Source of the DNA: a virus
Lineage: Duplodnaviria > Caudoviricetes
Virus record (IMG/VR): IMGVR_UViG_3300031519_011019
Span: 1 to 29,541 of that record
Strand: one strand, 5' to 3'
Length of the DNA: 29,541 nucleotides
Below are positions 1 through 29,541 of this stretch, in pieces. Below the pieces are notes generated by a model, which had not been told where the DNA came from, did not search any database, and saw nothing but the letters and a program-made list of their open reading frames with translations. Numbering within the stretch: position 1 is the stretch's first letter; every line of letters begins with the position of its first letter. A program made the translations under genes and the position numbers.

Positions 1-183
1 TTAATCCTCTTCCTTAATTATGAGTAATGGTCTTTGAAAGCCATCTTCTTCAATCCAGTTTAATTTGCAGAAATTCTCGTTGCCTTCATTGTCCATGACA
101 ACTACTCTGCTATTCAAATCAATTCTACCATCATTAATCCACGTCTTAATGTCATCCCAGTATAATTGTTTATTACTCATCAT
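1..183 (-). CDS. Hypothetical protein (60 aa)
   Basis: ORF track; same orientation as neighbouring genes; stop codon at window start. Confidence 0.6.
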   Translation of the reverse strand: MMSNKQLYWDDIKTWINDGRIDLNSRVVVMDNEGNENFCKLNWIEEDGFQRPLLIIKEED

Positions 184-211
184 ACAGTATTATAGCTCTA
201 AGTGTCCTTTA

Positions 212-799
212 TTACAACCATTTATTGGTTTTAAACCATGTATCAAAATCACGCTGTTTGATGATAACTCCGATCTTATTTCCCATGTACGGTATTGGCT
301 CGAAATGTGCTGTCTCAAGTACCTTCTTGACTCTGTGAGGAAACATAACGCCCCACTTAATATCATGCTTCTTATACTCAATCCTTTTAATATGTGCATC
401 TAAGTTATAATCCTTTGGTTTACGTAGGTCCACTATGTCTCTTACACTATTATATATGAACAGTATCGCCGCTCCTTCTCTCACATAAGATTGTAAGTCT
501 GCTTTTTTGAGTGTCAACTTACCTGCTGTCGGCACCCACTTTACTTCCATCGGTACGTTACGATTCCAATTATCACCATTCTTAATATCTATGATGTAAT
601 CGGCACCAGCCGTGTTGGTTCCAGTTTCGACATATTCACCATCATTGCCAACTCCATTGTCACTTGCGTTCTCGTATGAGACATTGTATTTATCAAGTTG
701 ATCTAGGAATCCTGTCCAAAAATATTTCTCAATGGCTGTACCAAACGAGATGTCTTTTTTGAATGTGTCCTTGCTTCGATTGTCGAATCTTTTGTCCAT
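212..799 (-). CDS. Putative PD-(D/E)XK restriction-endonuclease-fold protein
   Basis: 195 aa; N-terminal helix with Glu (GTAIEKY), then GADYII...MEVKW matching the D...(D/E)xK signature. Confidence 0.55.
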   Translation of the reverse strand: MDKRFDNRSKDTFKKDISFGTAIEKYFWTGFLDQLDKYNVSYENASDNGVGNDGEYVETGTNTAGADYIIDIKNGDNWNRNVPMEVKWVPTAGKLTLKKADLQSYVREGAAILFIYNSVRDIVDLRKPKDYNLDAHIKRIEYKKHDIKWGVMFPHRVKKVLETAHFEPIPYMGNKIGVIIKQRDFDTWFKTNKWL

Positions 800-861
800 T
801 AACCATCCCTTTACTATATATTACACGTTTTTTGTGTTAAGATTACAATAGTTATTGTGTA

Positions 862-1560
862 TCACGTATTTTCTTTCTTTCTTGCCTCTTTGATCATTTT
901 ATATAGTGTCATCTTATGTTCCATATCCTTTATATAATATACTGGATCAAGTTCTGTCTCGACGAATAGGTCTATGATATTCTTGGTTAATGCCTTTTGT
1001 TCCCCAGACGCCATGAGGTCAACCAATTCATTCTCTCTATGTGTAATGGCTGTCATCAACATGAACCAATGTAGCCTCTCGCTATTGTCTTTCGATCTAA
1101 GATACTTAGATGTTATTCTACGTGTAAGCACTCTGTATCTGTGTGTCTCAACATATAGTTGAGCACTGGTCATGATGTCCCATGAGTCACTCTCTGTTAA
1201 TCCAACATCCTTATCCGTTGGGTGCATGTGTATTGCTCGACATAATACAGCGTCAACCTTATCTGTCTCTTTATAGAATTGTTTCATGGCTCCATCAACA
1301 GCATCAATCTTCGCAGTTGTGCGTGTCACCGGACCAAGGTTTACTGGTTCCTTTTTCTTGTAATAGCGTTCAGGCACCAAAGAACGGTCCCTCTTCATGC
1401 GATCCCAGATTTCTTGAGGTGTTTCTGCACGGGGTAGTTTTACAATTGGTGCGGGAATGGCTCTTCCAAAGGTTGGAGATGTAGGGTCTAAATCTTGAGC
1501 GGCATTTGCTGTAGCCGCAACTAAAATTAAGGCTCCGAGTATTCCGGCGATTGATTTCAT
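862..1560 (-). CDS. Secreted/exported hypothetical protein
   Basis: N-terminus MKSIAGILGALILVAATANA-AQ resembles a Sec signal peptide with AxA cleavage site; promoter TTGACT-16-TACAAT at 1606-1633. Confidence 0.7.
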   Translation of the reverse strand: MKSIAGILGALILVAATANAAQDLDPTSPTFGRAIPAPIVKLPRAETPQEIWDRMKRDRSLVPERYYKKKEPVNLGPVTRTTAKIDAVDGAMKQFYKETDKVDAVLCRAIHMHPTDKDVGLTESDSWDIMTSAQLYVETHRYRVLTRRITSKYLRSKDNSERLHWFMLMTAITHRENELVDLMASGEQKALTKNIIDLFVETELDPVYYIKDMEHKMTLYKMIKEARKKENT

Positions 1561-1640
1561 TGTAAACTGTCCTAATGATTGTACTTCAATAAGCTTGATA
1601 TAATTATTGTACCAGTATATTCTGAGAAGTCAATAGTTCT

Positions 1641-2027
1641 TCAGAAATGATACCAACTCCTAAGAATGTTTTGAATGAATTGTACGAAACCAGATGGTGG
1701 CAATGAGTTGCCGTAGTTGCATCCTGATCTATCTCTAATCATTTTCCGTATTGTGTCTACAGTCTCGTTAAAGTCTTTGTTGTGTGTCATCCACCATCCA
1801 GCATGTCCTATCAACAGGTGGCATCGGCTACACATGGTGGCTAAGTTGTTCTCATCCAATTCTAATTCTGGCTTTACGCAGAATGGTATTATATGATGAA
1901 CCTGTAACTTCTTTTTTGATCCGCAGCATATACACTTGTTATTTTTCTCTATGAAATCATTGCGTACTATATGCCACATTGAACTTCTTTTGGTTCCGCC
2001 AAATCTTTCTGCTATTGAATCTATCAA
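1641..2027 (-). CDS. HNH endonuclease
   Basis: CxxC...LQVHHIIP...NLATMCSRCH motif; TTG start after GGGGG RBS. Confidence 0.85.
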   Translation of the reverse strand: MIDSIAERFGGTKRSSMWHIVRNDFIEKNNKCICCGSKKKLQVHHIIPFCVKPELELDENNLATMCSRCHLLIGHAGWWMTHNKDFNETVDTIRKMIRDRSGCNYGNSLPPSGFVQFIQNILRSWYHF

Positions 2028-2030
2028 TTT

Positions 2031-2174
2031 TTAGCCCCCTTTTTTAAAATACTTTATAATATATTGAAATGCTACTCTCCATACTCCTACGATAAAATAT
2101 CCTACCACTCCGACTGTCATTAAATAAGCTGTAAACAATGCTGTCAGCATTAATGTTTCTTGCCATTTCATCAT
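2031..2174 (-). CDS. Small membrane protein (47 aa)
   Basis: Hand-translated MMKWQETLMLTALFTAYLMTVGVVGYFIVGVWRVAFQYIIKYFKKGG; ATGA overlap with upstream stop. Confidence 0.55.
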   Translation of the reverse strand: MMKWQETLMLTALFTAYLMTVGVVGYFIVGVWRVAFQYIIKYFKKGG

Positions 2175-2338
2175 GAGTACGTGCCTCCACAGTCGCAAGT
2201 ATAATCATACATGCCATTGATATACGGTAATTCTGATTCCCATATCATATTACCACAATTGTCACATGTTACCATGATGCAAGAAAAAAGTAATTCTTCT
2301 TCCCAGCCCCATTCGCCGTCAAATAGATTACCCATCAT
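2171..2338 (-). CDS. Small Zn-ribbon protein (55 aa)
   Basis: Hand-translated; CDNCG...CDCGG; GGAG RBS. Confidence 0.6.
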   Translation of the reverse strand: MMGNLFDGEWGWEEELLFSCIMVTCDNCGNMIWESELPYINGMYDYTCDCGGTYS

Positions 2339-2427
2339 TTACTCCTAATATTTCATCTATGAGTTGTTCGAGTTCTTCTTTTAATACTATTTTAGCATCT
2401 CCTGATGTTTTGTCAACCTCAATTGTT

Positions 2428-2868
2428 TCAAAGGGCAAATTGTCTTTTTCCATACTCTTCCTCGTCTTTCTTGTCCTGTTTAATTGCGTTGTTCAGTCCT
2501 ATATACTCTGATTCATATACTTTTTGCGTATTGTTTTTCCACGGATAGCGGGACGTAAAGACACGCTCCTCGTCATTTACTTTGTAGCTTATAGTTATAT
2601 ACTCTGCGTCATGAGCATAATATATATTTTGAATTTCTGTGTCATCTAGCAGACCCTGTACCCTTTGTACAACCAGAAACCTTTCAAGCAGCACACGCTC
2701 GAAATATCTAATGTATATTTGATCTTCTGGTGCTGACGGATCGATGACGCATGATAAGTCTTGATAGAACTGAACATGTGCTTTAACTAAAAATCTGGCG
2801 TAATTAAAATGAATAGCAAGTGTTAAAAGTGCTGTTAATACTAATAATAGCTTTAGTGATAATCTCAT
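2428..2868 (-). CDS. Membrane-anchored hypothetical protein
   Basis: Start moved to ATG 2868 (ATGA overlap); hydrophobic N-terminus MRLSLKLLLVLTALLTLAIHF. Confidence 0.65.
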   Translation of the reverse strand: MRLSLKLLLVLTALLTLAIHFNYARFLVKAHVQFYQDLSCVIDPSAPEDQIYIRYFERVLLERFLVVQRVQGLLDDTEIQNIYYAHDAEYITISYKVNDEERVFTSRYPWKNNTQKVYESEYIGLNNAIKQDKKDEEEYGKRQFAL

Positions 2869-3383
2869 GCTAGCACCTCTTGTTCTACTGGAGACCACCA
2901 CGAAGGAGCCTCGCGGCCTTTGTCCCACTTGGCAAAATATGCTTTGTCGTTGTTATAGTATGTACGATACGCTTGCACTGCATCGCTGTGCCTGTATTCG
3001 TCTGGCATACATTGAGCGAATGGTGTCAGTCTGCCGACAGGTATTAGGCGGCATAGCTCAGTCATAGTCTCTATCTTGTGCTGACACTTATGCACTTTGT
3101 TATAACGCAGCGTGTACTCTTGACATAGCTCTAGACCGTGTGCAGCAAGCCACAGGAAGTTAGGTCGTGTGTCGCCTGACCATACTGTAGCAGGGTGATT
3201 CTTGTAGCCACCCTTGATAGGTTTGCCTGACTCTGCTAATGGCATTTGGTCGTCGGTAGCACCGTGTCGTCGTAGTGCTGACCCCATCATCTGCAATGAT
3301 TCCACGCACATCTTAGGGATATGCTTGTCGCACATCTGTCGTGCTGCACGTTGCGGGTCTGTGTCTAGTATGAAAATGTTCAT
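2865..3383 (-). CDS. Pyrimidine dimer DNA glycosylase / T4 endonuclease V family protein
   Basis: MNIFILD...A...CDKHIPKMCVESLQM, YKNHPATVW, LCQEYTLRYNKVH and AYRTYY motifs typical of phage DenV-like proteins. Confidence 0.85.
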   Translation of the reverse strand: MNIFILDTDPQRAARQMCDKHIPKMCVESLQMMGSALRRHGATDDQMPLAESGKPIKGGYKNHPATVWSGDTRPNFLWLAAHGLELCQEYTLRYNKVHKCQHKIETMTELCRLIPVGRLTPFAQCMPDEYRHSDAVQAYRTYYNNDKAYFAKWDKGREAPSWWSPVEQEVLA

Positions 3384-3390
3384 GTTGCTC

Positions 3391-3573
3391 CTAAAAATTA
3401 GCTATGACAATGATGACGATCTTTGTGACGCCATAGCCAAGTATACCACAAATGATGAAAGAAGTCAAGAAGTCTATTGTATTTCGTAGTATGTTCGTTT
3501 TAAACAATGGTTCATCCTCTTCTATGTGGCCACCGTCATTTTCCCATCTATTAATATCATTTTGGTCTGTCAT
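3391..3573 (-). CDS. Small membrane protein
   Basis: 60 aa with a C-terminal hydrophobic helix. Confidence 0.6.
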   Translation of the reverse strand: MTDQNDINRWENDGGHIEEDEPLFKTNILRNTIDFLTSFIICGILGYGVTKIVIIVIANF

Positions 3574-3576
3574 GGC

Positions 3577-3972
3577 TTATTTCTCCTTTTGTAAGAACCA
3601 TTCTTTAGCCGCCGTAAGTGTTTTGAATCTGCCCATCAATGTGCCGTGGAAAGCCTCACCGCTTTGTGTGTCTAACAGGCTAGCATTCTTGCTATATTGA
3701 AAGACGTGCCATTTGCCACCATCTTCCACATATTGCTTTTGTTCCTCCACTGTCCTCCTGCGGTCGAATACGTGAACTATGGCATATCTGCCGTAAGTGT
3801 AGCCCTGCATGACCTGCTGGTCGTCGCTACTTCTGGCACCGTACCACCCGTGGTGATAGACCATGATGGTCTTTTCTGGGATATACTCATGTTTGTCATA
3901 ATCATACTCACCTTGGTTGTGAAAGTCCGAGGTGCGAAATTTGTTAAACTTAATTGCTTTGATTGTTTTCAT
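3577..3972 (-). CDS. Hypothetical protein, possibly leaderless
   Basis: 131 aa; ATG lies 6 nt downstream of a perfect -10. Confidence 0.7.
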   Translation of the reverse strand: MKTIKAIKFNKFRTSDFHNQGEYDYDKHEYIPEKTIMVYHHGWYGARSSDDQQVMQGYTYGRYAIVHVFDRRRTVEEQKQYVEDGGKWHVFQYSKNASLLDTQSGEAFHGTLMGRFKTLTAAKEWFLQKEK

Positions 3973-3978
3973 ATACTT

Positions 3979-4007
3979 ATTATAGCCTACAGAACAATCT
4001 TTGTCAA
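3979..4007 (-). promoter_or_regulatory. Sigma70-type promoter
   Basis: TTGACA-17-TATAAT on the minus strand. Confidence 0.85.
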
Positions 4008-4010
4008 GTT

Positions 4011-4388
4011 TTATTTCATAACTTTATATGTCATCTCATTGGGCATGGAGAATGCTTGAGTATGCTCACGGTAATCTTTGGTACGCCCCCGTTTGTACTC
4101 GAACACGCATATGTCGTCTTTGATACCATATATAATGATCTCGTCTTGGCCTGAACCAGACCATTCAAATAATAATATATCATGAGTGTCAAACTTTATT
4201 GTGTTACAAAGAGCGTTGGCACAGTCAGCACCGAGAGTGTCAGATGCTTCTTCTAGCGTTGTTAGGCGTTTCGGCTTTGTTATGTCGCCAAACAGGACAG
4301 TACGCAGGGGAGAATCAAGTTCTATTGGATTGACCAAGGGTCCACTTTGTAGTAACAGTACCGCCGCAATGATCAATGCCTTTATCAT
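4011..4388 (-). CDS. Secreted hypothetical protein
   Basis: Signal-peptide-like MIKALIIAAVLLLQ; ATGA overlap. Confidence 0.65.
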   Translation of the reverse strand: MIKALIIAAVLLLQSGPLVNPIELDSPLRTVLFGDITKPKRLTTLEEASDTLGADCANALCNTIKFDTHDILLFEWSGSGQDEIIIYGIKDDICVFEYKRGRTKDYREHTQAFSMPNEMTYKVMK

Positions 4389-4708
4389 AATATAACCTTT
4401 TTCTTTTCTAAGCTATTTTCTTCATTGTGCAAGTTATTACTATTTTTAACTTTAGAATCAAGAATAGGTGCCCAACCTAAAAAGTGAACTACTGCCGCCC
4501 CGTTTAAGAATCCGAACCCAAAGACCACAACATAATTTAGGTCTTCGCCCATGTAACTATAAGCCCAAGCATTGACAACTGCTGAGATGGTCGTGTCAGG
4601 CCCAAATTTAGCCAGTACCCAGAGATCAAACCCAAGTAGTGCTGCACACCCGAATATAATTACGACCGCTGTGATCCATCTACCGATCTGTATGGCGTTA
4701 TATTTCAT
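4385..4708 (-). CDS. Two-TM membrane protein
   Basis: Two hydrophobic segments and a charged C-terminal tail. Confidence 0.65.
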   Translation of the reverse strand: MKYNAIQIGRWITAVVIIFGCAALLGFDLWVLAKFGPDTTISAVVNAWAYSYMGEDLNYVVVFGFGFLNGAAVVHFLGWAPILDSKVKNSNNLHNEENSLEKKKVIL

Positions 4709-4941
4709 CTGTCTAAGTTATCAATCGCTGTGAGTTGTGTTTCAATGATTTCAATCTCAATTTCTGTTGTCTCAAGTTCTGTCCAAAGATCATTTATGTC
4801 TTGTTGAGCTACTGTATTAGGCACTATCTCATTTGCACCTTCATACTTCCCTATTTTTTGCTGTAAGTTGTTTTTCTTGATAGTTTCTTGTTTGAGCTGT
4901 AAACCCAATATGTGTGTGGCTGCCGCTTTAGATTCAGACAT
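4705..4941 (-). CDS. Hypothetical coiled-coil protein
   Basis: 78 aa; translationally coupled. Confidence 0.65.
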   Translation of the reverse strand: MSESKAAATHILGLQLKQETIKKNNLQQKIGKYEGANEIVPNTVAQQDINDLWTELETTEIEIEIIETQLTAIDNLDR

Positions 4942-4942
4942 G

Positions 4943-5314
4943 TTACGCCTCCTCTTCTTCTTCTCTTTTTCGTGATTCTGCCTGTGATCGCTCCAGTTCT
5001 TGGCTGACTATAGCCTCTATAATCTCTTCTGATTTGTGATTGATTAAGATTGACACTCCACGCAATGCAATAGCTGCGTCGTGTGGCGTGATTGCTCCGT
5101 CATCTAATCTTCTTGCTATCATTAATAACGGACTAATTACATTATTGAGATTATTCACCTCTAATGCAAGTTCTTCCTCGTGTACGTCGATAAATTGATG
5201 ATACGACATCGTGCTGCTTGTTATTGGCATTTTGGCATCCTCTGCAAAACGGTCTGGTACTTTGTGTATAGGAAGTTGCCTTTCGCCTAAAGGTAACTCA
5301 TTTGGGTCGCTCAT
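4943..5314 (-). CDS. Hypothetical protein
   Basis: 123 aa, acidic; coupled to neighbours. Confidence 0.7.
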   Translation of the reverse strand: MSDPNELPLGERQLPIHKVPDRFAEDAKMPITSSTMSYHQFIDVHEEELALEVNNLNNVISPLLMIARRLDDGAITPHDAAIALRGVSILINHKSEEIIEAIVSQELERSQAESRKREEEEEA

Positions 5315-5484
5315 TGTTTTCTACCTTTTAGTGTTCGAAGCTCCGTTAGGCCATTGTACAGATCAAATAATCTGATATCAATATTCTCCCCGGTTATCTT
5401 CTTATGAATTAGTGTTTTGATGATATATTCTATGGGATTTGCTTCTCTATTAGCATCCGCATCTCGTTGTTCTGGTGTTCTCAT
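5311..5484 (-). CDS. Hypothetical protein (57 aa)
   Basis: Hand-translated MRTPEQRDADANRE...; AAGGGA RBS; ATGA overlap. Confidence 0.55.
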   Translation of the reverse strand: MRTPEQRDADANREANPIEYIIKTLIHKKITGENIDIRLFDLYNGLTELRTLKGRKQ

Positions 5485-5497
5485 TTCGTCCCTTTCT

Positions 5498-5730
5498 TCA
5501 TATTATATTATACACTATCGCTAATAACGTCCCATAAACAAAGGCAGTTACCAATATAAACGTATTGTCATCCATCATTGTACTAATAACACCGCGTTGA
5601 TTAATTTTACTACCAGTATCGTCATAGCCGTAAATGCCAGCGTAACTAATGGCAGCAACAAAAACGTAGACCAGTCAACGTCCGCGTATATACCAATACG
5701 TTCTTCTTGTTCTAAGTCTTCGCTCATCAT
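5498..5730 (-). CDS. Two coupled tiny membrane peptides (5575-5730, 51 aa; 5498-5578, 26 aa)
   Basis: Hand-translated hydrophobic ORFs joined by ATGA overlaps. Confidence 0.5.
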
Positions 5731-6044
5731 TCCATATGCTCGTTATGTGATTCAAATGCGTACTCAATAGCAAAAGCCAACATTTCTACTTGGTCGGGAG
5801 TGTATTCCAGTCCCTCTTCTGCTAAACAATGCCTGTACTGCAATCGTGTCTTTTCATCCATGATTGATATTTGATGGTAATTGGCTAATGTGTCTTCATG
5901 TTCATCATCTAATTCAGCTACTTCTAATATTAACCAAATTTCCATTACTGTATTGAATATTCTATCTTTATCCACTGGCGATACATCGCACCAGTCATCT
6001 TGAAATACGGTGGTCATTGCCATATCAAAATCGTCTTTAGTCAT
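5727..6044 (-). CDS. Hypothetical protein, paralog of 7258-7548
   Basis: Start moved to ATG 6044 (GGAG RBS); shares the YR..(L/M)AEEG.E.TP.QV..L....YA.E block. Confidence 0.7.
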   Translation of the reverse strand: MTKDDFDMAMTTVFQDDWCDVSPVDKDRIFNTVMEIWLILEVAELDDEHEDTLANYHQISIMDEKTRLQYRHCLAEEGLEYTPDQVEMLAFAIEYAFESHNEHME

Positions 6045-6211
6045 AGTACAACTCCATTCATGATTAAAAGTAAAAATCCCATAGCAATGAGTATCCAAAA
6101 TATCTTGCTGCTCACATTTTACTCCATTTTCGTGAATTGTCAAGTAGATTAACGTGGGGGTTTATACCAATTTCATTTCGTTTTGTATTGTTTCCGTGGG
6201 ATTCGTTCCCA

Positions 6212-6825
6212 TTATATCATCAAACCTATCAAAGTTGCTAACATTATCGAACCACCCAGACAAATGACCAAAACTACTGGAATTACCTTATCTTTTCTGT
6301 CTGCTGGTAGTCGGTTGAATCTTGTGAGATAGCTCGGTTCATCGTTTAGGTTTACGTTTCTTCTGTCGCGTTTGAGTCTCATTTTTACGCCCCCTATGCC
6401 ATGCTAAGTACAGTACGTTGGACAATAAAAAGACTAAGGCGACCCCAAGAATTATTCCCATTTCATATTGTGATAACCATAGTGCGTCCATACTATATTA
6501 TACACCTATGAGGATTCTGTATAGGAATTCGGCTAATAAGCATATTGCTAATAACACTATAAATCGCCGTATAAAACTGATATAGAGGTTCATATCGTAT
6601 TGTTAAATAAGAGGTAAAGGAAGTAAAATTTGGCACATACTAATAGGACAAGGTACGAATCGAGAATTTTGCGTCCAACAGTCGCTAAACAGCCTAAAAA
6701 GAGACATATGAATACAAGGGCCAATAGTTGACATTTCACTCATAGTTCCTTTCGATGTACACTAGGATAAGTGCAATACCTACGGGTAAAACCCATGATA
6801 TGATATAAACGTACGTATAACTCAT
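6212..6825 (-). CDS. Chain of five tiny membrane peptides (6736-6825, 6590-6739, 6498-6593, 6339-6491, 6212-6382)
   Basis: Hand-translated 29, 49, 31, 50 and 56 aa ORFs, each with 1-2 hydrophobic helices; GTGA/ATGA overlaps. Confidence 0.5.
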
Positions 6826-7009
6826 GACTGATACTCCTTACTAATATACAACATTACAATATACTCCCAATACACCCATATACTAAAATACTCAATATAC
6901 GGAATAATAAAATACTTGATCTACACCTGCTGCGTAGACCCAATGCAATATATTTTTAAGAGTATAATTTATTTATTTATTTGTATACCTGTATATGGGT
7001 ATGTATGTA

Positions 7010-7261
7010 TTACTTACTTAAATTCCTATTAAATCTAGCCCTAAGGATATCGTGGGCAATCGCAACGTCCGTAGATGTGCGTTCCCGGTCCATAGTCTCA
7101 TTATACACGCTAGCAGCCCAGTCGTCAAGTGATTCGTCGTCAAGTTCATGGCCTGATAATATATAATAAGCTATTTTTAATTCAGTATCATTAAAGTATG
7201 TAGGTCTAGTATATACGTCTGAAGCCCAATGTAATTGGTATTCTGTGGGTTCTATGCTCAT
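7010..7261 (-). CDS. Hypothetical protein
   Basis: 83 aa; ATGA overlap. Confidence 0.65.
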   Translation of the reverse strand: MSIEPTEYQLHWASDVYTRPTYFNDTELKIAYYILSGHELDDESLDDWAASVYNETMDRERTSTDVAIAHDILRARFNRNLSK

Positions 7262-7548
7262 GTCGTTTCCTCGGCTCTTTCTAGTGCGTATTGCATCGAT
7301 TCAATCAGTTGATCCACCTGTTCCGGGGTTAGCTCCTTGCCTTCCTCGGCCATCTTAGTCCTGTATTTCCTACGGCCCTCAACATCATAAGATAATATAT
7401 CACATACATCAGTATAATATTGTTTATCTTCCTTATGTACAGACTTATATATGTTTAACACTACATTATAAAAGTTATCCTTATCAGTGAATGTAGGATA
7501 AGACTTTTGCATGTGATAAAGGTATTCTCTAAAAGTTATAGTTTTCAT
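7258..7548 (-). CDS. Hypothetical protein, paralog of 5727-6044
   Basis: Start moved to ATG 7548 after AGGAGG. Confidence 0.7.
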   Translation of the reverse strand: MKTITFREYLYHMQKSYPTFTDKDNFYNVVLNIYKSVHKEDKQYYTDVCDILSYDVEGRRKYRTKMAEEGKELTPEQVDQLIESMQYALERAEETT

Positions 7549-7591
7549 GTGTTTTGCCCTCCTTTTGGCATGATTATATATAATAAGTCCT

Positions 7592-8014
7592 TTATTTGAC
7601 CTTTTTGGGAAAATGGTCTTTACTGTATGTAATACGGTGTGGGGCGTTAATATATGAGTTAACATGGCGGGATGGCTTCTCTGGTCCCATGTACAGATAC
7701 TCTGCACCATACGGTCCCCAAGCAACAATGCCTATACCCTTCTTGTCAATACTCATTACCTGATAAACGCCACGTGATGTGGTATAGTGACGCTCGCCCT
7801 CGCGGTCCTCAAAGTAGGGGCCACTGCCTTGTTTGCATCTGATCCGATCCCCTTTTGTCAATAAGGTCCAGTCAGAAATCTGATATTTCTTACCGGTAGT
7901 GCCACGGCCTTTGCGGATCACAAACTTATGTCCACACTCCTTGCACTCCTTAGTTCTGGCACCAACGATGATACCACAGCCGTCACATTTCTTCTGTCCT
8001 CGTTTGAGTGCCAT
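7592..8014 (-). CDS. N-terminal Zn-ribbon protein
   Basis: KKCDGCGIIVGARTKECKECGHKF double CxxC; basic; own promoter at 8057-8085. Confidence 0.75.
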   Translation of the reverse strand: MALKRGQKKCDGCGIIVGARTKECKECGHKFVIRKGRGTTGKKYQISDWTLLTKGDRIRCKQGSGPYFEDREGERHYTTSRGVYQVMSIDKKGIGIVAWGPYGAEYLYMGPEKPSRHVNSYINAPHRITYSKDHFPKKVK

Positions 8015-8056
8015 ATTGTCTTACTCCGGTTATTGTTAATTACTCTCACTACATAC

Positions 8057-8151
8057 ATTATATCCTCTACTCATATAAATGTCAATTAAAACTTCTCAAT
8101 AATTTTAAATAAAATAATACACTTGACAACCTAACTTATATATGTTATAAT
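8057..8151. promoter_or_regulatory. Back-to-back perfect sigma70 promoters
   Basis: Minus TTGACA-17-TATAAT (8057-8085) and plus TTGACA-17-TATAAT (8123-8151), separated by an AT-rich spacer. Confidence 0.85.
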
Positions 8152-8168
8152 GATAGGGACACCCTCAA

Positions 8169-8327
8169 AATCCCTGACTGTTTTTCGATAGGGTAAGATG
8201 GGGCGAGACAAACCTTTTAAAGAACCATTAGCAATCCGCCGATGATTTTCGATAGGTAAAGATGGGGCGAGACACGCTTGCAATCCCTGACTCTTTTTCG
8301 ATAGGGTAAGATTGGCAAAGACAAGCC
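8169..8327 (+). repeat. Three imperfect direct repeats of about 45 bp
   Basis: Units start at 8169, 8233 and 8282; consensus AATCCcTGAcT-TTTTCGATAGGgtAAGATgGGgcgAGACA. Confidence 0.85.
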
Positions 8328-8379
8328 TACCCCCCATTGTAGGGGGAGAGAGCAGAGGGCGACTGTCTAAAAAAAATTC

Positions 8380-8408
8380 TTGACAGACACTTGGTATTTG
8401 CGTATAAT
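8380..8408 (+). promoter_or_regulatory. Sigma70-type promoter with no downstream ORF
   Basis: TTGACA-gacac..-17-TATAAT followed by hairpin GTGGGC-GAA-GCCCAC. Confidence 0.75.
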
Positions 8409-8443
8409 TAACTGTGGGCGAAGCCCACTAATTAGAAGGGGCG

Positions 8444-8467
8444 AAAAAAAACCCCTCGTTAGAGGGG
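8444..8467 (-). terminator. Rho-independent terminator
   Basis: CCCCTC-TAAC-GAGGGG followed by T8 on the minus strand. Confidence 0.75.
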
Positions 8468-8552
8468 GGATAGAGGTCATGAGTTATTTAATGTATATTT
8501 ATACATACAATATATAATAGCCGTTGTCAATATAATCCTTAGAATAGTCACC

Positions 8553-8900
8553 TCATTTCTTTAAAGAAAAATTGTTGCCGTGGTCGGTCTCCTTGCTAGT
8601 AAAAGTGTGATCTCCTGATTTTGCCACTGCATCTTTCAACAGCGATTTATTCGAAACGTCGCCAGTCTGTCCCATTATCGTCAGTTCGTGAGTTTCGCTA
8701 TCGTATCGGACTAGGGCGGAGTACGAAATTTTTTGTCCGGCTAAATCCTTGTCTTCACCCATCCATACGCGACTGAATGAATTGACCCTGTAACGATCCT
8801 CGAATACATTGTGAGCCTTGGTGAAAATATGATTCTCTGGTTTCTCAACTTTAGACCATATCAGATCGGCTACAATTTGTTCTTTGCTCGTCATTTCCAT
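8553..8900 (-). CDS. Hypothetical protein
   Basis: 115 aa; AAGGAG RBS; promoter at 8936-8963. Confidence 0.75.
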   Translation of the reverse strand: MEMTSKEQIVADLIWSKVEKPENHIFTKAHNVFEDRYRVNSFSRVWMGEDKDLAGQKISYSALVRYDSETHELTIMGQTGDVSNKSLLKDAVAKSGDHTFTSKETDHGNNFSLKK

Positions 8901-8968
8901 GATGCTCTCCTTAGTTAGTTTCTCTTTACTTATATATTATAACAGACGTTCCACCGATGTCAAGCCTT

Positions 8969-8996
8969 GGGACAGGGGATTTTCGCCCCCTGCCCC
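8969..8996 (-). terminator. GC-rich hairpin after the DUF932-like gene
   Basis: GGGGCAGGGG...CCCCTGTCCC on the minus strand, a few nt after the stop; no U-tract. Confidence 0.5.
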
Positions 8997-9003
8997 CGTT
9001 GGC

Positions 9004-10194
9004 TTATGCTGTCAGAGCGAAGGCCCTTTCAAAATCCTTATCCGTCATGGTGCCGCCGATTGTATTCAGGCGATTCCATCGGTTGGGCGTGATGTCCATC
9101 AGTTGGCCGCCGATCTCGTCGAGTCGAACCCAGTTGTCATTCGATCCCAGTTGACCCGCTCGCGTTACCGCGTTGATAACTCCGAAAAGGTTCTGCTGGT
9201 GGCTCTCGTGTTTTGCGAAAGCTTCCATCGTCCGGGTGGCTTCGACTTTGCTGAGTCTGAAGTCTGCCGCCACTGCTGCGATGACGCCCTTGGCTGATCC
9301 CTTGATTTGTTGGGACCGTGTCGCTAAGAACCTATCCAAGCCTTCTGGAAGCAATTTCAGTTGCATCGTGATATTTTCGCTGATTGCCGTTTCTAGGCTA
9401 TCAAGATTAATCACTCCTCGATGTACCTTGCTAATCTTTTGACCTTTCTGCTGGCCCCAGATGCAGCCGTTCATGCAGATCGCTCGAAAGATCGAAGGGT
9501 ATTGTGACAGGCGACGTTTGCCGATCTCACAATTTCCGATTGATACCATGCCGCCGTAATCCGTATCATCATCAGCAGATTTGTCAAGAATCGTATCGGG
9601 TAACAGGATGTTACCGTAGACGGTATCTTCATCAGACCGATCATGAGAAAATCGTCCATCAGGTAGGAACTTGCGTAATACTTCTAGGTACCATCGGTTG
9701 TCTACCGGGGCATACTTATCAGTTAGCATCGCACGTGCGGTGCCGTCATTATATGTTCTGAGTCGAAAAACCTTATCAGCCTTGACACGTCGCAGGCTAT
9801 TGTTTGCGATGTCTACCATGGTCTCGGCGTCTAAATTATCACACTGTTTGTCCGCTCTCATCTCTCGCAAGATACTAGCAGACTTAACTCCTGCACGTGC
9901 TGATAGTTGCTGTAGGCAATGGTCTGTTGGTCGGAACGTCTTACCACGTACGCCAATTTTGAATTCACCATCGGCTACCATGGGCTGAATTTCCGAACGC
10001 TCTACCATGTAATCAGTCCGGTCTTGTGCAGCCTTCTCTGCACGATCAAATACCGTATCGAAAGAAAGTGTCTTAGAGTACCAGTCCTTGTGGACATGCG
10101 TACCCGATGCCATACCGGTACCGGTTTGACCCTGAAGGCCTCGTACAAAAGCTCCGTCATTCTTGGTCGATTTGCTTGGCTCTAAAAATGTCAT
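9004..10194 (-). CDS. DUF932-like phage/plasmid protein
   Basis: ARAMLTDKYAPVDN, GGMVSIGNCEIGK, FRAICMNGCIW, KVHRG and NLFGVINAVTR motifs; start moved to ATG 10194 (AAGGAG RBS). Confidence 0.75.
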   Translation of the reverse strand: MTFLEPSKSTKNDGAFVRGLQGQTGTGMASGTHVHKDWYSKTLSFDTVFDRAEKAAQDRTDYMVERSEIQPMVADGEFKIGVRGKTFRPTDHCLQQLSARAGVKSASILREMRADKQCDNLDAETMVDIANNSLRRVKADKVFRLRTYNDGTARAMLTDKYAPVDNRWYLEVLRKFLPDGRFSHDRSDEDTVYGNILLPDTILDKSADDDTDYGGMVSIGNCEIGKRRLSQYPSIFRAICMNGCIWGQQKGQKISKVHRGVINLDSLETAISENITMQLKLLPEGLDRFLATRSQQIKGSAKGVIAAVAADFRLSKVEATRTMEAFAKHESHQQNLFGVINAVTRAGQLGSNDNWVRLDEIGGQLMDITPNRWNRLNTIGGTMTDKDFERAFALTA

Positions 10195-10236
10195 TCTTAA
10201 TTCTCCTTGGTTAGTTAGTCTCTTTCCCATATCTAT

Positions 10237-10339
10237 ATCTTAACATACTATTATATAATGTCAAGCGTTATTCCATATAATAATCATAATAAATAAAATA
10301 ATAATTTTCCTTGACAGGACACATGACATATGGTATACT
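10237..10339. promoter_or_regulatory. Back-to-back promoters
   Basis: Minus TTGACA-16-TAAGAT (10237-10264); plus TTGACA-GGACAC..-17-TATACT (10311-10339). Confidence 0.7.
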
Positions 10340-10450
10340 AGTAGTAGAGGGATAGAGGGCAAAATTTTTGCTCTGGGCGATAAGTGGAAGCGAAGCTTCT
10401 TTTTACAAGGGGCGACCCCCTCGGGAGAGGGAGAGGATCGCTGGGAAAGA

Positions 10451-10912
10451 TTATCCTGAACAAGTCCAATGCTGTCGGCTGAAAAGATGCCTACACCGTC
10501 TCGCCTCTGGTGTTAGTTGTATTACATTCTCAAGCATAAACACACAACCTTGTGTATGCTCGACGTCATCGTATCGACCGCCCATGTCTTCATCGTAGTA
10601 CATAAAGTTAAGAACTAGGCCGGTGGCCACATTAAAGTCATGGCATAAGTTCTCCAGCTTCTTAAACGCTTGATAACAATCCGCTTCCACCATGTCGTAA
10701 TCCTCTGCGATATAATACATATCTTTGATTACCTCCGCCTTATCATCTTCTGTAATATGTAGCGGGTCGGTGTAAACTTCTAGACTCCTTGCGACCACAT
10801 TCCAGATGGAAGGATCAATCGCTTCCACTTCCTCCACCTGCTCCGGTAGGAGTTCGTGCAGTTTCTTCCTGCTTATTGTGTACTCTCGCAAGCCCCATGT
10901 TCCCATTCCCAT
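10451..10912 (-). CDS. Hypothetical protein
   Basis: 153 aa ORF; GGGAG RBS. Confidence 0.7.
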   Translation of the reverse strand: MGMGTWGLREYTISRKKLHELLPEQVEEVEAIDPSIWNVVARSLEVYTDPLHITEDDKAEVIKDMYYIAEDYDMVEADCYQAFKKLENLCHDFNVATGLVLNFMYYDEDMGGRYDDVEHTQGCVFMLENVIQLTPEARRCRHLFSRQHWTCSG

Positions 10913-10914
10913 AA

Positions 10915-11127
10915 TTATCTCCCGGTGTAAAATCCAAACCCACTTTCCACAGGCTGTACTTTAGCCAGTGGCTTCTCTACAAGTATATCATACGAAAATA
11001 TAGCGTCAAGGAATTCTTCTGGATTTTGTAATACTAAGTTAGCAATGGCTCCCTCAATACAATCCTGTCTGTCCCTACCTTGTGGTAGATTCTCGAATTC
11101 AAAGTCACCCTCAAATTTAATTCTCAT
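10915..11127 (-). CDS. Hypothetical protein
   Basis: 70 aa; ATGA overlap. Confidence 0.65.
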   Translation of the reverse strand: MRIKFEGDFEFENLPQGRDRQDCIEGAIANLVLQNPEEFLDAIFSYDILVEKPLAKVQPVESGFGFYTGR

Positions 11128-11291
11128 TGGTCCCTTAATGCTGCACGATTTCGGGCTGCTCTGGTCCGTCGTCGTTTAGGTCTGTTGTCATGTTCGCCGC
11201 CACCGCTTAGATGTGCATGATGGCCCTTGCCAATTTCCCACACCTTCTTCGGTTCAATTTTTACTTTGTCATACTTTCGTTTTTTACTCAT
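11124..11291 (-). CDS. Small basic protein (55 aa), possibly leaderless
   Basis: MSKKRKYDKVKIEPKKVWEIGKGHHAHLSGGGEHDNRPKRRRTRAARNRAALRDQ; perfect promoter at 11298-11326. Confidence 0.65.
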   Translation of the reverse strand: MSKKRKYDKVKIEPKKVWEIGKGHHAHLSGGGEHDNRPKRRRTRAARNRAALRDQ

Positions 11292-11381
11292 GTCTATATT
11301 ATACTATTTATCGCCTCCCTTGTCAAGGTTTATAATGGTCATTGTAATAGCCGCCGCAACAATTAATGGTCCTAACATATA

Positions 11382-11516
11382 TCAAGCCTCCTTGCTAAAT
11401 GATTTTTCAACGTCAGCATGTGTTACACGCCGCCCGTCATCGAGCACAACATGTGTTGTGGTAATACGCACTACCACGCCACTATCAAACTTGGAACCAA
11501 TACCTAACAGTTTCAT
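11382..11516 (-). CDS. Hypothetical protein (44 aa)
   Basis: Hand-translated; AAGGAG RBS; promoter at 11543-11571. Confidence 0.55.
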   Translation of the reverse strand: MKLLGIGSKFDSGVVVRITTTHVVLDDGRRVTHADVEKSFSKEA

Positions 11517-11557
11517 ACCATCTCCTTCTAGAGTAAACTTATATTCTAACACACGTC

Positions 11558-11827
11558 TTACGAAAAGTCAAACTGGGTTTGATTTTTAAGATACCTCTTA
11601 GAGGCTTCACGTTTGCCTCTCACGTCTTTTTGAGTCACACCCTTTACTCTGCCTCTCCAAACCTTGTAACCCTGCTCTGTCATATCCTCACAGCCTGTAG
11701 CACGTACCTTGTAATCAATGAGCTTTTCATTGTGGCACACACCAAGAATATTTTCGATCACATGCCACGCGGGCTTAGTTGCGTTCGAATCTGTGAATAC
11801 TTCAACTTTAAATGTAAACTTCTTCAA
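11558..11827 (-). CDS. Hypothetical protein
   Basis: 89 aa; TTG start after AAGGAG; overlaps upstream stop. Confidence 0.65.
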   Translation of the reverse strand: MKKFTFKVEVFTDSNATKPAWHVIENILGVCHNEKLIDYKVRATGCEDMTEQGYKVWRGRVKGVTQKDVRGKREASKRYLKNQTQFDFS

Positions 11828-12078
11828 CGGTTTCTCCTTATTTTACTTGACAATGGTGATTCAGTTTTCTTCATTTCTGGTCTGCTGCCTATTATGGCGT
11901 CTACCTCAATACGCTTCTTACTAGCTTTGAATTCGGGAAGTCTTACTCCTTTCTTCTTTAGTTTCTTCTTGAGCTTCTTGAACGTCTTCTTATTACCACG
12001 AACAAACACAGCTTTTATTCTAGCCTCACTAATATCACTTAATATTTCTGCGTCTGTTATATTTTGGTTATCATTCAT
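11824..12078 (-). CDS. Lys-rich hypothetical protein
   Basis: 84 aa; AGGAG RBS. Confidence 0.65.
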   Translation of the reverse strand: MNDNQNITDAEILSDISEARIKAVFVRGNKKTFKKLKKKLKKKGVRLPEFKASKKRIEVDAIIGSRPEMKKTESPLSSKIRRNR

Positions 12079-12089
12079 TTATATACTCC

Positions 12090-12365
12090 TATGTCTAGAA
12101 CCCCATCCCCTCCGAAAGAGTACTGTATAGCCTAAGGGTTAAGGGTATACAATCTACAATCAGTGTGGTGAGACCGTTTGTCTCTAGCAATAGGTTACGT
12201 TTTATACTCTAGTTTCGGAATTGGACCGGGACGCAGGGGGTTATCTTAGATCAAACTACTAATTCGTTGCCCGGATTAACGCTCTATTACCATATTTTGT
12301 CAAAAGACGCTGATATCTTATATTTCTAGAGCGGTGAGAGTAATCAGAGAATAAAACACCGCTTA
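12090..12365. ncRNA. Candidate structured non-coding RNA (~270 nt)
   Basis: No ORF of 60 aa or more across most of the gap; nested helices 12094-12100/12324-12330, 12159-12165/12308-12314, 12226-12230/12270-12274, 12170-12174/12180-12184, 12124-12129/12146-12151 and hairpin 12330-12363. Confidence 0.55.
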
Positions 12366-12370
12366 TACTA

Positions 12371-12799
12371 TTATATCCGTGTAAGCTCCTCCTGACAATT
12401 TAAAGCTAGTTCGGGTGAGACAGTCGGCACACCTACGGTCCTGCCACATGTGACCAAGCTTAGGAATGACATGTTGTCCATATTTCGCCCCGTGCTGTCC
12501 ACCCAATGCGGTGCCCGTCGTGGATTGTATGACATCAAGTCTTCACCTCTAATAATAAGTCTTGAATTCTTCGTTGCATGGACCTCATCCGCGTTAATCC
12601 AAGCACACACACTTTTATTTTCTCCTGCGTGAATCTTCTCGGCTGTCTTGCGTTGGTTCTTCAAATGTGCCGTCATAATATATAGTGAGTATACTTCTGG
12701 ATTATAATAATTTACTTCCTTAGTAACTAGGTTTTTTACCTGCCAGTACATGAAGTGTTCGCCCTTAGCTAAGTGAAATCGTACGCGGTATCCTCTCAT
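12371..12799 (-). CDS. Phage hypothetical protein
   Basis: 142 aa; VRFHL..G.HFM.WQVK and YNPR motifs recalled from phage proteins. Confidence 0.75.
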   Translation of the reverse strand: MRGYRVRFHLAKGEHFMYWQVKNLVTKEVNYYNPEVYSLYIMTAHLKNQRKTAEKIHAGENKSVCAWINADEVHATKNSRLIIRGEDLMSYNPRRAPHWVDSTGRNMDNMSFLSLVTCGRTVGVPTVSPELALNCQEELTRI

Positions 12800-12916
12800 A
12801 TTATCGCTCCCTCCTTATATCTATTTCGGCTCCAATGATCGCCGCTGCCATTCCCGCTATTAAAATTACTGTCGCTGTCATATCTGTTCTCCTTATACTA
12901 CCATTATAACCGCTGA

Positions 12917-13105
12917 TTATTGTTTGTCAAGTTTATTCTCTATTATTGCATGAATATCAAAATAACATTTCTCTACTTCTTCCTTACTATATATAGTACA
13001 GATGTCGTCGTCCGGGTTTGTCTCCTCGCTGTCCTTAATCTCATGCCACAATGATGATAGTGCATAAAGAATCATACTAAGCTGTCCGTCTTTAAATTCG
13101 CCCAC
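12917..13105 (-). CDS. Hypothetical protein
   Basis: 62 aa; GTG start after GAGG. Confidence 0.6.
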   Translation of the reverse strand: MGEFKDGQLSMILYALSSLWHEIKDSEETNPDDDICTIYSKEEVEKCYFDIHAIIENKLDKQ

Positions 13106-13120
13106 AGATTATACCTCTTT

Positions 13121-13315
13121 CTAAGTGTCTAGTCCAGTCAAACAAATTTCTGTTCTCACATATTCCAAGTCTGCACCGCATTCACAGCCGGGGGTTCCGT
13201 TGTCTTGATACCAGTCGGGGCCATACCAAGCGTTAGCATCCTCACAGTATGGACATTGCCAGAACATCAGTACCCTATGATTAGCAATCTCAAAATACTT
13301 ATCTAAGCTATACAT
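13121..13315 (-). CDS. Small Zn-ribbon protein
   Basis: CPYC...CECG; AAGGAGG RBS. Confidence 0.7.
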   Translation of the reverse strand: MYSLDKYFEIANHRVLMFWQCPYCEDANAWYGPDWYQDNGTPGCECGADLEYVRTEICLTGLDT

Positions 13316-14087
13316 TCGCTTCCTCCTTCGCTGTCTTCTTCAGTATCCTTAACGCTGCTGCTGCTTCGCTACCCTTTGGCTGCACACCATGAATGAGTAG
13401 AGCGAAAGATTGATTTCTTCGTGCCGGGTCGGCAGCGTGTGAATCGTCATTATCTATTTCAAGACCCTTCTCGGCGGCTTCCTCTTTTGAGAAAACTACT
13501 ACAGCCTCACGTAGTCCGTACTCTGCTATGGCTGAATCTTGCGTACCGCCTCGGCTGGCAGTCAATACCAAGTTAGCAGGTATGTTCGTGATATTCTCAA
13601 TCCAGAATTGTAGGCTCTTCGTGTAAGCATAAAACAGGATATCAGGACGGCGGCAGGCTACCAACATCCAAGCCCGGAAATACATATTGTTGAACATGTC
13701 ACCGGCTACGTGGATACGAACCACGGCGGCATCCTTTGGTAATACTTCAATCAATTTGTCGGCCATCTCAAAACTGCTCTTGCAATCAAGCATGGCATCA
13801 CCGTTACGCTTGCGGTTATTATATACGTTAGTGAACAACACTTCTTGACTAGCAGAGAAGCAACGGAATTGTGTTTTTGGGCCATCCTCAATGGTACGCT
13901 TTCCGGTCTCTTCGTTTACCCTTGCACGGCTACGGCATAGCATCGCCATAGGGCAGAACACACCAGATAGCAGATCGAAAGAATACACTTTGGCAGATGA
14001 TCGACCGATCTTGCGATCCAACCACTTCTTGAGACTGAGAGCCTTGTAGAGCTTCTTGAGTTTGTCGTTTGCTTTATTGAATTTCAT
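13308..14087 (-). CDS. Gp88-like phage protein (Cys-containing)
   Basis: CPMAMLC...CFSASQE, VRIHVAGDMF, FYAYTKSL and LVLTASRGG motifs of the GP88 family. Confidence 0.75.
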   Translation of the reverse strand: MKFNKANDKLKKLYKALSLKKWLDRKIGRSSAKVYSFDLLSGVFCPMAMLCRSRARVNEETGKRTIEDGPKTQFRCFSASQEVLFTNVYNNRKRNGDAMLDCKSSFEMADKLIEVLPKDAAVVRIHVAGDMFNNMYFRAWMLVACRRPDILFYAYTKSLQFWIENITNIPANLVLTASRGGTQDSAIAEYGLREAVVVFSKEEAAEKGLEIDNDDSHAADPARRNQSFALLIHGVQPKGSEAAAALRILKKTAKEEANV

Positions 14088-14236
14088 CTTTGTTCTCCCG
14101 TTAGTTCCTTACTTGCTATACATATATAATAACACATAATAGATAATAGTCAAGCATAATCTCAGATTATTATTTCTAATTATTCTCTTGACTTTATATT
14201 ATGACATGTTACAATGGTAATATAAGGAGAAACGAA

Positions 14237-14389
14237 ATGACAATCGACAGAATTATCAACTGCATCCACTACAACAGCTGCCTACCACCACGACCAGAAG
14301 GTGTGGGCGAAATGCGATGGAATGGAATGATCAAAGCCGCAATGACACTTCATAAAGTAATCGAAATCGAAAGGAGGGGTCGAGCATGA
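14237..14389 (+). CDS. Hypothetical protein (50 aa)
   Basis: AAGGAG RBS; promoter TTGACT-16-TACAAT at 14188-14215. Confidence 0.65.
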   Translation: MTIDRIINCIHYNSCLPPRPEGVGEMRWNGMIKAAMTLHKVIEIERRGRA

Positions 14390-14583
14390 TAAACGAACAA
14401 TACACAGAGGATGAGGTAGAAGCGATTCGAGCCGCATGGTCTGATCTTTACGTAACAAGCAAAGTTCGTAGGGACGTATGGCCTCAAATTGATCTAGAGT
14501 TATTGGCTGACGCGGCTGCTGATACACTCAACCAGCTGGAACTGGTTTTTCCTTTCCTTTTAGATAAGAGTCACCTTGACTAG
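14386..14583 (+). CDS. Hypothetical protein
   Basis: AGGAGG RBS; ATGA overlap. Confidence 0.7.
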   Translation: MINEQYTEDEVEAIRAAWSDLYVTSKVRRDVWPQIDLELLADAAADTLNQLELVFPFLLDKSHLD

Positions 14584-14617
14584 ACACTTAGTATTACCTA
14601 TAATAAGAGAGGGCGAA

Positions 14618-14785
14618 ATGGATAACAACCTACAAACCTTTTTGAGAGAGCAACTTCAAGAAGATATCGTATCTTACTTTGACGGATATCTACAGCCACC
14701 TTTTACGTTCACTAACGACGATAAGGAAAGCATGGTAGACGACTTGTGCCAAATAGTAATCAACAGAATAGGAGAAAGCGAATGA
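14618..14785 (+). CDS. Hypothetical acidic protein (55 aa)
   Basis: Promoter TTGACT-AGACAC..-17-TATAAT at 14576-14604; GAGGG RBS. Confidence 0.65.
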   Translation: MDNNLQTFLREQLQEDIVSYFDGYLQPPFTFTNDDKESMVDDLCQIVINRIGESE

Positions 14786-14931
14786 GACGACCTAGTACAA
14801 TAACGATCCCAAAGAATGAGGGGGCGAATTTAGCTGACCTTATAACTAACTTACATTATCAAGGTATATCATTCCAAGTAATGACAGAGGATAATAATTA
14901 CATAATAACACTTGACAAACTAAAAATATAG
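14782..14931 (+). CDS. Hypothetical protein (49 aa)
   Basis: AGGAG RBS; ATGA overlap. Confidence 0.65.
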   Translation: MRRPSTITIPKNEGANLADLITNLHYQGISFQVMTEDNNYIITLDKLKI

Positions 14932-14939
14932 TATATAAT
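14912..14939 (+). promoter_or_regulatory. Sigma70-type promoter for the tRNA-like RNA
   Basis: TTGACA-16-TATAAT; predicted +1 about G14946. Confidence 0.8.
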
Positions 14940-14945
14940 ACATAT

Positions 14946-15057
14946 GTAGCAGGACATAGGAAGCTAGGCGTTACCGAACGTTCACAGGTCTGGTTGTATC
15001 GGCAACTTGGCAGTGAAAAGACGTCCTATCGGGTGCAAGTCCCGGCTGCTGCTACCA
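14946..15057 (+). ncRNA. tRNA-like RNA (acceptor-like stem, T-arm, 3' CCA, no D-arm)
   Basis: 5' GTAGCAG pairs with the 3' end; (T)CGGG-TGCAAGT-CCCG(G) T-arm; ends ACCA; starts at the predicted +1. Confidence 0.7.
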
Positions 15058-15061
15058 ATAC

Positions 15062-15266
15062 AATAGATGGACATGGTGTGAGACAGAATAACGTTACGCG
15101 AAAGTCTCACAGGAAACAGTAATCCCTGATACGGGTGAGGCTCCTAAATCCAACATAATACATAGCTGTGGGCGATTTCCTCTCACCCTTCACTGACTCT
15201 GCGATCAACCGTCCGGTTGGGCCGAGACACTCTTAATGCCTCAACCCCTCGCGGGTGGGGTATCAG
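15062..15266 (+). ncRNA. Candidate structured RNA downstream of the tRNA-like RNA
   Basis: Helices 15077-15084/15104-15111, 15126-15132/15260-15266, 15133-15139/15182-15188 and 15206-15210/15215-15219; no credible ORF. Confidence 0.55.
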
Positions 15267-15466
15267 TTATTTGAGGGGTATATCTCCCCTATTCGAGGGG
15301 TACCATCCCAAATTTCTTGCGTCAACATTTCTACCTGCATGGCAAGCTGTTTCGCCCGCACCTCTGCTGGTACCGTGTTGTCTCCCATCGCTTCCAGCAA
15401 TCTCATGGAGAATTCGCCCAGTGTATCATATAATTCATCATTTGTAAAGTATTTAGCTTCGATCAT
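15263..15466 (-). CDS. Hypothetical protein
   Basis: 67 aa ORF. Confidence 0.65.
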   Translation of the reverse strand: MIEAKYFTNDELYDTLGEFSMRLLEAMGDNTVPAEVRAKQLAMQVEMLTQEIWDGTPRIGEIYPSNN

Positions 15467-15638
15467 TTTTGAGTTTTACCCTTCTAAGTTTTTCGGCTGC
15501 ACATTGCTTGACGATATACCCGCATGGTACCGCGTTGCGTGGCTCTGGCCTATCGCACATCCACTGCCCGCACACTCGAATCCAAGCATCCAACTCTGTG
15601 GTCGTCATGTCGGCTACATTCATTTTGAAATTGTCCAT
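15453..15638 (-). CDS. Hypothetical protein
   Basis: 61 aa; AAGGA RBS; promoter at 15688-15716. Confidence 0.6.
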   Translation of the reverse strand: MDNFKMNVADMTTTELDAWIRVCGQWMCDRPEPRNAVPCGYIVKQCAAEKLRRVKLKNDRS

Positions 15639-15647
15639 GATTTTTCC

Positions 15648-15749
15648 TTACAAAGTACAAGGGGTGTAACTGCTGAACACTGATACAACTATAACACAAC
15701 AAACAATGACAATCAAGAGTAGTTCCTGATCTGATTCTCGAATTTTCAT
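15648..15749 (-). CDS. Tiny membrane peptide (33 aa)
   Basis: MKIRESDQELLLIVIVCCVIVVSVFSSYTPCTL; promoter at 15774-15802; 5' UTR identical over 16 nt to that of 15799-16008. Confidence 0.55.
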   Translation of the reverse strand: MKIRESDQELLLIVIVCCVIVVSVFSSYTPCTL

Positions 15750-15798
15750 AATTCCCTCTTCTTTCTATGCTGTATTATACCGCGTCCAAGGTGTCCAG

Positions 15799-16008
15799 TC
15801 AATTCGTGGCAAGTGGATTCCAGTCTTTTTTGCGGTGTCCCAAGTGGTAGGCCATTTCCTCATTTGTGACGTACATATCAGAATTGGCGTTGTAATATTG
15901 ACCCTCTTTCGGATCGTAATACAAAACGATACCCGTGATATATCGGAATGGTCCCTCTAATCCTGCCAGCTTTGGCCCGTCTACTCTGTGAAATTCTTGA
16001 TATCCCAT
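15799..16008 (-). CDS. Conserved small phage protein
   Basis: GLEGPF...LYYDPKEGQYY motif recalled from aquatic phages; promoter at 16032-16060. Confidence 0.75.
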   Translation of the reverse strand: MGYQEFHRVDGPKLAGLEGPFRYITGIVLYYDPKEGQYYNANSDMYVTNEEMAYHLGHRKKDWNPLATN

Positions 16009-16085
16009 GATTCCCTCTTCTTTCTTAATTGATTATACCACGTACTAAATGTCCAAACAACAAAATAATAATAATTATATTTTAC

Positions 16086-16113
16086 TTGACAGACACTTTT
16101 TGCCTGCTATAAT
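16086..16113 (+). promoter_or_regulatory. Antisense-facing sigma70 promoter
   Basis: TTGACA-gacac..-16-TATAAT, then GGGCGA and a C6/G6 hairpin. Confidence 0.7.
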
Positions 16114-16127
16114 AAGAAGGGGCGAAG

Positions 16128-16143
16128 CCCCCCTTGCGGGGGG
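16128..16143 (-). terminator. C6-GCAA-G6 hairpin
   Basis: GNRA-capped hairpin 12 nt after the stop of 16156-16404; no U-tract. Confidence 0.55.
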
Positions 16144-16155
16144 TGCCGGGATAGG

Positions 16156-16404
16156 TCAATATTCTGGCTCTTCTACGTCGTCGGCATCCTCTGCGAATGC
16201 CACGCGGTCGATGCTCTCATAATCGAGACCGGAGTCCGTCCAACTCACGCCATCAGGAGTTTCAAGAATCCCCATGTCTCGAATCTGTGAAATGAATTCA
16301 TCATAATTTGCACATTCTGTGCTGAGTTGATAAAATCCCTCATCATTACTGATCCAGAGGCAGACGTTCCAAGTTTCGTAGTTTTTGTGTCCGTTGTATC
16401 CCAT
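16156..16404 (-). CDS. Conserved small phage protein (YNG..NYETWNV.LW family)
   Basis: MGYNGHKNYETWNVCLWISNDEGFY...TPDGVSW; start moved to ATG 16404 (GGGAG RBS). Confidence 0.8.
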   Translation of the reverse strand: MGYNGHKNYETWNVCLWISNDEGFYQLSTECANYDEFISQIRDMGILETPDGVSWTDSGLDYESIDRVAFAEDADDVEEPEY

Positions 16405-16580
16405 GTCATTCTCCCGTTGAAGTTTATCGTTCCCTGTTATGCTTAGATTATATACTAACAAAAGTGTCTAGTCAATATCTTTATTTTCATCTAATTCTAT
16501 ATTTATATTTGTTACGTTTACCATTACACACCCGGTACTCGTTACGCATATTAATACTAATAATAATAATATTATACTTT

Positions 16581-16745
16581 TCAAGATATCGCCTCCCAAC
16601 TTTTTACGTATTTGCAGTAGTGCAATGCTTTGTGTCGTGCGTTTACAATTTCGGCATGTGGTCGCCCACTCTTTTTTGCCTCAATGTAAATTCCAACCCA
16701 CATTCTACGTCGTGCTTTTATCACAGATACTGTATTGTTTTTCAT
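16581..16745 (-). CDS. Small basic protein (54 aa)
   Basis: Hand-translated; promoter at 16770-16798. Confidence 0.6.
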   Translation of the reverse strand: MKNNTVSVIKARRRMWVGIYIEAKKSGRPHAEIVNARHKALHYCKYVKSWEAIS

Positions 16746-16855
16746 AATATTCTCTCTTTCTTATGAATGATTATATACTGTACTAAGTGTCCTGTCAACA
16801 AAATAAGGTGCCTAGCCCCTGCGGGAAATCAGGGACTAGGCTAGGGAGACACCCC

Positions 16856-17164
16856 CTAAGGGGAGGGGAGAAACGGGGATGTCTCGACCGTGTTTTCATA
16901 ATGTGCCTTATAGGCTTCAAGTCTTGCACGGCTGCCGGGTGTACCTTGCAAGTGTGTTGCATTGTCGCCCACAGTATTCGGGAGTCGCTCATTAATTCGC
17001 CCCCTCTTCCGTGAGGTTTTTGCAAACTTCAAAACCTTTTCACTTTTGATAATTCCATCGCCTGACGTACTCTTCCAGCATGGAATAGCTACCCCGACGA
17101 AAATTGTGTCTAGTTGGTTCCAAGCATCCCGTAGAATCTTGTGTTTTTGAATCATTTTTTCCAT
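16856..17164 (-). CDS. Hypothetical protein
   Basis: 102 aa; GGGAG RBS. Confidence 0.7.
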   Translation of the reverse strand: MEKMIQKHKILRDAWNQLDTIFVGVAIPCWKSTSGDGIIKSEKVLKFAKTSRKRGRINERLPNTVGDNATHLQGTPGSRARLEAYKAHYENTVETSPFLPSP

Positions 17165-17334
17165 TATTATTTTCTCCCTGTTGGTACGATCAAATTTCCC
17201 ATAATCAAACTTATTAATACTACCAGAGCCACCACTGCCAGTCCTTGCATAATTCTTCCTCTTCCATTATTGTTAGTTGTTCTGTTTCGCTTTCCTCTTG
17301 TATATCTTCATCATACATTATCTCAAGTGTCCTT

Positions 17335-17618
17335 TCAAGCTATTTTTAAGATTTTAATGTTTTTTTCTTTTGTGATGATTTCCTGTTTTCCACATTTGTG
17401 CTGAAATACAATGGCCTTGATATTTTCCATGAGGGTAACGCCCCTTCTTAAATTCCCGGTTTGCGTGTTGAATACTATCGTTTTCATACTTCTCCCTCCT
17501 CTGGTGTTGGTTCTGGCGTTGTCGCTTCTAGCTCCGTTTCCCAAGCCATCCGCTCCTCATAAAGTTGTCGTTCTGTTTCCATTCCACAATAATAAGCACG
17601 ATCAAATAAACTGGACAT
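17335..17618 (-). CDS. Two coupled small proteins (17484-17618, 44 aa acidic; 17335-17487, 50 aa basic)
   Basis: Promoter at 17651-17679; RBSs; ATGA overlap. Confidence 0.55.
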
Positions 17619-17681
17619 TTTCATTCTCCTGTTTTCCCTTGTTATGCTGTATTATACATCGTCCTAAGTGTCCTGTCAACT

Positions 17682-17879
17682 TTAAAACATATCACAATAA
17701 TCTGCTGGATTATCATCACCACCGAAATAGTCTTGAGCCTCTGTGTATAAATCGGGCTGTCCATCGTCCGATTCGTATTCTTGAAAAACAGCTTGGCAAT
17801 TCTCGCCACATCGTGAGCAAATTTCTTGATTGTCGTCAGTCCAAGCACCACAGCAATCACTTTCGAATTGTCCGTACAT
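17682..17879 (-). CDS. Small Zn-binding acidic protein
   Basis: SDCCGA...ICSRCGENC; promoter at 17916-17944. Confidence 0.75.
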   Translation of the reverse strand: MYGQFESDCCGAWTDDNQEICSRCGENCQAVFQEYESDDGQPDLYTEAQDYFGGDDNPADYCDMF

Positions 17880-17944
17880 TTTATTTTCTCCCGTTGTTGT
17901 TTCTTGTTATGCTATATTATACCGTTTACCAAGTGTCCAGTCAA

Positions 17945-18217
17945 TCACTTTTTTCGATACCACTCTACACCCGGATCATCGTACAATCTCATAAGGTCAT
18001 TTACCTCATCGCCCAATTCTTGAATGTCGCAACGCACACAAACTTCGGCATCCATGTATCCGCCAACGGGCTTACCGTCTGCATAAAATACCATAACCTC
18101 AAAATCGCTTCCAGCTATGGCCTTATTACAGGCTGCTGAGATGTCAAACATCTTATTGCTCCAAACTGCATGAAACCAGTTACCATCATGATTCTGCCAG
18201 TAATTTTTATCCGTCAT
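17945..18217 (-). CDS. Hypothetical protein (90 aa)
   Basis: Start moved to ATG 18217 (GGAGG RBS); preceded by a 28-aa hydrophobic ORF at 18217-18303. Confidence 0.65.
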   Translation of the reverse strand: MTDKNYWQNHDGNWFHAVWSNKMFDISAACNKAIAGSDFEVMVFYADGKPVGGYMDAEVCVRCDIQELGDEVNDLMRLYDDPGVEWYRKK

Positions 18218-18326
18218 CAAATGACCTCCAGTATAGCTGTTATAAAGTCTACAAATTTTGCCGTTGTTAGTATGCTGATCCCGATCCCAATTATGTAATC
18301 CATTGTTTTCTCCCTTGTTATGCTTT

Positions 18327-18418
18327 ATTATATGCAGTGTCCTATACAGTGTCAAGCCTTATTATATATATTTATGTTTTTATATATTACTTGACAGACA
18401 GATAGTACGGGTTATAAT
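18327..18418. promoter_or_regulatory. Back-to-back promoters
   Basis: Minus TTGACA-17-TATAAT (18327-18355); plus TTGACA-16-TATAAT (18391-18418) followed by GGGCGA. Confidence 0.8.
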
Positions 18419-18428
18419 CAGGGGGCGA

Positions 18429-18596
18429 TTATTTTGAGGGGTGTTGGTTTCGAAGCCTGTTTAGCACATCGGCAGCTTCGGCCATAGTCAGATGCACAAC
18501 CCTCACATCGGTATTATTACCGGTGACGTGTACAACATATTCTGTCGTACTATTCTGCTCTATTTCCGCGTGATAACCGTTATCAAAATGATACAT
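18429..18596 (-). CDS. Hypothetical protein (55 aa)
   Basis: Hand-translated MYHFDNGYHAEIEQ... Confidence 0.5.
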   Translation of the reverse strand: MYHFDNGYHAEIEQNSTTEYVVHVTGNNTDVRVVHLTMAEAADVLNRLRNQHPSK

Positions 18597-18713
18597 TATA
18601 TTTTTCTAATAGAGTAATCTGACTTAGTTATTATACACAAATTTTATGAATTTTCCGCTTATCTTCTACCGACCTTTTAAACAACCGTAAGGTTTCGGAA
18701 AGACACGGTACAA

Positions 18714-18847
18714 CCCTGCCATTCTGTCATGCCACCTTTGGGGGGGTATGGCCCCCTGCCATTTTGTCATGCCACCTTTGTGGGGGTGTTGCATTTTGCG
18801 TCACGCATTTTGCCCCACCCCCCGCAGGGGGTAGAGCATTTTGCGTC
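18714..18847. repeat. Direct-repeat cluster
   Basis: 27-bp CCCTGCCATT(C/T)TGTCATGCCACCTTTG at 18714 and 18754; GCATTTTGC at 18791, 18805 and 18836. Confidence 0.85.
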
Positions 18848-18854
18848 GCCCCCC

Positions 18855-19079
18855 TTAGGAGGGGATACACCCTCTCTGGTAGGCGTCTTCGGTTTTGTGA
18901 TCTTCGTTGGTCTCGATATGATATTTCACCATCTCGACATCGGTTGTCTCTACTAAAATCTCGTCCTCATATTTCAGAGTTAAGACATGGTTCGAGACTT
19001 CGCAAGAATAGCTTTCGTCATTGTCGCAAGTATCGAGAATAAAAAGCACGGTATCGACGTATTTTTGAGCGTTTGACAT
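18855..19079 (-). CDS. Hypothetical acidic protein (74 aa)
   Basis: GGAG RBS; promoter at 19122-19150. Confidence 0.65.
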   Translation of the reverse strand: MSNAQKYVDTVLFILDTCDNDESYSCEVSNHVLTLKYEDEILVETTDVEMVKYHIETNEDHKTEDAYQRGCIPS

Positions 19080-19402
19080 TTTGATTTCTCCAAGTTGTGA
19101 TCGTTTCCCGTTCATACCTTAATAATAGTAGTCTCAATAAGGATTTACAAATTTGGTTTGGTTTTTTCGATACGTATAGCTGTTTTTTGCTAAAAATTCT
19201 TTTTGGACACCTTGTTTTTCGACGTTTCGCAAAGTTATTGAGACTGACAATTTTTCTATTCTAGGTTTCTGACAGGTAGCACGTTGGGAGGCCCAAATTC
19301 AGCTTCTCTCTGCCAATTTTAACCCCCCTTCAACCTATAGGTAGTTGGAAAGGATACTAGGCTCAGAAACGAAATTTTGAATTTCGCTCCTTTCGCCCCC
19401 TG

Positions 19403-19570
19403 TTACGATATCGCCTGCCCGGTTCTCCAAACGCTATTTTTGAAAACCATTTTTTTCAAGGCGTCGATCTGTGCGTTGGTAAAATCTGCCGCCTCCCGTT
19501 CTTCGTTGTATTCGTTCCATGCCTCATAGGCTTCTTGTTCGGTTGTGAAGTTGAAATTTACGTTTTCCAT
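19403..19570 (-). CDS. Hypothetical protein (55 aa)
   Basis: GGAG RBS; promoter-like element at 19605-19633. Confidence 0.6.
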   Translation of the reverse strand: MENVNFNFTTEQEAYEAWNEYNEEREAADFTNAQIDALKKMVFKNSVWRTGQAIS

Positions 19571-19645
19571 TTTTCGAATCTCCAAGGGTTTCTGATTATG
19601 TGATATTGTACGCTCGCCAATGTGTCCAGTGTAGAAAATTCTGGT

Positions 19646-19903
19646 CTAATTTCTTCGGCTCATTTTTCCGCCAAGGCTACGGTTCAAACTGGTTGGAAGA
19701 TATCGCAGATTCGATAGGACATGTGTGCCACCATCACCAAGGGGCGTTGTGTGATCGACATCAAAGCCGACTGGGCAATTCTGGTAGAATACTACCATAT
19801 TCTTGTATTCTTCGGTTCTGGTCTGGATTGTGAAGACGTTGTATTTTTCGGCTCGCTTTTGTGCTTTGATCCAGTTTTTTCGGGCTTGTTCGCGGGTTCT
19901 CAT
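19646..19903 (-). CDS. Minimal HNH endonuclease (85 aa)
   Basis: DVDHTTPLGDGGTHVLSNLRYL...N motif; promoter TTGCAT-17-TATAAT at 19944-19972. Confidence 0.75.
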   Translation of the reverse strand: MRTREQARKNWIKAQKRAEKYNVFTIQTRTEEYKNMVVFYQNCPVGFDVDHTTPLGDGGTHVLSNLRYLPTSLNRSLGGKMSRRN

Positions 19904-20440
19904 TTTTCTGGCTTTCAAGGTGGAAGCGTTTTTCTTATACCGGATTATATACCGCAACTTTTTACAATGCAATACTATGGTATCGGAATTTTTCATTTTT
20001 TACTTTATTTTCAGTCGCTGAATTTTGATTATTTTGTATTTTGTTTTTAGACACCTAGCATGACGAGATTCTGCTTATACCCCCCTCAGGTAGGGTACTG
20101 ACTTTTGAAACGGGTTTCTGACAGGTAGTACGTTCGGAGGTCGATATTTTGTTCGTATCGTACGATTCTGCCCCCTATTCAACCTATTACTTGTTACGGT
20201 ACTATTATCTATTACAGCTCATTTTTAGAGCTATTATATTATTTCTATTTTCCCTTATTTTGAAGGCTTCGAAAATCGCCCCCTCCTGATGGGCTGGCCC
20301 CTAGCAACCTATAGGTTGTATTGGGTATGTTCGTGGCCCCTGTGCCCCTGTCCTATGGCTCCCCGTCTGCTACCTGTCCGCTGAGCCTACCCTACCAGCA
20401 CTACCCCCCTTGCGAGGGGATTGTCGCCCTATGCTACCGG

Positions 20441-20456
20441 CCCCCCTTTCGGGGGG
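20441..20456 (-). terminator. C6-GAAA-G6 hairpin
   Basis: GNRA-capped hairpin downstream of 20507-20662; no U-tract. Confidence 0.5.
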
Positions 20457-20506
20457 TGCTACGTATGATCACTGGTCTGTGTGTTCCCTTTATAATGTAG
20501 TACATT

Positions 20507-20662
20507 TTAGTTCCTCTTTTTGGTCATGTCGATCATGTAATGGCCGTCATTCGTATCCCGTAACAGTCGTAAGAATGCAGGTATTTGACCGGCAAAGAAT
20601 CCGACGACACAAAGAGCACCAATGAAGTCCGCGTCTTGAATCATGAGGGCTGCGATTTCCAT
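20507..20662 (-). CDS. Small hydrophobic protein (51 aa)
   Basis: Hand-translated; promoter at 20699-20727. Confidence 0.5.
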   Translation of the reverse strand: MEIAALMIQDADFIGALCVVGFFAGQIPAFLRLLRDTNDGHYMIDMTKKRN

Positions 20663-20753
20663 TGTATTAGTTTCCGGGGTTTTCGTTTGTTATGCTTTAT
20701 TATACCGGGTCGAAACTGTCCAGACAAGAAAATTCCAAAAATAACCAACCCCC

Positions 20754-20945
20754 CTAAATGAAGGGGGCTAGTTCTGGTTTCTCAGCTACAATGTCGGCGA
20801 TTATCTCATCGCTGTAATCAGTACCGATTGATACCCCAACGACACAGCCATCAAGTAAAACACTGTAAACTACTTGCTCTGTTTCCAATTCTGGATTACC
20901 TGATTCGTGAGCTACATTTACTGTTTCGACATTTACTTTGAACAT
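20754..20945 (-). CDS. Hypothetical acidic protein
   Basis: 63 aa; GGAG RBS; promoter at 20983-21011; first gene of the leftward block. Confidence 0.7.
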   Translation of the reverse strand: MFKVNVETVNVAHESGNPELETEQVVYSVLLDGCVVGVSIGTDYSDEIIADIVAEKPELAPFI

Positions 20946-21297
20946 GGTGATTGCTCCGAGTGGTTTGTTTCTGAACTACTCAAATATACTCATAATAAAT
21001 TGTCCAGTCAAGACTATATCTTTCTATATTTATATATACTGATATTATAGTGGGATTTTATATTCTTTTTTTTTATTTATTTACTAGACACATTGCACAT
21101 GAGACTAGCTGCCACAATGGCAGGCTCCCCCCCAATAGGGGTACCCCGGTGTTTTAGTACCTAGTTTCCCCCCAAAGGAGGGGGGCACAGAGGGCGGGGT
21201 GGTTCTGAAACAATTCAGATATTTATGAATATATGTATTACCCAAACTAGCCCCTTAAGCCCCTGCTTTCTTTTTATGTGGCTTTAGCCACTTAAAG

Positions 21298-21327
21298 TTG
21301 TCAAAACCGCTCCCCAAGTGTATAATA
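21298..21327 (+). promoter_or_regulatory. Promoter of the rightward operon
   Basis: TTGTCA-17-TATAAT, overlapping a GTGTATAATA motif. Confidence 0.7.
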
Positions 21328-21365
21328 GTGTATAGAAACGATTATTCGTACTCAAAGGCACAATA

Positions 21366-21548
21366 ATGAACAAAATAACATCCCTAGACACTGATTTGCG
21401 TCTAAAAGCAGCTGTTGGACTGGAACAAGCTGTCGCACAGGATATGGATGCCGAGGATAGACCACTTTTGGAACTGTTGGCGAACAAGATAGCCGACTTA
21501 GAAGAGGAAACAGATGAAGATACAGAAGACACTGACAGTAGCGTATGA
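21366..21548 (+). CDS. Small acidic protein
   Basis: 60 aa. Confidence 0.65.
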   Translation: MNKITSLDTDLRLKAAVGLEQAVAQDMDAEDRPLLELLANKIADLEEETDEDTEDTDSSV

Positions 21549-22215
21549 AGCAGCGGAAGCTTACTTTCCAGTTACCAACTCTCTTAAGATGATGGGTACG
21601 GAATCTCTCTATGAATTACTACCCGGACTACAACACGCTAATATAACTTCTAAAACACACTCCTTCATTGCAACATATGATTTTGATCATTCATTTTATT
21701 ATAGAATAGATAGAATGGACGGTCCCGAGTCCGTAGCCAACGAGATCGGCTTAGGAACACTCACCGAACACAGCGGCAACATCATTCTTATTAGAGAACA
21801 GCCAATCTATGTTCAAGCCGTCAATGACGAGAAACGTTCAGCCTATGGCACACGCCCATTAAACTTACGTAATATAGATGACGACACATTAATTGTTGTA
21901 ACATCATACATACCTACTAATATAGTCGAGGCCCTCCCTGACCCCAACATGATTATTACATCTTTAGATGATCATCTTCCCCACCCGCTCAAAATTGAGA
22001 AGCAATCTATTGTGGGTCGCCTCACCGACAGTATCGAATCCATTGCGATTGCCGACCTAGCTAAGCTCGTCAGTGGTGGCTCACTGGTCGCCCCTCCCCT
22101 TACAGCGGATACTAAGCCAGAACTTGGAACGATTGTATTCGACACCGACACCACATGCCTGTGCTACTGGAATGGTAAAAGCTGGGTACAGCTTACCGGC
22201 GGTACGTCGCCATGA
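21514..22215 (+). CDS. Hypothetical protein, possibly virion-associated
   Basis: 233 aa; C-terminal GTIVFDTDTTCLCYWNGKSWVQL resembles a motif common in fibre/structural proteins. Confidence 0.65.
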   Translation: MKIQKTLTVAYEAAEAYFPVTNSLKMMGTESLYELLPGLQHANITSKTHSFIATYDFDHSFYYRIDRMDGPESVANEIGLGTLTEHSGNIILIREQPIYVQAVNDEKRSAYGTRPLNLRNIDDDTLIVVTSYIPTNIVEALPDPNMIITSLDDHLPHPLKIEKQSIVGRLTDSIESIAIADLAKLVSGGSLVAPPLTADTKPELGTIVFDTDTTCLCYWNGKSWVQLTGGTSP

Positions 22216-22715
22216 ATACCCCACCGAACATGACTGATGAAGAAGTATTAGATAAAATAAATCTTGTTGTTGGACGAATCGCCCCACGCTACACCTTTAA
22301 TGGGTATGAAGTAGACGATATCAAACAAGAAGCATTTATTATATGCATGGAAGCACTTAAACGCTATGACTGTAAACGCCCCCTAGAAAATTTCCTTAGT
22401 GTGAATCTGTCGAATAGACTCAAGAATTTCATTAGGGACAACTATTTCACTAAAAACGAAACAGAAAAGCAAAAAGTGCTCAACCCTGCACAACTAGCCT
22501 TCGAGGACAGCATCCCCGGAGACTACGTACAAGATGAAGAGGACATCATTGACGCACAGGATATATCTGTTATCATTGATGAACACTTACCCGTTGATTG
22601 CCGCTCCGACTATCTTAAAATGATTTCCGATGTTTATGTACCTAAGAAACGCAAAGAAGAAGTCGTACAAACAATTCAACTTATATTGGAAGAGCATGGT
22701 TATGAAAACAGGTAG
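22212..22715 (+). CDS. Phage RNA polymerase sigma-like factor (sigma70 region 2)
   Basis: DDIKQEAFIICMEALKRYD.KRPLENFL...NRLKNFIRD matches the region 2 pattern. Confidence 0.75.
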   Translation: MNTPPNMTDEEVLDKINLVVGRIAPRYTFNGYEVDDIKQEAFIICMEALKRYDCKRPLENFLSVNLSNRLKNFIRDNYFTKNETEKQKVLNPAQLAFEDSIPGDYVQDEEDIIDAQDISVIIDEHLPVDCRSDYLKMISDVYVPKKRKEEVVQTIQLILEEHGYENR

Positions 22716-23508
22716 ACTATCTAATGACGAAGGCCGCCTCATTGCTCGCCTCATCGACAATATGACGGTGGAGGACATCGCGGCCAAGATGGACCGTAGG
22801 GTGGAGACTATAGAGAAATTCGTCAAGGGAACTCTCAGGGAAGGGCTTAGTGGTTACGAAGAAGCCCAGTACAGCCTAGAAGATCGCCCCTATTGGATTG
22901 AACTTGAAAATCAGTTTGACCATGCTGAACTAGAGTTATTTAAATATCACTGGAGCCGCATTATCTCGCAGTTCCGTGATGACGTACTTCCCACAGAGGA
23001 ATTACAGGTGGTCGATGTTATTAAACTAGAGCTATTAATGAACCGCTCGTTAAAGTGTAGTAAAGATAGTATAGAACAACTTAATATACATGAGTCGATG
23101 TTAAATCTTGAACGCGAGAAAGACCGCGAAGACCAAGATACCGACCTCATGATCTCGGCACAGCGGGCAATCGCCGGTATCCGTGCCGCACAGGAATCCC
23201 TTAATAAAGATTACCGCGAACTGCAATCGAAGAAACAGTCGATGCTGCGTGAGATTAAGGGAACTAGAGAACAACGTGTTAAACGATTAGAGGACTCCAA
23301 GCAAAGTCTAGTCGCTTGGGTAGCCTCACTTATGCAAGACCCAGAACTCGCTAAATCCTATGGACTCGAAATGGAAAAGATGAGACTGGCTATGGAAAGA
23401 GAGAAGGAACGCCTATCAGCGTTCCATAAATATCAGGACGGAACCGTGGATAGGCCATTCCTGTCCGTTGACTCAGTAAAAAAGGAAGATAAGGAAAATG
23501 GACCCTGA
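22702..23508 (+). CDS. HTH plus coiled-coil protein, candidate terminase small subunit
   Basis: N-terminal MTVEDIAAKMDRRVETIEKF HTH; long coiled coil; upstream of TerL in the same operon. Confidence 0.5.
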   Translation: MKTGRLSNDEGRLIARLIDNMTVEDIAAKMDRRVETIEKFVKGTLREGLSGYEEAQYSLEDRPYWIELENQFDHAELELFKYHWSRIISQFRDDVLPTEELQVVDVIKLELLMNRSLKCSKDSIEQLNIHESMLNLEREKDREDQDTDLMISAQRAIAGIRAAQESLNKDYRELQSKKQSMLREIKGTREQRVKRLEDSKQSLVAWVASLMQDPELAKSYGLEMEKMRLAMEREKERLSAFHKYQDGTVDRPFLSVDSVKKEDKENGP

Positions 23509-23617
23509 ATCACTTCTGGTAATTTTACCATGTTGGGCCTTGGCACTAAGTATTGAATTAGCCATAGGGGCCTTTCTTGTGAACATGACTAAGGATAAGA
23601 CAAAACGATTTAAGTAA
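23498..23617 (+). CDS. Small membrane peptide (39 aa)
   Basis: MDPESLLVILPCWALALSIELAIGAFLVNMTKDKTKRFK; AAGGA RBS. Confidence 0.55.
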   Translation: MDPESLLVILPCWALALSIELAIGAFLVNMTKDKTKRFK

Positions 23618-23630
23618 GAAGGACAGAACA

Positions 23631-24290
23631 GTGCAACTGGACAAACAAAAGATAATTCTCCTCCATCCCGGCAAGACAGGTGGCTCCTCAGTAGAAGCCG
23701 CACTGGTAAAGGCGTACTTGAAGACCGATTTCGGCACCTTCACTCGTCAACATAAGAACGGAGATTTTGATCTCATGTTTGGCCTCGACACTATTCGTAA
23801 CATATACCTTCAACATGGAGACCTGCGGTTATATGAGATGTTTGACATACCAATGCGTAGATTCAACGTCTCATGTACCGTTCGTCGCCCATATGAACGT
23901 GTACTCAGTGCCTTCTATTACAATGGTTTCTCCAAAAGGATGGACTTCTCAGAATTTATTCAGAGTCACCTAAGCGGAGAAGTTAAACGTAATTATTATG
24001 AAAGTGGTAACGCTATGCTTGATACTAAAAAATATCACATTAACCACTTTGCCCCATGTACTTTATATTTAAAAAGGAATCGGTACAGCGTAAATAATAT
24101 AATAAAGTGTGAGAACCTCGCTGCGGACGTTAAAAAACATCTCGGCCTCATTCTCCCCCGCACTAAACTATCGCAGACCGTTGCCAATACAAAATATAAA
24201 AACCACATTGACGCTTATACACAAAAGATGAAAGACAAAGTATATACTATATATAATGAGGACTTCAAAACGTTAGGATATAAAAAATGA
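23631..24290 (+). CDS. Sulfotransferase family 2 protein
   Basis: 5'-PSB motif LHPGKTGGSSV, 3'-PB motif VRRPYERVLSAFYY, HFAP, and C-terminal YNEDFKTLGY. Confidence 0.85.
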   Translation: MQLDKQKIILLHPGKTGGSSVEAALVKAYLKTDFGTFTRQHKNGDFDLMFGLDTIRNIYLQHGDLRLYEMFDIPMRRFNVSCTVRRPYERVLSAFYYNGFSKRMDFSEFIQSHLSGEVKRNYYESGNAMLDTKKYHINHFAPCTLYLKRNRYSVNNIIKCENLAADVKKHLGLILPRTKLSQTVANTKYKNHIDAYTQKMKDKVYTIYNEDFKTLGYKK

Positions 24291-25336
24291 AACGTGCCGT
24301 AATTACTGGAGTTACTGGACAAGACGGTTCACACCTCGCCGACCTTCTCTTACACAAGGGATATTCGGTTACGGGAGTAAAACGCCGCTCCAGCACCGAA
24401 ACCACCGAACGTGTGGCCCACCTCGCCTCCAACGAGGATTTTCACTTAGTAGAGGGTGACGTAACCGACATCAGCAGTATGTCCGGCATCTTCATGAAAA
24501 CCCAGCCCGATGAAATATATAATTTAGCCGCCCAATCCCACGTTGGCACTTCCTTCAAGCAACCTGCCGCCACCATGGAAATCACCGGTACAGCCGTCAT
24601 CAACATGCTCCAGATTCTCGTCGATCATGGCATGTGGAACACGCGGTTCTATCAGGCATCTTCCTCGGAGATGTTCGGCAGCAACTACGACGTCGCCACC
24701 GATGGCAGCAAGTATCAGAATGAGGACACGCCCCTCACCCCAAATTCCCCCTACGCCATCGCCAAGACTGCCGCCCATCACGCAGTGCGATTATATAGAC
24801 AGAGTTATGACATCCACGCCAGTGCCGGTATATTATTTAACCACGAAGGCCCAAGACGAGGTGATAATTTTGTTACTAAAAAGATAACCAACTATATTAC
24901 ATCCCTATCATCATGGATAAAAACATATTACGTTGATCAGTCAAATCTTCTTTATAATGCTCAACAGAGAAAGATAACTGATATCAAGACCGGACTTTCT
25001 CACGATATGCTCGGACTGGGCAATTTAGAAGCCTTTAGAGACTGGGGATACGCGGGAGACTATGTTGAGGCGATGTGGATGATGCTCCAGCAGGAGTACC
25101 CGGATGACTACGTGGTATGTACGGGCAAGACGGCGACTATTACGGAATTCTTGGCTCTGGCTTTTAGTGAGTCGGAGATACTTGAGATGGACTGGTCAAG
25201 GGTTGTTTATATTAATCCAGAATTTTACAGACCCACAGAGGTTAATTATTTAAGAGGCGACTACTCGAAAATAAAATATAAACTTGGGTGGGAACCTTCA
25301 CACAATTTAAAAGATTTAGTGAGATTGATGTTATGA
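24287..25336 (+). CDS. gmd: GDP-mannose 4,6-dehydratase
   Basis: ITGVTGQDGS, YNLAAQSHV, FYQASSSEMFG, SPYAIAK, GILFNHE, RDWGYAGDYVEAMW and RPTEV motifs. Confidence 0.97.
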   Translation: MKRAVITGVTGQDGSHLADLLLHKGYSVTGVKRRSSTETTERVAHLASNEDFHLVEGDVTDISSMSGIFMKTQPDEIYNLAAQSHVGTSFKQPAATMEITGTAVINMLQILVDHGMWNTRFYQASSSEMFGSNYDVATDGSKYQNEDTPLTPNSPYAIAKTAAHHAVRLYRQSYDIHASAGILFNHEGPRRGDNFVTKKITNYITSLSSWIKTYYVDQSNLLYNAQQRKITDIKTGLSHDMLGLGNLEAFRDWGYAGDYVEAMWMMLQQEYPDDYVVCTGKTATITEFLALAFSESEILEMDWSRVVYINPEFYRPTEVNYLRGDYSKIKYKLGWEPSHNLKDLVRLML

Positions 25337-25587
25337 TTAATTATAAAGTTGATGTAGACATTTCTGATTTTTACCACATTGTTAAGACAAAGAAGTGGAA
25401 ATTAGGAAATTACAACAAGCATTTCTGCACAATATTTGTAGAGGGCAAAGACCCTGATGACGCTGCTGGTCAAGTTTTACATAATTTAATTAATATAATA
25501 ATGGATCAAGCTGACGATGTAGATGCGTATCTGTCGTGTCGCAGGCTTCGGAGATACATGAGAATATTAAGAATCAGGTCAGAATAA
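25333..25587 (+). CDS. Hypothetical protein (84 aa)
   Basis: ATGA overlap with gmd. Confidence 0.65.
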   Translation: MINYKVDVDISDFYHIVKTKKWKLGNYNKHFCTIFVEGKDPDDAAGQVLHNLINIIMDQADDVDAYLSCRRLRRYMRILRIRSE

Positions 25588-25860
25588 ATGAGAAAAAGAA
25601 ATTACAATGACGAGGCTTACTCTGAGTTTAGACGTGCAGTTCTAAAAAGAGACGGAAGAAAATGTCAGATGCCGGATTGCGGGTCTAAGAAAAAATTGAA
25701 TGTTCATCATATTAGAAGGTGGGCTGATGCCGCTTCTTTGAGATTTGAACCGAATAACGGAATAACGCTGTGTCATTACTGCCACAAATCAATATCGGGA
25801 CAAGAATTACATTATGAACCTTTGTTCATGGAGATTATCAATGCCAAAAAAACAAATTAA
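25588..25860 (+). CDS. HNH endonuclease (packaging-associated type)
   Basis: VLKRDGRKCQMPDCG...VHHI...NGITLCHYCH. Confidence 0.9.
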   Translation: MRKRNYNDEAYSEFRRAVLKRDGRKCQMPDCGSKKKLNVHHIRRWADAASLRFEPNNGITLCHYCHKSISGQELHYEPLFMEIINAKKTN

Positions 25861-26347
25861 TTATAAAGTAATAAAAGATACGCGAGAGCAAGAAGGCTGG
25901 TTTTTCAGACCCTTTGATAACTGTTCTGGCATGATAAATAAGAAGTTAGATACTGGTGATTATTCTATAGTAGGGTTAGAAGATAAAATATGTATTGAAC
26001 GTAAAGGCTGCGTTGAGGAGTTGGCTTTGAACCTAGGATCGGGAAAAGCTAGATTTTTACGAGAAATTGAGAGGATGTCGGATTTTCCACATAAGTTTAT
26101 AATTTGTGAATTTACTGCCGAGGACTTAATTAAGTTTCCGAAATCAACTCGTATACCAATAAAAAATAAAGCATCAGTCAAAATGACTGGACGATATATG
26201 CTCAAGATGTTAGTGGAATTTCAGTTATATCACGATGTGAATATTGTATTTGCGGGTGATAGATATAATGCATTCCTATTCGTCAGCAGCATTTTTAAAC
26301 GAATCAACGAACGCTATGGAAAGCCCGAGGACAACATCGATGAATAA
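25841..26347 (+). CDS. ERCC4/XPF-type nuclease domain protein
   Basis: IKDTREQ...LDTGDYSI...ICIERKG...RFLREIERM. Confidence 0.85.
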   Translation: MPKKQINYKVIKDTREQEGWFFRPFDNCSGMINKKLDTGDYSIVGLEDKICIERKGCVEELALNLGSGKARFLREIERMSDFPHKFIICEFTAEDLIKFPKSTRIPIKNKASVKMTGRYMLKMLVEFQLYHDVNIVFAGDRYNAFLFVSSIFKRINERYGKPEDNIDE

Positions 26348-26984
26348 AGAAAAAGAAGACAACAGTCAATTCCTACATGACTTTCATAACTATGCTGCCT
26401 CTACTGAGACTCGTGAAATATTTTTACACAACTATTACGACAATAATGCTGAGGAGAATCCGGGTGTTGAATATCGTATGTCAGTGAATTTCATAAAAAA
26501 CTTACGAGCATTGGACCTTACGAACAATGACGAGATTTTGATTCATATGCATAGCGTCGGCGGAGAATGGACCGATGGAATGGCTATCTTTGACGCGATT
26601 AGAATGTGCAAATCAAAAGTCACTATTATAGCATACGGTCAGGCTGAGAGTATGAGCAGTATTATACTTCAGTCTGCCAATAAGCGACTGTTGACGCCAA
26701 ATACATACTTCATGTCTCACTTCGGATCGTCAGGTGCTGGAGGTGGATATCTTGACGTGCAAAATTGGATGAAGTACGAAAAACGAATCTGTGATATGAT
26801 GTTGAACATATATTCAGAACGATGTAAGAAGGGGAAATACTTTACGGAGAAATACGGTAGAACTCCAGATATGGAAAAGATTAAGACATTTTTATATAGA
26901 AAACTTAAATCTGGCGATTGGTATATAGACGCTGAAGAAGCCGTCTATTACGGTTTCGCAGATAGAATGATTAAGAGTTGGTAA
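26340..26984 (+). CDS. ClpP-like serine protease
   Basis: HSVGGEWTDGMAIFDAI, GQAESMSSII (Ser), FMSH (His) and GDWYIDAEEAVYYGFAD (Asp). Confidence 0.9.
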   Translation: MNKEKEDNSQFLHDFHNYAASTETREIFLHNYYDNNAEENPGVEYRMSVNFIKNLRALDLTNNDEILIHMHSVGGEWTDGMAIFDAIRMCKSKVTIIAYGQAESMSSIILQSANKRLLTPNTYFMSHFGSSGAGGGYLDVQNWMKYEKRICDMMLNIYSERCKKGKYFTEKYGRTPDMEKIKTFLYRKLKSGDWYIDAEEAVYYGFADRMIKSW

Positions 26985-26985
26985 C

Positions 26986-28980
26986 ATGGCTAAACACAAA
27001 GATAACCTGAAAACAATAGAAGAAGCTTGGCTTGGTCTTGACGATGTAGAAGCAGATTTCTTCAACCCTATGTCCTTACTGTATGGTGCTGAAGACGATT
27101 ATCATCTTAGACTGACATATCTTATGATGAGGCCCGAGTATTTATCTTTTATTACGAAGCACTTATTAAACATTAATATATTACCTTCTCAGGCTCTTAT
27201 CTTAAAAGAGATGTGGGAACGTAAATTCCCTATGTTGATTGCAAGTCGTGGATTTGGTAAATCTTTTTCTTTGTCTTTATATGCTATATTGAGAGCTTTG
27301 CTACTACCTAAGCGAAAAGTGGTCGTAGTCGGTGCTGCTTTTAGGCAGTCGAAAGTCCTCTTCGAATACATGGAAACAATTTGGCGTAATTCCCCTTTGT
27401 TGCGTGACGTATGCGACGCGAATAGTGGTCCAAGGAGAGATACTGACAGATGCACCATGAGGCTTAACGACAGTACTATTACCTGTTTACCTCTTGGTGA
27501 TGGACAGAAAATTAGAGGTCAACGTGCTAATGACATCATTGCTGATGAATTTGCATCCATACCTAGAGATATTTTTGAGAACGTAGTAGCAGGTTTTGCC
27601 GCCGTAAGTTCAGACCCTATTGAGAATGTAAAAAGGGCTGCCGCTGCGAATAAAGCTACGGAGCTAGGATTAACTTACAATTCAGAACACCATAAAGACG
27701 AAAGCAAGAAAGACAATCAAATTATCCTGTCTGGCACGGCATACTATGACTTTAACCATTTCGCTACTTACTGGAAAAAATGGAAGTCAATCATAGATAG
27801 TGAGGGACGTCCTGAGAGATTAAGAGACATCTTTAAGGGGGACGATCCACCAGAAACCTTTGACTGGACACAATACTCTATCCTTCGTATTCCATATGAA
27901 CTTCTTCCGAAGGGCTTTATGGATGCAGATCAGGTAGCACGATCTAAGGCCACCGTACATGCTGGTATCTATCAGATGGAGTATGGTGCTTGCTTCACCA
28001 GAGACTCTCAAGGGTTTTTCAAGCGGTCGCTCATTGAGTCTTGCGTTACTAATGACCAGAATCCAATTAAGGACGGTCAAGGTAATGATATTATGTTTGA
28101 ACCACAGCTAATGGGTAATCCAGATAAAAAATATATATATGGTATTGACCCTGCATCTGAAGTAGATAATTTTAGTATTGTAGTATTAGAAGTAGCACCA
28201 GATCATCGTAGAATTGTACACGTCTGGACAACAACCAGATCAGAGCATAAAGATCGTGTCAAACGTGGTCTTGCATCTGAGTCTGACTTTTACGCTTACT
28301 GCGGTAGAAAAATTAGGGAACTGATGAAGCTGTTCCCGTGCATCCATATCGCAATCGACAAACAGGGTGGTGGTATAGCTGTAACAGAATCTCTGCATGA
28401 TCCTGATAAGATCAAAGATGGCGAACAGCCTCTATGGGAAGTCATTGATGAAAACAAAGAAAAGGACACCGATGATTATGCAGGACTACACATCATTGAG
28501 ATGTGCCAGTTCGCAAAATATGAGTGGCTCGCTGGTGCTAATCACGGGATCAGAAAAGACTTTGAAGATAAAGTTCTGATATTCCCGCACTTTGACGCTA
28601 TATCCCTCGGTCTTTCATCGGAACAAGATGCTGGTAAAGGACGTATAGTCGATACCTTAGAAGACTGTGTAATGGAAATAGAAGAACTCAAAGATGAATT
28701 AGCGATGATTCAAATGACTCAGACTGCTGCTGGACGAGATAGATGGGATACTCCAGAAGTCATCGTAGGCACAGGAAGAAAATCCAAGATGAGGAAAGAT
28801 AGATATTCTGCATTGATCATGGCGAACATGGCAGCTAGAATACTGCAAAGGACTCCTGAACAAGAAGACTATGAATTTTACGGTGGATTCGCTAGTGGTG
28901 GATTCAAACCCAAGAATGCAGACCATAATATGTTCTCTGGACCCGCTTGGTTTAAAGATAATATGAAAGACGTGTATTAA
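26986..28980 (+). CDS. terL: Terminase large subunit
   Basis: Walker A ASRGFGKS, IRGQRA, Walker B IIADEF, nuclease YGIDPA, IAIDKQGGG and C-terminal KDRYSA. Confidence 0.92.
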   Translation: MAKHKDNLKTIEEAWLGLDDVEADFFNPMSLLYGAEDDYHLRLTYLMMRPEYLSFITKHLLNINILPSQALILKEMWERKFPMLIASRGFGKSFSLSLYAILRALLLPKRKVVVVGAAFRQSKVLFEYMETIWRNSPLLRDVCDANSGPRRDTDRCTMRLNDSTITCLPLGDGQKIRGQRANDIIADEFASIPRDIFENVVAGFAAVSSDPIENVKRAAAANKATELGLTYNSEHHKDESKKDNQIILSGTAYYDFNHFATYWKKWKSIIDSEGRPERLRDIFKGDDPPETFDWTQYSILRIPYELLPKGFMDADQVARSKATVHAGIYQMEYGACFTRDSQGFFKRSLIESCVTNDQNPIKDGQGNDIMFEPQLMGNPDKKYIYGIDPASEVDNFSIVVLEVAPDHRRIVHVWTTTRSEHKDRVKRGLASESDFYAYCGRKIRELMKLFPCIHIAIDKQGGGIAVTESLHDPDKIKDGEQPLWEVIDENKEKDTDDYAGLHIIEMCQFAKYEWLAGANHGIRKDFEDKVLIFPHFDAISLGLSSEQDAGKGRIVDTLEDCVMEIEELKDELAMIQMTQTAAGRDRWDTPEVIVGTGRKSKMRKDRYSALIMANMAARILQRTPEQEDYEFYGGFASGGFKPKNADHNMFSGPAWFKDNMKDVY

Positions 28981-28989
28981 TTAATAGGA

Positions 28990-29010
28990 CAATCCAATTA
29001 CAATCCAATT
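28990..29010 (+). repeat. Tandem CAATCCAATT x2
   Basis: Exact 10-mers at 28990 and 29001 between terL and the next gene. Confidence 0.8.
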
Positions 29011-29025
29011 GAAGGTTTTAGGCAT

Positions 29026-29541
29026 ATGAGCGAACAATTTACTACTTGGAACGACGGCGATGATAAAAGTAAAGCGAATGCAATGTCGCAACACTCTGAA
29101 AATGTTGAGGCATACACAGGAGTTAAAAAATCGTCCGCTGGATATCAGCAGACTTTCATAGGAGTACAGCCAAATACTTCAATTCGACCAGAATTCGGAA
29201 GAGATGACTACTACGCCTTCAGGCCTAGCGAAAGACCCTCTAACGATTATCGAAAAGCCATCACTCAGTGTTTGTCCGCATATGATAGAGTCGGAATCAT
29301 TCGGAATGTAATCGACCTCATGGGCGACTTTGGAAGTCAGGGCATTGAGGTTGTTCATCAGAGTAGAAGTGCCGACAGATTCTTTAAGCAGTGGTTTAAG
29401 AGCGTCAATGGCAAGGAGCGGTCTGAGCGTTTTCTCAATAATCTATATAAGACTGGCAATGTGGTAGTTTATCGTAGCTATGCTGACATAACGCCTAAAC
29501 TAGAAACATACATGAAATCAGTCTCACAAGATATAACAGTA
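29026..29541 (+). CDS. Probable portal protein, truncated by the window end
   Basis: Open frame to the end; AYDRVGIIRNVIDLMGDF...NLYKTGNVVVY resembles portal N-terminal helices; directly follows terL. Confidence 0.7.
   Translation, partial: MSEQFTTWNDGDDKSKANAMSQHSENVEAYTGVKKSSAGYQQTFIGVQPNTSIRPEFGRDDYYAFRPSERPSNDYRKAITQCLSAYDRVGIIRNVIDLMGDFGSQGIEVVHQSRSADRFFKQWFKSVNGKERSERFLNNLYKTGNVVVYRSYADITPKLETYMKSVSQDITV

Follow-up and report, generated by a model that had tools for sequence, protein, structure and literature searches.

Natural RNAs that build their own quaternary structure have been recognised only recently, and most of them are very large. Hairpin loops that pair between RNA molecules, giving dimers or rings, are also known from retroviral dimerisation hairpins and from phi29 pRNA. 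In phage T4, the RNAs RNAC and RNAD sit in the tRNA gene cluster. For OLE and GOLLD, Kretsch and co-workers use adjacent-nucleotide covariation between palindromes in loops as an argument for symmetric intermolecular kissing loops, with the logic that adjacent bases are unable to pair within one chain (PMC12286853). T4 RNAC and RNAD are described as small stable phage RNAs in PMC9697503. The double T-loop consists of two interdigitated pentanucleotide T-loops that form almost without Watson-Crick pairs (PMC4810234, PMC4919913).

The DNA analysed here, which we call the window, is the whole stretch of 29,541 nucleotides. It is a phage fragment of 29.5 kb from a virus record, with an estimated completeness of 19%. 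It encodes a large terminase, a Clp protease, a sigma factor, DNA-repair genes and many small ORFs; the terminase is only ~25% identical to those of cultured Bacillus phages. The RNA locus forms a short plus-strand island flanked by minus-strand gene blocks. Upstream of the RNA, at 14201-14931, lie four small plus-strand ORFs of 62, 65, 55-69 and 49-61 aa, which have promoter-like sites of their own at 14188 and 14576 and no PHROG match. On the other side, a second sigma70 promoter with all 12 consensus positions matched (16086-16113, plus strand) faces into the G+C-rich hairpin that serves as terminator of the DUF7249 gene on the minus strand, and may drive a short antisense RNA.

We searched for relatives by words, patterns and models. 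Sequence scans for exact words from two stretches of the window gave no match. A 15-mer of the T-arm of the tRNA-like module described below listed at least 120 loci, mostly by chance, and two were extended by BLAST among the matches listed; a longer degenerate pattern led to four loci. A pattern for the core of the second module, module B, led to eight viral contigs and 27 metagenome stretches (26 without L149, a chance match; another, L167, is the window itself), and a hairpin pattern added two more viral contigs, L170 and L172. Pooled, the relatives comprise 23 distinct module B cores. All module B relatives found are uncultured, marine-type phages, and they include one complete genome, G004, with a length of 159,659 bp. 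Three forms of the array had no blastn match in 50,697 phage records, and no cultured phage there carries it. Prokaryote genomes of 185,579 species (one each) gave a single match, by chance, within a coding region, and a search for related loci by way of the neighbouring GP88 protein found none.

Catalogues of known RNAs were equally silent. No Rfam 15 family reached its gathering score in the whole window, and nothing appeared in 14400-15500 at E up to 10; ten homologous loci returned only two chance snoRNA rows from Rfam at E up to 1. Rfam 15 covariance models of the T-box leader and of RNase P RNA matched neither the window region nor the ten homologous loci. A full-text literature search found no paper describing the RNA. 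Six of our contig names are absent from the searchable files of the csRNA catalogue PMC10690425, and the family could sit among its 8,495 IMG/VR candidates. Overall, this is an uncatalogued modular non-coding RNA family of uncultured marine phages, and it is not in Rfam 15.

Comparison across aligned loci showed that the locus is an array of independently closed modules, whose coordinates in the window are collected in Table 1. A TTGACA/TATAAT-type promoter lies before the array in at least 19 homologous loci. Since the fully matching promoter of the window ends at 14939, its spacing would place the start of transcription near G14946, the first base of module A. We found no terminator-like site on the plus strand between 14946 and 15297. 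The motif AATACA occurs at 14937, 15057 and 15157, that is, at all three module borders of the window, and a linker of the type (U)ACAAUACAUU likewise stands between modules in homologues. The AAUACA linkers were also considered as internal promoters and rejected, with a plausible -35 element in one case only.

Table 1. Positions in the window of the promoter, modules and structural elements of the RNA array.
Feature	Position	Strand	Basis or remark
Sigma70 promoter, TTGACA + 16 nt + TATAAT	14912..14939	+	12/12 consensus matches
Module A, tRNA-like four-way junction	14946..15057	+	covariation, 19 homologues
First AAUACA linker, module A/B border	15057..15064	+	putative processing site, inferred
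Module B, ~90 nt, two covarying hairpins and joining strands	15065..15154	+	alignments
Hairpin 1: stem TGTGAGAC (15077-15084) with GTCTCACA (15104-15111), 19-nt loop	15077..15111	+	
Self-complementary octamer UAACGUUA, predicted symmetric kissing-loop site	15089..15096	+	60/60 cells
Hairpin 2	15118..15142	+	covariation and RNAalifold
Variable 3' module	15162..15275	+	replaced in close relatives; not part of module B

Many phages have a third module, closed by CUGGUG/CACCAG, and some have further modules. Module order varies among loci: we found A-B, A-B-C, A-A'-B and, in G004, gene-B-C-A-D. In other loci module B comes right after the stop codon of a DUF7249 gene or right before a gene. Because the modules of relatives sit within same-strand operons, the convergent setting of the window is not conserved. 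The commonest neighbours of the array are genes for GP88, an L5 gp82-like protein and DUF7249. Two relatives illustrate the additional modules, at 1635-1772 (minus strand) in L135 and at 2300-2420 and 2540-2650 in L125. These modules are a second tRNA-like one with the T-loop UGCAACU, the one closed by CUGGUG/CACCAG, with the loop UGAAAAC or UGCAAAC, and one with a 10-bp closing stem, which has GACUCUGCG in common with the 3' module of the window.

Module A resembles a tRNA without being recognised as one. Its acceptor-like stem comprises 7 bp, GUAGCAG with CUGCUGC, and occurs in two registers among the 19 homologues. A long arm is closed by UAGGCGU (14965-14971) and ACGUCCUA (15021-15028), and a T-arm-like hairpin at 15029-15045 with the loop UGCAAGU is followed by the 3' tail UACCA. 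Across the homologues the T-arm pairs in 100% of cells and has double changes at two of its pairs, and the helix closing the long arm is likewise 100% paired, with GC replaced by AU in seven of the 19. ARAGORN and the Rfam tRNA and tmRNA models find no tRNA or tmRNA gene in the window, module A included; the same tools do detect a tmRNA and a tRNA-Leu in G004. Readings of module A as tmRNA-like or as an open reading frame were discarded, as neither is conserved. The G004 genes (locus L175) are a tmRNA at 11331-11670 with the tag ADTSVLALAA and a tRNA-Leu(UAA) at 18928-19002, ~11 and ~18 kb from the array, respectively. Between the acceptor-like stem and the linker stands GCCA, ACCA, GCCG or GCUA; where the window ends module A in UACCA, relatives have GCCA, GCCG or GCUA, and the 3' ends look as if a CCA-type end were made or added. 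No CCA-adding enzyme family was found in G000, G003 or G004.

The T-arm motif lies at most 310 nt from module B in 22 of 23 distinct loci, upstream in 20 and downstream in two; in the 23rd, which has no such motif nearby, module B stands at the start of the contig. Because of this association we treat modules A and B as parts of one array, and because their order is not fixed we regard them as independent modules and not as one fixed two-RNA machine. The sequence-only reading, an earlier interpretation of this DNA, had placed a structured RNA directly behind a tRNA-like one, perhaps as a two-RNA module. The first point holds, with covariation supporting the cloverleaf of module A and no terminator-like site in between; of the second, the joint occurrence stands and the notion of a two-part unit gives way to independent modules in varying order.

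We next turn to module B, which we compared in 15 sequences of the window's subtype and 11 of a second subtype, with RNAalifold run on 22 distinct sequences. The 8-bp stem of hairpin 1, already noticed in the sequence together with its 19-nt loop (AGAATAACGTTACGCGAAA, 15085-15103), is paired in 100% of cells, in 15/15 and 11/11 sequences, with compensatory changes. In the window's subtype one position is CG, AU or GC and another AU or GC, and in the second subtype two positions are compensated. Unaided, RNAalifold predicts both hairpins, with pairs changed on both sides at seven of 16 positions overall and at six of eight in hairpin 1. In hairpin 2, outer pairs join AGU (15118-15120) to GCU (15140-15142), and invariant inner pairs join CCC (15124-15126) to GGG (15133-15135). 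The outer 3-bp helix is 100% paired, with one position UA in 12 sequences, GC in two and AU in one. Its hexaloop is T-loop-like, UGAUAC in the window (15127-15132) and UGAUAC or UAGAAC over the family, with U1, A5 and C6 invariant in 22/22.

Around these hairpins, the joining strands GAUGGA (GAYGGA in relatives), GGAAAC and CCUAAAUCC / CCUAAGUCC are nearly invariant. A further hairpin, inserted in some sequences but not in the window or in L164, has one pair that is CG, UA or GC. For the closing helix of module B there are two candidates, UGGA (15068-15071) with UCCA (15149-15152) and GGA (15112-15114) with UCC (15149-15151); a helix of the GGAU/GUCC type is 82% paired, and RNAalifold prefers GGA/UCC. 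Searched with a covariance model, the window and the complete relative G004 each contain a single module B. MFE z-scores are -0.46 for 15062-15266, -0.09 for 14946-15270 and -0.44 for the 3' module, and another single-sequence fold gave -0.52. Since single-sequence folds are no more stable than shuffles, the case rests on comparison, and by that comparison module B is very probably a genuine conserved RNA domain. The RNA proves on alignment to be real, conserved and structured, but built differently than first proposed.

In the window only, GGGUGAGG of hairpin 2 (15136-15143) can pair with CCUCUCACCC of the 3' module (15176-15185), and GUCUCAC of hairpin 1 can pair with GUGAGGC. Relatives are without these pairings, which are possible alternative folds. 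A reading of the array as a CsrA sponge was rejected: its GGA motifs are few and lie outside loops.

The second half of the locus departs most from the sequence-only reading, in which 15062-15266 held a hairpin followed by a multibranch domain closed by CTGATAC/GTATCAG. That interval spans two modules, not one domain. CTGATAC (15126-15132) is the closing C plus the hexaloop of the CCC/GGG hairpin, and GTATCAG (15260-15266) lies inside the 3' module; only two of the 23 distinct loci have a GTATCAG within 300 nt downstream of CTGATAC, once within coding sequence, and the multibranch closure falls. The 3' module itself overlaps the stop, at 15263, of a convergent ORF on the minus strand. In run X4, one contig has 120 other letters in place of 15162-15275, with the sequence before it kept, and a second contig has the form of the window; in runs X6 and X10 a variant diverges from 15161. 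Because relatives replace this segment or diverge at its edge, we regard the 3' half as a separate, exchangeable module. Among the fetched loci, the window's form of it occurs only in the window-type phage (L167).

Public sequencing runs gave hints of expression. The stretch is mainly present there as DNA contigs from marine or brine metagenomes. In a library labelled RNA-Seq, the pieces 15000-15058 and 15058-15134 both run straight into adapter; for one of the runs the assignment to RNA is a guess, and these are contigs only, in which DNA carry-over is possible. A head-to-head joint of 15000 and 15058 is seen in one low-depth contig, and an oligo-dT RNA library contains module A of a relative, up to an A-run. 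Together, these data hint weakly that the array is transcribed, with an end at the border of modules A and B.

The feature that sets module B apart lies in the loop of hairpin 1. In the 15 sequences of the window's subtype, this loop follows the pattern RGRA + 8-nt palindrome + YGCGANA. The octamer occupies loop positions 5-12 and reads UAACGUUA in the window and UGACGUUA, UUACGUAA or UUAUAUAA in relatives, one with G-U. All 60 of its cells are self-complementary, and double changes affect two of its four pairs (GU/UA/AU and CG/UA): pair 6/11 is GU in ten sequences, UA in four and AU in one, and the adjacent central pair 8/9 is CG in 14 and UA in one (L162). The second subtype has a 17-nt loop, ACCUNGGCAGCCUGAUA, whose palindrome GGCAGCC becomes GGUAACC in L151 and is again symmetric; here the centre is A-A, and the outer pair fails in 5 of 11 sequences. 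Because the substitutions preserve self-complementarity of the loop, central adjacent bases included, we read module B as a candidate self-dimerising domain that pairs through its palindromic loop, within a new modular phage RNA array. This is our preferred reading, and we hold it as evenly poised between right and wrong. A palindrome with covarying adjacent nucleotides, as in OLE L9.3 and GOLLD L21a (PMC12286853), is thus found here, in few independent events: the 6/11 swap occurs in one clade, and the change from CG to UA in one sequence.

Several further observations bear on this loop. We found no partner in cis for the loop: identical loops keep company with A modules and downstream strands that differ (L160 versus L164; L145 versus L162). 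Four pseudoknots were tried by eye and rejected. Pairing of the hairpin 1 loop with the strand after GGAAAC meets the same loop with different strands in L160 and L164; pairing of the subtype-2 loop segment CUAGGCA with UGCCCUAG is broken by all three substitutions; the partner GUAUC in module A for the hairpin 2 loop is absent in L160; and a palindrome in module A as partner of the module B loop meets the same A with different loops in L145 and L162. In a shuffle test, an 8-nt Watson-Crick palindrome arose in 2-5% of trials (p 0.02-0.05 per loop), and with G-U allowed the observed palindrome length was reached in 4-24%; shuffles reach it this often because the loops are A/U-rich. By a nearest-neighbour estimate, the A/U-rich duplex of 8 bp would be weak, above all for UUAUAUAA.

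Part of this covariation can be accommodated within one chain or by a protein. The loop might form an intramolecular mini-hairpin on a purine-rich internal loop, or be the symmetric site of a dimeric RNA-binding protein of phage or host, with no RNA dimer. A mini-hairpin of two pairs (5-12 and 6-11, with a tetraloop) would account for the 6/11 change, which suits such a 2-bp stem. The conserved flanks are asymmetric (4 + 7 nt, with GANA beside the stem in both subtypes) and resemble a structured platform; palindromes suit dimeric proteins, and the array keeps the same few neighbour genes (GP88, L5 gp82-like and DUF7249). However, the central change from CG to UA preserves the palindrome, which an intramolecular fold does not need, by the argument made in PMC12286853. 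Moreover, a protein site would be expected to hold its sequence and not to swap A-U for U-A, and the neighbouring proteins are without a recognised RNA-binding domain. We consider this alternative possible, though on balance unlikely.

The sequence-only reading had parsed the same loop as an interdigitated double T-loop (AGAAUA, CGAAA and a CG/CG mini-helix), which would stack on a tRNA elbow, either that of the neighbouring tRNA-like RNA or those of tRNAs of the host. The flanks of the loop are indeed conserved, RGRAU on the 5' side and GCGANA on the 3' side, the mini-helix is paired in 29 of 30 cells, modules A and B occur together in 22 of 23 loci, and the array is rich in T-loop-like hairpin loops (UGCAAGU, UGAUAC, UGAACG); reviews anticipate more such motifs in viral RNAs (PMC4810234, PMC4919913). 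Yet the motif is described as nearly free of Watson-Crick pairs (PMC4919913), and the loop centre here covaries as a Watson-Crick palindrome. The mini-helix shows no double change and one break, in L162. The candidate segments RGRAU and CGANA are present, from sequence alone, in the 15 sequences of the window's subtype; in the second segment residue 1 is C and residue 4 is A, C or U, so that the proposed YGAAA reads CGAAA, CGACA or CGAUA. The AGRRUA segment is missing entirely from the 11 sequences of the second subtype, which have a different loop, and the motif is thus not kept in all family members. Finally, because module order varies (A-B, A-A'-B, B-C-A), no fixed geometry links modules A and B. 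A double T-loop in hairpin 1 is therefore improbable, though the loop flanks may form some non-canonical platform. The accompanying impression of T-loop richness survives for other parts of the array, where loops with U as first and A as fifth base recur, namely UGCAAGU in module A, UGAUAC/UAGAAC in hairpin 2 and UGAAAAC in the third module, but not for the hairpin 1 loop.

Module B could instead serve to process the array, cutting it at the AAUACA linkers as, for instance, a small self-cleaving ribozyme or a guide for an RNase. Its invariant junction strands (GGAAAC, CCUAAGUCC) around variable helices are like those of small ribozymes, AAUACA stands at every module border, and a library fragment ends at 15058. 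That fragment end, however, is known from one low-depth contig; the linker also precedes modules with no adjoining module B, and no ribozyme family of Rfam 15 matches at E up to 10, which makes this role very improbable. That there is no functional RNA, and that convergent operons are simply separated here by a spacer with inverted repeats that serve only as terminators or DNA sites, is scarcely credible: the locus does sit between convergent gene blocks, its fold energies are ordinary, and palindrome and stem are also inverted repeats in DNA, but both modules show compensatory changes in several helices, a consensus promoter points at the RNA in the window as well as in 19 or more relatives, and the modules of relatives sit in same-strand operons, with no conserved convergent setting.

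GP88 is the single commonest neighbour of the array and has 3109 homologues in public data. A protein of this family (Pfam PF17338, E 1.5e-34) is encoded at 13308-14087 on the minus strand of the window and at 1012-1782 in L175. Its AlphaFold model (pLDDT 87) aligns best with radical-SAM enzymes: QueE comes first (Z 6.2, rmsd 5.6 Å over 173 residues), followed by viperin, spore photoproduct lyase, PFL-activating enzyme and TYW1, all with Z scores of 5-6; such values are middling. Cys45, Cys51 and Cys76 are invariant in 23 sequences. No PDB relative was found by sequence, and Foldseek found nothing at E up to 0.001. GP88 may be an enzyme that modifies nucleic acids and is linked to the tRNA-like RNA.

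Returning to the self-dimerising reading of module B, we propose the following. The array would be read as one early transcript from about 14946, and its modules would fold independently and probably be cut apart at the AAUACA linkers. Two molecules would join through the exposed octamers of their loops, giving an RNA homodimer. We infer that the array is a trans-acting early RNA tied to tRNA-like biology: in the infected cell its RNAs would work in trans, with host tRNA or translation-related machinery as the probable target. This last step, the weakest, is suggested by the tRNA-like partner and by the tmRNA and tRNA genes of the complete relative. In a more elaborate version, which we think decidedly unlikely, module B would zip two or more transcripts together so that their tRNA-like domains stand in pairs and form a bivalent tRNA decoy or scaffold, with the radical-SAM-like GP88 perhaps servicing the assembly.

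If the preferred reading is correct, a 90-nt domain with a covarying palindromic loop would provide a compact and easily testable new case of RNA quaternary structure. The array would add a new non-coding RNA family from an abundant group of marine phages, as the number of GP88 homologues illustrates, and would offer a handle on the role of anticodon-less tRNA-like RNAs during infection. It also shows that a plausible motif call, here the double T-loop, can give way to another reading once homologues are aligned.

How does the array compare with described phage RNAs and tRNA mimics? RNAC and RNAD are late RNAs of T4, whereas the array stands behind a host-type promoter among early-type genes. 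With tRNA mimics such as YrlA/Y RNA and skipping-rope RNAs, module A shares an acceptor-like stem, a T-arm-like hairpin and an NCCA-like tail. It is missed by ARAGORN and by the Rfam tRNA, tmRNA and Y RNA models, and in place of an anticodon arm it has a long, variable arm that looks pseudoknotted by eye. A Ro/TROVE gene is absent from G000, G003 and the complete G004, with positive controls, and no Y RNA model matched. Like phages with tRNA or tmRNA genes, the complete relative G004 also carries a tmRNA and a tRNA-Leu.

With the T-box stem I, the RNase P S-domain and the 23S L1 stalk, the locus has in common an RNA beside a tRNA-like RNA and purine-rich conserved loop segments, and the array has T-loop-like hairpin loops elsewhere as well. 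Unlike these double T-loop RNAs, module B has a loop centre that covaries by Watson-Crick pairing, its pentanucleotides are not conserved across subtypes, and it has no Rfam match. Retroviral dimerisation hairpins and phi29 pRNA resemble module B in the proposed pairing of hairpin loops between molecules, but their biology (genome dimerisation, packaging motor) differs and there is no homology; the window phage has an ordinary large terminase.

A close parallel is with OLE, GOLLD and ROOL, ornate RNAs of bacteria and phages. GOLLD and ROOL are borne by phages or prophages and often lie beside tRNA genes, according to PMC12286853, and here a phage RNA lies beside a tRNA-like gene. Symmetric kissing loops of OLE and GOLLD were deduced, in the same article, from covarying palindromes, and the loop octamer of module B likewise stays palindromic. 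The OLE, GOLLD and ROOL models of Rfam match module B in neither sequence nor structure, and those RNAs measure roughly 580-800 nt and more, compared with ~90 nt. They form RNA-only homo-oligomers, whereas module B offers one candidate interface, with oligomerisation predicted from sequence. Should the bivalent assembly exist, the array would be related in kind to the ROOL and GOLLD cages, in miniature and with a modular build.
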